Origin: a virus
Reading direction: 5' to 3' (one strand)
DNA: 64,000 nt
IMG/VR virus record: IMGVR_UViG_3300034198_015460
Coordinates: 17,136-81,135 of that record
Shown: positions 1 through 64,000 of the stretch, piece by piece
How positions within the stretch are numbered: the stretch's first letter is position 1
How the letters are laid out: each line of letters begins with the position of its first letter
Position numbers and translations under genes: made by a program
The notes under the pieces: model-generated
Database searches by the model: none
Seen by the model: only the letters and a program-made list of their open reading frames with translations
Told to the model about the DNA's origin: nothing

Positions 1-900
1 TTTTCTCTCATGATCTGGATATTTTAAAACAATCGCTTTGATTTTAAAGTCTGCTAGATGTTTTTTCTCAATTAGTTCTGCCGTTGAGATTATTTTTCTA
101 ACAGGACCAAAAAGTCCTTCTAGAACCAATTTATGTGTTTGACTGCCATCTAAAGTTCCTGTGAAACCGAATCTATATTGACAATCTTCTAGTTTTGTTA
201 GAATATTTGTTAGAGATTTAGCTTTGAATAAATGAGCTTCGTCGCCAATTACTACATTAAACTGTTTGAAAAATTCTTTAGGCATTTTGTAAATTGACTG
301 CCACGTAGAAATGGTAATTGGTTTAGTAGATAACTTGTCTTGTCCAGAATATATCCTATGCACCAAAGCATCAGAATTAAAACCATAATCAGCAAAATCG
401 GAAGCCAACTGAGACACAAGAGAAGTAGTAGGAACAATAATGAGAGTACGTTCAGCATAATACCTCACGAGTAAATAGATAATGAATGATTTGCCAGAAG
501 CGGTGGGTGAAAGTAATAAAGATCTTTTGTTTCTGACAGCGTGAATAAATGCGTCCATCTGATAGTCTCTTGGTTGCATTTTTGGATTTAGTGCCTTGAT
601 GAAATCTTCAGCTTCTTTTATTGAAAACTCTTCATCAGGAAATTCTGTCAAATATTCTACAACATAATCTCTTTTTTTAGCAAATTCTTCAATATAACGA
701 TTTAAACCTGCATACAGTAAACAATTAAGGGGGCTTAAAAGTCTTAACTTACCATCCCAAAATTTGTTTCTATATGCAGGCATAAATTTTGCACCGGGAA
801 CGTCAAATGTAAAATATTCGCTAAGTTCCATTACAATTGAAGGTTCTGCAATGATTTTATTATATACTTCGTTTATTTTTTGTATTTGTATTATATCCAT
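1..900 (-). CDS. uvsW: UvsW SF2 DNA helicase (runs off the window start; 3' part missing)
   Basis: Manual translation from ATG at 898-900: MDIIQIQKINEVY..FTFDVPGAKFMPAYRNKFWDGK..PRDYQ..LLLSPTASGKS (Walker A)..VVIGDEAH..GFTGT; adjacent to uvsY. Confidence 0.93.
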   Translation of the reverse strand, partial: MDIIQIQKINEVYNKIIAEPSIVMELSEYFTFDVPGAKFMPAYRNKFWDGKLRLLSPLNCLLYAGLNRYIEEFAKKRDYVVEYLTEFPDEEFSIKEAEDFIKALNPKMQPRDYQMDAFIHAVRNKRSLLLSPTASGKSFIIYLLVRYYAERTLIIVPTTSLVSQLASDFADYGFNSDALVHRIYSGQDKLSTKPITISTWQSIYKMPKEFFKQFNVVIGDEAHLFKAKSLTNILTKLEDCQYRFGFTGTLDGSQTHKLVLEGLFGPVRKIISTAELIEKKHLADFKIKAIVLKYPDHERK

Positions 901-1337
901 TATCCACCATTAGTAAATTTTATGAAATCTATCGCTGCTCTGATATTATAACCTCTGTTATTCAATGTTTTAATTATAGATTCTAATAATTCAATTTTTT
1001 CTTGTTGTATTCCTATTTTCAAAGATAATTCTATTATTTCTTTATCAGCTTCCATATACATGGGGATATCTGCTTTTAATATCATCCCTTTGGCTGGCAT
1101 TCTCCAACCCTTTGTTTTAGTTTCTTCGTTTGGTCCTTGTGTATAAAACTCGTATTTATCTAGTTTAAGAGATTTCATTTCGTTTTCTAGATTGCGTAAT
1201 CTTACTCTTTCACCTACCAAAATTTGATAATATTTATGATGTAGTTTTGGAATTTTTAAAGATTCATCAGCTAGTTCTGTTTTATCGATAAAGGAGTCTT
1301 TTTCCCATATTTGAAATATTTCTTCTGTTTTCATCAC
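900..1337 (-). CDS. uvsY: UvsY recombination mediator
   Basis: IDKTELADESLKIPKLHHKY..LKADIPMYMEAD..RGYNIRAAIDFIKF; position between gp3 and uvsW. Confidence 0.9.
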   Translation of the reverse strand: MMKTEEIFQIWEKDSFIDKTELADESLKIPKLHHKYYQILVGERVRLRNLENEMKSLKLDKYEFYTQGPNEETKTKGWRMPAKGMILKADIPMYMEADKEIIELSLKIGIQQEKIELLESIIKTLNNRGYNIRAAIDFIKFTNGG

Positions 1338-1363
1338 AACGTCCCCGATACATAATAATTGGA

Positions 1364-1392
1364 ATTATACTATATTTTAAGTATAAAGTAAA
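1364..1392 (-). promoter_or_regulatory. sigma70-like (early) promoter
   Basis: TTTACT-N17-TATAAT on the minus strand upstream of uvsY. Confidence 0.65.
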
Positions 1393-1393
1393 A

Positions 1394-1915
1394 TTAAATT
1401 TTGGTAATATCAAACAATGTATACTTAAATGTTGCTGACGCTTCTATGTAGTTTACAGACGAATCAGTAGTCAGAAATGTTAGCGCCGAAAGTGATATTG
1501 GAAAAGCGTCACGGTAAGTAATGTCGTAATTTGGTGTTTTGGTACTTGATAAAATCAATAATGAAATATCTGAATATATTCCATCTCCAGTATATGGTTT
1601 TACATCTTGAATTGTCTTATATTCTTCGTATTTTTCTGGGAATCCTAGTGCTCTGATCCAGTTGTGTATTTCTAGATAATTTGTTAAATCTTCATCTACT
1701 TTGAATGTTATATCTAAAGAGCCATATGTTATATGATCGCCTGGGTATGGTAAATTAACAAAGGGATTTGGTGTATCAACGTTTCTTAATTGAATTGATG
1801 GTATATTTACTTTTTGTATGAAAAAGTTGACATGAGGAGCTTTCTTAATTTGGAAACGAAAATTAAGCGGACTAAGAAAGTTTTTGTTTGATGGCGTATT
1901 GTCAATCGCAGACAT
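1394..1915 (-). CDS. gp3: gp3 tail completion / sheath stabiliser
   Basis: NFLSPLNFRFQI..VNFFIQKVNIP..FKVDEDLTNYLEIHNW..DAFPISLS; start chosen at MSAID after GGAGGA. Confidence 0.88.
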   Translation of the reverse strand: MSAIDNTPSNKNFLSPLNFRFQIKKAPHVNFFIQKVNIPSIQLRNVDTPNPFVNLPYPGDHITYGSLDITFKVDEDLTNYLEIHNWIRALGFPEKYEEYKTIQDVKPYTGDGIYSDISLLILSSTKTPNYDITYRDAFPISLSALTFLTTDSSVNYIEASATFKYTLFDITKI

Positions 1916-1934
1916 AGAGTTCCTCCATTTCAAC

Positions 1935-1942
1935 TATTTATA
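1935..1942 (-). promoter_or_regulatory. T4-type late promoter
   Basis: TATAAATA on the minus strand upstream of gp3. Confidence 0.8.
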
Positions 1943-1943
1943 T

Positions 1944-1972
1944 AAAAAAAGAGGGATCCGAAGACCCCTCTT
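1944..1972 (-). terminator. Rho-independent terminator with C(UUCG)G loop
   Basis: GAGGGGTC-TTCG-GATCCCTC followed by T7 on the minus strand. Confidence 0.88.
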
Positions 1973-2010
1973 AAAGTTTGCGGCTTGAAACCGTCTTATG
2001 TACTTTGCCT

Positions 2011-2622
2011 TCATTGCACAAGTTCAATAGTATTTAGTTCTTTTTGTTTTCTAAACTCTTCCCATCTTTTTTTAGATGCAGCAGAAACAGCCAATTTTCT
2101 TTTGTTATTGGGATCCGACCATTGTTCTTTCATACGTTTAGAATTTTCTTGTTTCCATTCAGCTGTATGTGGAGCCTTTTTAATTCCTGTAAGAGCAGCT
2201 TTATGTTCTTCGGTTAGAGCTTTACCTTTTTTAGCAGCAGAAATCGCTGATCCTCGGCTTGGTGGTGCTGGAACGCTTTTACCTTTTTTAGAGAATGATA
2301 TTTTTTGACCAATAGTTTTTACGGATTCTGGGTAAGCATGCCAAGCTGTTGTATTTGATTTATTTAAGTTATAATAACGTAATTTTATTTCTTCTGGCTT
2401 TATCATGTCTAAATAACGCTGTTCTTCTTCGTACATATTAATTCTAGATAAATTTGTTTTTAATATACGTCTTTTAAAATCTTCTGACCTAATTCTCCAC
2501 GCTTGTTTCATCCAAGAAGAACTACATATATATCCATCTTCAACAGTTCCCCAATGACAACCGATATAATATCTTTTATGTTTACGATCAAACCAAAGAT
2601 AAACAAATCCGTATTTTTCCAT
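2011..2622 (-). mobile_element. Free-standing GIY-YIG (Seg-like) homing endonuclease downstream of gp23
   Basis: GFVYLWFD..YYIGCHWG..DGYICSS..YYNL catalytic module; C-terminal NUMOD3-like KGKALTEEHKAAL / HTAEWK; T4 segD also follows gene 23. Confidence 0.88.
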
Positions 2623-2632
2623 ATTAACCTCC

Positions 2633-2662
2633 AAAGAAAAAGCCAGGAGTTTCCCCCTGACT
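2633..2662 (-). terminator. Terminator after gp23
   Basis: AGTCAGGGG-GAAA-CTCCTGGCT followed by a T-rich tail; late-promoter-like ACTAAATA at 2664-2671. Confidence 0.75.
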
Positions 2663-2706
2663 TTATTTAGTAAAGTTATTATGAATAACTTAATAAAATA
2701 TATATT

Positions 2707-4065
2707 TTACATCAAATTATTAACAATTACGCGACGGTAATAAACGTTTGTTGATGTTGTCAACGCACCTTGTGTGGTAGCAGCAGAACCATCGGCGAAT
2801 GGATTTGATACCATACCATAACGTGTCTTGAAGCCAATTTTTGGTTGGAAGCTAGACTGATCAACGGCGCGCACCATTTGTAGTGGTACATATGGGCAGT
2901 AGAACAAACCAGCATCAAAAGAAGAAGAGCCTTTGTAACCAACTGTTAGATAGTTACCACCGATAGCATATGGATCGATGTAAACTTTTAGACGACCATT
3001 TAGAACACCAGCAAATGTATTACCAGTATCGTCAACTTCAAGTTTGTTGCTGTTTAGAGCAGGAGCGTAGTCAAGAACACCAGCCATTTGAAGAGCAGAA
3101 GCTACGTCAGAAGAGCAGATAACAATGTTACCCTTACCTCTACGAGTTTCACGAGCAATTTTATTAGCTTCACGTTCTAGTTGGAACATAAGACCTTTGA
3201 ATTTTTCAACTGACCAACGACCATTGGAGTCAGTGTCAAGGTCGAATACGCCAGCAGTTGTTGTATTATCTTGAGCACCGGCTTTAGCTGTGATGTTGAT
3301 TGTACGAACCACTTCACGATTGATTTCAGATAGAATTTCAGCAGAAAGAATGTTAGCTAGTTCGGTTTCAGCATCTAGACCATGAATTGCTTTTAGGTCT
3401 TGTGCTAGTTCCATGGTGTATTCGGCTTTTAGAGCACGAGATTGAGCAGTTACTGTAACTTTCTCAATTGAGAATGCCATCTGTGCGAAAGCTGAGTTTG
3501 AATCTGTGCCAAGGGCTTCAGCTTGTGCTGTTGACATACCAAAAGCAGTGTTATAGTTGGCTGTATTAACAAGTGGTGTTGTATTTGTTTGACCAGGGAT
3601 ACCGGCACCTGCTGTAAAGCTTTCACCAAAAGTAGAGTTACCAGCTCTAACAGAGGAGAATGCTGTATTAACTTCGTCGTAAAATGTTTCTGATCCGGAG
3701 TTGTTACCATAGCGTGAACGCATGGCAAAGATCAATCCTGTTGGACCGGTCATTGGTTGAACGCCACAAATATCATAGGCAATCAAGTTTGGCATTGCGC
3801 GACGAACCAATGAAATCAACACTGGATCGAATGTGTCAATGTTTGAAGAACCACCAGAAGCTTGAATAGCGTTAACTGGAATTACAGAAGAAGTTTCTGT
3901 AATTGTTTGATATTGGCCATGAGAAGCAGCTTCGGTCAAAGCTTTTTCTGTGTTTTCGAGAACAATCGCTGTAACAGAACGGCGATGTTGATCTTTAATT
4001 GATCCTAGGGCATCATGATCAAGAATTGGTGCCCACTTTTTTTGAATTTCCTCAGCTAGATACAT
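2707..4065 (-). CDS. gp23: gp23 major capsid protein
   Basis: DPVLISLVRRAMPNLIAYDICGVQPMTGPTGLIFAMR..SRALKAEYTMELAQDLKAIHGLDAE..YCPYVPL..FQPKIGFKTRYG. Confidence 0.99.
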   Translation of the reverse strand: MYLAEEIQKKWAPILDHDALGSIKDQHRRSVTAIVLENTEKALTEAASHGQYQTITETSSVIPVNAIQASGGSSNIDTFDPVLISLVRRAMPNLIAYDICGVQPMTGPTGLIFAMRSRYGNNSGSETFYDEVNTAFSSVRAGNSTFGESFTAGAGIPGQTNTTPLVNTANYNTAFGMSTAQAEALGTDSNSAFAQMAFSIEKVTVTAQSRALKAEYTMELAQDLKAIHGLDAETELANILSAEILSEINREVVRTINITAKAGAQDNTTTAGVFDLDTDSNGRWSVEKFKGLMFQLEREANKIARETRRGKGNIVICSSDVASALQMAGVLDYAPALNSNKLEVDDTGNTFAGVLNGRLKVYIDPYAIGGNYLTVGYKGSSSFDAGLFYCPYVPLQMVRAVDQSSFQPKIGFKTRYGMVSNPFADGSAATTQGALTTSTNVYYRRVIVNNLM

Positions 4066-4101
4066 TTAATTTCCCTTTCTAATTTTCTTTGGGTTTAGGT
4101 A

Positions 4102-4109
4102 TATTTATA
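4102..4109 (-). promoter_or_regulatory. T4-type late promoter
   Basis: TATAAATA upstream of gp23. Confidence 0.8.
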
Positions 4110-4114
4110 AAAAA

Positions 4115-5365
4115 CTAAACTTTAACGGTTCTTGAAATTGCTTGTAGATAACGATTTACTTGTGGATCGACATTCTCAACATTATTGTTGATTTGGCCTT
4201 CAAAAGTTTCTTCGTTAATATTTGAAGAGCGTGTTGTTGATTCGCCCTTGAAATAATTTTCTTTTACAATTTTCAATTTTTTCTCGTATGTTTCAAGATT
4301 GCCATCAAAATCAATGCCTTCAACAAGAGCTAAAAACTTCTCTTTTTGTGTTAGTGCAAGATCAGCTGACACGGACTCAAATACATCTCGCATTTGAGCT
4401 TCGTATACAACAGATTTTAGCTCATTATTTTCAGTAATTGATTCGTCAAGTTTTTGTTCTAATTCTTCAACTTTTGAAGCCATGGCTTCTAGAACATCAA
4501 CTTTTGTTTGTGGAACATTGATATAATGTTCTGTAAACAAACCTTTTAGGCCATCAATAAACTCTTCCATGAGTTCGTTACGTAGAGTAGATTCGATGGC
4601 GACTTCGTTTTCTTTCATCCAGTTTTCAACAACATAGTCTAGATAAGCATCTAGTTTTGTTGTCAATTGTTCTGTTAGATCGGAAACTTGTTCTTGCAAT
4701 TCTTGTTCAAATTGTTCTTGAAGAGAAGCAACTTCTAAAGTTATACGAGCATTTACTGCTGCTTCAAAAATTGTTGAAGCTTTTTCTTTGAAGTCTTCAG
4801 AAAGTTCTTGGCCGTTGAACATTTCTTCAACATCTTCTTTGACATTAATTTTTGGCATTGGCATTTTTGTTTTTGGACCTTTAGAAGCAACAGCAGCAGA
4901 AGCATTCATATCAATTGAAGAAGCGTTTTGTGCTGATTTATCAGTAGCTCCTGGCATTTTATTGGGGCCAAATTGAGCAATAGTTGCACGGAAATGATTG
5001 AGGTCAGTTGTATTCATTGAAGCCATCATATTAACAACATTTTTCATCGTTGAAGCACGAGATTCAGCAGGAATTTTTACATCAGCAGTTTTGTGTGCTT
5101 TGATGCTGGAGGCAGCAATGGTTTCTTCTTCCATTTTCTTTTTCTTCATGGAACTTTTACCACCTTCTTCCTCTTCTTCCTCTTCACCTTTTCCTTTTCT
5201 ATCATCGTCTTCAGTATCGCCATCATCGTCATCATCTTCTTTTCCGTCATCGTCATCGTCTTTCTTTGAAGATTCTTCCTCTTCTTCTTCACGGCGACGA
5301 CGAGCTTCTTGTAGAGAAATCTTGAAAATATCTTCAAGTTCTGATTGTTCTTTTCTTTCAGTCAT
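4115..5365 (-). CDS. gp22: gp22 prohead core scaffold with long acidic N-terminal region
   Basis: LSEDFKEKASTIFEAAV..YLDYVVENWMKENEVAIE..LFTEHYINVP..VKENYF; late promoter at 5397-5404. Confidence 0.93.
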   Translation of the reverse strand: MTERKEQSELEDIFKISLQEARRRREEEEEESSKKDDDDDGKEDDDDDGDTEDDDRKGKGEEEEEEEGGKSSMKKKKMEEETIAASSIKAHKTADVKIPAESRASTMKNVVNMMASMNTTDLNHFRATIAQFGPNKMPGATDKSAQNASSIDMNASAAVASKGPKTKMPMPKINVKEDVEEMFNGQELSEDFKEKASTIFEAAVNARITLEVASLQEQFEQELQEQVSDLTEQLTTKLDAYLDYVVENWMKENEVAIESTLRNELMEEFIDGLKGLFTEHYINVPQTKVDVLEAMASKVEELEQKLDESITENNELKSVVYEAQMRDVFESVSADLALTQKEKFLALVEGIDFDGNLETYEKKLKIVKENYFKGESTTRSSNINEETFEGQINNNVENVDPQVNRYLQAISRTVKV

Positions 5366-5408
5366 TGTAGGGTTTCCCTTTGTTAGATTTTAAAAATATT
5401 TATATCAA

Positions 5409-6074
5409 TTAAAATTTTACTGTAAGAGAAGCAATATAATTCTCAAACAACGCAAGACTGTTTTCCTCTAATTGACGAGTACTCATTTTTCTCATGCCTT
5501 TTTTCATATTATCAAGTTTCTCTTCATGCCATGTATGTTTGACTGGATCATAAATCCACTCTACGTTTTCCATAATTCCTTGAACAAAAGCTCCTGGAGC
5601 GGATGGATCAGCAACAATATCAGCAGCAGTTGCTAAACGAAAATCGTCTTTGACCATCATTCCTCTTGCAGTTTCTTGTAATGTTCCAAGACCTCTTGAA
5701 GAAACACCTAAATTTGCACCAGATTCTAGAAGACCTCTAGCAATATTGCCCATTGGTGTTTCTGTAATTACTGCTTTACCAACAAAAACATTTCCATCTC
5801 TTTTTAATTCTTTGATGATATGTGAAACACGATCAAGATTAATTTGTGGACCTGATGGATGGCCCAATTCACCATAAGCTCTGTTTTCTTTGATAACTTC
5901 TTTTACATATCTATTAACTTCTGATTCCAAAACAGAAATGGGATAAACTCTACCATTTTTGTTTTTTTGTTCAGCAACAAGAAATGTTCCTTGAATATAA
6001 TGTTTTTTATTACCGTTTTCTGTTGCTTCGGTAATATACTCTACTGATTCTATTTCTTCTCTAATAAGTTTCAT
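5409..6074 (-). CDS. gp21: gp21 prohead protease
   Basis: MKLIRE..NKNGRVY..RAYGELGHP..LDRVSH..LGVSSRGLG..ADIVADPSAP. Confidence 0.97.
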   Translation of the reverse strand: MKLIREEIESVEYITEATENGNKKHYIQGTFLVAEQKNKNGRVYPISVLESEVNRYVKEVIKENRAYGELGHPSGPQINLDRVSHIIKELKRDGNVFVGKAVITETPMGNIARGLLESGANLGVSSRGLGTLQETARGMMVKDDFRLATAADIVADPSAPGAFVQGIMENVEWIYDPVKHTWHEEKLDNMKKGMRKMSTRQLEENSLALFENYIASLTVKF

Positions 6075-6075
6075 A

Positions 6076-6318
6076 TTAGTGCCTATAAGCTACAGGAGCA
6101 GCTTTCATATTTGCTCCGGTTAAAAGATCGGTTGTGGTTTTTTGTAAAATCACACTTTCTGTGTTTGAAATAGAAACATTTGCATAAACAGTGCCATTTG
6201 AATAAGCAATATTTGCTGTAGCAAGAGCACCAGTATTGATTATTCTTACCAAACCAGAATTAGCAACATTATTAGCGGTGGCGATTGATACTTCTGCACC
6301 AAGAACTTTAATTATCAT
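6076..6318 (-). CDS. Small hypothetical virion protein (80 aa)
   Basis: ORF with AGAGGAG Shine-Dalgarno inside the head operon; beta-rich composition. Confidence 0.7.
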   Translation of the reverse strand: MIIKVLGAEVSIATANNVANSGLVRIINTGALATANIAYSNGTVYANVSISNTESVILQKTTTDLLTGANMKAAPVAYRH

Positions 6319-6373
6319 AGTATTGCTCCTCTACTTGGCATATCACCTATATTTCCACTGGGATAACTTAGAT

Positions 6374-7015
6374 TCATTGGGCTGTCTGGTCCTGATTCTT
6401 TTTCAGATCTTTTTTTTTATTCTTCTTGCCATCTTCAAGCATCGGCATGGCCAAATCTTCTTCCATTTTTTTAGATTTTTCAGGATGCATGCCATAATAT
6501 GCACCAAGAGCCATGCGTTTACGTTCTTCTTTAGATTTACCAGCAAACTTTGGGTCTTTTGAATGAATGAAATCAGAAATGACTTCTCCAGCAGATGTTT
6601 TTTTGGTTAATACTTCTTGAAGTTTTTTCTTTCCACCAAAAAGCATGCCCTTTTTTCCGGGCTTTGCTTCTTTGGCGCTACAAACACAAAGAGATTCACC
6701 ACATGTTTCACACTTCATTTGCTTGGCTTCATAGACATTTTTAGATTGTCTAGGATATTTTGCTACTTTTGTGCCGCCCTTATAAGGAAATTCTGTGTTT
6801 CCGGCGCGGTCAGCAAATTCTGCTGTTTTATGTATTTTAACAAAATCTTGTTCATCTTTTGACTTGGGCATGTAATCAACATAGGGATCAGAGCCTGTTG
6901 AACCGGGTCTAACAGTTGATTTATTTGAACCTTCTAGTTCCTTTTTATACATAACAAATTTATTGTCTGTTTGACCGGGTGTGGCTTTTACAATATCCCT
7001 TAGAGATTTTGACAT
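6374..7015 (-). CDS. Putative prohead core/internal protein (gp68 position); C-terminus may extend by -1 frameshift to 6315
   Basis: Lys-rich; CETCGESLCVC; ISDFIHSKDPKFAGKSKEERKRMALGAYY module; lies between gp67-like and gp21. Confidence 0.65.
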   Translation of the reverse strand: MSKSLRDIVKATPGQTDNKFVMYKKELEGSNKSTVRPGSTGSDPYVDYMPKSKDEQDFVKIHKTAEFADRAGNTEFPYKGGTKVAKYPRQSKNVYEAKQMKCETCGESLCVCSAKEAKPGKKGMLFGGKKKLQEVLTKKTSAGEVISDFIHSKDPKFAGKSKEERKRMALGAYYGMHPEKSKKMEEDLAMPMLEDGKKNKKKDLKKNQDQTAQ

Positions 7016-7019
7016 TTGT

Positions 7020-7196
7020 TTATTCCTCTGATGAATCTTCTAGACCATTAAACATCGATTTTGCGATTTCAATTTTTTTATTTTCAACTGCTGAAGATAA
7101 TCTATCAATAATCAAATCGTTGAAAATATGAGAAAAATCGCTTGGTTTTTGTTCTAATGTTGCGGAAATTAATCCTTCAATATCATATTTATCCAT
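7020..7196 (-). CDS. gp67: gp67-like small prohead core protein (58 aa, below ORF-track cutoff)
   Basis: Manual translation MDKYDIEGLISATLEQKPSDFSHIFNDLIIDRLSSAVENKKIEIAKSMFNGLEDSSEE; GAGG SD; directly after the portal gene. Confidence 0.7.
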   Translation of the reverse strand: MDKYDIEGLISATLEQKPSDFSHIFNDLIIDRLSSAVENKKIEIAKSMFNGLEDSSEE

Positions 7197-7205
7197 TTTT
7201 ACCTC

Positions 7206-9023
7206 TTATTGTGTCATGCCTAATTGAGCCGCCAAATCTCTATTTTTTGCTAGAATTTGCACTGCTGCTTTATATTTTGATTGATCTTGAATTGAACGAC
7301 CAGCTGGAGTTGTGCCTTTCAGCTTGTCAACAATCATTTTTGCGTTTCTAATTTCTTGCATTTTTTGTTGCATTTGTGGATCTTGTGTTGCTCCAACATT
7401 AGGATCAATAGGAGCGCCGCCTTGTTGCTGTGGCTGTGCATTTTGCTGCGCCATTTGTTGATTTTGTTGGACCATAGATTGAGTCTGCAATTCCATTTGC
7501 AAATTTTGATCTATTGCTGGATTAATCCATCTAGGATCATCAGAACTCTTTTCTTTTTGAATTTGAGAATCCATGGTCTTCATATCATCGTCAGTTTGAC
7601 GAAGGATATTTCTTCTGACCCATTCGTGTGAATAATATTTACCAGTAAAGTTTTGATAAGAACCTGCCAAAGAAAGTCTATTGTTATATATTTCGGCATT
7701 TTTCAGTTCTGTGAAATAATTATCTCTAGCATAATCAAACTTTATATCTTGTCTGATTTGTTCCCAATCTTCTAATGTCATAATTCCTTTTAGAACAAGC
7801 TGTTTTTCTAACATTTTAATGAAAAGATCGGAAAATTTTGTTCTAAGACGAATAATGAAACGAGCAAATTTTAGTTCGTCTCTAGTAATTTCTGTTGCTC
7901 TACCAATAGAAAATACTGCATCACTATTTAAACGACTAACAGGAACATTTAGTGTTTGAAGAAATTTCTTTTGAAAATATAAAACGTCGTCCATTTGACC
8001 AAGAGTTTGACCACCAGGTAGTGTTGTTACTTCTGTACCACGACCACCTTCTCTTCTTGGAAGCCAATAATCTTCCAACATAGTCATAAATTTACGATCG
8101 TCTCTGATCTCACCACTTTGTGCATCATAGATTAAACGGTTTTTGTGTTTGACCATAATATCACGAACGTATTGTTCAGCTTTCATTTTTGGGAGATTAC
8201 CAACATCAATATACCAAATTCTACGTTCTGGCGCTCTTGCTAAACGATAGATAACCAATGAGTCTTCAAGAGTTCTTAATTGATTTAGTGCTTTAATTGC
8301 TTTGTGAAGATAAGAAAGAACCATAGTTCCTTGATTATCTGTCAATCCAGAAGTAACGTGGACAATAGAATCTTTTGCAATTTTCAATCCAGCAGTTGTT
8401 GGCCCAGTAACTTTATTACCGTAATTAAATCCTTTATCATTAAAAATAAAATATTCATTTACAGTTTTAGTAGTAACTGCATCCATGGGATTTCCGTGTT
8501 GAATACGTTTCCTAGTTATTTCTCTTACTTTACGAATTTTTCTAGGATCAATATATCTAACGTCTTTAATGCCTTCTTTGGGAGAATTTTCATCTATAAC
8601 TGCATGATAATAAAGTCTTCCGTCTACATACCAACGTCTATAGATATCGTAAGCGTGTCTTTTAAAATCTAATAATTGTAAACAAGTTTGAAATTCTGTT
8701 TTAATTGCGTTCTTTATATTTTCCGAAACTTTTAAATCTTCTAAATTTATGTTAATTACATCTTCTTCATCAATAGAAATTGATTCGTTTACTATTTCTT
8801 CAACAGCAGAATCACATTCTGGATGAAGAGACATTTCTCTATATTTTGTGACTAATTCTGCTTCAGTTCTTACAGTGCCGTCTAAATCAACATATGTTCC
8901 AAAGGAACCACCAGCAGCAATAACAACTGCGCCATCATCAGTTTCCTTTTGAGAAAAAGAAGGAAGCTGTGATGTATCTTCTTTAGATTTTCTTTTAAAC
9001 TCAAAACCAAAAAGTTCTGCCAT
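7206..9023 (-). CDS. gp20: gp20 portal protein with Gln-rich C-terminal extension
   Basis: MAELFGF..RRWYVDGRLYYH..SYLHKAIKALNQLRTLEDSLVIYRLARAPERR..EDYWLPRREGGRGTE. Confidence 0.98.
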   Translation of the reverse strand: MAELFGFEFKRKSKEDTSQLPSFSQKETDDGAVVIAAGGSFGTYVDLDGTVRTEAELVTKYREMSLHPECDSAVEEIVNESISIDEEDVININLEDLKVSENIKNAIKTEFQTCLQLLDFKRHAYDIYRRWYVDGRLYYHAVIDENSPKEGIKDVRYIDPRKIRKVREITRKRIQHGNPMDAVTTKTVNEYFIFNDKGFNYGNKVTGPTTAGLKIAKDSIVHVTSGLTDNQGTMVLSYLHKAIKALNQLRTLEDSLVIYRLARAPERRIWYIDVGNLPKMKAEQYVRDIMVKHKNRLIYDAQSGEIRDDRKFMTMLEDYWLPRREGGRGTEVTTLPGGQTLGQMDDVLYFQKKFLQTLNVPVSRLNSDAVFSIGRATEITRDELKFARFIIRLRTKFSDLFIKMLEKQLVLKGIMTLEDWEQIRQDIKFDYARDNYFTELKNAEIYNNRLSLAGSYQNFTGKYYSHEWVRRNILRQTDDDMKTMDSQIQKEKSSDDPRWINPAIDQNLQMELQTQSMVQQNQQMAQQNAQPQQQGGAPIDPNVGATQDPQMQQKMQEIRNAKMIVDKLKGTTPAGRSIQDQSKYKAAVQILAKNRDLAAQLGMTQ

Positions 9024-9033
9024 TTAGATCTCC

Positions 9034-9058
9034 AAAATTGGGGAGAAAATCTCCCCAA
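9034..9058 (-). terminator. Hairpin/terminator between gp19 and gp20
   Basis: TTGGGGAGA-TTT-TCTCCCCAA followed by TTTT, immediately before the portal GGAG SD. Confidence 0.65.
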
Positions 9059-9075
9059 ATTCATCAAATATTATA

Positions 9076-9687
9076 TTAAGGACCTTGTGGGCCATCGATA
9101 AGTGCTGCTGCGCCATAAACATTAGTACCACCAGCTAGTTTATCTGAAGTTTCTACTGTTGGAATCCAGTAATCATATGAGAAATTGACAGGGAACATTT
9201 CAATAGAATTTTGAGAACCCCAGTCTAAAGCAATTGCACCAACTTCTGTTGGGAAAGCCCCAACAATTTGATATGCTCTTAAGATAGATCCATCTTTTGA
9301 ATATTGGATTACATCTAGATCTGTTTTATATTGTTCTGCTGAGATGTTTGGATCACGAACGTTTGAGACTAGACGATTTAAAGCATTTGACCAAGATTCA
9401 AACATTGATCTGACAGAAAAATCTTCGTCGTTCATAACGCTTACGTTCCAATCAGCAAATGTTCTATCGCCAGCAAGCTTTATTTGTCTTCCAAAATAAG
9501 GCACGGCAAAGTTTCCAACTGAAGAAGCTGGTAAAGCTGCTGATTGGCAAACAAAACTGAATTTACTGACTGATGTTGTTGAGATACCAATATTCTGTGG
9601 AACAGATAGAACAACATTAAATAGTGATGGTCTAGCGCCACCATAAACAAGAGCGTTTTGTTTAAAACTATTAATATTAAAAGGCAT
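9076..9687 (-). CDS. gp19: gp19 tail tube protein
   Basis: GGARPSLF..VPYFGRQIKLAGDRTFADW..NDEDF..FPTEVGAIALDW..FSYDYW. Confidence 0.95.
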   Translation of the reverse strand: MPFNINSFKQNALVYGGARPSLFNVVLSVPQNIGISTTSVSKFSFVCQSAALPASSVGNFAVPYFGRQIKLAGDRTFADWNVSVMNDEDFSVRSMFESWSNALNRLVSNVRDPNISAEQYKTDLDVIQYSKDGSILRAYQIVGAFPTEVGAIALDWGSQNSIEMFPVNFSYDYWIPTVETSDKLAGGTNVYGAAALIDGPQGP

Positions 9688-9726
9688 TTTTTACTCCTAT
9701 GAGTTTTATATTATTTAGTGTTCTTT

Positions 9727-9765
9727 TCAAACTCTCTCTTTGATATTATCTCGGAGAGAGTTTGA
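9727..9765. repeat. 12-bp perfect inverted repeat between gp18 and gp19
   Basis: TCAAACTCTCTC (9727-9738) / GAGAGAGTTTGA (9754-9765); late-promoter-like ACTAAATA at 9712-9719. Confidence 0.75.
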
Positions 9766-9778
9766 CAGAGTAAATAAA

Positions 9779-12049
9779 TTAGAATTTACCTACAACCTCA
9801 CTAAATTGTACCCCAGTTCCAACAGCTACGAAGTTCAACTGAATGAAATTGATGCTTCTTGCTGGTTTAATGTATATATCGCCAACAAATTGATTTGTAT
9901 CGATGATTTGTGCAGTATTATTGGTATCATCACACACAACCAAGAAATCAGTAATACCACGACGCCCTTGAATTTGACGAAGATAAGGTGTTACTAGATT
10001 TTTAAATTGTGCTCTTGTGAACGCATCATTGAACTCAAACAGAGAGTATTTTGCAGCAGTGGAAATTGCTTTTTCAAGAACAATGAATAGACGACGAACA
10101 TTAATTCTATCGAATGCAGATGGTTTTGCTTGTAGAGTTTTATCGCCATAAAGAATAGTGCCTTGACCTGGGAAGGACACAACAGGATTTACACCATTTT
10201 TATATAGAATATCTCTATCTGCTTGTGTTGGATTAAAGGCAAGTTTAACAAGATTTTTAATCTGGCCACGATTGAAACCAGCGGGAGACCACCATGCATC
10301 GTTTGTATTATCTGTTCTTACACAAAGACCAGCAACGTCGCCATTCATTGGAATCCAGCGGTATAGATCATTGTAGCGGTCGTATTGATATTTGTAACCA
10401 CTGTCCATCACAGCATAAGAAGAACTGTGAAGAACATTTCTCCAAGCTACTGTATTTGTTGCTTGTGTACCAAAAGCGTTTAGAGTCAAGCTTTTTTCAG
10501 GAGAAATTAGAGCAATACAATCTTTTCTTTTTTCACAAATATTATCAATGATGTAATTAGCAAGTTGATATCCTGTAACAGTTACACCACCAGAGCTTGT
10601 TGATCCACCAAGCGGTTTACCTTGAAGAACAAGAGAAATATCAACTTGTTCAGCAGAAGCAAAAAGATCATATGCAGCAGCAATAACAGAGAACGCGCTT
10701 GTATTTGATTCATTATAACCATCGGCGCCTAGTGAGAAAGTAATATTTTTTGGCGCTGTTGCAGTAGAAGATGCCAAAGAAGCAGCAGTTTTATTAACTG
10801 AAATTGTGGTTGGATCGTTTGTCCACCACATATATGGTGAATTGTCATTGATAACATTTTTATAATAGTTTGTCGAACCATCAAGATTTTGAGAATCTGT
10901 TGCCGCAGATAAACCTTTGTAAACTTCAAGAACAGTTCCTGGCGTACCAGTGAATTTACCGCCATTATCAACTACAACAATGTGCAATTCATCGTTTGCT
11001 GATGTATTACCGTTGTTTAATTGATATGATGATTGGCCAGGAGCAACATCGACTACATTGAAGAATTCCCAATTTCTTTGAATAGTATTTGATGAGAATG
11101 CAGTATGGAGTCTATATGTCTCAGTTAAAGAAAAAGTCAATAGAGTATTGCTGTTATAGCTATTATTAACAGAAATAGCAGCAATTTTTAAATATTGATT
11201 ACCAATAGAAGAATTACCTGCCAAAATTTGATCACCAACAGAGAAACTAGCTGCTGCGGTTGTAGCAGAAGCATTAGAGAGACCAGAATATTCTGCTGTG
11301 GCTGTGTTGCTTCCAATTGTAAAATTGATATTTGGAGTTATAGAAACGTTTGATTGAAAAGATGATGAAGTTTCACACATGGAAACTCTTAGAGAATTAC
11401 CAATTTCACCTGGATATTTGGCTGCAAAAATAACATCGGTATCAAAATTACCATCTTTTGAAGTATAATCATCTTGATTTTTTATAATTTGATTTACAAG
11501 ATTTCCCACAAATGCACCAGAAGGAAATGCAAGAGCATTATATGCAGTTTGTGGATTAGCTAGATACAATGTAGCAGTATTACCAGCAACAGCATTTGAG
11601 CTTAATTGAATCGCTGTTGTATTAGTAATTGCTGTAATTGTAAGTGTGTTGGCTGGAGCAAAAACTGATGTGTTAGAAGATTGATATACATACATACCTG
11701 CTGTAAGCCCAGATGTATTTCCTGAAGTCAAAACAACTACGTTGCTGGAAGTATTTCCAGTTAATGCAACTGATGGTGTTGATCCACCAGTATTTGCAGC
11801 TCTGGACACATATAAGCGATTACCATAATTCAAAAAGTTTGCGGCAGTAAAAAATGTTTCTGGGTTTAAATTTGTTGGTTTTCCAAATTGGCTGACCAAT
11901 TTATTTTCACTATCAACTAAAACTCTTTCACCAACAGGTCCCCAGCGGAAAATTCCTGCAAAAGCGCCATCTGATGAGGCTACTGCTGGTACAACTGTTG
12001 TTAAATCTACTTCTGTGACATTTACGCCTGGACTTAATTGAAAAGCCAT
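9779..12049 (-). CDS. gp18: gp18 tail sheath protein
   Basis: MAFQLSPGVNVTEVDLT..FRWGPV..WWSPAGFNRG..SAFDRINVRRLF..KPARSINFIQLNF. Confidence 0.98.
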   Translation of the reverse strand: MAFQLSPGVNVTEVDLTTVVPAVASSDGAFAGIFRWGPVGERVLVDSENKLVSQFGKPTNLNPETFFTAANFLNYGNRLYVSRAANTGGSTPSVALTGNTSSNVVVLTSGNTSGLTAGMYVYQSSNTSVFAPANTLTITAITNTTAIQLSSNAVAGNTATLYLANPQTAYNALAFPSGAFVGNLVNQIIKNQDDYTSKDGNFDTDVIFAAKYPGEIGNSLRVSMCETSSSFQSNVSITPNINFTIGSNTATAEYSGLSNASATTAAASFSVGDQILAGNSSIGNQYLKIAAISVNNSYNSNTLLTFSLTETYRLHTAFSSNTIQRNWEFFNVVDVAPGQSSYQLNNGNTSANDELHIVVVDNGGKFTGTPGTVLEVYKGLSAATDSQNLDGSTNYYKNVINDNSPYMWWTNDPTTISVNKTAASLASSTATAPKNITFSLGADGYNESNTSAFSVIAAAYDLFASAEQVDISLVLQGKPLGGSTSSGGVTVTGYQLANYIIDNICEKRKDCIALISPEKSLTLNAFGTQATNTVAWRNVLHSSSYAVMDSGYKYQYDRYNDLYRWIPMNGDVAGLCVRTDNTNDAWWSPAGFNRGQIKNLVKLAFNPTQADRDILYKNGVNPVVSFPGQGTILYGDKTLQAKPSAFDRINVRRLFIVLEKAISTAAKYSLFEFNDAFTRAQFKNLVTPYLRQIQGRRGITDFLVVCDDTNNTAQIIDTNQFVGDIYIKPARSINFIQLNFVAVGTGVQFSEVVGKF

Positions 12050-12094
12050 TTTTAATCTCCCTAAAAATGAAAACAAATTATTTTTTGATATTTA

Positions 12095-13276
12095 TTAAAA
12101 GGACTCTCTTACGGAAAACATCCAATTATCAGGCACAAATTTTTCATATTCATCGTCAAAATCTTCCCTTCCATCAAAAACAAATCCAAATGGAGCGAGA
12201 TCTTGCTCTATATCTTCTTCAGTCTTGTCTCTCAGAGACATCAAAGTATTAATGTTTGTATAATCTTTAAAGTATTGTTGGTCTGAAAGCCAAGCAAACA
12301 AAACCAAACACATCACTAGGTCATCGTGTTTTTGTGGTTCCGCTTCGTATGAATTTCCTTTTTTAGAAAACGTTGAAAATTCGTTAATTGTATTAAAATC
12401 GTTAATAACTAATTGATTTTGTTCAATTAATAATTTAAGAATAGAACAACCAATTGTTTTGACAACCTTAGTTGTTCTAATACCTTTATCAATTTGTGTC
12501 GAGCTTACTCCAAAACCACTAGTAATTCTTTTACCACTTCTGCCGGCATTTTCAGTAAAGAGCACATTTTCATAGCCAAAATCGTAGTGAAGGCTATGAG
12601 ATACTTGTTCGCCTATGTCGTTTACCTCAACTAGAACAGAAGCATTGTTGTAGCTTTTGGCGGTTCTATGAATAATACTTGCATAATCAATTGGTGATAC
12701 TGAGTTATTACGGAATACACATACCTGCTGATATGGCATAGAAGTAACATCTAAAAGCTGAAAAGCCGAATAATCAAGTCCTTTACCTCTTGATACGTCA
12801 CAAACCATCATGTATACTCTGTCTTTGACGGGTGGAAAATATTGAATCATGCCATCTTTTTCCATAATAGGATTTTGATGGACCATTTCTTTCAATTTCC
12901 AGCCAGCAATAAGAGTACCAGAACTACCAAGAAATTCACAATTGTGGTTAACAATATCATTACCATAATAACAATATTCTTTTTTGACTTCCAGAGGATC
13001 GTAAAAAAATTGTTTTTCGTTGACAAATTCAAAACTTAAAATTTCACGATTGCCTTGTTTGGTAACAATGAAATCAGATGAATTGATTTCAGCCGCTGTT
13101 TTGAATCCGTTTATTGTTAATAATAAATGCTCGGGTGTACAAATTATTTCTTTGAAATCTTCGAGTATAATACGAACATTTTCTTGTCTTTTAATCTTTC
13201 GTATGCCATCAAAATCACTCCATCCGTGAGGAGTTAAGATTTCATATTGACTATTTTTTCGAACAGTGATTTCCAT
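12095..13276 (-). CDS. gp17: gp17 terminase large subunit, C-terminal part (IntC plus nuclease domain)
   Basis: First 112 aa are intein-like and end ..NDIVNHN; then CEFLGSSGTLI..CDVSRGKGLDYSAF..VEVNDIG..HDDLVMCLV (RNase H-like terminase nuclease). Confidence 0.95.
   Translation of the reverse strand: MEITVRKNSQYEILTPHGWSDFDGIRKIKRQENVRIILEDFKEIICTPEHLLLTINGFKTAAEINSSDFIVTKQGNREILSFEFVNEKQFFYDPLEVKKEYCYYGNDIVNHNCEFLGSSGTLIAGWKLKEMVHQNPIMEKDGMIQYFPPVKDRVYMMVCDVSRGKGLDYSAFQLLDVTSMPYQQVCVFRNNSVSPIDYASIIHRTAKSYNNASVLVEVNDIGEQVSHSLHYDFGYENVLFTENAGRSGKRITSGFGVSSTQIDKGIRTTKVVKTIGCSILKLLIEQNQLVINDFNTINEFSTFSKKGNSYEAEPQKHDDLVMCLVLFAWLSDQQYFKDYTNINTLMSLRDKTEEDIEQDLAPFGFVFDGREDFDDEYEKFVPDNWMFSVRESF
12941..13276 (-). 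mobile_element. Split intein, C-terminal fragment (112 aa)
   Basis: ILTPHGWSDF, block B CTPEH (TxxH), block F FYDPLEV, block G HN followed by Cys+1. Confidence 0.92.
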
Positions 13277-13887
13277 ACTATGTTATTGCCCTTGATTATT
13301 TTTTTTAAATTTGGTATAGACATATTAAATTTTTCTGCATATTGTATACAGAAAGCCGAATCATAATCTATAGTTTTCCCGTTTTTTCTTTTGAAATCTA
13401 AATTTAAAATTGGTTTGGAAACATACAAATTTAATATATTTTCTATACACTGTTCGTTAAATTTTTTACTATGAACCTTTCCTTTTCTTTTTTGTGACCA
13501 CATGATTTTTGTTTCTTGGCTATGATGTTTATTTAACATGGGGGGAATATAATTTTCTTTTTTAGAATAGTGATTTAATCTCATTTTTTGCTTAGATTCG
13601 TCCGAAAATTTAAATCCATGTGTTGTGAATTTTTCCGTATAATTGTTGCCAGAACCATCGGGTGTTTCGTTCAATCCGTTGTTGTAAGTATCATACAGTG
13701 ATATAAAAAATTTTTCAGCACAACTGATCATTTCGTGATCTTCGGAATAAAATAGAACTTCGTATGAAAAATTATAGTCAAGAAACCTTTTAGTTTTTTT
13801 ATGACTAGACATTCTGTTTTTTATATTTTTGGCTTTACCAATATATTTTTTTCCGTCTTCTCTGGTTATACAGTAAACACAATACAT
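13234..13887 (-). mobile_element. GIY-YIG homing endonuclease inserted between the two terL halves
   Basis: CVYCIT..KKYIGKAKNIKNRMSSH..AEKFFI..GLNETPDG; NUMOD3-like GFKFSDESKQKMR and HHSQETK..KRKGK. Confidence 0.9.
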
Positions 13888-13923
13888 TTTATTTTCCTAG
13901 AAATTTACATTTATTTATATATT

Positions 13924-14838
13924 CTAGAAATTCTCATTATTCATAAGATCATATGCTTCTTCTATGGATAAATTCAATATTTCACCCGTATTTTTGTTTC
14001 TTAGGGTTATTTTTGCATTTCCATAAACACAATTATATTCCTGTTCAAACTTCTCAAGGTCAAAATTCATTGCAGCAAGAGTGTTCTGTTTCCAGTTATC
14101 ATCTCTGCCAGGAACATCTTGCCATCTAACCATAATATTGTTATATCCATTTCTATTTTCTTTGGAATTTACCCAAATACTATAGAAGTGGTTTAGACCA
14201 TTAGGAGTTGATACAAGAATAATTTTAGTTTCCGAACCAGAAGAAATGGTAGGATACACTGATGTGAAAAAATCGTCCCAGTTTTCAATAAATGCAGCTT
14301 CGTCAATGAATAGAAGGTTAACAGAGAAACCACGAATGTTATTTGAAGAAGTCGCCGTAGCAATAACACGAGATTGGTTTTCTAGAACGAATGAACCTTT
14401 GTTCCATTCAACAACACCTTGCTGAAGCCATTTTGGAAGATGCTGGTATGCTAACTGAATACGACTTAGAATTTCTCTAGCGGTGTCTCCTTTATTGGCC
14501 AAAAGAGCCACTGTTTTTTCTGGATGAAATATGATATACCATAAAATAAAAGCACAAGTTGTTGTTGATTTGCCTGCCTGACGAGCAGTTGTGATAATAT
14601 TAAATCTACCATTAGCAAAAGCTCGTAACATATCTTTTTGATATGGATATAGTTCGAAATTAACTAGACCTTTATCAATATTGATGATTTTCATATAAGT
14701 TTCAGTAAAATAAATTACATCCTGCGAACACTTAATATATTCTTGAACAAGATCAGGGGTCCAATCTATAGATTGATTGGCTCTTTTTAGATTTATATTA
14801 CCGTTATAACCACCAAGATTATTGAATTGATCCATCAC
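13924..14838 (-). CDS. gp17: gp17 terminase large subunit, N-terminal ATPase part plus IntN
   Basis: LYPYQ..TARQAGKSTT (Walker A)..LLFIDEAAF (Walker B)..VSTPNG..FEQEYN, followed by the intein N-fragment. Confidence 0.96.
   Translation of the reverse strand: MMDQFNNLGGYNGNINLKRANQSIDWTPDLVQEYIKCSQDVIYFTETYMKIINIDKGLVNFELYPYQKDMLRAFANGRFNIITTARQAGKSTTTCAFILWYIIFHPEKTVALLANKGDTAREILSRIQLAYQHLPKWLQQGVVEWNKGSFVLENQSRVIATATSSNNIRGFSVNLLFIDEAAFIENWDDFFTSVYPTISSGSETKIILVSTPNGLNHFYSIWVNSKENRNGYNNIMVRWQDVPGRDDNWKQNTLAAMNFDLEKFEQEYNCVYGNAKITLRNKNTGEILNLSIEEAYDLMNNENF
13927..14031 (-). mobile_element. Split intein, N-terminal fragment (35 aa)
   Basis: CVYGNAKITLRNKNTGEILNLSIEEAYDLMNNENF*: block A with Cys1 and the I-E-E-x-Y helix. 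Confidence 0.9.
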
Positions 14839-15232
14839 CTTCTCTAATATTCTTTATCATTTTTTGCAATTCTGCTGTAGAACCAACAAAAAGATTGTTG
14901 TTGATAGTTCTTGCGCCATTTATTGGTTGATCAATAGCCTTAATTTCTCTGACCTTACTTTGTAAATCCATCAAATCTCTATTGGCCTGGAGCATAGTTT
15001 CCATCAATTTTGACAATACTTCGTATGCTCTCGGATGTTGAGAACTATCGGCAATCAACGCTAATTTATCCATAGCATCTTTGCCATTTTCAATTAAATC
15101 ATGAATATTGGCTCGTGCCTGTTCAAAATCTTTTTTTGCACTATCGTCCAAAGCGGTTTCAATAATACCATTGACTGTTTTAGTGATATTACTTAATTCT
15201 GGAAGATTTGGTTCGTCTTCTTCTTCATTCAT
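14819..15232 (-). CDS. gp16: gp16 terminase small subunit
   Basis: DFEQARANI..SQHPRAYEV..NNNLFVGSTAELQKM. Confidence 0.93.
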   Translation of the reverse strand: MNEEEDEPNLPELSNITKTVNGIIETALDDSAKKDFEQARANIHDLIENGKDAMDKLALIADSSQHPRAYEVLSKLMETMLQANRDLMDLQSKVREIKAIDQPINGARTINNNLFVGSTAELQKMIKNIREGDGSIQ

Positions 15233-16107
15233 TAGATCAATTGCTCTTCGTCATAAATTTGTGTTAAATAACCAAAGTCATCATTTATATCAATTTCTGT
15301 ATAAGCTACAGACTGTGCTGCTAAAGTGGTATTTGCTGCACCATAATAATTTAAAGGTGAATTGTTTGCAGAGTATATTCCTGGCTGTATTGTTACTCTA
15401 CTTATAGCTTCTGTATTACCAACAGCAGATTGTAATTCACCATCAGCAACGTTTGGAGTATAAAAATTAGTATCAACGAATTTGATAATTCCTGACTTCT
15501 TAACTGGACCATAGAAATAACCTTTTAATACCAAATCAAGAGTCCAAATTATAGCTCTTCTTTTAGTAAAATCACCTTGATCGTAGTTATCCTCATATCT
15601 AATATCATTTAATATTATAGGAATATCCATAATGATATTCATTTCTGGTATTAAATTGACTGTGGTTGTCCAATCGGGTGTAAAATATGGCAAAACTTGC
15701 TCAAGTATTTTGGTTCCATCTTCTACATTTTTAGCATAGATATAAAGTTTAAAATCAATATTATATGGTACAGGATTATATTGATATGCAAATTTGCTTG
15801 TATTTGCTGAATCTCTTACAACACTTCTATTAATTGTTGGTAGTTTTCTTGAACCATCATATTTCATTTGACCCATTTCGAAGGAAATAAGTGGAAGCGG
15901 TGCAGTCGCTGTAGGTCGGTCAATATTGGGGTCTTGTGTAACACGAGCCAACATCTTATCTTTTGGAGCATATGTAATAGGAACCTTTAAACGAGCAACT
16001 GTATTGTTTGCAGAATTTGTTCTGGTTATATGAATGTCGTTAAATAATGTTCCGACCAATACAACATATTTTCTTATTGTTCTGAAATAAAACGTTGAAC
16101 CAAACAT
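15232..16107 (-). CDS. gp15: gp15 tail sheath stabiliser / terminator
   Basis: MFGSTFYFRTIRKYVVLVGTLFNDI..VPITYAPKDK..PVPYN..EQVLPYFTP. Confidence 0.95.
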   Translation of the reverse strand: MFGSTFYFRTIRKYVVLVGTLFNDIHITRTNSANNTVARLKVPITYAPKDKMLARVTQDPNIDRPTATAPLPLISFEMGQMKYDGSRKLPTINRSVVRDSANTSKFAYQYNPVPYNIDFKLYIYAKNVEDGTKILEQVLPYFTPDWTTTVNLIPEMNIIMDIPIILNDIRYEDNYDQGDFTKRRAIIWTLDLVLKGYFYGPVKKSGIIKFVDTNFYTPNVADGELQSAVGNTEAISRVTIQPGIYSANNSPLNYYGAANTTLAAQSVAYTEIDINDDFGYLTQIYDEEQLI

Positions 16108-16830
16108 TTAAATGTTCCCTTCTGAGAAAGGATCACGAACTGTAAAGTCAACGAACTGATCTGATTCAACTTGGAATTCATCGCTATCATCCATAGCAAC
16201 CAAATCACCAACACCTTTTCCTTCAAGAATTAAATAATTTCCATCTTCGTCTGTCAAATAATCACCGTTTTCATCTTTAATTCCCCAAGTAAGTATGTTT
16301 GTATCAAATTTCTTTTGAATAGAATCAATTTCTGGTATGCCAGTATTAAATGTTTCATTAGAATATTCAAACAATTCTGTTGTCATTTCCCAGGTCTGAA
16401 GAGCGCCTAGTTGATAGAACATCTCATATTTGTTCACAAATTTAATTTGAAAACATTTTTTATTTAAAGGAAAATATATTAAATCGCCTTCGTTTGGTCT
16501 TACTTGTGTTGTAAAGTTTCCAACCTCTTCATTGAATATTCTTTGAGCAACAGACCAAATAACTTGATCTCTGATTTCAAGACCAAACTTAGACATGAAA
16601 TTACCATCACCCTGAAACCCATCAAAGCTTTTGATATACATTTCAATAGGATAGGCGTTTTCATATGACGATTGATCATCGGCTCCATAGATATCATCGT
16701 AATTGTTTAGTTTACGAGGAATATAGAAAACGTCATGACCGTAAATACGTATTGCCTCGATAACTAGGTTTTCGAGGAGAAGCTGTTCCTGTGACGATTG
16801 AAAATTATTGAAGAAAAAATTTGTGGCGAT
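16108..16830 (-). CDS. gp14: gp14 neck protein, apparent ATC start (ORF track truncates it at 16641)
   Basis: In-frame extension (M)ATNFFFNNFQSSQEQLLLENLVIEAIRIYGHDVFYIPR..IEMYIKSFDGF..RPNEGDLIYFP..FEYSNE..DPFSE. Confidence 0.9.
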   Translation of the reverse strand: MATNFFFNNFQSSQEQLLLENLVIEAIRIYGHDVFYIPRKLNNYDDIYGADDQSSYENAYPIEMYIKSFDGFQGDGNFMSKFGLEIRDQVIWSVAQRIFNEEVGNFTTQVRPNEGDLIYFPLNKKCFQIKFVNKYEMFYQLGALQTWEMTTELFEYSNETFNTGIPEIDSIQKKFDTNILTWGIKDENGDYLTDEDGNYLILEGKGVGDLVAMDDSDEFQVESDQFVDFTVRDPFSEGNI

Positions 16831-16831
16831 G

Positions 16832-17431
16832 TTATCCTCCTATATCTTTTTGAGGAGGATTATATCCGGTCACTATTTTCATTCTTCCTATTTTTTGCTG
16901 TTCTGGATCTTTTGAGCCATACGGTATATGAGTAATCATATCAGAAGTTAATGGTTGAGCGAAACCATTAGAGTGTAAACCATGCACTCTCATTTCTGGA
17001 TCACTCATCATTCTATTTAAAGATTTTTGCATGCCTTCGGAATTTTTAGTCCATTCTATAGACGCATTATGAGTTCTTGAAATAGATTTAATAACATCAT
17101 TCATTCTAACAGGAGAACTTTTTCTGCCCTGCGTGGTTGGAAATTGATATGTTATTGATTTATCAGGATTATTTATTTGACCAGCAAATCTAACAGTATG
17201 ATGTATTTTCTTATCTTCTGGATTATATGTGAAATAAGAAGCTCCGCTTCCTGGGGAAGAAGAATGGTATAAATGTAAACCGCCTACTTCTCCAATTTTG
17301 TTAGCGTTTTTATCAAATTTATTTGGATCGTCATAAGTTATAGGTTTTGTGTCGCTGACAATTGGATCTCTTTTTGTTTGAGATATATCGGCGGACCAAG
17401 CTTCTTTTATGTATTTTTTAAATGTCAGCAT
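16832..17431 (-). CDS. Hypothetical protein with capsid-targeting-like N-terminus (putative internal head protein)
   Basis: Starts MLTFKKYIKEA, resembling the T4 internal-protein targeting peptide MKTYQEFIAE. Confidence 0.6.
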   Translation of the reverse strand: MLTFKKYIKEAWSADISQTKRDPIVSDTKPITYDDPNKFDKNANKIGEVGGLHLYHSSSPGSGASYFTYNPEDKKIHHTVRFAGQINNPDKSITYQFPTTQGRKSSPVRMNDVIKSISRTHNASIEWTKNSEGMQKSLNRMMSDPEMRVHGLHSNGFAQPLTSDMITHIPYGSKDPEQQKIGRMKIVTGYNPPQKDIGG

Positions 17432-18161
17432 TTTTTAATCTACATTTCTCGTTGTGGTATCTATAAACATTGCCTTTATTTCCCCAAAAATCACAATAAA
17501 CACATTTTATTTTAGTATTATTTATAAGAGAAAATGCTCCAGCGTTTTTGATTTTTTGTTTGTGTTCTTCTGTTAATGGTGCTCGTTTTATACCTTTAGA
17601 CGCTGCAATTAATTCACCCGAAATCCATTTTGGATCATCATGCGTTGTATGAAAAATATTGCCATCAGAATCTTTAACTGTAATTTTACCTTTATTTCTA
17701 TTATTTTCTAACATAGTATTTCTACGTTTAATTTTAGTTTCAATATTAGACGACTTTGTATCTCTTGTTTTTAATCCTTCAATATATTTTTCACGAATTT
17801 CTGGTCGCTGCATTGCTTCTTTAGTACGAATAGAGATTTTTTCTTTTCTAGATAATAAGTTACTTTCATCTAGCCATGTATCATTTACATTTTTTGAAAG
17901 ATTATAATAACGAATTTTAAGTTCTTCATCTTTCACTAAAGAAAGCCAATATTTTTCACGTTCATATAATTCTTTACGGTTGATATAAACACGTTCTAAA
18001 ATTCTACGTTTAAAATCTTTAGGGCGGTGCTTATGTGCTTGTCGCATCCACGGAGATGAACAAATATACCCATCATTTTCTGTTCCCCAGTGCATACCAA
18101 TATAATATCTTTTTTGTTTACGATCTAACCAGATATAAACAAAACCATATTTTTCTTGCAT
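17418..18161 (-). mobile_element. Free-standing GIY-YIG (Seg-like) homing endonuclease between gp13 and gp14
   Basis: GFVYIWLD..YYIGMHWG..DGYICSS..YYNL; C-terminal LTEEHKQKI and CVYC..RYHNEKC. Confidence 0.88.
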
Positions 18162-18162
18162 T

Positions 18163-18199
18163 TAAATACTCCTTTGAAGTTATCTCTAGAGTATTTATA
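18163..18199 (-). promoter_or_regulatory. Late promoter overlapping an SD-sequestering hairpin
   Basis: TATAAATA (18192-18199) overlaps 5' arm TAAATACTC, which pairs with GAGTATTTA covering the GGAG SD of the endonuclease. Confidence 0.8.
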
Positions 18200-18212
18200 T
18201 AAAGTATATATT

Positions 18213-18953
18213 TCAGCCGATCATATCGCTGACGGGCAACGAATAAGACGTAATCATATCTCTTTCTAATTCTGCACGTTCTTGATTGGCGTCAGCTAAA
18301 ATTTGCAAACCATTAAACTCGATACCACCAGGAAGTTTCATACCACGAAACTTTGAAAGATTAGCTCCCCATTGTTGCTTAATTAAACACGTAGCATATC
18401 TAAGCAACCAACGATCTCCCCATGCTTTTGTATAAACTTCTGGGTCGACTACTTGATATACTTCTGCTATTAAATAATTACCAGCGTCAAATTTATTCCA
18501 ATCCATATCAAGATAAAGTTTATTGATGTGGCGATTGTATCTAAGTGGTTGTTTACCAACCAACATCATTTCAAGAAACTGAATATGTTGTAGAGCCATA
18601 TAATATGGCACCATAGAAACAGAGGTAAGAGTGTATAAATCATTCAAAGCAATTTGATAACGAATATTGAATAGATTGTTTGTATTCAAAGCCTGACCGA
18701 CCTCAAATACATTAACAGCGCCGATCACGTTATCTGGAAGAGTAATGTATTTGTTTGTTATATCGGTTTGAGTGACCTGATGCTTATAGTATATTTTCTC
18801 AGCGCCCTCAAAATGATAATCCCAAAAATAACGAAGAGCTTCGTCGACGCGATCATCAACTTGATCATCATCGACGTTAATTTCAATTACAGGTTTGCCT
18901 AAACGACGTAGGCAGTACTCTTTGAATTCGCTCTTTGTGGTAGGTATTGCCAA
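18213..18953 (-). CDS. gp13: gp13 neck protein (TTG start)
   Basis: EYCLRRLGKPVIEINVDDDQVDDRVDEAL..IKQQWGANLSKF..LPGG..MIG. Confidence 0.95.
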   Translation of the reverse strand: MAIPTTKSEFKEYCLRRLGKPVIEINVDDDQVDDRVDEALRYFWDYHFEGAEKIYYKHQVTQTDITNKYITLPDNVIGAVNVFEVGQALNTNNLFNIRYQIALNDLYTLTSVSMVPYYMALQHIQFLEMMLVGKQPLRYNRHINKLYLDMDWNKFDAGNYLIAEVYQVVDPEVYTKAWGDRWLLRYATCLIKQQWGANLSKFRGMKLPGGIEFNGLQILADANQERAELERDMITSYSLPVSDMIG

Positions 18954-18954
18954 T

Positions 18955-19071
18955 TTAGTTACCTTTGAATTTTGCTATTACTTTATCAACATTATCTTTA
19001 ACAAATTGTGGTTGAGGAAGAAAATTCCAACCGACAATAAGACCAATAACAAAAGAAATAAGTGTTAGCAT
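18955..19071 (-). CDS. 38-aa single-pass membrane peptide after the holin
   Basis: Manual translation MLTLISFVIGLIVGWNFLPQPQFVKDNVDKVIAKFKGN; AGGAG SD and AATAAATA at 19090-19097. Confidence 0.6.
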   Translation of the reverse strand: MLTLISFVIGLIVGWNFLPQPQFVKDNVDKVIAKFKGN

Positions 19072-19092
19072 TTTTCTCTCCTTTTATTCTAT

Positions 19093-19545
19093 TTATTGAA
19101 ATGGACCACCTTTTCTTGGTGGATCAGGTTCGTCATCAACAGTTACAGTTTGTGTTGTTGATGGTCTATTATAACTGGGTGTATACTGAGAAGAAGATGG
19201 CGAATAAGATGATCCAGAAGATTGACCATATGACATTGAAGAAGATGATCCGTATGGAGATTGAGTTGTTGTAGTAGATACTGAAATTTTCTCTTGACCT
19301 CTGGACCAAGCAGAAACACCAATAATTGCACCCATGGCAATATGATATAATCCAGCGCCCTTTAGTGTCATTGGGTCCCACTGCTGAAATTTAGTTGCAT
19401 TGAATAGTGCAAAGAAAACAGCATTTAGAATGGGTGCAATTAGAAAATCAAATAAACAGATAATAAAATAAGACCAACCCATTGCTGGTCGCCAATACGA
19501 TTTAAGCCAATGTTCTTCTTCTTTTTTTTCTGTATTATCTGACAT
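19093..19545 (-). CDS. Putative holin (GTA 3TM-holin-like) with Ser-rich tail
   Basis: WRPAMGWSY..FDF..WDPMTLKGAGLYHIAMGAIIGVSAWSRGQEK; overlaps the endolysin stop. Confidence 0.7.
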   Translation of the reverse strand: MSDNTEKKEEEHWLKSYWRPAMGWSYFIICLFDFLIAPILNAVFFALFNATKFQQWDPMTLKGAGLYHIAMGAIIGVSAWSRGQEKISVSTTTTQSPYGSSSSMSYGQSSGSSYSPSSSQYTPSYNRPSTTQTVTVDDEPDPPRKGGPFQ

Positions 19546-20167
19546 TGAATTGCTCTTGAACTTGTGGATACAATAGGTGGAAATGGTGTTTTCTATCATC
19601 AAGGCCGATGGTGCCACCATTAATTTTCTTTGTTATCATAACAATATCGTCGTGATCAGCATCTGGATTAATGTTTCTTGATTTCCAGTATTCACAGGCT
19701 ACTTGAAGAGAAACAACAGGATCATATGCTGCTTCTGGATCGTTGATAAGATCAATACCAATAGCATTTCCATAACGATTGTAATTATCTTTACCAGTTA
19801 ACTGGAATATGCCTCTGCCACGATATCTCCAACCATCACCAGATTCTTCTGATCCATTTCCCATACGATTAGAATAAACTCTATTGGCAATCATTTCTGG
19901 TTTACGAGCGTATTGTTCTGCCAATTGCATTGACGGAAAATATCTTGGAAATACTCTAGTAAGACCTTGTGCAGAATAATTAAGATTTTCTACATTGATA
20001 GAAAACTCTCCTGATTCGTGCATGGCCTGTGCAAGAAAATGCGCGATTCTTAATGGAGTATTGATTTCATAAATCTCAAATATTTGATTCATATTATCGA
20101 CCATGCCTTGTTGAAATTCTGGCTTGGCTCTTCTTGTAATACGTCTAATAAATTCTTCTGAGAGCAT
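19535..20167 (-). CDS. Endolysin, glycoside hydrolase family 19
   Basis: RIAHFLAQAMHES..ENLNYS..GDGWRYRGRGIFQLTGKDNY..TKKINGGTIGLDDR. Confidence 0.92.
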   Translation of the reverse strand: MLSEEFIRRITRRAKPEFQQGMVDNMNQIFEIYEINTPLRIAHFLAQAMHESGEFSINVENLNYSAQGLTRVFPRYFPSMQLAEQYARKPEMIANRVYSNRMGNGSEESGDGWRYRGRGIFQLTGKDNYNRYGNAIGIDLINDPEAAYDPVVSLQVACEYWKSRNINPDADHDDIVMITKKINGGTIGLDDRKHHFHLLYPQVQEQFNVR

Positions 20168-20177
20168 GTGTGTTTTC

Positions 20178-20765
20178 CTAATATTGATAGTTTATATGTA
20201 GAATGACAGAATCTACATCTAAAGATGGTGGAAGAGATTTTTGATCTGAACCATCGTGGATACCTGGAATCATATCTCCGCTATAATATGGTAATCTTTT
20301 ATTTATTAAATTATTTTGTATGATACCATTAGCTGGTATTTTTTCTACAATAGATATTACATTGTCTTCTACAAATTTCTGAGTTTGTCTGGAAATCCAT
20401 TCATTATAAAATGTTTCTGAAGTGTATACGTAAGCTACTTTAAATTCTCTAATGATCATATCATTTATTGTATAGATTATTAAATCATCATATTCATTTT
20501 TATAACTATCATTATGAATGGGAGGAAAATGATCTATGTGGTATGCAAAATTATTGATTTCACTGATACTAGTGACTGCTTGTAAAGAGTTGTCTATATA
20601 CAGCCCATAAGCTTGTTTGTTGATTTCAGGTTTGCCGATTTCTTTTTTTATCCGCATTTTTAAAATATTTGCAGAATTTTTAAAATTAATTTTAGTATTT
20701 TCAATGAAATTCAAATATTCTTTTGAATCAAATACATCTATATTAAGATTTTTAATTTCTATCAT
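20178..20765 (-). CDS. Hypothetical protein, possibly a remote GNAT-like fold
   Basis: Translationally coupled ORF; AYGLYIDNSLQAV strand pattern gives weak support only. Confidence 0.5.
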   Translation of the reverse strand: MIEIKNLNIDVFDSKEYLNFIENTKINFKNSANILKMRIKKEIGKPEINKQAYGLYIDNSLQAVTSISEINNFAYHIDHFPPIHNDSYKNEYDDLIIYTINDMIIREFKVAYVYTSETFYNEWISRQTQKFVEDNVISIVEKIPANGIIQNNLINKRLPYYSGDMIPGIHDGSDQKSLPPSLDVDSVILHINYQY

Positions 20766-20769
20766 ATTT

Positions 20770-21474
20770 TTATCTCCATCTAGGACCGCTAAACCAAGCC
20801 ACAAGAGAATTTCTCTTTCCTGATGTTACCGGATTTACTTTATGAAGAGCAAATGATGGGAATATTATCGCTTCACCTTTATCCATTTTAAAACTACATA
20901 TAGGATAATTATCTGGTGCTGTAGAAAAATCATAAAAAAGAAATTCACCACCTTCATATTCTTCGTGTGAGCTTAACATTAATACAGTTGTTAATTTTCT
21001 AAATTTAGTCGATTCTGTTATGGAAGAATTGTCTGGAATGTCATACCCAAAATGTTCGTCCATGTGCCAGTCGATGTGATTTTTATCTTGACCGGTATAT
21101 CTAAGAAGATTAAATCTAAATAAGCTATCAAGATCTAAATTAAAATATTTTTGATTTATATTCAAAGATTTCTCAATTATTTCATCAGCAAAGTATATAT
21201 CATCTTTTTTATCGAATCTACTTATAGTAAAATGAATGCGGTCTATATTATTATAATTTTCACCAATTAAAGAGCCTTTCTTTTTATCCAAAGTGGGTTC
21301 TAATGTAAACAATTTATAATTAATCTCATCAACTTTTTCTTTTGAAAGAAAATTTTCATCGTAATAATGAGTAACTCCTTTTGTATTATATCCATTTTTA
21401 GATAATTTTTCTTGGTGTATAGGCATTACATCAGTATTTTTTTCTGATCCCAAACCATATTTTATATCAATCAT
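20770..21474 (-). CDS. 2OG-Fe(II) oxygenase (PKHD/prolyl-hydroxylase-like)
   Basis: WHMD (HxD), RKLTTVLML, YEGGEF, IIFPSFALHKVNPVTSGKRNSLVAW. Confidence 0.92.
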   Translation of the reverse strand: MIDIKYGLGSEKNTDVMPIHQEKLSKNGYNTKGVTHYYDENFLSKEKVDEINYKLFTLEPTLDKKKGSLIGENYNNIDRIHFTISRFDKKDDIYFADEIIEKSLNINQKYFNLDLDSLFRFNLLRYTGQDKNHIDWHMDEHFGYDIPDNSSITESTKFRKLTTVLMLSSHEEYEGGEFLFYDFSTAPDNYPICSFKMDKGEAIIFPSFALHKVNPVTSGKRNSLVAWFSGPRWR

Positions 21475-21491
21475 TTCAAACCCCTTCACAT

Positions 21492-21743
21492 TTATCCTCC
21501 TATAGAGCAAACACCAACACCAACTGGCGCTGTATAACTATACAAAACAGTCGAAGCATTTGCTGAAATACTTCCAGTGCTGCTTGACATATTAAGTCTT
21601 TTAAATCTTAAATAAGAGGTATTTGCTCCGTCTGCAATTGCACCATTTCCAGAGGCTAAATTGGTAACATTAGCAATAGCTACAGTATTTTGAGATGTAG
21701 AATCATTAAAAATAATAGCTGTTGCATTAATAGAAACGGTCAT
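21492..21743 (-). CDS. Small fibre-associated protein, MTVSIN paralog 3
   Basis: MTVSINATAIIFNDSTSQNT N-terminus shared with two neighbours. Confidence 0.65.
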   Translation of the reverse strand: MTVSINATAIIFNDSTSQNTVAIANVTNLASGNGAIADGANTSYLRFKRLNMSSSTGSISANASTVLYSYTAPVGVGVCSIGG

Positions 21744-21753
21744 TGATTTCCCT

Positions 21754-21963
21754 TTAAATTGTAAAAGTTATAACATTAGCATTTTGAGTTATAGAACCAG
21801 TAGTCGTTTCAAATAATATTCTACATTCAGCATTAGAACCAGATTTAGAATAATAAACTGTGTTTCCAGAACCTAAATTTGTTATTGTCGTTATCCCCGC
21901 TGAATTTTGAGATGTAGAATCATTATTAAAAATGATAGCGGTTGAATTTATAGAAACAGTCAT
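21754..21963 (-). CDS. Small fibre-associated protein, MTVSIN paralog 2
   Basis: MTVSINSTAIIFNNDSTSQNS. Confidence 0.65.
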   Translation of the reverse strand: MTVSINSTAIIFNNDSTSQNSAGITTITNLGSGNTVYYSKSGSNAECRILFETTTGSITQNANVITFTI

Positions 21964-21969
21964 TTTTAT

Positions 21970-23001
21970 TTATCCGATGGTTATATGAGTAGAATTACCA
22001 GAAATAGTCAAATCTCCAGAAACTGCTATACTTCTCAAAGACGGAGTATTTTCCAAAGTAAATTGTTGTATTCTTGAATCATTAATATCACTTAAATACA
22101 TTTTATGACCATTAGAAGAATATGCTATTCCAGAAACATTTCCTAGACCAGCAGTTCTTCCTGCACTAGTGGAAATGCTTATATTTGCCACTAATGTAGC
22201 CGTATTAACTTGCCATGGGGTTGATAAATTATATTCATATATAATATCACTTGTATAGTCACCAATATACATTTTTGAACCAGTATTATTAAATTCTAAT
22301 GCATTTGGTGATGTATTAGAAACAGAAACGTTTCCAACCAAAGTCGCTGTCGATAAAGTCCAGGCAGAAGACAAGTCGTATTCATGTACTTTATCTAAAG
22401 TTAAACCAAGTACATACATCTTGGTACCATCTGATTTAAATTTCAAACTTGTTGGATTGGTTTCGCCTGGAGTAACACCAATTACTAAATTACTTGTCAT
22501 TGAGACAGTTGCTGTATTTACTTCCCATGCACTAGAAACAGCATATTGAACTATTTTTGAACTTGATCCTGCTTGATTTGTTAAAAATAATTTACTTCCA
22601 TCAGAACTAAAATCCATTCCATATGAATTTGTCATTGCTCCCAAACTAGAACCAGTAAAATCCGCTATACCTGAAGTATATACTTGAGTTGCAGTATCTA
22701 TTTGCCAAGCAGTTGACAAATTAAATTGTAACACTTGATCTGGACTGGAATCAAGTATATACATTTTTGTACCATCTGTTTTAAATCTTATTTCTTCTAA
22801 AGTTGTTCCATTACCACTTTTTTGTGTTTGTAGATATATTGTATTGGTTTGATATGCTACACCGTCTCCCGGAATAGAAATAATAGATACACCAGCAGTG
22901 CATGCAGTATTAGAATCAGCTAAGAAACGTTGTGTTACCGCAGTATTTTGATAAGTTCCATCACTAAAAATTAACGCAGTAGAATTAATGGATACTGCCA
23001 T
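21970..23001 (-). CDS. Beta-propeller virion/receptor-binding-like protein, MAVSIN paralog 1
   Basis: Repeats F-x-x-DG-T/S-K-M-Y...Y-x-LS-T/S-A/P-W-x-V-x-TA (about 5 copies). Confidence 0.75.
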   Translation of the reverse strand: MAVSINSTALIFSDGTYQNTAVTQRFLADSNTACTAGVSIISIPGDGVAYQTNTIYLQTQKSGNGTTLEEIRFKTDGTKMYILDSSPDQVLQFNLSTAWQIDTATQVYTSGIADFTGSSLGAMTNSYGMDFSSDGSKLFLTNQAGSSSKIVQYAVSSAWEVNTATVSMTSNLVIGVTPGETNPTSLKFKSDGTKMYVLGLTLDKVHEYDLSSAWTLSTATLVGNVSVSNTSPNALEFNNTGSKMYIGDYTSDIIYEYNLSTPWQVNTATLVANISISTSAGRTAGLGNVSGIAYSSNGHKMYLSDINDSRIQQFTLENTPSLRSIAVSGDLTISGNSTHITIG

Positions 23002-23791
23002 TCTTTATTTCCTCAATTTCTTTTCTTAATTCTTTAATGGATTCGACTAATAATCCAACAATATTTCCATAAGCAACAAATTTCATACCATTTTCATTTA
23101 TACTGACCGCTTCTGGTAATACTTTTTCTACTTCTTGAGCTATCAATCCTGTACTGATAACATCAGTATTGATGAATTTAAATGTTATACCATTTATAGC
23201 ATTTATTTTTTCTAATGGATTTTCAATGATTTTTATGTCAGACTTTAATCTTTCATCTGAAGATGAAGAAATAACACCAAGAGAAGTCACATTTCCGTTA
23301 AAATAACCAGTACCATTGACTGACAATTTATCGGCAGGCGCATTATTAGAAATACCAAAATTACCATTAGATACAAAATATGCTGCTGTGCCAATGGTTG
23401 CTGTGTTTGTTTGTAGAGTTAAAGCATATGCGTTCACAAGAGAAGAATTTGCAGTGAACAGAGTTCCTGTTGAAACCGTTGTCGCATTAACAGTGCCAGT
23501 TGTATAAACGCCAGAAGTATTGGCTATTACTGATGTCCCAACAGTATGCGAAGCGGCGTTGATAGTTCCAGTATGATATGCTCCAGTTGTATTAGCTATG
23601 AATGATGTGCTAATATTATAAGCAACTGCATTAACAACACTAGAATTGGCGGTAAAAGAAGTACCAACAGTATGTGATGCAGCATTAATCACTCCTGTTG
23701 TGTTCGCTATATACAACCCAGAACTGTTGGCTACTATATTAGAAGAAGCTACTTGAAGTCCGTTTTTGACTAAAAAATCTCTATCTGCCAT
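22985..23791 (-). CDS. Tail fibre protein with C-terminal intramolecular chaperone (peptidase S74-like)
   Basis: DFLVKNGL N-terminus; INAASHTVGTS repeats; SDERLKSDI..GLIAQEVEKVLPEAV..VAYGNIVGLLVESIKEL; late promoter at 23827-23834. Confidence 0.88.
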   Translation of the reverse strand: MADRDFLVKNGLQVASSNIVANSSGLYIANTTGVINAASHTVGTSFTANSSVVNAVAYNISTSFIANTTGAYHTGTINAASHTVGTSVIANTSGVYTTGTVNATTVSTGTLFTANSSLVNAYALTLQTNTATIGTAAYFVSNGNFGISNNAPADKLSVNGTGYFNGNVTSLGVISSSSDERLKSDIKIIENPLEKINAINGITFKFINTDVISTGLIAQEVEKVLPEAVSINENGMKFVAYGNIVGLLVESIKELRKEIEEIKNGSIH

Positions 23792-23840
23792 CTGGTTCCC
23801 TTTCCCACAGAGGTTTTATTTTATTTTATTTATATAATTC

Positions 23841-24734
23841 TTACCACCAAGAAACTATAATAACTCCTGGACCACCATCACCACCCCTACCACCTCCTAA
23901 TGAACCTCCAGCACCTCCGCCACCACCCCCAGAACCAAAAGCACCAGCGCCGCCAGCACCCCCAACAAATATTGTGCTTGCACCCGCACCACCTCCGCCT
24001 GAACCTCCACAAGACATGAATGGTTTTGTGAACATTACACCAGCATTACCATTTGTTTGAGAAGCACCACCAGGAATAGTAGGTATAAATCCTGCACCTG
24101 TTATAGCACCACCAGCACCTGTGCTAGCACCACCTGTTCCACCTGCGCCACCTGATACTATAATATTAGCTATAGCACCCCAAGTAACCGCTGAAGGGCT
24201 AACGGCTGAGCTTTCATTCTGCGCACCTCCAGCGGTACCTACTTGACCAATAGAAGTAGTGTATAGACCATAGTTATTCCATCTATCAGAAGTAGAGGCT
24301 GAACCAGCAGTGCCAGCAGCACCTAATGCAATAGAACTTCCACCACCTCCTGCACCACCACCACTTGCACTTAAAACATAATCTCCTGTTGGACCTATGA
24401 GAGCAACATAGCTTACAGTTCCTGCTGTTCCGCCAGTAGAAGCAGCACCACCCGGACCTCCAGGTCCTGGTGAGACGTAAAGGGTATCTGGAATATAACT
24501 AGCAGGTAACATAAGAGTCGTTATTGCACCAGAACCTCCGCCACCACCGCCGCCTCTAGCAGTAGTAGATGAGTTAGTATGACCACCTCCACCTCCACCA
24601 CCACCTCCAACAAGATAGAAATTGAAGTAACTTACACCTCTTGGTTTTATGAAAGTATAGACGTTTGTTGCTTCAGCAAAATAGATCGCATAGTTACCAT
24701 CCATTGATCTCGGTAGATGTGAAAAATCACTCAT
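23841..24734 (-). CDS. Glycine-rich adhesin-like protein, paralog 3
   Basis: MSDFSH..KPRG..GGGGGGGGG..GGPGVIIVSWW. Confidence 0.75.
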   Translation of the reverse strand: MSDFSHLPRSMDGNYAIYFAEATNVYTFIKPRGVSYFNFYLVGGGGGGGGGHTNSSTTARGGGGGGGSGAITTLMLPASYIPDTLYVSPGPGGPGGAASTGGTAGTVSYVALIGPTGDYVLSASGGGAGGGGSSIALGAAGTAGSASTSDRWNNYGLYTTSIGQVGTAGGAQNESSAVSPSAVTWGAIANIIVSGGAGGTGGASTGAGGAITGAGFIPTIPGGASQTNGNAGVMFTKPFMSCGGSGGGGAGASTIFVGGAGGAGAFGSGGGGGGAGGSLGGGRGGDGGPGVIIVSWW

Positions 24735-24735
24735 G

Positions 24736-25644
24736 TTAAAACCCCCAGATCATTACTAAACCAGAACCACCTCGTCCTCCTAAAGAAGAATTTCCAGAGT
24801 TGTTGATATAAGTACCGCCACCGCCGCCGCCAGAACCAATACCCGCATCACCTCCAGTTCCGCCATTACCAGTAGCGGCTCTACAACCTCCACCACCGGA
24901 ACCTCCACAAGACATAAAAGGCTGCATATAAGTAAGCCCAGATTGACCATTAGTTGCAGTTGAACTTGTGCTTCCAGCACCCCCACTGATTGTCGGCATA
25001 AAACCAGCACCAGTTATAGAACCTCCTGTACGCGCTGTTGGCGTTGTAGTACTACCACCACCGCTAGCACCACCGGATAAAATTATAGAACCCCATGTAA
25101 TACCCGCAGATGGCTCTGATGTAGTTCCTGTAGCGCCCGCTTGCCCCGCAAATAAAGAATAACTTCCATAAGACCCAAGAATCATATTTGTAGCAGTTGC
25201 AGCAGCTCCCGCCGAACCACCGGCTGCGCTTCCGGCGCCACCGCCACTTGCATAACATATTACATACGCGGCAGTAGTATTTGGTTGTACAGAAATATAA
25301 GACGCGCCTCCGCTACCACCGGATGTACCATGCGATCCATCGATCGTGCCAGTGTTAATTCCTGCTGATCCTCCAGCGCCTGAATTGACATATAGAATAT
25401 CAGGAATTAGACTAGCATGGATTAACATAGTAGTAATTCCTCCTGAACCACCGCCTCCACCGCCAAAACCATTACTAGCTGAAGCTACTGAGCGTCCAGC
25501 ACCGCCGCCTCCACCGCCACCTATACATACAATATAGATGCTTGTTATTCCTCTAGGCTTATTCCAGACTTGCCATTGAGAAATACTATAATATACTGAA
25601 AAGTTTGATCTGAGATTTTGTGAAATATGTGAGAAGTCTAACAT
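24736..25644 (-). CDS. Glycine-rich adhesin-like protein, paralog 2
   Basis: MLDFSH..WQVWNKPRG..GGSGLVMIWGF. Confidence 0.75.
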   Translation of the reverse strand: MLDFSHISQNLRSNFSVYYSISQWQVWNKPRGITSIYIVCIGGGGGGGAGRSVASASNGFGGGGGGSGGITTMLIHASLIPDILYVNSGAGGSAGINTGTIDGSHGTSGGSGGASYISVQPNTTAAYVICYASGGGAGSAAGGSAGAAATATNMILGSYGSYSLFAGQAGATGTTSEPSAGITWGSIILSGGASGGGSTTTPTARTGGSITGAGFMPTISGGAGSTSSTATNGQSGLTYMQPFMSCGGSGGGGCRAATGNGGTGGDAGIGSGGGGGGTYINNSGNSSLGGRGGSGLVMIWGF

Positions 25645-25648
25645 GTTA

Positions 25649-26569
25649 CTACCATGATGTTATTATTACCAAGCCAGGACCGCCGTTACCGCCAGCACCA
25701 CCGCCACTTGTACCTCCAGCACCGCCACCACCGCCGCCGCATCCATATGTTGCATTACCACCTCTAGCACCTGCTGTTGTCGTTGAGTTAGATGAACCCC
25801 CACCTGACCCTCCAAGAAAAACTAAAGGGACTAAAAAACCAGATCCGGCTACTCCAGCACCCGGAGAAGCGCCACCAGAACCACCAGAAATTATGGTACT
25901 TTGAAAAACTGAAGGTAGTGGTGCACCACCAGTTCCCAAGTTACCTCCCGCAACACCAGAACCGCCTCCACCACCAGCACCGCCAATAGTTATGTCACCT
26001 CCCATGGTTGTGGAACCCGCAGCAGTACCGCTTACAGCACCACCAGCTCCACCAGTATTTCCCGCAACAGCGGTAAATATTGCAAAATTTGAAAAAGTAG
26101 CAGAAGTTGAAACCATAGCAACAGCAGCAGCACCACCAGCAGCATTGAGGGTAGTTGGACCTGCTGCACCCCCACCACCACCATTAGCATAAGCAAGTAA
26201 ATATGCTGCTGTGGTGCTTGGATATAAACTTACATAACTAGCCCCGCCGTCAGAACCATTAACTCCTGAGCCAGTTGAACCAGCACCTCCTCGACCAACT
26301 TGAATGTATAATAAATCAGGTAATAAAAAAGCAGGCACTAATAATCTTGTTGTTGTTCCTTGCGCACCACCCCCGCCACCACCTCTAGAACCGGTAACTG
26401 AATTAGATCGACCGCCACCGCCGCCACCGCCGCCACTAAGACAGAAGATATTGATCATAGAACAGTTGCGAGGTTTATTCCAAACTTGCCATTCTGTAGC
26501 TGCGTTCAATGCATAGAAGTAGTCTATCTTTGCTGTCTGAGAATCAGAAACGTGAGAAAAATCAAGCAT
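25649..26569 (-). CDS. Glycine-rich adhesin-like protein, paralog 1
   Basis: MLDFSH..WQVWNKPRN..GGPGLVIITSW. Confidence 0.75.
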   Translation of the reverse strand: MLDFSHVSDSQTAKIDYFYALNAATEWQVWNKPRNCSMINIFCLSGGGGGGGGRSNSVTGSRGGGGGGAQGTTTRLLVPAFLLPDLLYIQVGRGGAGSTGSGVNGSDGGASYVSLYPSTTAAYLLAYANGGGGGAAGPTTLNAAGGAAAVAMVSTSATFSNFAIFTAVAGNTGGAGGAVSGTAAGSTTMGGDITIGGAGGGGGSGVAGGNLGTGGAPLPSVFQSTIISGGSGGASPGAGVAGSGFLVPLVFLGGSGGGSSNSTTTAGARGGNATYGCGGGGGGAGGTSGGGAGGNGGPGLVIITSW

Positions 26570-26740
26570 TTATTGTTCTATTGTTGTTTTGTAAGACATC
26601 CCAGTATTAGTGACATCTTCTCCATCATCCTTTACTATTCTGACCACCGTAAAATTTGTCTGTTCAACTTCCATCCAGCCTAAACCTTCATGACCACTTA
26701 GGAACTCAATTCTATATCTTATTACGTTGGATTCGCTCAT
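26570..26740 (-). CDS. Small hypothetical protein of the adhesin cassette
   Basis: Tightly packed ORF MSESNVIRYRIEFLSGHEGLGWMEVE. Confidence 0.6.
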   Translation of the reverse strand: MSESNVIRYRIEFLSGHEGLGWMEVEQTNFTVVRIVKDDGEDVTNTGMSYKTTIEQ

Positions 26741-26741
26741 A

Positions 26742-27188
26742 TTAATAGTTACCTGCAATTACAATTGCCGCCCAGTATGTGTTCGTTGCTGGGGCTGAGT
26801 GGTTTGTCACCAATATAGCATAACTTGGAGGAAGTGCAACGTTCATCGGAACGTCGATAGGATATGTAGCAACTGTTGCATTAGCAGCAGAAACTGAAGG
26901 TAAAGCAACTTCTTGAAATAAAGTACATGTAGTATTATTAGCTGTAGTGTTAGATGAACTTATATAAATTCTTCCAACCGTAGCTGTAGTTGAAAGAGCA
27001 GCAGAGTTGGCTACGGGCGACCATCTAACACGCTGTACAAAACTTCCATTTGTTGCATCAGCAGTAAAAGCAAGAAACGTATCAGTACCTACTGTTCCTG
27101 TTCCATCACTTCTTGTTAAACCTGCTGTAACACGTGTTTGACCATAAGCCCCTACTCTACTATAAATTGGTATTTGATTACCAGCCAT
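26742..27188 (-). CDS. Hypothetical virion protein (fibre-tip connector candidate)
   Basis: MAGNQIPIYSR..FTADATNGSFV..LFQEVALP..IAGNY; GGAG SD. Confidence 0.65.
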   Translation of the reverse strand: MAGNQIPIYSRVGAYGQTRVTAGLTRSDGTGTVGTDTFLAFTADATNGSFVQRVRWSPVANSAALSTTATVGRIYISSSNTTANNTTCTLFQEVALPSVSAANATVATYPIDVPMNVALPPSYAILVTNHSAPATNTYWAAIVIAGNY

Positions 27189-27204
27189 CTAGTTTATCTC
27201 CTGT

Positions 27205-27966
27205 TTAAGCCATTGCTAAATTGTTATAAAGAGCCACTATTTGACCCATAGTGTTTAAAATTGAACCATCATTAAAAATTATACCAGATGCAATTATATC
27301 TGTATTAACTGTGCTATTTCCAATAGAAATTGTGTTTGAAATAGTTAAAATTGCTGTAGTTTTATCAAAAGTTAAATTGGCATCACCGCCAAAAGAACCA
27401 GAGTTATTAAATTGTATTTGTGTATTTGAACCTCCAGGAGTCCCAGACCCACCACCTGATACTGTTGACCAATAAGCTGAACTACCATTAGTTGTTAATA
27501 CTTGACCGGCAGTACCTGTGCTACCATTCGCTGATACTGCAACACCACCAAGAGTAATGTTACCGTTAAATGTGGTCGGAACAGAAAGACTAAAAGCACT
27601 TGTAATACTATTAGCAAAAATTGACCATATAGCCCTTTGCCCGTATGCCGTGTTTGTGCTATAGAAAACAAAGTTATCGTCAGTTTGTTGACGCATCGCA
27701 ACAAAAGCTGATGTATTTACTGTTTGAAAATATATATTTTTATCATTATTAAGTGTTAAAGAATTTGTGATACGCTGACTGGTTATATTAGCACCAACTG
27801 TAATTAAATTTGTTCCATCTGATGTATAGAGAATACCATCAGACATATTAAGAGCAAATTCGCCAGCAGCGATATATTGTGAATTTGTCGCATAAGATGC
27901 AGTTGTATTAGGAGTTCTTCCTGAAACAGAAGTTCTCCTTACTTGAAACTTTGTATTAGCAGCCAT
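27205..27966 (-). CDS. Tail fibre-like protein
   Basis: FQVRRTSVSGRTP..AGEFALN..GTAGQVLTTNGS..PGGSNTQIQFNNSGSFGG fibre motifs. Confidence 0.75.
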   Translation of the reverse strand: MAANTKFQVRRTSVSGRTPNTTASYATNSQYIAAGEFALNMSDGILYTSDGTNLITVGANITSQRITNSLTLNNDKNIYFQTVNTSAFVAMRQQTDDNFVFYSTNTAYGQRAIWSIFANSITSAFSLSVPTTFNGNITLGGVAVSANGSTGTAGQVLTTNGSSAYWSTVSGGGSGTPGGSNTQIQFNNSGSFGGDANLTFDKTTAILTISNTISIGNSTVNTDIIASGIIFNDGSILNTMGQIVALYNNLAMA

Positions 27967-27996
27967 GTGGCTTCCTCTTTAATGGCATGTGCCGAG

Positions 27997-28221
27997 TTAT
28001 TGTTCAAAACCGTCTGTATCAGAAGTATTTACTTCTTTTTTATTTATTCTCTTTTCTTTTTTCTCTAATTGTTTTTCTAATTCAACAATTCTTTGATTTA
28101 AAGAAATATTTGTAGCTTCAGAAAACTTCAATTGTGCTTTCATAAAAACATTATTTTTCATCAATTCTTCAATTTCTTTAAATAAAGTTTCAATATAAAC
28201 ATTGACAAACTCAGGTGACAT
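27997..28221 (-). CDS. Small coiled-coil protein (possible fibre chaperone)
   Basis: EFVNVYIE..heptad-rich 74 aa. Confidence 0.55.
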   Translation of the reverse strand: MSPEFVNVYIETLFKEIEELMKNNVFMKAQLKFSEATNISLNQRIVELEKQLEKKEKRINKKEVNTSDTDGFEQ

Positions 28222-28251
28222 GGGTATATTCCATTATTAAATTAATTATTT

Positions 28252-30057
28252 TTAAAAAGTTCCGCCATCAAGTATTCCCCAAGTCACAAGAGAATTGTTG
28301 ACTTGGAGAACATAACCTTCAGTTCCTAATGAAAGTTTTGAAAGACCATTACTTGTATTACCAACAAGTAAATCTTGTGAAGTAAATGTATTCCATCCTG
28401 TACCACCAGAAGTTCCAACAAGAGCAGTTGTAAGAGTCAAAGAATTGGCAGCTAATGCGGCAGTAACAGATGAATTAGCATTGATTTGAATAGCAGTAGA
28501 ATTCACAACAAATACGGAACTGTTATTGCCATATGGCATTAAGTATGCTTGTAGAGTAGCAGTTCCCGAATTTGCGCTAGTATCAATTGTGGACGATGTA
28601 TTTGGATTTGTATTTGATCCAAATAACCAGAAGAATGGAGCAGAATTAGTTGATTTTGCTGCAATTCTTGCAAGACCAGCATACCAAATAGCAGAAGAAT
28701 TACCGGCAGGAGAATACCAACCAGCATCAACAACATCAGTTGTTGTATTATTAGAGGCTAATTCTATGACATTATCTTTGATAATTAATGAAGTAACATT
28801 GACAGAAGTAAAAGTACCAGAAACAATTAAGTTTCCTGAAAGCGTTAGGTCTGTTAATGAAAGAACAGAATTTACAAACGCACCAGATGTGTTTACTACA
28901 AGAGTATTATCACCATTTTTTACAGATATACCAGAAGAATTAGAAACTATACCGTTATTAGCTAGAACATTGATGCCAGAAGAATCAACTGAAATACCAT
29001 TTGCTTGTTTAGCCCATATCCCAGTAGAATTTGCTACGATGCCGTTATTGGCAATTGCATAAAGAGTTCCAGTGCTAGTAATTGTACCACCACCAATACC
29101 ATTTGATGTAGCAACGGAAGTTACTGTACCAGTGGAATCATTTTTCCAATATGGTGATCCAGTTGCACCATTTGAAGCTAGTATTTGACCGGCAGAACCA
29201 ACTCCACCATTTGCTGATAACTGAATATTTGAAAGAGTTAATTGAGTAGAATTGGCAATAAAGTTTGTGCCAACTGTAATCGATGCAGCGTTAACTGTTC
29301 CTGTTGTATTAGCAACAAATATACCAGATGTATTGGCTATTACAGATGCACCAACAGTAATTAGTGCGGAATTAACTGATGATGAAAGATTCGCGGTAGA
29401 GCCAATTATATTTGCATATAACGTAGTAGTAGAAATTGTACCAGCATTAACTGTTGAAACACCAGCTGTGTTTTGAACAACAACCTGACCAGTTGTTTGT
29501 GTAGTTGAACTATTACCAACACTAATAGCACCTGTATTCGCAATAGTCACTGTTGGAGAAGTAGTTGTATTTCCAACCCAATAATATGCAGTGCTATTAA
29601 TTACAGCGTTTGCAGCAATATTAATTGTTGAGGAAAATGTTATGGTATTTTGAAAGGTTTGTGTATTAGTCCATGTGTACTGCGCCGCAGTATTTACACC
29701 AACAGAAGCAGATGAAACCCAATAAAGATTTGAAGAAGCACCACCAGAAGCTAGAAAATAACCAGCAGTGCCGGTACTACCATTAGCAGAAATTGTTTGC
29801 GTTGTTCCAACAAAGGCCAAATTCCCAATTTGAATTTGATTTATACCAGATGTTGAGTTGGCAACAAGAGCCTGATTAGCAGTAAGAGTTCCTGGGCTTC
29901 TTACCCCACCAATTGGAACCACTGTTCCGCCATCTGTAGAACCAATAAAGAGAACACCAGAACCACCTGTAGCATTAGAATATGCTAATTCCCCTGGATT
30001 AAGAGAAGCAGGTGATGCTGTAGCAGCGCTTCTTTTGATTTGAATTCTATTAGCCAT
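28252..30057 (-). CDS. Tail fibre-like structural protein
   Basis: MANRIQIKRS..LNPGELAYS..N/S/T-rich repeats..DLLVGN..LSKLSLGTEGYVLQ..LDGGTF; ACTAAATA at 30084-30091. Confidence 0.8.
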   Translation of the reverse strand: MANRIQIKRSAATASPASLNPGELAYSNATGGSGVLFIGSTDGGTVVPIGGVRSPGTLTANQALVANSTSGINQIQIGNLAFVGTTQTISANGSTGTAGYFLASGGASSNLYWVSSASVGVNTAAQYTWTNTQTFQNTITFSSTINIAANAVINSTAYYWVGNTTTSPTVTIANTGAISVGNSSTTQTTGQVVVQNTAGVSTVNAGTISTTTLYANIIGSTANLSSSVNSALITVGASVIANTSGIFVANTTGTVNAASITVGTNFIANSTQLTLSNIQLSANGGVGSAGQILASNGATGSPYWKNDSTGTVTSVATSNGIGGGTITSTGTLYAIANNGIVANSTGIWAKQANGISVDSSGINVLANNGIVSNSSGISVKNGDNTLVVNTSGAFVNSVLSLTDLTLSGNLIVSGTFTSVNVTSLIIKDNVIELASNNTTTDVVDAGWYSPAGNSSAIWYAGLARIAAKSTNSAPFFWLFGSNTNPNTSSTIDTSANSGTATLQAYLMPYGNNSSVFVVNSTAIQINANSSVTAALAANSLTLTTALVGTSGGTGWNTFTSQDLLVGNTSNGLSKLSLGTEGYVLQVNNSLVTWGILDGGTF

Positions 30058-30090
30058 TTAACTATATTGCCTTTTGTTTTTTTTATTTAG

Positions 30091-30363
30091 TTAAAAAGTT
30101 CCGCCATCAATATCACCATCAATATTAGAAAAATTCATTTTTTGAACAACATAGGTATCAGAAGAACTGTCGTAAATTAGAGTAGCACCATTTGCTTCTG
30201 TAGTAGCATTAACATCTTGTAAACGATCTAGTCTTGTAGCACCACCAACAGTTAATGCAGGAGTTGGTTTGAGTGTTACTGGAGTTGTTGTGTCAATAAA
30301 ACCAGCAGTAGCGTTAGTCGCTATATGTATTGTTCTTCTTCTTGCAACAACTACATTAGTCAT
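30091..30363 (-). CDS. Small fibre-associated protein ending in DGGTF
   Basis: LDRLQDVN..NGATLIYD..IDGGTF. Confidence 0.65.
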   Translation of the reverse strand: MTNVVVARRRTIHIATNATAGFIDTTTPVTLKPTPALTVGGATRLDRLQDVNATTEANGATLIYDSSSDTYVVQKMNFSNIDGDIDGGTF

Positions 30364-30365
30364 TT

Positions 30366-30692
30366 TTATCTCGTGACTTGTGGGGTGACTGTTACAATAC
30401 CTTCAACAATTCTAGAAGTAGTTGTACCATCATTTATCTCTACATCATATACATATCTACCTGAAGTTAAAGAGCCAGTTTGGTTGGCGCTTAAAGATAA
30501 AGTAACGGTTCCAGTGCTTACATTAATAGATGTAGTAAAATCTGTTGCATTAGAAGATGTATACCATTTTCTAATTTGAGAATTAGCGGTATACCCACTT
30601 AAATTTAAAGAATCGCCGTTCTCATCAGTTAAAGATAAGTCAGTAGAAAATGTTGCACCTTGATCTATAACTAAATTAGCTTTAGTTGCCAT
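30366..30692 (-). CDS. Virion structural/adaptor protein (BppU-N-like)
   Basis: NLVIDQGATF..NLSGYTANSQIRK..GRYVYDVEI..RIVEGIVTVTPQVT. Confidence 0.7.
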   Translation of the reverse strand: MATKANLVIDQGATFSTDLSLTDENGDSLNLSGYTANSQIRKWYTSSNATDFTTSINVSTGTVTLSLSANQTGSLTSGRYVYDVEINDGTTTSRIVEGIVTVTPQVTR

Positions 30693-31495
30693 TATACTAT
30701 GACCCTAGCATATCTTAATGTGGTTGATGAAACAGAAGCAGGAGTGAATTGAACTGCGACGTTACCAGAAGCAATTGTTGCTGAAAATGTACCAACAGAA
30801 GAAGATGGAATTATTGAACCATATTCTGTAACATATGCAGTTGATCCATCATGAACAACTAGAAGTTTTGTCAAATGATATGCAGAACTTGTATTTGCTT
30901 GGACCAAATACTCTGCACCAAGATATGTTGAAGTTGAAAAAGAATCTATATTTACTGTTGATGTAGAAGAAGTTGTGATAGTTCCATTTGATGCTGGATT
31001 ATAAACAGTTGCAATTGTCGCCCAAGAACCATTAGCGTTTAAATAGTAATTTCCACCAGTCCATTGAGCTGATGTAGGTACAGTAAATGATATATTAGAT
31101 GTGGAGTTACTAATAACTACACTAGAAGAATTTATAATAGCATTAGCAGTCGAACTGCCTATCTTTAGAGATGTATTAGTTATTAGCGTATTATTAATTT
31201 GTACAGAAGATGCATTAACAGTGACATTTCCAGACGAATTGCCAACTTTAATGTTTGTTAAATCGATAGAAGTAGAACTTATTGTATTAGAAACAGTAAC
31301 AGCCGTTGGAGAAACGGTTGAGTTGGCAGTCGAATTTCCAGAAGTAAAGGTACCCGATATGCCAGCATTACCAGTTGCTATATTGGAATTAACCGTAACA
31401 GCCTGAGTTGTCATTGCATATGCAAGTTCGTTTGTTCTAGTACGCCAATAATCAAATGTATTTGTATTAGCGGTATTTGCTACTGTTACAGTCAT
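30692..31495 (-). CDS. Virion structural protein (fibre-like)
   Basis: TNTFDYWRTRTNEL N-terminus; C-terminal IDSF..AEYLVQ..LVVHDGSTAYVTEYG domain. Confidence 0.7.
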   Translation of the reverse strand: MTVTVANTANTNTFDYWRTRTNELAYAMTTQAVTVNSNIATGNAGISGTFTSGNSTANSTVSPTAVTVSNTISSTSIDLTNIKVGNSSGNVTVNASSVQINNTLITNTSLKIGSSTANAIINSSSVVISNSTSNISFTVPTSAQWTGGNYYLNANGSWATIATVYNPASNGTITTSSTSTVNIDSFSTSTYLGAEYLVQANTSSAYHLTKLLVVHDGSTAYVTEYGSIIPSSSVGTFSATIASGNVAVQFTPASVSSTTLRYARVIV

Positions 31496-31674
31496 TTAAG
31501 TCTCTCTAAAATTAGGTGAAGCATTGATTTAATTTCCGAAACTTCTTCTTTTAAATTATCAAACTCTTTTTGTTTATTTTTTTGTAATTTATAAGCCTTC
31601 AAAGAAGCATTATCTGTGTTCAATACTGCACCTGGATTGTTTGAATCTCTCATAAAACCGTCATTACTTTTCAT
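31492..31674 (-). CDS. Small conserved coiled-coil protein
   Basis: RDSNNPGAVLNTD..LKEEVSEIKSML. Confidence 0.65.
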   Translation of the reverse strand: MKSNDGFMRDSNNPGAVLNTDNASLKAYKLQKNKQKEFDNLKEEVSEIKSMLHLILERLK

Positions 31675-31686
31675 ATATTTATTCCA

Positions 31687-34600
31687 TTAAATCTGCAAAC
31701 AAATTGCTCTCACATCATTTAGTCTTGGAACTTTAGCGGCATTAGATGAAAGAAGAACAATCTTCAGAGCAACTTCTTTATAACCAATAAATCTAGAATT
31801 GGCACTGTTTCTATATTCAACAATACCGTCATTCCCCGGAGATGAAAACACATAGTAAATAGCGGCTGAATTTGAAGCAGTTAAGTCGCTCATACCTTTA
31901 TCAACAGTCAAAGAAGTATCACTTGCAATATTTGTTATTGTTCTTATTGCTGTATAGTTAGAAGAAACTATTTTAATAGTGTCTCCGACAACAAAATTAG
32001 TTTTGAATGCTGTTCCAGTTCCAGTAATAGTTTGAGATGTATTGGCAATACTAATTGTTCCTGCCAAAGCATTATATGTGTCAACACCTGTATTTGCAAA
32101 AGCTCCCTGTGCAACAGAATTGCTTGAAGGCATATTAAATTCATATTCAATAAAATCATTCACATCAGTTGGTGAGCTATATTTTGTATCACTATCGTTA
32201 CTGTATTCCAGAACAGACCATACTTTATCATCAAATGATTCGGCGTCTTCTTCGTTTCTAAATTTAGCATAAACCTTAATATCAGTGTCGCCGGGTCTAT
32301 ATGCTGTCATATAAACTTTTAAGTCTTCTGCTTCTTGACCGTCAGCTAAAACCACTCTTTTACTAATATATTTTGAATATGAATTACCATATTTTGTATG
32401 TTCATTTGTAACACTGTTATTAATAATATTTTGAATATACAAAGAAGCTTTTCTTGTCAAAGACACAACAGGAGATACATAATCAGATTCAGTTGAAAGA
32501 GTAATCTGATATCTTGATGATTTTCCTGTTTGATTTGATTTACTAAGAACTCTTCTTTCTTTGTCTAAGAATTCATATTCATAACCATTAGTGACAGTAA
32601 TATAACTGGCGTCGTCAATTAATGTTGCTGATGTTGAGGTTCCTTTATAACCAAAGGAAAGAGATGTTCTTGCTGGTTGAAGAGAACCAAAATTTGGAGC
32701 AACAGCATGATATGTCAGATTATCAACTGTTTGAATTGTGCCATATGCAATCTTATTTGCATCAGTTAGCAATCCTGTATTAGTTGGATCAGAAACTCTG
32801 AATATAGCGAAATATGGATTAATTGCAGTTCCTGCTGTATTAGAAAAACCACCAGTAGAAGAATCTAGGTAAATTTTACCATTTACTTCATCAAAGAATT
32901 GAACTCTACCATAATAACTTGTATTTGCTGAATTTAGTGTTCCATTCGCATAAACATTTGCGCTATAAAGCATATCACCAACTTCAATAGTAACTGAGCT
33001 ATTTGCTTTATTGAGAGATGTTACACTTAGATAATCATCATTTTCATTTTCAAAAATAGCTGTTCCTGATGTTGATGAGAATTTAGCTCTATAGATATTG
33101 AATTTCAAATCTTCTTTTTGTATAGCTGTCCAAGTTTTTCTATTCGCTGAAATGAATAAAACACCAGAATAAGGATTTGAAAACACTTGTTCATTTGTAA
33201 CAACATCAAATCCACCAGTTTCTCCAACCCAAACATTGTAATTAGGAGAATTGCCATCTGGTTGAATAACAACAGCATAATCTGTGCTAGTTAACAAATA
33301 TACAGGATAATCTAGTGTGAATACAGTCTCAGTAGCAGCAGTCGCGCTTGTATTAATAGAAGATGCTGCTAGATATGATTTACCAATTATTTTTGATGCA
33401 TCAGGGAAACCATTATTCATTTCAACAATGAAAACAGAGCAACCAAGAGAACTGTCTTTTGATTGGAAATAAACACCAATTTGTTTGATGAATACACCAG
33501 AAATATCAGAAGGAAGATTTTCAATTCTAAATGATTGAGAAATTGGATCGTCAGGATTCCAAGCTGGTGCTGGTGGTGGAATTGTTCTGGTTTCTACGTA
33601 ACTTTCATGTTTCACTGTTGGATTAGTGACATTTATAGATGTAGAGCCTTTAGTTACAGAAATATTAGAAGCACTGTAAATAGCCAAGGCTTTTGTAGTT
33701 ACTGCTGAAACACCAGTAGTTAAATTATCAACATTCACAAGTTGAAAATTTCTATCGCCAACTCTGAAAGAAGAAGCGGGAATTTTGAATACACCGCAAA
33801 TAAATCCATTTGAATCAGAAACTAGTGCATCACCAAAGTTTCCTTTTTGTGTTACAATTGAATCTTCTTTACCAAATTCTGGATTTGTTGTTCCTGAAAG
33901 AATGCCAGGAGCACAATAAGCATCTACATTAGTATCGTCAAAGAAAGCATGAAGTGTAGTGTTTGGTTTTAAATTATATGCGACAAATGAAACCAATCTA
34001 GAACGCATATATGGTTGAACAGAAATATCTTGTACGTAACTACCTGTATCTATTTTTTGAGATAGCGTATCAAGAGAAATAGTTGTTACTGTTCTTTCTT
34101 GTGTAGATGAACTTGTTGTTGTTCTATTGCGATTTCTAATACTTGTTCCAGAGAATGGTTCAATATTTCCATTTCTATCAACGTGTTGTGTTGTTGAACT
34201 TGGGCCAACTGTTCTCCATTCACCATAATTAGTGCCCCATGTAATATTTGAGAAGTCTTCCCATGGTGCAGACAAATCTAGATTTACGTTAATATTAGGA
34301 GTAACAGTTTCATCTTTAAAATAATCTTCTCTTGGATAAAGGTCAATTAGACCATTCCATTGCCAGACAGACTCGCATGCATTTCTGTATTTTGTTGCAA
34401 ATCTTTGAGAAATGTATAATTCAGAACTATTGTTTAACATGACAACAGAACCATAATTATTAACACCAGAAGATGTTGTATTAGAGAAAGTCAGATCAAC
34501 ATTGTGTTTTTTGAAATATGATCTTGCAACTGTTGCTATTGGATCAATGGCAATTTTATACTCAAAATCGGTAACATCACCCAAGTTATGAGAATTAAAT

Positions 34601-37600
34601 GGATCAGCGAAAATGCCATTTTTAAATCTATTCAAACCATTGGCATCAGGAATTGTTAAATCTCTTGCTTGTTGTTCAAGAGTGTTTAACACTGTATAAT
34701 ATTCAACTCTCTTAATACGTTCTTCGAGAGCACCAATATCTTTCATAGTATAACGACGATTGGTTTTTAGATTAATTTTTGAAGAAATATCACGACGATT
34801 ATATGCTTCTGCTTCTCTTTGTGTTATTGAAGGATAAGGAGGAACATAAATTTGTGCTATTGTGCTTTGGTCATTTTCAACAAAAGGAACTCTTGGATTT
34901 TGTGAAGGTTCACCTTTTTGAACGACAAAATTTCCTATAGAGCTTAGTGTTAATAGATCATATCTTGGAAGATAATATTCAAAATCAGCAGTGAAATTGC
35001 TATCTGGAGCAAACAAATGTTGACCATTAACATCAACAGTAAATGTATTTGTTGAGACTGGATTTACTGTTGCGCTGGCAAATGTTGTTGTGCTAATAGC
35101 AGTATTTGATTTGATAAATCTTAAATCAATCGCATCTCTTAAATCGATACTGTTATAAGATGGTATTTGAACAGTTTGAATGGCGGTTGTATTTGCTGTA
35201 TTTGCATCATCGATTGGATATGAATTGACATTGAAATATCCTAGACCAGATGTTGTATTAGCTACAAAATGATCTAATTCTACTAGAATATAAGAAGAAG
35301 AATTAATTTGAGAAGAATAATCTGGTTTTATATAAAGTTTTGCATGATCATAGTATTCATCTCTTTGGCCATTATCAAAAGTAAACCAATATGAACGCTC
35401 TGGATTTGATGTATTAGCAGCTGTACCGATATAAACATTTCTTATTTGAGCAACATCAGATAAACCCAAATCCCAAGGACCAACACTTGTTGCTGAATTA
35501 TTAGAGCAATAGATTGTAACAAAACGATTTTTTCTAATTTCTTTTTGTATTGGTGAAGTCACTGTTCTGTAAACTGGATAAGATGCATTCACAGTATTTG
35601 AAGCATCAAAAGTGTACCCAGTATTGAAAACAAATGAAGATGTAGTTGATATTTGAACATTTGATATCGGTAGTGAAGAACCTCCAGTAAAATATCTTTT
35701 AAAATTAGAAGATGTGTTTGTAGACCCAGGAACGGTATCAACAATCATTTGTGTATTTGTAGAAATATTTGTAACACCAACGACCCAAGTATTTCCACCA
35801 CCCATATCAATTCTTACAAGAGAACCAACGGCTAATTGTGTTTGGAATAATGTACTGGTGCCGATAATTGTTGTATTACCAGAATTTACAGCAACAGTTC
35901 CAGTTAAATTTGCAGTGTATGTATTAGAAGCAACAAATACACTAAATCCATCTGTAGAAGAACCAGTTAAGGTTGATCCAGCAGAGTATGGTAATTGATT
36001 TGTGCCGCCTGTAGATGCATCAATTGTAATTGACACTGCACCAGCAGTTGTTAAAGAACCGCTTTTTATTTGATTGAAAGTAAAATTTGAATCAGAAATT
36101 GTTTCAATAGCAGTTATACCGGTGTCAAAAACAAGGGTTTTTGATGAATCTTTAAGAACTGCTTTATCGTTTTCAAGAACAATATCTGCTCTAGCAGTGT
36201 CAGCAACAACTATACTTTTCACATTATCAGAAAAACTGTATCCTGAATTCATTCTGATATTGAACAAATAAATTGCATATTGTGCTGTTGAAACACCCTT
36301 TGTTCCGCTGTAGAATTTTACAGCTTTTACATTTGCATAACCAATGGTTGTTCCCGCACCAGAACCAGTAATACCTTCTTTTTCTGAAAATGAATTTTGT
36401 GCAGTATCTTTTAATAATACTTCGGCCAAAGATTCATAATCAAAAGAACCTAAGAATTCGTCGCAAATTACATAATTGCCATAATTAGCAGAAACAATTT
36501 GATTTTGGGCGTTTGATGTGGTAATAGCTCTTGAGGTTTCTACTTTAGACGTGCCAATTTTCTCAATACGATTTCCTCTGACATATGCAATGCCAGGAGA
36601 AACTTCATAATAAAATGCTTGAGTGTTTGATTCGTGGGCAATTGTTTCAATTTGAAAAGGACGAATAACATAATCGCCTGATTCTTCATATGTTCTGTTT
36701 GAAATTTGTTGATTTAATGCATTATATGCTGGATCATTTTGTTGTTGTGTTGGTTGATTATTATCAAATTCAACAATAGAAAAGAAATTTATATTATTAG
36801 CAGCATCTGTTCTTGTTTTTGATACAAGAGTTGGAGTAAGTTTTAATCTATCGGCGCCTGGAGCATTCTCATTTGGATAACCAAGAGCATTATCGTTTAG
36901 AGATGAATCGATATTTTCGTTGACAATACTTTCCGTTGTATCAAATCCAACAACATAACCAGCAACATTTGTGCTGAAATCTCTAACAGCAATTATTTGT
37001 GGTTCTACTTTTGTGAAGAATCCTTTTTGGTAAATAATACCATCAGAAACTCCTATGCAATAAGCATATCCATTAGAAGTAAATGTTCCATTTGATGCAA
37101 GAGTTGATATAGAATCGGACAAATATGCAGAATTTAAAGAACCAAATTTATCTTGTGATGAATTATAGAAATAAAGAGTGTCGCCAGGAGAGAATTCACT
37201 AATATCTGTATTTGATACAGAATTTGTACCAGTGGCAATATAATCAAAATAAATTCTGTTTGTGCTTGGAGCGTTTAATGCATTGCCGTCTTTTGCTATT
37301 TTAATAACCGCTCTTACAGCATTGTTGCTGTCTGTTGAATTGGTTATTAGGTAAGTGTTATCAAAATCAGAGACAAAGGCATTTGTGTTTGTGTTGAAAG
37401 AATCTGCCAAACTGATATAGTGTGTATTTGGATAATATGTAATAGCCACACCATCAACAATCGACCCATCTTTAAATATATGATCACCAAATCTCTGAAT
37501 TTGGTTTTGAAGGATGGTTTGAGATTGTGTTAATTCTCTGGCTTGAACAGCTCTAGAAGGACGAAATAAGACTCTATGAAATCTTTTTTCTTCGTCAAAA

Positions 37601-37647
37601 TCATCGAAATATGGTGCAGTATTGAAATCTGTATTAAGAGAGGACAT
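31687..37647 (-). CDS. Very large virion structural protein (VrlC/DUF4815-like, 1986 aa)
   Basis: APYFDDFD..FHRVLFRPSRAVQARELTQ..NENAPGADRLK..RTYEESGDY..NRRYTMKDIGALE..RFKNGIFADPF..DPISQSF. Confidence 0.88.
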   Translation of the reverse strand: MSSLNTDFNTAPYFDDFDEEKRFHRVLFRPSRAVQARELTQSQTILQNQIQRFGDHIFKDGSIVDGVAITYYPNTHYISLADSFNTNTNAFVSDFDNTYLITNSTDSNNAVRAVIKIAKDGNALNAPSTNRIYFDYIATGTNSVSNTDISEFSPGDTLYFYNSSQDKFGSLNSAYLSDSISTLASNGTFTSNGYAYCIGVSDGIIYQKGFFTKVEPQIIAVRDFSTNVAGYVVGFDTTESIVNENIDSSLNDNALGYPNENAPGADRLKLTPTLVSKTRTDAANNINFFSIVEFDNNQPTQQQNDPAYNALNQQISNRTYEESGDYVIRPFQIETIAHESNTQAFYYEVSPGIAYVRGNRIEKIGTSKVETSRAITTSNAQNQIVSANYGNYVICDEFLGSFDYESLAEVLLKDTAQNSFSEKEGITGSGAGTTIGYANVKAVKFYSGTKGVSTAQYAIYLFNIRMNSGYSFSDNVKSIVVADTARADIVLENDKAVLKDSSKTLVFDTGITAIETISDSNFTFNQIKSGSLTTAGAVSITIDASTGGTNQLPYSAGSTLTGSSTDGFSVFVASNTYTANLTGTVAVNSGNTTIIGTSTLFQTQLAVGSLVRIDMGGGNTWVVGVTNISTNTQMIVDTVPGSTNTSSNFKRYFTGGSSLPISNVQISTTSSFVFNTGYTFDASNTVNASYPVYRTVTSPIQKEIRKNRFVTIYCSNNSATSVGPWDLGLSDVAQIRNVYIGTAANTSNPERSYWFTFDNGQRDEYYDHAKLYIKPDYSSQINSSSYILVELDHFVANTTSGLGYFNVNSYPIDDANTANTTAIQTVQIPSYNSIDLRDAIDLRFIKSNTAISTTTFASATVNPVSTNTFTVDVNGQHLFAPDSNFTADFEYYLPRYDLLTLSSIGNFVVQKGEPSQNPRVPFVENDQSTIAQIYVPPYPSITQREAEAYNRRDISSKINLKTNRRYTMKDIGALEERIKRVEYYTVLNTLEQQARDLTIPDANGLNRFKNGIFADPFNSHNLGDVTDFEYKIAIDPIATVARSYFKKHNVDLTFSNTTSSGVNNYGSVVMLNNSSELYISQRFATKYRNACESVWQWNGLIDLYPREDYFKDETVTPNINVNLDLSAPWEDFSNITWGTNYGEWRTVGPSSTTQHVDRNGNIEPFSGTSIRNRNRTTTSSSTQERTVTTISLDTLSQKIDTGSYVQDISVQPYMRSRLVSFVAYNLKPNTTLHAFFDDTNVDAYCAPGILSGTTNPEFGKEDSIVTQKGNFGDALVSDSNGFICGVFKIPASSFRVGDRNFQLVNVDNLTTGVSAVTTKALAIYSASNISVTKGSTSINVTNPTVKHESYVETRTIPPPAPAWNPDDPISQSFRIENLPSDISGVFIKQIGVYFQSKDSSLGCSVFIVEMNNGFPDASKIIGKSYLAASSINTSATAATETVFTLDYPVYLLTSTDYAVVIQPDGNSPNYNVWVGETGGFDVVTNEQVFSNPYSGVLFISANRKTWTAIQKEDLKFNIYRAKFSSTSGTAIFENENDDYLSVTSLNKANSSVTIEVGDMLYSANVYANGTLNSANTSYYGRVQFFDEVNGKIYLDSSTGGFSNTAGTAINPYFAIFRVSDPTNTGLLTDANKIAYGTIQTVDNLTYHAVAPNFGSLQPARTSLSFGYKGTSTSATLIDDASYITVTNGYEYEFLDKERRVLSKSNQTGKSSRYQITLSTESDYVSPVVSLTRKASLYIQNIINNSVTNEHTKYGNSYSKYISKRVVLADGQEAEDLKVYMTAYRPGDTDIKVYAKFRNEEDAESFDDKVWSVLEYSNDSDTKYSSPTDVNDFIEYEFNMPSSNSVAQGAFANTGVDTYNALAGTISIANTSQTITGTGTAFKTNFVVGDTIKIVSSNYTAIRTITNIASDTSLTVDKGMSDLTASNSAAIYYVFSSPGNDGIVEYRNSANSRFIGYKEVALKIVLLSSNAAKVPRLNDVRAICLQI

Positions 37648-37659
37648 GTAGTTTCCCTA

Positions 37660-39207
37660 TTAAACCTGAATAATAATTTTAAAAGACTCAGTTTGGGTGT
37701 TTGATCTTGTTACATTATTTATATTCTCATAATAAAGAGGAATAACATCTTTGGCATAAATGTTTCCAAGGCTGTTAATATTTATGGTTCCTATGGAAGA
37801 ACCAGAGCTATTTGCAATATATTCACCATTACTGAAATTTTTATCTCCTGTTATTCGAAGAATTGTGCTATTAGAGAATACAACTGTTCCTTTTGCTCCA
37901 CTGGTAACACCACTTAAACTCTCACCAACGCTGAAAACATAACCAGAAGATAGATTTGCTTCCAAGACTTGTTTAAATGTGTTTGAAGAATATCTAGAAC
38001 CTTTTGTATTATTAGCGTTTAAAACATAAGGATTTTTAATTAGTCCTATTTTATTATAAACGGTGTTGGATGGTATGGTATTGCTTTCATCTTTACTAAA
38101 ATAGAAACCTATTCCTAGACCCTTAATATTCAATTCAGAGACAGGTGAAGAACCATGACCACCTGGAGGTGGAACAATTGCATATAAATTTGCACCAGAA
38201 CCATAACTTAAAGTAGCAATAGAAACATTTGCTCTGGAAATATTGGAACCAGAATCTAGAATAGTAATGCTTGAAATAGTATTTGTTGATGTGTTAACTA
38301 CACTATATGCTATTGGAGAAGTGCCATCAGTATTAAAAACTACTCTTGGTGAAATTAAATACTGTGTGACGTTAACTGTAATATTGTCAGTATTGGCCGC
38401 CGAATCTAATGTCACCCATCTACCAGAAGAATTTGACGTATAAGAAGAAATATTTTTTAATTGAGATGTACTTGGAGAACCAGTATTATAAATGTATATA
38501 GAATTATTATTATAGTAACCAAGAGTTTGTGGTTCTGATGAATCTATTTGTAACAATGTTGTATTTGATTTACTTTGTATTTTCAGACCAGATTGACTAT
38601 ATGTTTGGTATCCAGAACCACCATTAGCGACCACTACAACATCAATACCACTATAAGTTTTTGCAGTTGAAACAATTGTAGCATCAGGAAATACAGGGAC
38701 ATAATCATTTGTTGCAAATTTTGTATAAGTTGCAGCAGAAATTGATGTAATATATCTCCATTTGTAACTATCAGCAGTCTGAAATGTTATAGCAGATGAT
38801 CCACCGGTTGCTGGATTTGTTGTCGAATTTGCGCCGTTGTTATTGTCTATACATTTATAGATATAATGTTTTCCATCTGTGGGAGATGGTTCACATACAA
38901 CGTAGAAATTATTGTTTGAATATAAAGTATTTGATGTATCAATGTAACGATCATATACGGTCCCAGAAGTCCAGACATTGTTTTCAATCATATATGCAAA
39001 ATCACCGGGTTTTAATTTTTTACCAAAAATCATTTGCCAATCATTGGTGAAATTTGCACTATAATCGTCATCAGTTGTTGTTGGAGGAGAACCAACATAA
39101 GCTATTGGATTTGAAGCAAAAGCATAATATTGAGAAGTATTTGCTGTTACTGCATCAATAATTTCATCAATTAATACTTTTTTATAATTAGGTAAAACTT
39201 TTCCCAT
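37660..39207 (-). CDS. gp8: gp8 baseplate wedge subunit
   Basis: MIFGKK..WTSGTVYDRY..FYV..IYKCIDNNNG..DSYKWRY..PPGGHGS..QTESFKIIIQV. Confidence 0.85.
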   Translation of the reverse strand: MGKVLPNYKKVLIDEIIDAVTANTSQYYAFASNPIAYVGSPPTTTDDDYSANFTNDWQMIFGKKLKPGDFAYMIENNVWTSGTVYDRYIDTSNTLYSNNNFYVVCEPSPTDGKHYIYKCIDNNNGANSTTNPATGGSSAITFQTADSYKWRYITSISAATYTKFATNDYVPVFPDATIVSTAKTYSGIDVVVVANGGSGYQTYSQSGLKIQSKSNTTLLQIDSSEPQTLGYYNNNSIYIYNTGSPSTSQLKNISSYTSNSSGRWVTLDSAANTDNITVNVTQYLISPRVVFNTDGTSPIAYSVVNTSTNTISSITILDSGSNISRANVSIATLSYGSGANLYAIVPPPGGHGSSPVSELNIKGLGIGFYFSKDESNTIPSNTVYNKIGLIKNPYVLNANNTKGSRYSSNTFKQVLEANLSSGYVFSVGESLSGVTSGAKGTVVFSNSTILRITGDKNFSNGEYIANSSGSSIGTININSLGNIYAKDVIPLYYENINNVTRSNTQTESFKIIIQV

Positions 39208-39208
39208 T

Positions 39209-40189
39209 TTATACGCCTATTGCCATCCAGTATACATTTGTTGAAGTTGTATTGGAAGTTCTTATTATTGCATGTGTAGTATTTGGAGCATATCCAGAAG
39301 CAATATATGTTCCAGTTGCATTACTTGTTGTTTGAACATTGTATACAGTGGTAAATGCAGATGTGAATTGTGCATTTCCGTCTGAACTATTAGCAGAAAT
39401 CCAACCCCAATTCATTTTTATACCATTTGGAAGATATGTGTATCCATTAGCAGCTTTAGTTGATGATCCGAGCGTGAAAGTATTAGTAGATACAGTTAAA
39501 TTTGCTCCAATAGTCATATTACCAGAAATATTTGCTGTACCTGTTACTGCTAATTTTGCATCTGGAGCGGTATTTGATATCCCCACATTTCCACCAGCAA
39601 CAACATAAATTGTTGTACCAATATTAGCTGTGTTGGTTGTTGTTGTTAAATTTGCAGAAGTTAAAGAACCACCGATAATAACATTACCAGAAACATTGGC
39701 TGTTCCAGATACTTGCAATTTAGCATTTGGCGCGGTATTAGATATTCCTACGTTACCCCCAGATACGACATACAATGTTGTCCCTATGGTAGTTGTATTA
39801 GTGGTTAATGTTAAATTCGCAGATGTTAAAACTCCACCAATGACAACATTACCAGAAATATTTGCTGTACCTGTTACTGCTAATTTCGCGTTTGGTGATG
39901 TATTAGCAATACCAACGTTACCAGAAGCATCAATTATAAAAGGCGTACTATCAGGATTTGCACTGTCTTCTACAACAAAAGAATTTCCCGCTCCTGTCTG
40001 TGTTATACGAAATGCATCACTTGAAGAACTGACATTGACAATTACAGGAGCATTTATCGTATTACCAGAAATACCAATTGCATTATTAATGGTTAAGAAA
40101 TTACCATTGATCGTGGTAAATGCAGCTCTGATTGTGTCTCCTGTGCCGCTATCGGCTGAAGTCCCAATGTTTACGTTAGTAAAAGCCAT
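39209..40189 (-). CDS. gp9/gp10-like baseplate fibre connector with internal repeats
   Basis: VNIGTSADSGTGDTIRAAFTTINGNF N-terminus; C-terminal NGYTYLPNGIKMNWG..YWMAIG fibre-tip module. Confidence 0.75.
   Translation of the reverse strand: MAFTNVNIGTSADSGTGDTIRAAFTTINGNFLTINNAIGISGNTINAPVIVNVSSSSDAFRITQTGAGNSFVVEDSANPDSTPFIIDASGNVGIANTSPNAKLAVTGTANISGNVVIGGVLTSANLTLTTNTTTIGTTLYVVSGGNVGISNTAPNAKLQVSGTANVSGNVIIGGSLTSANLTTTTNTANIGTTIYVVAGGNVGISNTAPDAKLAVTGTANISGNMTIGANLTVSTNTFTLGSSTKAANGYTYLPNGIKMNWGWISANSSDGNAQFTSAFTTVYNVQTTSNATGTYIASGYAPNTTHAIIRTSNTTSTNVYWMAIGV
39518..39925 (-). repeat. Three 55-aa (165-nt) tandem repeats inside the gp9/10-like gene
   Basis: GNVGI(A/S)NT(S/A)P(N/D)AKLxV(T/S)GTAN(I/V)SGN x3; 39-nt exact repeat at 39518-39556 and 39848-39886. 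Confidence 0.85.
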
Positions 40190-40200
40190 TAATATTTTCC

Positions 40201-42444
40201 TTAAAAGCTAATTGATGTTCTGTCTACTGTTATAGTTGTAACGTCTGCGGTTTTTACTGTCATATCAGAGGTTAAATACAAATTTGCAGTAGTGTCAGCA
40301 GTAGTAGTGTTATATAATACGTCTATAGTAGAATTTCCTGCGCTAATAGAATAGAATTGACCAAATAATTCAGTTCCCGCTGTATGAAATGTCTCGTATA
40401 AAATATCTCTATAGGTATCTAAAGCTCTAGCAACTTTTATTTCATACGAATAATCTTGATAATAATAACTGTCTTGAATGTATTTATCAGAATTCAAGAA
40501 ACTTCTTGTTGTTGACCAATAACCTCTACCTTTACCTACACCAGATTTTACAACCTTTCCAATGATTTCTGCGGCTGTATCCAATTCTTGTATTGATGCA
40601 GAAAATACTGCTCCTGATCCAGTATTTGATTGTATTTTAATTGTAGGAACATCTAGATAACCTGAACCTGGATTTATCAAATTAATACTCGTAACTGATC
40701 CAGAACCATTGACAGTTAAATTGGCAGTAGCGAATGTTGATGGCTCTCCACCAGATATTATAACTTTATCATTTGCAGTATAACCAGAACCTGCACTAAT
40801 GATAGTTATATTATTAGAAATTGTTCCAAATAGATATGCATAAACAGTTTCGTTTTCTACATACCCTTTACCAGAATTAATTACACTTGTTGTGCTAACT
40901 ACACTATTACCTACCGATGGCAATCCGTAAATAATTTCGTTATTACCAGTTCCTTGACCATCAACTCGGTTTAATACGCCTTCATAGGTAGCAAAATTTG
41001 ATTGTAAAATTATAGGTGCTGCTCTATGAACAGCAGAAGCAGTGGAATTTATAGTTGGTGGACCATAAAGAATTATTTGTGTAGAATTAGTTACAGTTCT
41101 AATAACAGCCAATTCTTTTGTTGCTGAATTAGAAGTATTAGCTTGTAGAGCAATAACATCACCATTTGCAAAATATGAATCGAATATAGTGGAAGTACCA
41201 GTAATCGTATTTGATGTTGTATTATAACTTATTGTTCCCGGTAAAGTATTTGATGCAACAGTTACAGATCTTACAAATATTGTTGCTGGATTTGTATAAC
41301 CGTTACCTGTTCTTATATTTGAAAGAGAACCTATAGAACCAAAAATACTATTTGTAAAAGACAATGTTGGACTTATAGTCGATCCTAAATTGGCTGATGT
41401 ATTCCCTGGAAATCCGAAAGTTGTTGAATTTAACGTTAAATTAGCGTAATCACAGATCAAATCTGTATTATAAGAAATATATTGAGAAGATAGTCCAGAA
41501 GAAACTTCGCCAGTTAAAGAACCAACAGTGAAAGATGCTCCACTTCCTGTTGTATCATTTCTGTAAATAAAAACATTAGCATTAGCTAGATAACCAAATC
41601 CACCATTAATAATATTAAAATTTAAAGAACCATAACCTCTTGAGAGAGAAGTAATTTTCAAAATACCATCAACACCATAAGAAATAGTATTACCAGTTGT
41701 TGGACTTGTGTGAGCAACCTTTATAAGATCACCCACAGCAAAATTCTGTCCACCATTAATAATATTCAAAGTATCCAAAGAACCAATAACTATTGGCGCT
41801 GTACTGAGAATTGTAGAATTGCTTTGATCACCATCTACGACTATTTTCTCATTTATTTCAAAATAAGAACCTTTGGGTGAAATATTTGAAATGTTTACAA
41901 TATTATATTTTGAATATCCAAAAGATTGATTGATTACACTTTCAATAACAGCTTGTGTGCCAGAAACCAAACCAATAATAGTTTTTCCAGCTTTTGATGG
42001 CAAATAATCATTTTCAGAAACTTCCAAATATGTAGGTTCTTCCCATGTACCATCAGAAACTCTCAATACATCAACGCCAGGAAGATATACTTCTACGTCT
42101 TCATTATAGATCAATTTAAAAAGAAGTCTATAACACTGAATTGTTCCTTTAGAACGATATACATCCAAAATATGTTTTAAAAGAAATCTTTTGTTTGCAA
42201 TTACATTAAAAGGTATTCCATATAGATATTTTTTCTGGAAATATTCCAAGAATGTTTCTAATGTGTTGTCAATATCTCTATAATCTAGAAGCCGTCTAGT
42301 TTCATATATAATTTGATTTTCTGTTTCCATCCATTCATAGTATGCTTTAACAAACAAAATAAAGTTTTCGCCTTCCTCAGCATAAAATCTGGGAAATTGA
42401 TTTTGGATGAAATTTGATATATATTTTTCTGTTTGAAAAGCCAT
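40201..42444 (-). CDS. gp7: gp7-like baseplate wedge protein
   Basis: QFPRFYAEE..FVKAYYEWME..RDIDNT..YRSKGT..SDGTW..KYIQDSYYYQDYSYEI..HTAG. Confidence 0.82.
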   Translation of the reverse strand: MAFQTEKYISNFIQNQFPRFYAEEGENFILFVKAYYEWMETENQIIYETRRLLDYRDIDNTLETFLEYFQKKYLYGIPFNVIANKRFLLKHILDVYRSKGTIQCYRLLFKLIYNEDVEVYLPGVDVLRVSDGTWEEPTYLEVSENDYLPSKAGKTIIGLVSGTQAVIESVINQSFGYSKYNIVNISNISPKGSYFEINEKIVVDGDQSNSTILSTAPIVIGSLDTLNIINGGQNFAVGDLIKVAHTSPTTGNTISYGVDGILKITSLSRGYGSLNFNIINGGFGYLANANVFIYRNDTTGSGASFTVGSLTGEVSSGLSSQYISYNTDLICDYANLTLNSTTFGFPGNTSANLGSTISPTLSFTNSIFGSIGSLSNIRTGNGYTNPATIFVRSVTVASNTLPGTISYNTTSNTITGTSTIFDSYFANGDVIALQANTSNSATKELAVIRTVTNSTQIILYGPPTINSTASAVHRAAPIILQSNFATYEGVLNRVDGQGTGNNEIIYGLPSVGNSVVSTTSVINSGKGYVENETVYAYLFGTISNNITIISAGSGYTANDKVIISGGEPSTFATANLTVNGSGSVTSINLINPGSGYLDVPTIKIQSNTGSGAVFSASIQELDTAAEIIGKVVKSGVGKGRGYWSTTRSFLNSDKYIQDSYYYQDYSYEIKVARALDTYRDILYETFHTAGTELFGQFYSISAGNSTIDVLYNTTTADTTANLYLTSDMTVKTADVTTITVDRTSISF

Positions 42445-44261
42445 TAGTTTACAGTTTCTATTAGAGAAATTGATATATCATTGGAATCAAATAATAAAAT
42501 TTTGTTTTGAGAAGCTATGATGTCTTTATTCTTTGGAACCATATACAAACTAATATAAGAGCTGTATTCAGAAACTTTTAATGAATTTATTATGACCTGT
42601 CCAGTAACATAGTCTATGCTTCCGATATTTGAATTTATCACAGTATCAATATCATTTATTGTTGTGTATACTTCAAGAACACCATCGTCGTTATCTCTTA
42701 TATATGAAAGTGGATATTCTGTGGAAGAGGAGTCAACATATGTGAAACTAGAAGAAGAAATGATAGATGTTGTATCGCTTGTTTGACCAGCTACTTTATG
42801 TCTATGAGCGCCACTTTCATTGCCATAATTTATTTCATAGCTTGTTGGATAATATAATTCTGGTGTAATTCTTTTTATCATATAAACTTCTGTATCATTA
42901 CTTGTGATACTTGCTTCTGTATTATCAATATGTGAAACAAATTTACTATATCTAAAATCACTACCAAACATACCTAGATGGTCATCACCAAATTGTAAAA
43001 TTTGTTCTGAGAGCAAATTTTCTAACTCTGATTTACTTTTTGTTGTTAATGTCGCATCATATTGCACAATTGTGTTAATTTTACAATAAAAGTAATCTGG
43101 ATCACTTGTTATTACTCTATTTGGTAGAACAATATAATTTTGAAGATAATTTACTATATCATTTTTTAGGTTATCAGAAGCCACTGTTGAACCAGCCGGT
43201 TTTATACAAACTACAACTCTGCCATATAATTTTTCTGGCAATTGTTCACCACCGTAAATAATAACGTCGTCAATTTCACCACCAAATTGACTTAATATTA
43301 AAGAAGAATAGTCGTCAGAAGAAACTGCTCTTTGTTGAGTGGCAAAATATCTTGGCGCTCTTGTTCTTATAGATTCGATAGATTCTTTGATTGCACCACC
43401 AGAAGAATTAGAGGATACTGTTATGATACCAATTGTTGCTGTTCCACCATTAGGCAGTCCCAAATCATCAGAACAAACAAAACTAGAAACTCCATCAGCG
43501 TTTGGACCAGCAGCTACTCTATATTCTATTGTTATGGTTGAAAGATTTAGTGGTTTTCTGCCAAATAAATCGTCGCCAAATATAATTTCATATTGATTGT
43601 TCTGAGAAGCTTGAAGAAAATATACTTCTGATGAAGAATTTAATCCAAAAAGAGTTTCAGCTTTGGAGAATGTAGTATTAGTTCCATTTTCGGTAACAGT
43701 GACTTTTATAGAACGATCATCCACATTATCATTAGTAATTAAAAATCTTTGTGTTTCCGCCAAATCATAATTCATTACATATGCATCTGTAAAATATACA
43801 CCTTCGTAGACATTTAAACTAGAGACATTGAATGTTGAATTTGGTGAATTATAATAATATGTTTCACTTGTTGTGAATGTATAAGAACCGTTTGAATTAG
43901 TTCCAGAAAATTTAGTTCCCTTTGGAACAGTGAATGGTGAAGATATTCCACTGGTATCCACAGAAAAACTTATTGTTGCAATTGATGATTTATAGGATTG
44001 TGGATTATAATTCAATTCTTTTGCGTGGGACACTACAGAATCGTATTTTTGCGCCGAATCCAAAAACATCTCAGATGCAATCATATTTAAATAAAATGCA
44101 TTGAGATATGAATTATAAGACATAACGTCGAGTAGGACGTTAATGTTCGATCCATTAAAATCATAGTCTTTAAAAACAGACTGAGAAGTTAAGTAGTTTT
44201 TAAAATTTTGTTTTAGTGTATCAAAATCTAATGATGAAAGGACTAAAGAGCTATTTGCCAT
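42444..44261 (-). CDS. gp6: gp6 baseplate wedge subunit
   Basis: LDFDTLKQNF..DYDFNGSNINVLLDVMSYN..EMFLDSA..VVSHAKELNY..QQRAVSSDDY. Confidence 0.95.
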   Translation of the reverse strand: MANSSLVLSSLDFDTLKQNFKNYLTSQSVFKDYDFNGSNINVLLDVMSYNSYLNAFYLNMIASEMFLDSAQKYDSVVSHAKELNYNPQSYKSSIATISFSVDTSGISSPFTVPKGTKFSGTNSNGSYTFTTSETYYYNSPNSTFNVSSLNVYEGVYFTDAYVMNYDLAETQRFLITNDNVDDRSIKVTVTENGTNTTFSKAETLFGLNSSSEVYFLQASQNNQYEIIFGDDLFGRKPLNLSTITIEYRVAAGPNADGVSSFVCSDDLGLPNGGTATIGIITVSSNSSGGAIKESIESIRTRAPRYFATQQRAVSSDDYSSLILSQFGGEIDDVIIYGGEQLPEKLYGRVVVCIKPAGSTVASDNLKNDIVNYLQNYIVLPNRVITSDPDYFYCKINTIVQYDATLTTKSKSELENLLSEQILQFGDDHLGMFGSDFRYSKFVSHIDNTEASITSNDTEVYMIKRITPELYYPTSYEINYGNESGAHRHKVAGQTSDTTSIISSSSFTYVDSSSTEYPLSYIRDNDDGVLEVYTTINDIDTVINSNIGSIDYVTGQVIINSLKVSEYSSYISLYMVPKNKDIIASQNKILLFDSNDISISLIETVN

Positions 44262-44687
44262 CTATCGAACTCTTTTTAAAATTAAATTGACAGAAATTGG
44301 AGTCGGATTATTTATTAAACTGTATATTATATTTATTTGTATTTCATTTGGGTCGTAGGTGTCGAAGACAGAAACTTCTATGACGTAAGCTCTTGGCTCA
44401 TTAATTTCTAAAGTTTTTTGTATATGATAACGAATATCTTCCAAGATAGCATGATTATTATTCTCGAAAAGAAGATCGTTTACATGACAACCAATATATG
44501 GCTGGAAAGGTCTTTCACCAAAACTTGTTAATACCAAATTTTTTATAGATTGTGTTACTGCTTTTTCATTAGTAACTCTACCCAATTGATTACCAATAGG
44601 CGTTACAGCAAAACTGTCCAAAAAATCCGAAAATTCTTCTATTTTTTGTCTGTTTCCAGAAATTGCTTCTGCTCTTGTTACAGCCAT
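44262..44687 (-). CDS. gp25: gp25 baseplate wedge / sheath initiator
   Basis: NEKAVTQSIKNLVLTSFGERPFQP..EPRA..LKRVR. Confidence 0.93.
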   Translation of the reverse strand: MAVTRAEAISGNRQKIEEFSDFLDSFAVTPIGNQLGRVTNEKAVTQSIKNLVLTSFGERPFQPYIGCHVNDLLFENNNHAILEDIRYHIQKTLEINEPRAYVIEVSVFDTYDPNEIQINIIYSLINNPTPISVNLILKRVR

Positions 44688-44695
44688 TTTTATTC

Positions 44696-45499
44696 CTATC
44701 TAAATGTAGTTGGAGGAGCAATACGACCACCACCTTGAATTTTTGTTGTCGTGCCTTGTGTTTTGATATCACCATCTGCATTAAGATTTACATAACCAGT
44801 GGAATCAATTTGAACGCCATTTTGATCAATAGTTATTTTATTATTACCAACACTTAAAACTATTTTCATTGCACTTATAATTGTCAACTCATCACCAGAA
44901 TATATTTTTATTTTTTGTGCAATATTATAATCAAGATTACCACCTTGAACGTGATTTCCATAATCACCTTCAGTAATCATCATTCTATTACCAGTAACAT
45001 GCATAACAGTATCACCTTCATTACTTACATGAAGACTGCCTTGATTTACTGTTACTATATCTGATTTTGTTGAAGTATATACTTTACCATCAGTTTGATT
45101 TTGAAAACTTCCTTTTCCAGAACCTTCTATTGATTGACCAGCAACTCCTTGATATGCATTTCCCCCAGAAGAAAGACCTACGTCTTGTTTGAAAGCAGTA
45201 TTTTTATTACTCTGACCATATTCGGCAGAATTTCCGTCTGTGTTTCTACTTCCACCACCAGAAATATATGATCTTGATGAATTTTCCAAAGTATTTGTAA
45301 GACCACCAGCCTCAACAATACTAAACGAACCATCGTGATTTACTGTCTCAACATAAGATTTATCTGGTTTTGATGGGTCTGCATATGTAATATTTCTATT
45401 ACCATTTCTTCCATTACTACCAGAATACCAAGGATATTCAGGAGAAGCCCTGTTATCATCATATGGAGCTTTGGGAGAAAGTTGATTTATTTCTGTCAT
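44696..45499 (-). CDS. gp5 C-terminal part (beta-helix spike)
   Basis: PEYPW..HDGSF.. followed by VxG-type repeats (VSNEGD, HVTGN, ITEGD, HVQGG); immediately before gp25. Confidence 0.7.
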   Translation of the reverse strand: MTEINQLSPKAPYDDNRASPEYPWYSGSNGRNGNRNITYADPSKPDKSYVETVNHDGSFSIVEAGGLTNTLENSSRSYISGGGSRNTDGNSAEYGQSNKNTAFKQDVGLSSGGNAYQGVAGQSIEGSGKGSFQNQTDGKVYTSTKSDIVTVNQGSLHVSNEGDTVMHVTGNRMMITEGDYGNHVQGGNLDYNIAQKIKIYSGDELTIISAMKIVLSVGNNKITIDQNGVQIDSTGYVNLNADGDIKTQGTTTKIQGGGRIAPPTTFR

Positions 45500-46851
45500 T
45501 AACTAATTCCTATAATTCTTAGAGTATTATAAGAAGAAGCTATGGCAGAAGCACTGTTTAATCCAGAAGCTTGCATTATTGTTGAGACAGCAGTTGCAGT
45601 TGTCATAGTTGAAATTGATGATACCAATCCTGAAATATTTGAAAAATTTGCTATATTTCCTATGTTTACTATACTAGAAATACTCAGACCAGATATTAAA
45701 TTATTTAAATTTGTTAATGATGAAGGTAAAGCAAACGCGGTATTTGTTGCTTGTTGCATTTTTTTAGCAAAGGCAATATTTTTATTAAATTTATCTAAAG
45801 TTTGTTGCACAGATGATTGTGAAAGAACAGATTGTGGTAGAAATTGATTTTTTGTCAAATTAGTTGCAACACCAACAACGCCCATGATATTATTTATCAA
45901 GGACAAATTGATTGATGCATTTTTTCCAAGAGATTTTTCCATACCTTGATTTTGTATGACTGTGTTTTGCTCTGATAAAGCATTGTTTATTATAGTCGTT
46001 GTCAATGTATTAGATATTACATATGGCTCAAATGTTCTTGCAATTGCTTGCTCTGAATTTGACACAATTTCATCATCAGAAGTCTCAAATGGATTTTGAT
46101 AACTATATCTTTTACTGTAAACAAATACAGTTGAATCATCTGGATTTTGCCACTGAATATAGCCAGGATATGGGTCTGATTCTTGGTCATAATATTGTTG
46201 TATGTACAAATCAGGAACATTTTCGTATGTATAAAGAGGAGATGGTACTATATCACCATAAGTTATTGGAGGAATAGTTCTTGATTGTATTCCTGTATCT
46301 CCACTGATCATTGCTTCTTGAATTATAGTAGCAAGAGAATTTTTTACCATATCTTGATATTCAGAGTTTATTTGATTTATTTTTCCAAAAGCAAGACATG
46401 TTTCAAATGCTAGTATTACTACTTCAAAACCATATTTTTCACATAGAATTCTCAATGCGCCAGTCAAAGCATCGTTTGTTTTTTCGTTATGAGAAGCAGT
46501 ATCATTTGAACTCATAACACCTCTTGCCATTTTCATTGCTTTGAACATTCCAGCAAGAATTTGAGATTTTCCAAGAGGATCGGCTTTTAACACTGCTTCT
46601 GGTAATTTTAATTTTGGATCAACAGATGCAGTTGTTGGATTATCAGCATTAGGTGCTTTTATGCTTCTAATTGTTGCAAGTAGTTTTTGACCTTCATCTA
46701 AAATTGATTGAGGTTGTGTATATTTGTCATTTAATGATAGAAACGGTTTACCACTAGCCACGGCATTAAAAGGATTTTTATCAAATCCTGGTGTATCAAC
46801 ACCCTCTGTTCCAGGTTTATTTCTTTGCGTGTCTGGTTTATTTTCAGGCAC
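45499..46851 (-). CDS. Hypothetical protein between the gp5 N- and C-parts (probable GTG start)
   Basis: AGAGGAG SD 9 nt before GTG at 46849-46851; no lysozyme motif recognised. Confidence 0.6.
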   Translation of the reverse strand: MPENKPDTQRNKPGTEGVDTPGFDKNPFNAVASGKPFLSLNDKYTQPQSILDEGQKLLATIRSIKAPNADNPTTASVDPKLKLPEAVLKADPLGKSQILAGMFKAMKMARGVMSSNDTASHNEKTNDALTGALRILCEKYGFEVVILAFETCLAFGKINQINSEYQDMVKNSLATIIQEAMISGDTGIQSRTIPPITYGDIVPSPLYTYENVPDLYIQQYYDQESDPYPGYIQWQNPDDSTVFVYSKRYSYQNPFETSDDEIVSNSEQAIARTFEPYVISNTLTTTIINNALSEQNTVIQNQGMEKSLGKNASINLSLINNIMGVVGVATNLTKNQFLPQSVLSQSSVQQTLDKFNKNIAFAKKMQQATNTAFALPSSLTNLNNLISGLSISSIVNIGNIANFSNISGLVSSISTMTTATAVSTIMQASGLNSASAIASSYNTLRIIGIS

Positions 46852-47134
46852 TTGGTAATGCTCCTCTTGAGAACGAACCAAATATTATAGGATATTGTTG
46901 TAAACTATCATCCATATGATATCCTACAATCACTCTCGACCCAACTTCTAGTCCAACAGGGACTATACCAACCCTTCCAGTCGCGGCAGATGTTACTGGT
47001 TGTAAAGGTATTGCCCAAGGCAAATGATCGTCTTTAATATATTGTTCATCGTCTTGATAGTTATAAACTCTTACTTTTACTCTGCCTGATTTTAATGGGT
47101 CTTTTATGTCTCTTACTTCTGCAATGTAAAACAT
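46844..47134 (-). CDS. gp5: gp5 N-terminal OB-fold as a stand-alone 96-aa ORF
   Basis: VRDIKDPLKSGRVKVR..LPWAIPLQP..GLEVGSRVIVG..QYPIIFGS. Confidence 0.85.
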   Translation of the reverse strand: MFYIAEVRDIKDPLKSGRVKVRVYNYQDDEQYIKDDHLPWAIPLQPVTSAATGRVGIVPVGLEVGSRVIVGYHMDDSLQQYPIIFGSFSRGALPSA

Positions 47135-48360
47135 TAAAATTCGCCTTCTTTATTAGAAGCTTTTACAACTTTTAAAACCATTGTATATCTAGGATTTTGA
47201 CCCAGAGGCTTCACTATATGTGTTATTCTTGTTACTAACGCCTTTCCATTAAATTGCGTTTCGTTTTTACCAGAAACACTCGGATCAGCCTTTTTTGGTA
47301 TATTCAACTCAATCATCGAACCAAGTTTTATTTTAGGATTTCCATATACTTCTAAATCTCCGCTATTTTGTGTCAGAAGAGCTATAAATGCTGCTCTATT
47401 CTGCCTCGCTTCTGGAACTCTATTTGGGTTTCTATTGTTGGCATTATCGTTGATAGTTGTTATTTGAACTTCATGAGTTGTACTCGGAGCTTCTAATGAT
47501 CTATTACCATCAGCTGTGTAAAATTGTGGTTTTCTTGAATCTACCTTAGTAATATAATTAGTTGTCATATTAATTGATGCTTGTGCGCTTTTAGACAAAG
47601 GTCTAGAAGGTGTAAAAAAAGAATCATTGACATTGAACCAAATTATTGAATTTTGTCTATCTAAATCAGTAGAACCAGAACCAGAAAGAGTTGTGGTCTG
47701 TGATAATTTTACAACAGGTGATTGTTTGAACAATTCTTCATATGTGGCAAATATAAATTTTCCTTTAGATTCATCGGTCTGAAAAAATGTAACAAAACAC
47801 GATGATTTATCTTTTGATGAAACGTGATCCATATTCAATTTTTTAAAAACTTGTAGGAAAGGTTCGTTCGAAAAAATCAATCTTCTCTGACCATCTGTAG
47901 GAGATTTTATCTCAAAAGTTTTGTCTGTTTTAAGATATTTTTGATAAATCTGTTTAGTCATCTCAGATGTTTGTGTTTCAAAACTTTCTTGAATATAGTT
48001 TCCCTGAGAAGCCAAAATTTCTTGTAGACCTGCTCTTAAATCGTATTCTTTGGTATGCATAGCTTTATTCTCAAGAGAACCCTCTGTCAAATTCTTGTTT
48101 TGAAGAAGTTTCAAATCAAAATTTAATTTATCTTGTACAAACCCATCTATACCAAAAGTTAATTTCACATCTTCTTTGCCCGTTATTTTATATTTTCCTA
48201 ATGCATCACTATAGTCGTTCAATCTTACTTCAAGAATTGGACCAAGGGGGTTTAATATATCCTCATCTATTTTGAATCCAACAATACTCACCTGTGATGA
48301 ATCTAAAGCATCCATACTTCCTATAGTAAATTTAGAAAATTTTATATCACCAACTGCCAT
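47134..48360 (-). CDS. Baseplate hub protein (gp27-like)
   Basis: Position between gp53 and gp5; C-terminal VYGNPKIKLGSMIELNIP..GKALVTRITH. Confidence 0.65.
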   Translation of the reverse strand: MAVGDIKFSKFTIGSMDALDSSQVSIVGFKIDEDILNPLGPILEVRLNDYSDALGKYKITGKEDVKLTFGIDGFVQDKLNFDLKLLQNKNLTEGSLENKAMHTKEYDLRAGLQEILASQGNYIQESFETQTSEMTKQIYQKYLKTDKTFEIKSPTDGQRRLIFSNEPFLQVFKKLNMDHVSSKDKSSCFVTFFQTDESKGKFIFATYEELFKQSPVVKLSQTTTLSGSGSTDLDRQNSIIWFNVNDSFFTPSRPLSKSAQASINMTTNYITKVDSRKPQFYTADGNRSLEAPSTTHEVQITTINDNANNRNPNRVPEARQNRAAFIALLTQNSGDLEVYGNPKIKLGSMIELNIPKKADPSVSGKNETQFNGKALVTRITHIVKPLGQNPRYTMVLKVVKASNKEGEF

Positions 48361-48361
48361 T

Positions 48362-49225
48362 TTACTCTGCCATCAACGTTCTTAGATTTTCATATGTAAT
48401 ATCAGAATATGCTTTATCTAGAATAGTTAAAGATTTGAAGTATTCATTTCTTTCTGTCTCATAAGTAAAATAAGACACTTCTTTCCAATATACTTGTTCT
48501 TCTGCTGGTATATTAGTTGATACAACATTTATTGTTGAAGTTATACTTGTATTTACACCGCTCTCTAGACCATAAACATAACTGCCGCTCACATATGGTC
48601 CATCATAATTACCAATAACATGTTGTAAATATAAAGTTCCGTTATTAGCAGCTACTACTTGACCAGCCGCTGTATTCGAACCAAAAACAACATGACAAAG
48701 CTCATCATTAATAAATGATGTATTACTCACTTGATATGAAACAATTCTATTTGTATTTCTTTTCCAGTCTATTTTTTTTCTTGTATAAGAAGATATGGAA
48801 CCACTTACAGAGTACAATGGCTCCCAATAATTCTGTTGAGATGCAGTTAAAGCATCATAAGCACTAACACTTATATCTTCTGATGAAACCCAATCATTAG
48901 CATAGTAAGAAATTTTGTTTATTGCATTATCCATTGAACCATATTTTGTTTTTACAAATTCTTCAAATTCATTATACTGAAGATACCACTCATAATATGG
49001 ATCTGTTATTTTGTTTGACAGATAAATTATCCAGCTTTTATATGGATCTTCATAATAAGAGTTACTGAGTTGATCTGCTCTTTCATTGTCAGTTATCTCA
49101 TAAGGATAATAAACATATGGATTTTTTATAACTTTTTCCTGGACAACAACCCTTTTTGTTATGTCAACAACTTGATTATTGGAATAATTGATTATTGGAA
49201 ATGTCTGAAAATATTTACTTGTCAT
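48362..49225 (-). CDS. gp53: gp53 baseplate wedge subunit
   Basis: YFQTFPIINY..ERADQLSNSYYEDP..WIIYLSNKITDPYYEW..YETERNE. Confidence 0.88.
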   Translation of the reverse strand: MTSKYFQTFPIINYSNNQVVDITKRVVVQEKVIKNPYVYYPYEITDNERADQLSNSYYEDPYKSWIIYLSNKITDPYYEWYLQYNEFEEFVKTKYGSMDNAINKISYYANDWVSSEDISVSAYDALTASQQNYWEPLYSVSGSISSYTRKKIDWKRNTNRIVSYQVSNTSFINDELCHVVFGSNTAAGQVVAANNGTLYLQHVIGNYDGPYVSGSYVYGLESGVNTSITSTINVVSTNIPAEEQVYWKEVSYFTYETERNEYFKSLTILDKAYSDITYENLRTLMAE

Positions 49226-49226
49226 T

Positions 49227-50153
49227 TTATTGTCCAGTTAATGGGTTTCTGGTCAAATTTGATATATTATTTAACCTTTGTGTTTCACTGGGAGAAAAGT
49301 AATAACCAGCAGCCGCTCCAACAGCTCCTCCAATAACGGTTCCAATAGCTGCACCATATTTTCCTGGGAAAAATCCACCAGCGAAATTTCCAATAGCCGC
49401 TCCAGCTATTGCGCCGACCAAAGTTGCTGCGCTTCCTGTTGATTCTTCGTTAAACCAAACTTCAATTTCTTTTATTTGCATTGTTAGATTTATTACAGTT
49501 GGCATCCCATCTTCGAAAAAAGATGGAGCTCCTGATCCTGTATAATCAATATTAATTGAAGAAATCACAGCTGGTTTAAATTTCATAATATTTGGGAAAT
49601 ATCCACCAGATACAGAAATCATCACTTTATTTGGATATAACAAAAGAAGTCCAGAGCTTCTTGCTGGAAGCATATTTTTCTTAATAGTATCTAGTATCTG
49701 CAAAAGCTGACCAGCTTCTTTTTGATTTTTGGGTGTGAAAGACCAACTAAAAGAAAATTCTTTAAATGTTGGTTGTTTAAAAAGCATAATCAAATGAGGA
49801 TTAAGAGCAATACCTGCAAAACTACCTGCTATAGCTGCGTTTGTACCTTGCAAACCCGCAGCAATGGCCGCTGCCTTTTCTCCACCTCCAGAAACCAAAG
49901 AAAGACCAGCTGATGTACCAGAAACTGGTTCGTATATGACAGATTGTACGTCGTTTATCTTCTTAGGAAGCGGTAGTCTTAAACCACCATTAAACAGAGA
50001 AGTTGCTAAGTTAGATAATGTTGAACCTGTAACTCCCATTCCCGTATTTTTCTCAAATCTTAAAGTCATAAAGTATTCACCAAGATCTTCTGGAAAAGAA
50101 GTGGTTTGTGTTGGTCTTTTTCTATTTTGTGGAAAATTTGGTGGAAGAGCCAT
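49227..50153 (-). CDS. gp48: gp48 baseplate tail-tube cap with glycine-zipper C-terminus
   Basis: LRLPLP..ALNPHLIMLFKQPTFKEFSFSWSFTPKNQKEA..YP..IDYT..LTMQIKEIE. Confidence 0.85.
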   Translation of the reverse strand: MALPPNFPQNRKRPTQTTSFPEDLGEYFMTLRFEKNTGMGVTGSTLSNLATSLFNGGLRLPLPKKINDVQSVIYEPVSGTSAGLSLVSGGGEKAAAIAAGLQGTNAAIAGSFAGIALNPHLIMLFKQPTFKEFSFSWSFTPKNQKEAGQLLQILDTIKKNMLPARSSGLLLLYPNKVMISVSGGYFPNIMKFKPAVISSINIDYTGSGAPSFFEDGMPTVINLTMQIKEIEVWFNEESTGSAATLVGAIAGAAIGNFAGGFFPGKYGAAIGTVIGGAVGAAAGYYFSPSETQRLNNISNLTRNPLTGQ

Positions 50154-50168
50154 TTCCTGTCCTATTTT

Positions 50169-50195
50169 AATAAATATAACTTTGTATTATTTATA
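50169..50195. promoter_or_regulatory. Face-to-face late promoters for the divergent gp48 and gp4 units
   Basis: AATAAATA (+, 50169-50176) and TATAAATA (-, 50188-50195). Confidence 0.7.
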
Positions 50196-50207
50196 TCGAG
50201 AGAAGAA

Positions 50208-50651
50208 ATGGTGAAATATCAAGGATACTTTAAACCTCAAAACCCTAAAAAATACAAAGGTGATCCCACAAATATAGTTTATCGTTCTGGGTGGGAGTTA
50301 AAGCTTATGTTAGAATTAGATAAAGACAAATCTGTAGTCAGCTGGGGATCTGAAGAAATAATAATTCCATATCGTTCCCCGATTGACAACAGAATACACA
50401 GATATTTTGTAGATTTCATTGTAACGAAAATAAATAGTGAAGGTAAAAAAGAAACTTCTTTGATAGAGATAAAACCGTTGAAAGAAACTGTTCCTCCACA
50501 ATTAAAAGACAAGAAAAACAAGAGATATCTAACAGAAGTTACTAGATGGGGAATTAATGATGCAAAATGGAAAGCAGCTAAAGAATATTGTAAAGATAAA
50601 GGATGGCAGTTTCACATTTTTACAGAAAAAGAATTAAATATAAGGTGGTAA
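50208..50651 (+). CDS. gp4: gp4 head completion nuclease
   Basis: FKPQNPKKYKGDPTNIVYRSGWE..WGSEE..HRYFVDF..IEIKP..NDAKWKAA..FTEKEL. Confidence 0.95.
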   Translation: MVKYQGYFKPQNPKKYKGDPTNIVYRSGWELKLMLELDKDKSVVSWGSEEIIIPYRSPIDNRIHRYFVDFIVTKINSEGKKETSLIEIKPLKETVPPQLKDKKNKRYLTEVTRWGINDAKWKAAKEYCKDKGWQFHIFTEKELNIRW

Positions 50652-51209
50652 ATGGCTATCCAAACTCCAAATTTTAGAACCGCTAAAGAAGCAGCAGACT
50701 GGTACACATCTCAAATCCAAAATATCGGATCTCAAGGATTTTCGTTTTCCGAAGAAACTCAAAAAAATAAAAATTTCACCACAATAACGATCGGAAAAAT
50801 GTTCTTGTTTGCTTATGACGCAAAATATAAAGACACTTTACCATTTTTTGATCAATTTCCTCTAGTAATACCCTTTGAATTTGTAAATCAAGGTTTTATG
50901 GGATTAAATTTACACTATTTGCCTCCTGGAGCCAGAGGGTCTCTTTTAGATGCTTTGGCCTCTACTATGAATAATGATAAATATAATGACACAACTATAC
51001 TTCAAATAAATTATCAGTTATTGAAGCAGTCTGCTAATGCGTTCTCAGGTTATGAAAACTGTGTAAAAAAATATCTTTTTGGTCATGTAAAAAGCCAATT
51101 AAAATATATTGATCCAAAAGATTGGGATAAAGTAGTTATGTTACCAATTCATAAATGGTATATAAATCCAAATTCGAAATATTCTTCAAAAGCCTCTCCT
51201 CCCTACTAG
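50652..51209 (+). CDS. gp2: gp2 DNA end protector
   Basis: GKMFLFAYDAKYKDTLPFFDQFPLV..GLNLHYLPP..KKYLFGHVKS. Confidence 0.92.
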   Translation: MAIQTPNFRTAKEAADWYTSQIQNIGSQGFSFSEETQKNKNFTTITIGKMFLFAYDAKYKDTLPFFDQFPLVIPFEFVNQGFMGLNLHYLPPGARGSLLDALASTMNNDKYNDTTILQINYQLLKQSANAFSGYENCVKKYLFGHVKSQLKYIDPKDWDKVVMLPIHKWYINPNSKYSSKASPPY

Positions 51210-51218
51210 GAAATACAA

Positions 51219-51905
51219 ATGCCTTTTAATATAAACAGCTTTAAAACAAATATTGTTGATTATGGTTATCTTCCAACAAACAAATTTGAATTGTTTTTGT
51301 CACCCCCCGCTATATTGAGAAATTCAAACATCAATACGCTTGGCACTGATGCTCCTGTTGAAAGAATAATCAAAAATCATCAATTCAGAATAAATCAAAT
51401 AAGAGCTCCTGGAGTAAATCTTTCTGTTGTTGATAACGCTGTATATGGTATAGGCACAAATCAAAAATTCCCAGTCAATGCACAATTTAATGATATGTCT
51501 TTTGAAATTTTTTCCGATGGATATGGAGAAATTTGGCAATTTTGGCATAATTGGATAAACACAATTTTTGGATTTACCAGCACAACCAATGCTGCTACTG
51601 GTCAAGCAAATAAATTTGCCTCGTATACTGCAAAGTATAAGGACGAATATTCTACAACTATCCAATTGAGAATATATGACAATTTTGGAAATGATATACA
51701 AAATTTCAATTTTTTTGAGGCTTTTCCTATATCGTTAAGGGAAGTACCGTTATCATGGGGCGCGAGTAATGATATGATCAAATTAACTGTTGGTTTGACA
51801 TATAAAGAACATACAATAGATGGTTCTTCAGTGACTAAAAATTTAAACACATTGAACAGTGGAGTTTCTTCAACTGGATTTACTTCAGAAATGGGCTATT
51901 TGTAA
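51219..51905 (+). CDS. gp54-like tail tube initiator (gp19 paralog)
   Basis: MPFNINSFK N-terminus identical to gp19; YKDEY..EAFPISL..LSW. Confidence 0.75.
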   Translation: MPFNINSFKTNIVDYGYLPTNKFELFLSPPAILRNSNINTLGTDAPVERIIKNHQFRINQIRAPGVNLSVVDNAVYGIGTNQKFPVNAQFNDMSFEIFSDGYGEIWQFWHNWINTIFGFTSTTNAATGQANKFASYTAKYKDEYSTTIQLRIYDNFGNDIQNFNFFEAFPISLREVPLSWGASNDMIKLTVGLTYKEHTIDGSSVTKNLNTLNSGVSSTGFTSEMGYL

Positions 51906-51926
51906 TATATTATTGGAGATTAAATA

Positions 51927-52637
51927 ATGTCTTTGCCGAAAATAAACTATCCTATCTATAATATCAAAATACCTTCTTTAAAGAAATCTTTTAAATTTAG
52001 ACCTTTCCTAGTAAAAGAAGAAAAACTGTTGTTAATGGCTAAAGAATCTCAAAATTCTTCAGATATTTTGACAACAGTGAAACAAATTGTGAATAATTGT
52101 TGTCTAGACAAAATTTTTAATGTTGATAAATTAGCTTTATTTGATCTAGAATACATTTTCTTGAAATTAAGAGCTTTTTCTGTGAATAATATTGTAAATG
52201 TTTCTTATAAAGACGAAGAAGACGAGACATTTCACGATTTTGAAGTAAATTTAGAAAAAGTTGAAGTGGTTTTTCCGGAAAAAATTGAAAATAACATAAA
52301 AATAACAAAAAATTCTGGTATTTTGATGAAATATCCACCAGCTTCGTTGTATGACGATAAAGAATTTTTATCTCTTGATAAAGATTTTCTTTTTGAGCTG
52401 ATGATAAGGTGTATTGATAAAATTTACGAGAATGATACAATTTATGAGAGTAAAGATTACAAAAAAGAAGAGCTCGGAGAGTTTTTAGAGAGTCTAGATT
52501 TGAAAGTTTTTGAACAAATACAATTATTTTTAATAAATATCCCAAAATTAAACTATGAATTAGAATATGTTAATAAAAAAGGAAATCCTAGAAAAATTGT
52601 GTTGAGCTCACTAAACGATTTTTTTACATGGCGCTGA
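51927..52637 (+). CDS. gp26: gp26 baseplate hub subunit
   Basis: MSLPKI..FRPFLVKEEKLLLMA..FDLEYIFLKLRAFSV..MKYP..LNDFF. Confidence 0.92.
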   Translation: MSLPKINYPIYNIKIPSLKKSFKFRPFLVKEEKLLLMAKESQNSSDILTTVKQIVNNCCLDKIFNVDKLALFDLEYIFLKLRAFSVNNIVNVSYKDEEDETFHDFEVNLEKVEVVFPEKIENNIKITKNSGILMKYPPASLYDDKEFLSLDKDFLFELMIRCIDKIYENDTIYESKDYKKEELGEFLESLDLKVFEQIQLFLINIPKLNYELEYVNKKGNPRKIVLSSLNDFFTWR

Positions 52638-52807
52638 GTCATAACAATCTAGAAAATTATTATAAAACAACATTTTCTATGGCTCAGCATCATAAATATT
52701 CTATTAGTGAAATAGAAAATCTTATTCCATTTGAAAGAGATTTGTATGTTGATATGTTACTAGATTATCTCAAAAAATTAGAAGAAGAAAAACAGAAGAT
52801 CCAATAA
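52628..52807 (+). CDS. gp51: gp51-like baseplate hub assembly protein (59 aa, below ORF-track cutoff)
   Basis: Manual translation MALSHNNLENYYKTTFSMAQHHKYSISEIENLIPFERDLYVDMLLDYLKK.. Confidence 0.8.
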   Translation: MALSHNNLENYYKTTFSMAQHHKYSISEIENLIPFERDLYVDMLLDYLKKLEEEKQKIQ

Positions 52808-54810
52808 TGGCTGTACAACCAAATTTTTTAGATATTTTAAAAAGTAAAATAGATCCTGTTCGAGAACAGGGAACTAAAATATATTCTGAATTTAGAGAAG
52901 CAGCAAGAAAAAACGATAGCACAGTAGCTAATATTCTAAGAGACTTTCATACATTCGTTTCATCTTCAAAAAAACAAGATTCAGATACAAACGATAATGT
53001 TACACAATTAGAAAATAAAATTTCAAATTTATCAAAGAATCAAGATAATATTTCTACACAATTAGAAAATTTGATAAAACAGCAACAAGAACTTAGCTTT
53101 AAACTACAAAAAATAATTAAAATTCTTGATATTGATCCATCAGAAGAAACAGTTGGAAAGAAATTTTTATCTCATCTAAAAACTCTTTTTGAAGACAAAA
53201 GAGAAGGAAATTCAAATCTAATAGCTGCTGGACTTGGGGTAGCTTTGATTGGCGCCCAAGCAATGAGAGGAGGTGGTGGAGGAGGCGGAAGTGGCCCTAA
53301 CACCCAACCGCCAGGAACACCAAAAGCAGAATCTGGCTCTGCAACAGAAGCATTACAATTCTTCATATCCAAAGGTTGGTCAAAAGAACAAGCAGCAGGG
53401 ATAGTGGGTAATCTGCAGGCTGAATCTAATTTCAAAACTGACGCAGTTGGAGATAATGGGAAAGCATACGGTATTGCTCAATGGCATCCAGATAGACAAC
53501 AAATATTTGAGCGCCAATATGGTAAATCTATTAAAGAAGCTTCGTTTAAAGAGCAATTGGAATTCGTTGATTGGGAGCTCAATAACAATGAGAAAAAAGC
53601 TGGAAATGCGATAAGAAACGCCAAAACCGCTGAAGAAGCAGCTTCTTTAACCGATCAACTATATGAAAGATCAAGCGGAGAACATAGACAAAAAAGAATT
53701 GATTTTGCCAAATCGTTAGTGGGAGATAATAATAATCAACAACAGTCCTCCCAAACTCAAGCTCCCGGACCCGGACCTACTGGTCAACAAGGTGCTACGT
53801 CACCAGAAGGAAAACAATCATCTGTTCCTTCTTTTGGCGCATCAACTCCCGGCGTTAATCCACAATCAAATATCACACCTTCTGTAGATTTAACTTCTGT
53901 AAGATCGAAAAGTGGGAAATCCGCTCAAGTAGATGCTAAATCTGCACCACAATTCCAAGGATTCATAAACGATTTAGAAAATACTGGATATAAAATAGAA
54001 ACTCTTGGTGGATATGCCAATAGACAAAATGTCAATGATCCAACCAAGAAAAGTGTTCATGCTTATGGTATGGCTATTGATATCAATTCTGAAAACAATC
54101 CTAACAGAAGCACTAAAACAGATTTACCACCAGAAACAAACCAATTGGCTCAAAAATGGGGTCTTGGTTGGGGTATGAATTGGTCTTCCGTAAAAGACCC
54201 CATGCATTTCTCTACTGATAAAGACGAGGGCGGTACTATGGGGAAAACTGCAACAGAAAATACCCGACCATCGCAGCAATCACAACAACAGGCTTCCGCC
54301 CCCGCGCCAATGCCAGCTATGTCGCCTTCAGAAGCTTTAAGAGAAGCAGGAATGGAAGGAGGGACTTTACAAAATGCTATGAGTCAAGCCTTTGGCCCCA
54401 CCCAACAACAATCCCCTACACCTTTCAGCCAACAACAACCATTTCAACAAAATATGATGATGAGAGGAGCGACTACAAATTTAATTGCTACCATTCTTAA
54501 CAGTGTTATCGGAAACAGATTACCAGGAAATATGTTAAGAGATACTAGACCAACACAAATAGAAAATGCTGCTATAAGCTCGTTAATTCAGCCAGCAAAT
54601 AGAAACGAATTTGTCAGAAATTTACAACAACAACCAAATTTAGACCCTAACGACCAACGAAGTAATGCATTCATAAATGAAGGTCAAAGTGGGATGGATA
54701 GCAGATTGTCTAAGTTTTTACAAGTAAATAATACAAATTGGACTTCAAGCCTTGCCTCGTATTATGGTTTACAGCAAGAAACCGGAGTAGCTTATAACGC
54801 TACTGGGTAA
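52807..54810 (+). CDS. Tape-measure/hub-like protein with tail-lysozyme and M15 peptidase domains
   Basis: N-terminal coiled coil; QAAGIVGNLQAES..AYGIAQW..YERS; GGYANR..SVHAYGMAIDIN..WG..DPMHF. Confidence 0.8.
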   Translation: MAVQPNFLDILKSKIDPVREQGTKIYSEFREAARKNDSTVANILRDFHTFVSSSKKQDSDTNDNVTQLENKISNLSKNQDNISTQLENLIKQQQELSFKLQKIIKILDIDPSEETVGKKFLSHLKTLFEDKREGNSNLIAAGLGVALIGAQAMRGGGGGGGSGPNTQPPGTPKAESGSATEALQFFISKGWSKEQAAGIVGNLQAESNFKTDAVGDNGKAYGIAQWHPDRQQIFERQYGKSIKEASFKEQLEFVDWELNNNEKKAGNAIRNAKTAEEAASLTDQLYERSSGEHRQKRIDFAKSLVGDNNNQQQSSQTQAPGPGPTGQQGATSPEGKQSSVPSFGASTPGVNPQSNITPSVDLTSVRSKSGKSAQVDAKSAPQFQGFINDLENTGYKIETLGGYANRQNVNDPTKKSVHAYGMAIDINSENNPNRSTKTDLPPETNQLAQKWGLGWGMNWSSVKDPMHFSTDKDEGGTMGKTATENTRPSQQSQQQASAPAPMPAMSPSEALREAGMEGGTLQNAMSQAFGPTQQQSPTPFSQQQPFQQNMMMRGATTNLIATILNSVIGNRLPGNMLRDTRPTQIENAAISSLIQPANRNEFVRNLQQQPNLDPNDQRSNAFINEGQSGMDSRLSKFLQVNNTNWTSSLASYYGLQQETGVAYNATG

Positions 54811-54815
54811 AAATT

Positions 54816-54840
54816 AAGGGAGCCGAAGCTCCCTTTTTTT
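54816..54840. terminator. Terminator between convergent genes
   Basis: AAGGGAGC-CGAA-GCTCCCTT followed by a T run on +; reads C(UUCG)G on -. Confidence 0.85.
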
Positions 54841-55747
54841 ATTCTCTTGCTAGTTTCTTAAAATAGTCAAGAGTATCATCTTCTTCATCATCTCCACCAG
54901 CCATGGCTAGTTTTGGAGCAGGTTCGGAATTTAGACGAGGTTCTGGGGTCCATGGTAGCTCTTCTTCTTCAGCCCTACGAGAAGCTGAATTACGAGAAGC
55001 TGGACCATCTTCTGCAAGAACTTTAGCGAGACGAGCTTTTAGCTCTTCGTAGCTCTTGAAGTTTGAAACGTCCAAAAACGCTTTCAGTGAATGTTCTTTT
55101 TTCCAGACTTCTTCCATCTTAGAATCATCTGCGAACAAACGACCAATTTTATCAAACTCTGAACGATCGTAATTGCGATATCCTTCGACATTACGAATCT
55201 TTAGTTTGAAATTTGCACCAGTCCAGAAATCAAATGGATTTACTGCTTCTTCGTCAGCAAATTGAGGATTCATGGCTTCGCTTAGTTTATCAAAGATTTT
55301 CTTTCCATATTTGAATAGAAAAACCTTACCTTCGTTGTCTGGATTAGCAGGGTCGCTAACAACATAGATGTTAGACACATAATGCAGACGACGTTTTTGC
55401 TTACGTGCAACTTCTTTGTCGGCTTCTGTTCCACTATTCCATAGCTTACCATTTAGCTCTGAGACTGGGTCTGGTTTGCCGATTGATGTTAGAGAATTCT
55501 CAATATACCAACCACCTGGCCCTTGGAAACCATGATCCCAATAACGAATAAAGGGTAGGTCTTCTTCACCTGGAGGCGGAAGAAAGCGAATTACAGCAAA
55601 ACCGTTACCGACTTTATCTACCGTTGGCGACCAAAAACGATCATCGCCCTTGCTTTCTTGATTTGTAGAAATCTTTGAAACTTCTGCATTGAGAACGTCT
55701 AGAGACTTTTTACCAGACATCTGTTTTAGTTTTGAAAAATCAACCAT
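54839..55747 (-). CDS. gp32: gp32 single-stranded DNA-binding protein
   Basis: DDRFW..GNGFAVIRFLP..HGFQGPGGWYIENSLT..NEGKVFLFKYGKKIFDK..GANFKLKIR..NYDRSEF; acidic tail. Confidence 0.97.
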   Translation of the reverse strand: MVDFSKLKQMSGKKSLDVLNAEVSKISTNQESKGDDRFWSPTVDKVGNGFAVIRFLPPPGEEDLPFIRYWDHGFQGPGGWYIENSLTSIGKPDPVSELNGKLWNSGTEADKEVARKQKRRLHYVSNIYVVSDPANPDNEGKVFLFKYGKKIFDKLSEAMNPQFADEEAVNPFDFWTGANFKLKIRNVEGYRNYDRSEFDKIGRLFADDSKMEEVWKKEHSLKAFLDVSNFKSYEELKARLAKVLAEDGPASRNSASRRAEEEELPWTPEPRLNSEPAPKLAMAGGDDEEDDTLDYFKKLARE

Positions 55748-55826
55748 ATGTATTCTCCGTATGTTTGTGTATGTTTGTGAATATGTTTATATAACTGTAT
55801 GTTGGGAAACAATCCCAACATTATTT

Positions 55827-55855
55827 AGTATAGCTTTACTCAGTAAAATAGTCAA
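55827..55855 (-). promoter_or_regulatory. sigma70-like promoter for gp32, overlapped by a late-like ACTAAATA
   Basis: TTGACT-N17-TATACT. Confidence 0.75.
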
Positions 55856-56414
55856 GACAAATTTTCTTCAATTTGTCCATATCTGATTTGATAAAAGGAG
55901 AATATTTTTCAACCTTTGCGCTTATTGATTGCCATATCAAATCATATTCCATCTTTTTATCCCAATGTTTTTTAGCTCCTGAAAGAGATAGCAATAAACA
56001 AAGAGTCTCAAGAGAAATTTCTTTAGCTAGATATTGTTTAAGTAGGAACGGATGTTCATTGTTTGAAACAAAAAAGTTTTCGTTAAACTTATCCATCAAT
56101 TTGTTCAAATCCTGTTTGAACATATATGTTATTGATTGTTGACGCTTCAACCAATTCGTATAAACCTTTTCCGCTTCTTCGCTATAGGCTAATTCTTTTA
56201 TCCAAGCTTTTTCGTTTTCAGAAAGATTCGCGACAAGAAAATTATGAACATCAGAATGTTTTGCAAGTTTTTGGAAAAAGAATTTATCTTTTCGTTTTTC
56301 AAATCCATCAAAAGATGCTTTTGATTTCCCATTGTATTTGAAATAATCGTAATCCGGTCTGGTAAAATGGTTTTTGAGAGATATATATTCTTTATAACAG
56401 TCAAATGGAGTCAT
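55836..56414 (-). CDS. gp59: gp59 helicase loader
   Basis: YISLKNHF..YDYFKYNGK..KRKDKFFFQKL..EISLETL..KYSPF. Confidence 0.92.
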   Translation of the reverse strand: MTPFDCYKEYISLKNHFTRPDYDYFKYNGKSKASFDGFEKRKDKFFFQKLAKHSDVHNFLVANLSENEKAWIKELAYSEEAEKVYTNWLKRQQSITYMFKQDLNKLMDKFNENFFVSNNEHPFLLKQYLAKEISLETLCLLLSLSGAKKHWDKKMEYDLIWQSISAKVEKYSPFIKSDMDKLKKICLDYFTE

Positions 56415-56626
56415 ATAGGCAACCTTGCTGTTTTTTTAAGAGCGTTTATGTTTTCGGCTTCCGATTCAATAATCGCTTTGATAGTTGGGTCTTTCTTAAT
56501 CCAATAAGCTGCAGTTTCAATCTCAATATTATCTTCTTGACAAATTTTCACAACTGCATCAATATACTCCATATTTTTTTCAGAGCAAAGTTTTATAACT
56601 CGTTCTACGAACTGGTTGTTATTCAT
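56411..56626 (-). CDS. gp33: gp33 late-transcription co-activator
   Basis: MEYIDAVV..NIEIETAA..KAIIESEA..KKTARLPI; adjacent to gp59. Confidence 0.85.
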   Translation of the reverse strand: MNNNQFVERVIKLCSEKNMEYIDAVVKICQEDNIEIETAAYWIKKDPTIKAIIESEAENINALKKTARLPI

Positions 56627-56831
56627 CAGATTTACTCATACCAAAGAAAAGATTTTTAGCTGCTCCGGCAAAAACATGAGAAGCTAAAATAGACACATAA
56701 ATCAGAAAAAAAGTCAATATGTCTGGTCTATTTGACATTTTCCAAGCAAACACAGCAGGAAAAAGACTTATTACAAATAAGAGAGTCGCTAGAGTAATAT
56801 CTCTTACTTTTTCTGGTTGTTTTTGTTCCAT
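56619..56831 (-). CDS. Small two-TM membrane protein
   Basis: Two hydrophobic segments; start at MEQKQ because the upstream part of the track ORF overlaps a tRNA. Confidence 0.55.
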   Translation of the reverse strand: MEQKQPEKVRDITLATLLFVISLFPAVFAWKMSNRPDILTFFLIYVSILASHVFAGAAKNLFFGMSKSDE

Positions 56832-56852
56832 TAATCTTTCCTTGATGAAAAT

Positions 56853-56946
56853 TGGTACCCCCACTCGGATTCGAACCAAGACCGCGCTCCAATCTAGAGC
56901 ATACCACGGTTATAAGCCGTGCGTTCTACCATTAAACTATGAGGGC
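56853..56946 (-). tRNA. tRNA with UAU anticodon (nominal Ile) and a long variable arm, 94 nt
   Basis: GCCCTCA/TGGGGGT acceptor, GTTT/GAAC D-stem, CACGG-CTTATAA-CCGTG anticodon arm, 24-nt variable region, CTTGG-TTCGAAT-CCGAG T-arm, A73, encoded CCA. Confidence 0.9.
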
Positions 56947-56951
56947 GTATT

Positions 56952-57158
56952 TTAGTATGGCTTGACGTTCTTTAGCTGTTTATAGCTTTCATATGCTGCT
57001 CCAAGCAAAAAACTCATAAGCACAATCCATGAAAAACAAAACGCATAGATAATATATTCTGCGTCTACAAACGACAGGACATATGTCATAAATGATACAA
57101 TTCCCGCGATAAGAAACAGAAATCCAAAACCCTTGAGTGTAGTCTTCACGTGTTTCAT
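56952..57158 (-). CDS. Small two-TM membrane protein between the tRNAs
   Basis: AGGAG SD; two hydrophobic segments. Confidence 0.6.
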   Translation of the reverse strand: MKHVKTTLKGFGFLFLIAGIVSFMTYVLSFVDAEYIIYAFCFSWIVLMSFLLGAAYESYKQLKNVKPY

Positions 57159-57171
57159 TTTTTAACTCCTT

Positions 57172-57248
57172 TGGCGATCCCTGAAGGATTCGAACCTTCA
57201 ACCTACAGCTTAGAAGGCTGTTGCTCTGTCCGATTGAGCTAAGGGACC
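57172..57248 (-). tRNA. tRNA-Arg(UCU)
   Basis: GGTCCCT..ACAGC-CTTCTAA-GCTGT..GAAGG-TTCGAAT-CCTTC-AGGGATC-G-CCA. Confidence 0.95.
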
Positions 57249-57254
57249 TAATTT

Positions 57255-58373
57255 TTATACCACTTTTAGAAGAATAGTATTTTCGTTTACCCTTTTGGCA
57301 AACGGAGCTTCTCCTTTGATTTCATCCATAAGTTTGCGTAGAACTATTTTACCTCCATTTAGCACTCGGTCAAGGTAATATTCAGTCTTACGTCCAATCT
57401 TTTTTGTCGCAGAAGTTTCTTCGTTATAGTTAACAATTGAAGAACGATTGATTTGCAATCCACCACGATCAATGGCTCTAAACACTGTAAGAGTTTTATA
57501 CTTAGTATTAAACGCCCAAAGTTCTTGAGAACCAATGATTTTTTCAGGATTAACAGAAGCCAATTTGAGTTCTTTATCTTCTTTTTTAAAGACAAAATTC
57601 TTAAGCTTTTTATCAACAGAAATTGCCTTTGGTTTACGTACAGCACGAACCTTTTTCTCATTTGAACCATAGCGTTCGGCATCTTCTAGAATTTTGTTGA
57701 AGAATAAAATGCGTTCTTCTAATTGCTTTTTGGTAAGATGAGAATATCCTTCAACAAGCTGTTCATCATCGCCTTCGTAAGCTCCAACAAGATCGGCGAG
57801 CCATGGCTGATACTTTGGAATGATAAAAGAAACATAAACTGAAGGAACTTCCTTTTTCTTTAACCATTCATAAAGATCAAATTCAAGCCCGTCATCAATC
57901 ATGCCTTCGATCTCACAAAGAATATCATCAGAACGTTCGCGAATTTTCTGTTGAATATCAACACCCTTCTTAACCGGAGCTTCTTCCTCTGAGAAATCTT
58001 TAACTCTCTTAAGAGCTTCTTTGATGCTCTTTTCAAAGAAAGCGTAAGAACTGTCAGACAATTTAGCGCCACGCGAAGTCATTCGCGCAATCCAAGCTGC
58101 AATCTTTGGGTACCAAACATCAGAAACTTTGGCTAGTCTTTTTGCTTCCAAAGCACGATTGTTTTTGCGGAGATAATCTCCTAGATATTGCCTAGCTTCT
58201 TCGTCAGAAGCCATATAATTATACCAGGTCAGAGCCTTAGTATAATCCAAATCTTTTACTGGTCCATTGAAAATGGGCTCGTCACCAAGGTGCTTGCTGT
58301 TGATCAGGTAGGTTTCGCTCTTTGTTGTGCGAACCTTTCGTGTCTTTTTAGCGATAACTTGACGACGAGCCAT
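57255..58373 (-). CDS. Conserved hypothetical T4-like phage protein
   Basis: Long ORF with its own promoter; ALTWYNY..SVNPEKIIG..NTKYKTL..RVNENTILLKV. Confidence 0.7.
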   Translation of the reverse strand: MARRQVIAKKTRKVRTTKSETYLINSKHLGDEPIFNGPVKDLDYTKALTWYNYMASDEEARQYLGDYLRKNNRALEAKRLAKVSDVWYPKIAAWIARMTSRGAKLSDSSYAFFEKSIKEALKRVKDFSEEEAPVKKGVDIQQKIRERSDDILCEIEGMIDDGLEFDLYEWLKKKEVPSVYVSFIIPKYQPWLADLVGAYEGDDEQLVEGYSHLTKKQLEERILFFNKILEDAERYGSNEKKVRAVRKPKAISVDKKLKNFVFKKEDKELKLASVNPEKIIGSQELWAFNTKYKTLTVFRAIDRGGLQINRSSIVNYNEETSATKKIGRKTEYYLDRVLNGGKIVLRKLMDEIKGEAPFAKRVNENTILLKVV

Positions 58374-58399
58374 TTCAGTTCCCTTCAATTTATGGTAGT

Positions 58400-58428
58400 A
58401 TTATACTATACACCAAGCCTAAAGTCAA
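58400..58428 (-). promoter_or_regulatory. sigma70-like early promoter
   Basis: TTGACT-N17-TATAAT. Confidence 0.82.
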
Positions 58429-59384
58429 GCGGCTTCTGCCATCTCCACCGCCAATTCCAAAGCCTTAGTCTTAAGACCCTTGTTATAACCATACCAAGAA
58501 GAAGTAAGACGAGTATCAGCAGAACGCCCAGCGAGATGATCCGTAAGATACGTAACAGCGTTGAACGGTTGCCACCAGGTTCCCTGGGCGAACTCGGATC
58601 CAGGCTGGGTCTCAAGGATATCAAGAGCCATCTTTGCGTTCTTTGAGATTTCCTTGGTCTTGGTTTCATTAGCGCCAGAAACGGGGAAGATGCGCTTGAA
58701 GTAGTCAACAACATTTTCGCCAGTAGCACGCTTAGACCCAAGAAACTGAGCCATTTCCTTATACTTGGAAAGCTTGTCTGTGGCGATTCCAAGCATATCC
58801 TTAACGTTGTCGGGATTAAACTCGCGACGATGAGAAATCTTCGCCATCCGTTCAACCTTGGAATTCAAGGAAAGAGTCAGAGTATTGTTACATACCACAC
58901 GGATCGGCGTGAACCGAACGTCGGTGGAGAAGCCATACTTATGGAAGTTAGAAAAAAGCAAATAAGAGTCGATCCGATCGCCTTTGAAAAGCTCAAAGGA
59001 TTCCTTGATCTTAGCCAACCCCCAGACGATCTGGCCGTCACGAAGAGAACCAGCAGTATGCATCTCCATATCGCCAGCAGTCACATACTCATTGAAGAAA
59101 TCAAAGGCATCTGCATTCTGCACAGGATTCCAGTCGTCAGAAACGACATCAAGAATTTTGTCGTCCATAGAACGAACAAGAGCAGACTGGCCGATCCGAA
59201 CCTGCTTTCCACCGACTTCGGCGTAAGCAGGAATCTTTTCGACTTCCCAATTCAGACCAGCCGCCTCGAGCATCTGCTCGGGAGTCAGGTCGGAGGGAAC
59301 CTTCGTCCCCAGGCCATGCCAAGGAACATCGCCAGCGTAAGCCATCTGAGCCTTGCCATTGATCGTTTCAATCATATGAGCCAT
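58425..59384 (-). CDS. DUF932/DUF945-family phage/plasmid protein
   Basis: MAYAGDVPWHGLG..AAGLNWEV..PVQNADAF..TAGSL..FTPIRVVCNNTL..GTWWQPFNAVT. Confidence 0.88.
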   Translation of the reverse strand: MAHMIETINGKAQMAYAGDVPWHGLGTKVPSDLTPEQMLEAAGLNWEVEKIPAYAEVGGKQVRIGQSALVRSMDDKILDVVSDDWNPVQNADAFDFFNEYVTAGDMEMHTAGSLRDGQIVWGLAKIKESFELFKGDRIDSYLLFSNFHKYGFSTDVRFTPIRVVCNNTLTLSLNSKVERMAKISHRREFNPDNVKDMLGIATDKLSKYKEMAQFLGSKRATGENVVDYFKRIFPVSGANETKTKEISKNAKMALDILETQPGSEFAQGTWWQPFNAVTYLTDHLAGRSADTRLTSSWYGYNKGLKTKALELAVEMAEAA

Positions 59385-59436
59385 TTTTTTATCCTTCACA
59401 TTTGTCAGAGGACCATCCCCCAACCATCATGTAGAT

Positions 59437-59465
59437 AGTATACTTGTTTTAAACTACAAAGTCAA
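59437..59465 (-). promoter_or_regulatory. sigma70-like early promoter
   Basis: TTGACT-N17-TATACT with upstream A-tracts. Confidence 0.8.
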
Positions 59466-59484
59466 CACTTTTTTTCAAAAAAAT

Positions 59485-59640
59485 TCAAGAATTTTCTTTG
59501 ATGGCTTTTTCTGCCGCTTTTTCAAGCGTATGAAGAATACCAATCTTTGCGAAAGCGACCATTGTCTCGTTATCCATATCAATAATCATTTTCGCAGAAC
59601 CATCTTCTTGATCTACAATTTCAACGACGTCAAACTTCAT
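59485..59640 (-). CDS. Small hypothetical protein (51 aa)
   Basis: Manual translation MKFDVVEIVDQEDGSAKMIIDMDNETMVAFAKIGILHTLEKAAEKAIKENS. Confidence 0.6.
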   Translation of the reverse strand: MKFDVVEIVDQEDGSAKMIIDMDNETMVAFAKIGILHTLEKAAEKAIKENS

Positions 59641-59832
59641 TTATTCATCTCTTTCCATAGTTGCAGCTTCTTTGACCAACTCAAGAAGATCAAGAAGATT
59701 TTCCGCCATAATTTTCGCCCTGGCCCATTCATCGTCAGATTTTTTACCAGTAATTTCCAGCATAAAACCGTTATCATAACGATAGATTGAAAAATTGTCG
59801 TCTACTTTGTTTAGCTTTTCAGAAATTTTCAT
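59641..59832 (-). CDS. Small hypothetical protein
   Basis: MKISEKLNKVDDNFSIYRYDNGFMLEITG..; tight gene packing. Confidence 0.65.
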   Translation of the reverse strand: MKISEKLNKVDDNFSIYRYDNGFMLEITGKKSDDEWARAKIMAENLLDLLELVKEAATMERDE

Positions 59833-59848
59833 TCTTTTACCTTTCATA

Positions 59849-60847
59849 TTAGAAACTCGCTCTTGCAATATATTCAAACGCAGCGCCAAGAAAAGCAGCA
59901 GCAGGAATTGTGAGAATCCAAGCTACAACAATCTCTTGTGCTTTTTTCCATTTTACTTTGGGGTCTGCTTGACTTGCGCCAACGCCCAAAATAGAACCAG
60001 TAATTGTATGTGTCGTGCTCACAGGAATTCCTAATGAGGAAGCCACAAACAACATTGTACCACCACCGACCTCTGCTGTCAATCCATTTTTTGGCTCTAG
60101 ATGAGTCAATTTAAACCCAAGTGTTTGTACAATTCTCCAACCACCAGCCAGTGTACCAAGACCCATTGCAATAAAGCTAGCATAAATTGCCCAAATAGGA
60201 ATAGCCGAACTTGTTGTAAGTACATTACCAGCAATAAGAATTAACCAAATAATACCTGCTGTTTTTTGTGCATCATTAGCGCCATGACCCATAGAATAAA
60301 ATGCACACGAAACAATTTGTCCATATTTAAAATATTTTTGTTGTGTTGGAGTTTCTGTAGGAAATACATTACGCATAATTGTATTGAGACCAGCACCAAG
60401 AATAAAGCCAATACAAGGAGAGGCGACAATAAAAATTAATGTTTTTGAGAGACCTTCCCAAAGAAGAATTGACATACCTGATTTAGCAACAGCAGCACCG
60501 ACTAAACCGCCAATAAGAGCATGACTTGAGCTTGTTGGAAGACCAAAATACCATGTAATAATATTCCATGATATAGCTCCTGACAGAGCACCAAAAAGTA
60601 CATAAAGATCAACAGCAGAAGGGTTCACAATTCCTTTACCAATAGTCGCAGCAACAGTAAAGGTAATAAAAAACACCACGATAAAATTACTGGCGGCTGC
60701 TAGTGCGACCGCCTGTTTCGGAGTTAAGGTTTTTGTTGCAACAACAGTAGCAATAGAATTCGCTGCATCATGAAATCCATTTGTGAAATCAAAAATAAGT
60801 GCAAGGATAATCAATCCAATAACAGTAATAATTCCAGTTTCAATCAT
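59849..60847 (-). CDS. pit: Inorganic phosphate transporter, PiT/PHO4 family
   Basis: Two signature motifs GFHDAANSIAT and HGANDAQK; GLPTSSSHALIGG; GIPVSTTH. Confidence 0.95.
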   Translation of the reverse strand: MIETGIITVIGLIILALIFDFTNGFHDAANSIATVVATKTLTPKQAVALAAASNFIVVFFITFTVAATIGKGIVNPSAVDLYVLFGALSGAISWNIITWYFGLPTSSSHALIGGLVGAAVAKSGMSILLWEGLSKTLIFIVASPCIGFILGAGLNTIMRNVFPTETPTQQKYFKYGQIVSCAFYSMGHGANDAQKTAGIIWLILIAGNVLTTSSAIPIWAIYASFIAMGLGTLAGGWRIVQTLGFKLTHLEPKNGLTAEVGGGTMLFVASSLGIPVSTTHTITGSILGVGASQADPKVKWKKAQEIVVAWILTIPAAAFLGAAFEYIARASF

Positions 60848-60853
60848 AATTTA

Positions 60854-60994
60854 TTATCTCTTTTTTACTTTAAAAGTATTTTTAAAAGTTTGAACTTTTT
60901 TCCAAGAAGAGTTTGCGGTTCGAATACAGAATGTAACTCCAGTTTTTCTTTGGATAAGCTTACCAGCTCCTGCTCTGATTTTCTTTCTGGCCAT
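60854..60994 (-). CDS. Very basic 46-aa peptide
   Basis: Manual translation MARKKIRAGAGKLIQRKTGVTFCIRTANSSWKKVQTFKNTFKVKKR; TAATG overlap with the upstream gene. Confidence 0.55.
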   Translation of the reverse strand: MARKKIRAGAGKLIQRKTGVTFCIRTANSSWKKVQTFKNTFKVKKR

Positions 60995-61194
60995 TACTGG
61001 CTAGAAAATTTATCTGTAAGCGTTGAACGGAAACACTCAGCAACAAATTCTTTTGTTGAGTCTTGACTACCAAGAATTCCTGAATTTACAAGATCTTTTG
61101 ATACTTCACAATCTTTTTGATTGAGTGTTGTCAAAACAGCTTGAGGTACATAGTTATTAGGAGCAACAACTAGCCAAATAATCATATACCACAT
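60994..61194 (-). CDS. Small hypothetical protein with hydrophobic N-terminus and two Cys
   Basis: MWYMIIWLVV..C..C; tight gene packing. Confidence 0.55.
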   Translation of the reverse strand: MWYMIIWLVVAPNNYVPQAVLTTLNQKDCEVSKDLVNSGILGSQDSTKEFVAECFRSTLTDKFSSQ

Positions 61195-61195
61195 A

Positions 61196-61588
61196 TTACT
61201 TCCAATCTCTTACAATGTTTTTATAACCAGCGGGGTTTGGATGAACCTTATCTGGTCCAACATATGGTTTCACTTCAAGAACATTATCACCAAATGATTT
61301 TGCAACTTTCTTTGCTGCCTCATTAGCTTTTTGATTATTTGCACTTAGAAGCCAAGTTACTTTACCAGTGATACGCTTACGCATAGTTGTCATATTCTGT
61401 TCTGAATTGACATTAGCACCATCATTAGAGCCAATACTAATTAACACACGATTAGCCTTGACATCTTTTGTATAATTTTTTGCATAGGTCTGAGAAGAAA
61501 TATTACCAATTGCAATTCTCTGACATTGAGGAATATTTCGGCTTACTCCAACAGCGATACTATCGCCAACAATAGCACATTCTAGCAT
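61196..61588 (-). CDS. Minimal SGNH/GDSL hydrolase-like protein
   Basis: VGDSIAVG (block I), ISIGSND (block III), DKVHP..GY (block V). Confidence 0.82.
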   Translation of the reverse strand: MLECAIVGDSIAVGVSRNIPQCQRIAIGNISSQTYAKNYTKDVKANRVLISIGSNDGANVNSEQNMTTMRKRITGKVTWLLSANNQKANEAAKKVAKSFGDNVLEVKPYVGPDKVHPNPAGYKNIVRDWK

Positions 61589-62149
61589 TTATTTTTTTCC
61601 TTTTTTTGAGATAAGTTTGGATGCAACCTTTTCAATTGAAATTGAAGCAGCAGAAGAAACATTAAGAGAGCGCATAACTCCATATTGAGGAATTGAATAA
61701 ACAACAGCGTCTTTTAGATATTCGGATGGAACACCATTTGATTCATTGCCAAAAATGAGACAGGGCTTCTTACCTCTATAGGGAAGAACGCTGATTTCAT
61801 CAATTGGATAACCACCTTGTTCAATAAACACAGAATAATATCCTTGATTCCAGAGATACTCATCCAGTTCTTGTGGATTTGGTGTTCTATCAAGAAAATC
61901 AATAGGAATATAGTTCTGTGATCCAACGCATGAACGACGATCAAATCTATGTTCACCAATAACAAAAAACTTTTCGGCAGAGAAACAACAAGCAGTTCTT
62001 AGAATAACACCGGTATTGAGAGAACCTTTAACATTAAAACAAGCAACAGAGAAAGGTAGTGCTGTGTTTTTATATAGTGTAACAAGATCAGAGAAATTCC
62101 ATGTCTTGTATTCATCAATAACATTAAAAGATTCACATGTTTCCGACAT
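61589..62149 (-). CDS. SpoU/TrmH-family RNA 2'-O-methyltransferase
   Basis: NTGVILRTA (motif 1), LIFGNESNGV (motif 2), IPQYGVMRSLNVSSAA (motif 3). Confidence 0.92.
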   Translation of the reverse strand: MSETCESFNVIDEYKTWNFSDLVTLYKNTALPFSVACFNVKGSLNTGVILRTACCFSAEKFFVIGEHRFDRRSCVGSQNYIPIDFLDRTPNPQELDEYLWNQGYYSVFIEQGGYPIDEISVLPYRGKKPCLIFGNESNGVPSEYLKDAVVYSIPQYGVMRSLNVSSAASISIEKVASKLISKKGKK

Positions 62150-62151
62150 TA

Positions 62152-62391
62152 TTAATAATCCAATTCGTAGTATGCATCAACAACCGTACGTAGACTAGTC
62201 TCGAGATTTTGATAAATCTCTTTATCCATAATCCCACAAAGAACCATATGATATTCAGCTTCGATTAGTTCTTCTTTACACATAGTAATATATTCACTTC
62301 TGTTTTCTGGTTCAATAATCATATTAGGTGATTTTAGTTCTTTCAACAATCTATTGTGTTGAAAATTGACTTCAACGACATTATCGTTCAT
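62152..62391 (-). CDS. Hypothetical protein
   Basis: GGAG SD; MNDNVVEVNF.. Confidence 0.6.
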   Translation of the reverse strand: MNDNVVEVNFQHNRLLKELKSPNMIIEPENRSEYITMCKEELIEAEYHMVLCGIMDKEIYQNLETSLRTVVDAYYELDY

Positions 62392-62435
62392 ATTTATCAC
62401 TCCACAATATCAAAATGACCATAGCGATCAAATCG

Positions 62436-62597
62436 CTATTCTTCTGTCAAAGTCATATGAGGTTTTAGATCAAGGAACAAATTTCTGAGATGTTTCTCCA
62501 TTTGTTCAATTCGATCTGCGACTTCATTAAGTTTTTGTTCTGAATGTTTGTATGACATTTTTCTTAGAAAATCACATTCGCGATTAATATAACTCAT
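62436..62597 (-). CDS. Small hypothetical protein (53 aa)
   Basis: Manual translation MSYINRECDFLRKMSY..ADRIEQMEK..; AGGAGG SD. Confidence 0.55.
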   Translation of the reverse strand: MSYINRECDFLRKMSYKHSEQKLNEVADRIEQMEKHLRNLFLDLKPHMTLTEE

Positions 62598-62605
62598 TAT
62601 TCCTC

Positions 62606-63019
62606 CTAGAGTGTATCGTATCCACCATCATCACAAGAAAATACACATTTACGAATATCAAAGGTTGCAATCGCCCTCATACATCCAACACATGGCCTAG
62701 ACAGCCCAAAGATAAAGTTTCTATTCTCCATATCATATTTGGCTCTGCAGATATAAAGCGTACACTTGCTGAGATCGTCTTTATCAAGATGCTTCAAAGC
62801 GTTCTTGATAGCATCGGTTTCTGCATGAAGAAAGATAGACTTGGAATTTTTACTGAATCGATTCTGAAATGGATGAGATTTCATCTGATTGGTACCAAAT
62901 GAAATGATCTCATTCCTATAGACAACGGCTGCAGCAATTCTCGCACTTGCAATAGGAGCAACGTCCTGTGCAAGCTTGAAGAGAATTCCAAGATACTTCT
63001 GATGTTTCACATTATTCAT
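62606..63019 (-). CDS. Zn-dependent cytidine/dCMP/TadA-superfamily deaminase
   Basis: HAE and PCVGC motifs. Confidence 0.88.
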   Translation of the reverse strand: MNNVKHQKYLGILFKLAQDVAPIASARIAAAVVYRNEIISFGTNQMKSHPFQNRFSKNSKSIFLHAETDAIKNALKHLDKDDLSKCTLYICRAKYDMENRNFIFGLSRPCVGCMRAIATFDIRKCVFSCDDGGYDTL

Positions 63020-63025
63020 AGTATA

Positions 63026-63054
63026 ATTATACTACTACTTCATAGAGAAGTAAA
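63026..63054 (-). promoter_or_regulatory. sigma70-like promoter, near-leaderless upstream of the deaminase
   Basis: TTTACT-N17-TATAAT, with the -10 only 6 nt before ATG 63019. Confidence 0.7.
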
Positions 63055-63065
63055 GGGTTTTGTTG

Positions 63066-63614
63066 TTATGATCCAAAAAGCCAAATGCCCTGAGACATTA
63101 GAATAAGACCAACACCGAATACGCCAAACGATGACCAGAACAGAGCCATAGACACTGATAGTATAGAGGCAGAGAGTAGAACGATACTGAGCTGGAATGC
63201 TGTTGATGCATAGCTGATCCATGGACTACGTTGTTTGGCAATATCTCTCTCGTGTTCCAGTTTCTTCGCTGCTGCAAACAGTTCTTTCTTACCTTCGCCA
63301 GTTTCTGGTTCTGACTCATATCTCGCAATGAGAGCAGCATGCTTGATCGGATCATCTACCTGATAAATGGTTTGTTTGATGCTCTTGGCCTGATAGAAGT
63401 TCCAGATATCGTTTGCTTTGATCGTGTTGTTCAATACTGTACTGGATAATGAACCGGCAATGTATGTGTTAAATGCAAGGAATGCAGCAAAGACATTAAT
63501 GACAAGACCTGCCTTGTCTTTGATCTTAGCTTCTCGTTCACTCCTAGAACCAGTCGGTGTTCCTTTTGGTTGCTTGTATATTAACTTTAGAATATTGTCT
63601 ATTAACGATCCCAT
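63066..63614 (-). CDS. DUF4337-like membrane protein
   Basis: NDIWNFYQAKSIKQ..AKKLEHERD..FQLSIVLLS; three TM segments. Confidence 0.75.
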   Translation of the reverse strand: MGSLIDNILKLIYKQPKGTPTGSRSEREAKIKDKAGLVINVFAAFLAFNTYIAGSLSSTVLNNTIKANDIWNFYQAKSIKQTIYQVDDPIKHAALIARYESEPETGEGKKELFAAAKKLEHERDIAKQRSPWISYASTAFQLSIVLLSASILSVSMALFWSSFGVFGVGLILMSQGIWLFGS

Positions 63615-63670
63615 ATTGGTCTGCTCCTATAGAATACATGACCAATAAATCCAATCTCACAAAATAAAAA

Positions 63671-63856
63671 TTATTTATATTCCTTTACCCATATATGTTC
63701 TTGTAGAAGAAAGTCGTATATGTAGATGGTGTCGTATGTATCATAATCGCTCAGAGCAGATATCTTTGCATCGTTGATGGAATTGGTGCAATCTACCATA
63801 TCAAACATACCACCTTTTGGAGAATCTCTGTTGTATGAGAAAATACCATAGCGCAT
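63671..63856 (-). CDS. Small hypothetical protein
   Basis: MRYGIFSYNRDSPKGGMFD..; the upstream part of the track ORF is repeat-derived. Confidence 0.5.
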   Translation of the reverse strand: MRYGIFSYNRDSPKGGMFDMVDCTNSINDAKISALSDYDTYDTIYIYDFLLQEHIWVKEYK

Positions 63857-63955
63857 TGTTTTTTCCTGGATGAACCTTTGGAGGCTTTTTTGCGTGCGAA
63901 AAAATTTTTGAAACACGTTTTTTGAAAACACGTTTAGAATAAGGGGGGGGGGTTC

Positions 63956-64000
63956 TTCGCACTTTTTCGCACTTTTTCGCACTTTTTCGCACTTTTTCGC
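63956..64000. repeat. 10-bp tandem repeat (ACTTTTTCGC)n running off the window end
   Basis: Four exact copies at 63961-64000 plus a partial copy; G10 run at 63943-63952. Confidence 0.9.

What the first reader, a model, noticed from the sequence alone, without database searches (positions are those of the whole stretch)
56853..56946. 94-nt tRNA with UAU anticodon and a class II long variable arm
Seen: a clean cloverleaf with anticodon loop CU-UAU-AA, G1-U72, A73 and encoded CCA, plus a 24-nt variable region folding as UGCUCUA-GAU-UGGAGCG. Known: bacteria normally read AUA with lysidine-modified CAU tRNA, so UAU anticodons are rare. Long arms typify Leu/Ser/Tyr/Sec tRNAs, and nematode V-arm UAU tRNAs can be leucylated in vitro. 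Inference: this is either a TilS-independent AUA decoder for an AT-rich phage, a tRNA charged with Leu or Ser that mistranslates or recodes AUA, or a decoy/replacement against anticodon nucleases.
Basis: partly seen in the sequence, partly recalled or inferred. Interest (0 to 1): 0.78.

Follow-up and report, generated by a model that had tools for sequence, protein, structure and literature searches.

The report
Isoleucine tRNA with second anticodon-like arm
A phage gene encodes a transfer RNA that reads the rare isoleucine codon AUA and carries an extra hairpin displaying the anticodon of the common isoleucine tRNA, a design shared by many phage and bacterial tRNA clusters that I could not find described.

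Summary
The tRNA is real. It lies on the minus strand at 56853-56946 and is called by ARAGORN and by Rfam (57.6 bits). The host contig is an 81-kb T4-like phage contig in which ATA makes up 30% of Ile codons.

At 199 ATA positions aligned to 80 related phages, the residue profile (I .35, V .22, L .15) equals that of ATT and ATC. It differs from that of Leu codons (L .52). ATA therefore means Ile, and recoding to Leu or Ser is rejected.

The "class II arm" is not a Leu/Ser/Tyr-type arm. It is a 4-5 bp hairpin with a 7-nt loop Y-A-G-A-U-N-R and a long 3' tether. GAU, the anticodon of the major tRNA-Ile, sits at loop positions 3-5.

This design recurs in 167 viral loci and in long bacterial tRNA arrays, on very different tRNA bodies. 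The stem covaries strongly. When I anchored a search on the arm alone, 98 of 98 unique viral hits had a UAU anticodon.

My best reading is a TilS-independent AUA decoder. The extra arm may give IleRS, which charges U34 tRNAs poorly, a GAU-type handle in cis. That last step is inference, at about 0.35-0.4.

Ten literature searches found no description of it. It is unannotated in the three cultured phage genomes whose region I inspected or whose hit row I saw.

The parts
56853..56946 (-). tRNA gene of 94 nt with anticodon UAU, a 7/5 cloverleaf and an extra arm
   Evidence: ARAGORN; Rfam RF00005, 57.6 bits; sequence
56905..56921 (-). anticodon arm CACGG-CUUAUAA-CCGUG; anticodon UAU at 56912-56914; contains C29-G41, A37 and A38
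   Evidence: Ile identity set as listed in PMC9976931
56902..56904 (-). 5' tether GUA between the anticodon stem and the extra arm
   Evidence: parse
56885..56901 (-). extra arm UGCUC-UAGAUUG-GAGCG; GAU at 56892-56894 occupies loop positions 3-5; C-G at the 29-41-equivalent pair
   Evidence: (stem 96.5% paired against 58.9% in shuffles)
56881..56884 (-). 3' tether CGGU before the T stem (5-6 nt in most relatives); its last U can pair with A15 as a Levitt pair (my reading of the sequence)
56853..56856 (-). discriminator A73 and encoded CCA
   Evidence: A73 in 144 of 147 relatives
57172..57248 (-). neighbouring tRNA-Arg(UCU) in the same small cluster; AGA is 57% of Arg codons
   Evidence: (72.4 bits); the pair recurs upstream of gp59-gp32 in relatives

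Best explanation
This is a functional phage tRNA that reads AUA as isoleucine without lysidine, that is, without TilS. It belongs to a large family carried by phage tRNA clusters and by horizontally mobile long tRNA arrays of bacteria. In that family a UAU anticodon arm is always accompanied by a second hairpin placed between the anticodon stem and the T stem. The hairpin has a 4-5 bp stem and a 7-nt loop Y-A-G-A-U-N-R, so it displays GAU, the anticodon of the major tRNA-Ile, exactly where an anticodon would sit. It usually also has a C-G pair at the position equivalent to 29-41.

Proposed mechanism: ordinary bacterial IleRS has the Trp-type Zn domain and charges U34 tRNAs poorly. It would use the GAU hairpin as a cis-acting identity handle. 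The UAU arm would do the decoding on the ribosome.

Shown: the gene, the family, the covarying arm, the exclusive link with UAU, and ATA = Ile.

Inferred: Ile charging (about 0.8) and the arm as an IleRS handle (about 0.35-0.4).
For: Gene.

Codon meaning: 80 related loci gave 752 tblastn alignments over 21 ORFs. At 199 ATA positions the profile is I .348, V .215, L .146. ATT gives .360.253.134 (264 positions) and ATC gives .329.219.136 (44 positions). Leu codons give L .518 (423 positions). At positions conserved at 70% or more, ATA gives I 31, V 8, L 6, others 6 of 51. ATT gives I 51, V 23, L 8 of 87. Leu codons give L 163 of 182.

Demand: ATA is 570 of 1927 Ile codons. It is absent from the major head gene and from gp32.

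Family: a scan constraining only the anticodon loop, the spacing and the T loop gave 67 unique long tRNA(UAU). Of 68 including the window, 64 have the GAY loop hairpin. In all 383 viral loci held, 167 of 179 tRNA(UAU) are long and 161 of those have the arm. Only 5 of 259 other long tRNAs show the motif, and one of those 5 is a mis-called UAU tRNA.

Arm stem: 96.5% paired against 58.9% in shuffles. There are 99 double changes against 23.9. Slid controls pair at 29-50%.

Coupling: anchored on CCAGATTAG plus the T loop only, 98 of 98 unique viral hits carry a UAU hairpin.

Likeness to the Ile anticodon arm: the 29-41-equivalent pair is C-G in 46 of 63 distinct arms. Array tRNA-Ile(GAU) have C29-G41 at 0.80, and most other isotypes at 0.0-0.3 (CAU tRNAs 0.49). 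Loop position 7 is A in 46 of 63 phage arms, matching A38.

Need for a handle: E. coli IleRS charges UAU at 1.1% of LAU, and W905R relieves this (PMC3575796, passages seen). Five of 5 diverse array hosts have the R-C-W motif in IleRS. Five of 5 Acidobacteriota hosts have TilS.

Role in arrays: arrays typically hold one GAU tRNA, one CAU tRNA and one long UAU tRNA.
Against: There are no expression, charging or modification data. No RNA run was listed.

The loop is not an exact anticodon-loop copy. Position 2 is A, not U33, in 55 of 63 phage arms. Position 6 is A in only 9 of 63, so the t6A37 determinant of bacterial IleRS is mostly missing.

The geometry is untested. As I recall, class I synthetases bind tRNA with the variable region facing the solvent.

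The arm also occurs in Lactobacillus phage LpeD. PMC3575796 says L. plantarum has an Arg-type IleRS and its own tRNA-Ile(TAT).

Class-I-length tRNA(UAU) also exist in phages: 12 of 179, and 8 loci. The arm is therefore not obligatory.

A crude isotype profile (79% leave-one-out accuracy) did not place the body with Ile(GAU). The window tRNA's best score was 1.4 bits, for Arg, and Ile scored -9.0.

The five IleRS and five TilS checks cover few hosts, and none is the host of this phage.
Confidence: 0.45

Rival explanations
1. The tRNA is an Ile AUA decoder, but the extra arm serves decoding fidelity or modification rather than charging. It could recruit or exclude a U34 or anticodon-loop modifying enzyme. 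It could also alter the anticodon-arm geometry so that UAU reads AUA but not AUG.
For: A UAU tRNA reads AUG as well as AUA on E. coli ribosomes (PMC3575796), so a fidelity problem exists. The arm is strictly coupled to UAU, in 98 of 98 hits. It also occurs in a phage of Lactobacillus, whose host group is reported to have a UAU-permissive IleRS. A SpoU-family 2'-O-methyltransferase gene lies 4.6 kb away.
Against: This idea gives no reason why the loop should carry precisely GAU and an Ile-like C-G pair. No candidate enzyme is conserved with the arm. The SpoU protein is below every curated cut-off and was not examined in other carriers.
Confidence: 0.2
2. The arm is a shield, decoy or sensor in conflicts over tRNA. 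The GAU hairpin would bait or block a nuclease or toxin that attacks tRNA-Ile. Alternatively, the molecule acts mainly outside translation, as was suggested for allo-tRNA(UAU) and for array tRNAs acting as 'sponges'.
For: Of 120 bacterial loci, 92 hold the long tRNA(UAU). Of those 92, 72 lie in arrays of 5 or more tRNAs. At least one of RtcB ligase, an HNH protein or Ro60 lies in 45 of the 120 loci. L-arrays are induced under translational stress, and some of their tRNAs are cleaved (PMC8421152, passages). Mukai et al. proposed non-translational roles for allo-tRNA(UAU) (PMC5389517).
Against: A decoy arm could sit on any tRNA, yet it is found only with UAU. The window phage has no RtcB, HNH or Ro60 homologue at E <= 1e-6. 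The phage uses 570 ATA codons and needs a decoder. CCA is encoded and the cloverleaf is canonical.
Confidence: 0.15
3. The tRNA is charged by LeuRS (A73, long arm) or SerRS and inserts Leu or Ser at AUA, causing recoding or deliberate mistranslation, as nematode nev-tRNA(UAU) does in vitro.
For: A73 is the main bacterial Leu determinant, and a large variable region is listed for Leu. Nematode nev-tRNA-Ile(UAU) is leucylated in vitro (abstracts of PMC3333845 and PMC4300185, seen in the listing).
Against: ATA positions behave as Ile, not Leu or Ser. None of 59 array Ser tRNAs has A73. None of 114 array Leu tRNAs has U12-A23, which the window tRNA has. The arm architecture differs from Leu and Ser arms. 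The crude profile gives Leu -6.2 bits.
Confidence: 0.05
4. The arm is a neutral relic of an insertion in an ordinary tRNA-Ile(UAU) and has no function.
For: Class-I-length tRNA(UAU) work in some bacteria and exist in phages.
Against: The loop sequence is held nearly invariant while acceptor, D, anticodon and T stems diverge completely. The stem covaries. The arm is kept in both phages and bacteria.
Confidence: 0.03

Closest known systems
tRNA-Ile(UAU) of TilS-less bacteria (Mycoplasma mobile; PMC3575796)
   Same: It has an unmodified-type UAU anticodon, decodes AUA without lysidine, and has A73.
   Different: It is of class I length with no extra arm. It works because the IleRS has Arg865 and the ribosome rejects AUG. 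Those hosts lack TilS, whereas 5 of 5 array hosts tested here have TilS and 5 of 5 have a Trp-type IleRS motif.
tRNA-Ile2(CAU) modified to lysidine by TilS, the usual bacterial AUA decoder (also in phage T4, as I recall)
   Same: It does the same job of supplying the rare AUA codon, often together with tRNA-Arg(UCU).
   Different: It has a different anticodon and depends on TilS. It has no extra arm.
allo-tRNA(UAU) (Mukai et al. 2017, PMC5389517)
   Same: It is a bacterial and phage-associated tRNA with a long extra arm. UAU is among its predominant anticodons, and Acidobacteria are frequent carriers.
   Different: It is defined by an 8/4 or 9/3 acceptor/T configuration and a tRNA-Sec-like shape. 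A Ser identity or a non-translational role was proposed. The window tRNA and its relatives are 7/5 with a covarying 5-bp T stem. I could not see the paper's supplementary figures, which may show whether their arms carry the same loop.
nematode nev-tRNA-Ile(UAU) (PMC3333845)
   Same: It combines a UAU anticodon with a long variable arm.
   Different: It is eukaryotic, has a Leu-type class II body and is leucylated in vitro. Here ATA aligns as Ile and the arm has a different build.
Class II tRNAs (Leu, Ser, Tyr)
   Same: They have an extra stem-loop between the anticodon and T arms.
   Different: In the same loci their arms have 4-5 nt loops in 47 of 56 Ser and 21 of 23 Leu, and 4-6 nt loops in 20 of 22 Tyr. 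Their 3' tethers are 1-3 nt. Here the loop is 7 nt with a conserved sequence, the tether is 4-6 nt, and the D arm is of class I type.
[quoted passage not shown]
   Same: The bacterial relatives sit in such arrays, with HNH and RtcB genes nearby, as those papers describe.
   Different: The main texts hold no occurrence of 'UAU' and, as far as I read them, no mention of an extra arm. Their supplements were closed.

Membership tests
tRNA (Rfam RF00005) | Cloverleaf with a conserved T loop and D loop, scoring above the gathering threshold | tested here: met
   57.6 bits against 29, model positions 1-71 of 71; ARAGORN call
Bacterial tRNA-Ile (identity set as listed in PMC9976931) | A73 and C4-G69 in the acceptor branch | tested here: met
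   Read. In the family, A73 occurs in 144 of 147 and G69 in only 46 of 147.
Bacterial tRNA-Ile (identity set as listed in PMC9976931) | U12-A23 and C29-G41 | tested here: met
   Both are present in the window tRNA. In the family, C29-G41 occurs in 61 of 147.
Bacterial tRNA-Ile (identity set as listed in PMC9976931) | G34 or lysidine-34, A35, U36 in the anticodon | tested here: not met
   The anticodon is U34-A35-U36. A G-A-U triplet is present only in the loop of the extra arm.
Bacterial tRNA-Ile (identity set as listed in PMC9976931) | A37 (t6A) and A38; G16, U20, U21 in the D loop | tested here: inconclusive
   A37, A38 and U20 are present. Position 16 is U and position 21 is A. The t6A modification cannot be tested from sequence.
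Bacterial tRNA-Ile | The codon read is used as Ile | tested here: met
   ATA positions have the same aligned-residue profile as ATT and ATC.
Bacterial tRNA-Ile | Charged with Ile by IleRS | not testable with these tools
   Needs an aminoacylation assay.
Class II tRNA (Leu/Ser/Tyr type) | Variable region of more than 10 nt forming a stem-loop | tested here: met
   24 nt between positions 43 and 49
Class II tRNA (Leu/Ser/Tyr type) | Short arm loop (4-6 nt) and 3' tether of 1-3 nt, as in Ser, Leu and Tyr tRNAs of the same loci | tested here: not met
   For long UAU tRNAs the loop is 7 nt in 42 of 57 and the tether is 5-6 nt in 52 of 57. Ser: 54 of 56 with 1-2 nt. Leu: 23 of 23 with 1-2 nt. Tyr: 20 of 22 with 3 nt.
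Class II tRNA (Leu/Ser/Tyr type) | Anticodon of Leu, Ser or Tyr; G73 for Ser | tested here: not met
   Anticodon UAU and A73; none of 59 array Ser tRNAs has A73.
allo-tRNA (Mukai 2017) | 12-bp acceptor branch in 8/4 or 9/3 configuration | tested here: not met
   7-bp acceptor and 5-bp T stem. The T stem covaries among relatives as 5 bp, and position 65 cannot pair with U8 in members such as L004.
allo-tRNA (Mukai 2017) | Long extra arm with a non-Ser anticodon, UAU predominant | tested here: met
Extra-arm tRNA(UAU) family defined here | UAU hairpin, then 1-6 nt, then a 3-5 bp stem with loop Y-A-G-A-Y-N-R, then 4-7 nt, then the T arm; A73 | tested here: met
   Window arm is UGCUC-UAGAUUG-GAGCG. 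64 of 68 in the unbiased phage set and 147 of 153 unique phage plus bacterial sequences fit.

The most novel reading that the evidence does not exclude
The tRNA may separate its two 'anticodons'. Under this reading, the synthetase reads the GAU hairpin in the extra arm for identity, and the ribosome reads the UAU arm for decoding. That would be a natural cis-acting anticodon-arm mimic. It would let mobile tRNA sets decode AUA in hosts whose IleRS rejects U34 and whose TilS they cannot rely on. A bolder variant is that either arm can take the anticodon-arm position in the L-shape, because each has one canonical connection (the UAU arm on its 5' side, the GAU arm through a variable-loop-like 3' tether).
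Probability: 0.35. Interest if true: 0.92.

Novelty: new variant of a known kind. Interest (0 to 1): 0.78.

Why it matters
Bacteria are known to solve the AUA/AUG problem with lysidine (TilS), or rarely with a plain UAU tRNA plus an adapted IleRS and ribosome. This family would be a further, portable solution used by phages and mobile tRNA arrays.

If the arm is an IleRS handle, it is a new kind of identity element. It would show that nature can uncouple the anticodon used for charging from the one used for decoding, which genetic-code engineers try to do by design.

There is also a practical point. The gene is missed or misnamed by routine annotation. No feature is annotated under it in the RefSeq records of Synechococcus phages S-SRM01 and S-SKS1 or of Lactobacillus phages LpeD and Lpa804. 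Its length and arm would invite a Leu or Ser label.

Cultured cyanophage-Synechococcus and Lactobacillus phage systems make the question directly testable.

Tried and rejected
- **blastn against GenBank phages.** The window tRNA and its 1.1-kb surroundings gave no match. The L100 and L001 tRNAs also gave no match.
- **Sequencing runs.** No RNA holder was listed, only DNA holders, one of which may be the source sample. Read laying was therefore not used, and whether the arm is retained in the mature RNA stays open.
- **gp6-centred relatives.** The 80 loci hold no tRNA, so they gave no synteny information.
- **Isotype scoring.** A position-specific profile trained on 1264 of the 1309 parsed tRNAs of the fetched loci (UAU and stop-anticodon tRNAs left out) reached 316 of 400 in leave-one-out testing. 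It put most long UAU tRNAs in the heterogeneous Arg class with low scores. The window tRNA scored Arg 1.4, Thr 0.1, Leu -6.2 and Ile -9.0. I treat this as inconclusive. Only 38 long UAU tRNAs fitted the strict bracket parser used there.
- **Promoter and terminator scan around the tRNAs.** There were 4 promoter-like sites against 3.6 expected and no terminator, which is uninformative.
- **Loop-loop pairing by eye.** Pairing of the arm loop with the T loop or with the anticodon loop showed no covariation with T-loop positions 59-60 or with position 38. I dropped this idea.
- **8/4 allo-tRNA fold.** Rejected, see the membership test.
- **Short phage tRNA(UAU) as queries.** These hit mainly tRNA-Met, Ile, Arg and Lys genes of cultured phages at 74-81% identity, so they gave no usable host contrast between short and long forms.
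- **MAFFT alignment of whole tRNAs.** It was poor in the 5' half and the arm. I used my own anchored parse and a 17-nt arm alignment instead.
- **Literature.** Ten searches and passages from ten papers gave no description of a 7/5 tRNA(UAU) with a GAU-loop arm. Alamos et al. 2018 was not held.
Full report
**1. The observation**

The window is the 3' 64 kb of an 81,135-bp contig with 34.6% G+C. Under table 11 a simple greedy ORF call covers 95% of it (98 ORFs), so no stop-codon recoding is suggested.

PHROG and Pfam matches mark it as a T4-like phage. They include the major head protein, portal, sheath, baseplate wedge proteins, gp32, gp59 and the late-transcription coactivator. The closest cultured relatives of its gp6 are only 33-35% identical: Caulobacter phage Cr30, Sinorhizobium phiM12 and Pelagibacter HTVC008M.

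ARAGORN finds two tRNA genes in the window, both on the minus strand. They are tRNA(UAU) at 56853-56946 and tRNA-Arg(UCU) at 57172-57248. Rfam's tRNA model scores them 57.6 and 72.4 bits (gathering score 29) and places a 21-nt insertion in the variable region of the first.

**2. What ATA means in this phage**

ATA is common. It accounts for 570 of 1927 Ile codons, or 22.3 per thousand. It is avoided in the most highly expressed genes, with none in the major head protein and none in gp32.

I fetched 80 loci of related phages, with gp6 49-59% identical. I aligned the contig's ORFs to them with tblastn, which gave 752 alignments over 21 ORFs. For every query codon I tabulated the residues encoded by the relatives. 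Relatives' own ATA codons were left out, and only positions covered by at least 5 relatives were used.

| Query codon | Positions | I | V | L |
|---|---|---|---|---|
| ATA | 199 | .348 | .215 | .146 |
| ATT | 264 | .360 | .253 | .134 |
| ATC | 44 | .329 | .219 | .136 |
| Leu codons | 423 | .112 | .088 | .518 |

Val, Met and Ser codons each return mainly their own residue.

At positions where at least 70% of at least 8 relatives agree, the counts are:

- ATA: I 31, V 8, L 6, F 3, K 2, A 1, of 51 positions.
- ATT: I 51, V 23, L 8, others 5, of 87 positions.
- Leu codons: L 163 of 182 positions.

ATA is therefore used as isoleucine. The recoding idea is rejected at the level the genome can show.

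**3. The arm is not an ordinary class II arm, and the tRNA is not alone**

A scan of IMG/VR constrained only CTTATAA, a long spacing and the T loop. These hold 813 tRNAs, of which 76 have a UAU anticodon. Of those 76, 75 are at least 85 nt long, giving 67 unique sequences.

Their acceptor, D, anticodon and T stems differ almost completely. Even so, 64 of 68 (window included) have the same extra hairpin:

- a stem of 3-5 bp;
- a 7-nt loop with Y at position 1 (C 45, U 19);
- A at position 2 (56 of 64);
- G-A-U at positions 3-5 (62, plus 2 with GAC);
- mostly U at position 6 (44);
- R at position 7 (A 46, G 14).

In the window the hairpin is UGCUC-UAGAUUG-GAGCG.

The stem covaries. On 148 arms (85 distinct), 96.5% of cells pair, against 58.9% in shuffles. 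There are 99 double changes against 23.9, and slid controls pair at 29-50%. One caveat applies: arms were admitted only if the three inner pairs could form, but 147 of 153 unique sequences passed that test.

ARAGORN's own folds give long UAU tRNAs a 7-nt arm loop in 42 of 57 and a 3' tether of 5-6 nt in 52 of 57. In the same loci:

- Ser tRNAs have tethers of 1-2 nt (54 of 56) and loops of 4-5 nt.
- Leu tRNAs have tethers of 1-2 nt (23 of 23).
- Tyr tRNAs have a tether of 3 nt (20 of 22).

The window's D arm, with a 4-bp stem and a 7-nt loop, is also of the class I kind.

**4. The arm goes with UAU and nothing else**

I anchored a new scan on the commonest arm loop plus the T loop (CCAGATTAG...GGTTCRANTCC) and put no condition on the anticodon arm. 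All 98 unique viral hits have an upstream hairpin with at least 4 of 5 pairs, a 7-nt loop and UAU at positions 34-36. The loops are CUUAUAA 41, CUUAUAC 27, UUUAUAA 8 and others 22.

Among 259 other long tRNAs (Ser 122, Leu 88, Tyr 31, others 18), 5 show such a motif. One of those 5 is a UAU tRNA that ARAGORN mis-framed as Leu(UAA).

Class-I-length tRNA(UAU) also exist in phages. They occur in 8 loci for the same flanking pattern that gave 9 long ones.

Among 80 loci chosen only by a gp32 relative (53-71% identical), 20 hold tRNAs. Of these, 18 have Arg(UCU) and 9 have tRNA(UAU). All nine are 91-95 nt long with the arm, although their bodies belong to quite different subtypes.

**5. The family is also cellular, in mobile tRNA arrays**

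One scan of 185,579 species genomes with CTTATAA...AGAT...GGTTCRANTCC hit its limit at 120 loci. Of these, 92 hold an ARAGORN-called long tRNA(UAU). Of those 92, 72 lie in clusters of at least 5 tRNAs and 56 in clusters of at least 10, within 8 kb.

Carriers by record title include many Acidobacteriota (Pyrinomonadaceae, Blastocatellia, Bryobacterales), Rhodobacteraceae, Azoarcus, Acidithiobacillus, Nostoc and others.

An RtcB ligase, a 350-aa HNH protein or a Ro60/TROVE protein lies in 45 of the 120 loci. One array holds a GOLLD RNA. These are the 'L-arrays' of Santamaria-Gomez et al. The passages I read say these arrays are spread by horizontal transfer, are preceded by an HNH gene and are co-regulated with rtcB. 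The main text has no occurrence of 'UAU'.

Arrays usually contain one GAU tRNA, one CAU tRNA and one long UAU tRNA. This fits the long UAU tRNA being the array's AUA decoder.

The hosts are not TilS-less. Five of 5 Acidobacteriota genomes have TilS above the curated cut-off.

**6. Why GAU?**

GAU is the anticodon of the major bacterial tRNA-Ile, and in the arm it sits at loop positions 3-5, where an anticodon sits.

The resemblance goes a little further:

- Loop position 7 is mostly A, as A38 is.
- Positions 1 and 7 are mostly C with A or U with G.
- The third pair from the loop, equivalent to 29-41, is C-G in 46 of 63 distinct arms. Array tRNA-Ile(GAU) have C29-G41 at 0.80, most other isotypes at 0.0-0.3, and CAU tRNAs at 0.49.

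The identity review lists the bacterial Ile determinants as A73, C4-G69, U12-A23, G16, U20, U21, C29-G41, modified C or G at 34, A35, U36, A37 and A38.

The passages of Taniguchi et al. that I read show three things. E. coli IleRS charges a UAU tRNA at 1.1% of the LAU form. The Trp905-to-Arg change relieves this. A UAU tRNA reads AUG as well as AUA on E. coli ribosomes.

Five taxonomically diverse array hosts all have R-C-W in the IleRS zinc-binding domain. I equate this with R888-C889-W890 of the S. aureus enzyme from the motif and from its distance to the C terminus. I did not check this against a residue-numbered alignment to 1FFY.

The simplest reading is that a mobile tRNA set cannot count on the host TilS recognising a foreign CAU tRNA, so it uses UAU instead. 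It then compensates for the poor recognition of U34 by offering IleRS a GAU-type anticodon hairpin in cis.

The tethers make each hairpin canonical on one side. The UAU arm follows the D stem after one nucleotide. The GAU arm is followed by a 5-6 nt stretch like a class I variable loop. Either arm might therefore stack under the D stem. This is inference from secondary structure only.

**7. What speaks against the handle idea**

- The arm loop has A where U33 would be and rarely has A at the position of A37. The t6A37 determinant is therefore absent in most members.
- The geometry is untested. As I recall, class I synthetases bind with the variable region facing the solvent.
- The arm is also present in Lactobacillus phage LpeD. 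PMC3575796 says L. plantarum has an Arg-type IleRS and a chromosomal tRNA-Ile(TAT).
- Short tRNA(UAU) exist in other phages.
- My crude isotype profile did not link the body to tRNA-Ile(GAU).
- No RNA data could be found.

Rival roles therefore stay open. The arm could be a determinant for modification or for AUA/AUG discrimination. It could also be a shield or decoy in tRNA-directed conflicts, which the RtcB/Ro60/HNH neighbourhood of the bacterial arrays would suit. The strict coupling with UAU favours a role tied to the Ile/AUA problem over a general decoy.

**8. Comparison with what is known, and novelty**

The nearest known things are:

- the plain tRNA-Ile(UAU) of TilS-less bacteria;
- the lysidine tRNA-Ile2;
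- the 8/4 or 9/3 allo-tRNAs, among which UAU is a predominant anticodon;
- nematode nev-tRNA(UAU), known to me from abstracts only.

The window tRNA fails the defining 8/4 feature of allo-tRNAs. It fails several class II features. It lacks the G34/L34 determinant of tRNA-Ile in its anticodon arm.

Ten full-text searches and the passages read in PMC5389517, PMC7609411, PMC8421152, PMC4758250, PMC8007984, PMC10272220, PMC8450103, PMC9976931, PMC11685878 and PMC3575796 gave no description of a 7/5 tRNA(UAU) with a GAU-loop arm. Supplements, which may list such genes, were closed, and subscription papers are not held.

The gene lies unannotated in cultured phages:

- Synechococcus phage S-SRM01 is 100% identical to the tRNA of locus L119, and S-SKS1 is 82% identical.
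- Lactobacillus phages LpeD and Lpa804 are also hit. I confirmed the tRNA only in S-SKS1 and LpeD.

**9. Verdict**

The tRNA is a real, conserved AUA-Ile decoder of a mobile tRNA family. The Leu/Ser recoding reading is rejected.

The interesting part is the arm: an anticodon-arm look-alike carrying the Ile anticodon GAU, tied exclusively to UAU. I rate it a new variant of a known kind, with interest 0.78. The handle mechanism is a testable hypothesis at about 0.35-0.4.

Noticed in passing
window 59849-60847 (-): A PHO4/PitA-like inorganic phosphate transporter gene (Pfam PHO4, E = 3.9e-88) lies in a T4-like phage. It is likely an auxiliary metabolic gene.
   Followed up: no
window 61589-62149 (-): A SpoU-family 2'-O-methyltransferase scores below the curated cut-offs of RlmB, TrmL and TrmH. 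It lies 4.6 kb from the tRNA pair. Whether it acts on a tRNA is unknown.
   Followed up: partly
window 24001-28000: A G+C-rich island (0.441, against 0.32-0.36 in most other 4-kb windows) with strongly negative GC skew.
   Followed up: no
G000:C1:80-853 (upstream of the window): ARAGORN calls six more tRNA genes at the contig start: Glu x2, Thr, Asn, Met(CAU) and a doubtful Arg(GCG) without CCA. Several have mismatched stems.
   Followed up: no
window about 63950-64000 (contig end): The contig ends in tandem copies of a 10-nt unit (CGCACTTTTT) after a run of G. This may be an assembly end or a terminal repeat.
   Followed up: no
L218 1890-2365; bacterial loci L217-L336: A GOLLD RNA (178 bits) sits inside a 34-tRNA array of an Acidobacteriota MAG. 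RtcB, Ro60/TROVE and a 350-aa HNH protein recur beside the arrays.
   Followed up: partly
L083 6477-6635 (-): A viral contig with a tRNA cluster also gives a permuted tmRNA match (RF04321, 64.3 bits) and a Ro60 homologue.
   Followed up: no
L512 (Synechococcus phage S-SKS1) 2496-2586; L513 (Lactobacillus phage LpeD) 1489-1580: The extra-arm tRNA(UAU) is not annotated in these RefSeq records. In LpeD none of the nine ARAGORN tRNA calls in the stretch is annotated, one call has a 4-nt anticodon, and an HNH endonuclease gene sits inside the cluster.
   Followed up: partly
phage and array tRNAs in general: G1.U72 is frequent in several isotypes of these mobile tRNA sets: Glu 0.67, long UAU 0.45, Leu 0.34, Arg 0.26. 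The wobble first pair of the window tRNA may therefore be a trait of mobile tRNAs rather than of this family.
   Followed up: no
window 58425-59423 (-) and 57255-58388 (-): A DUF932 / TIGR03299 'phage/plasmid-like protein' and a phrog_11903 protein of unknown function lie directly upstream of the tRNA pair.
   Followed up: no
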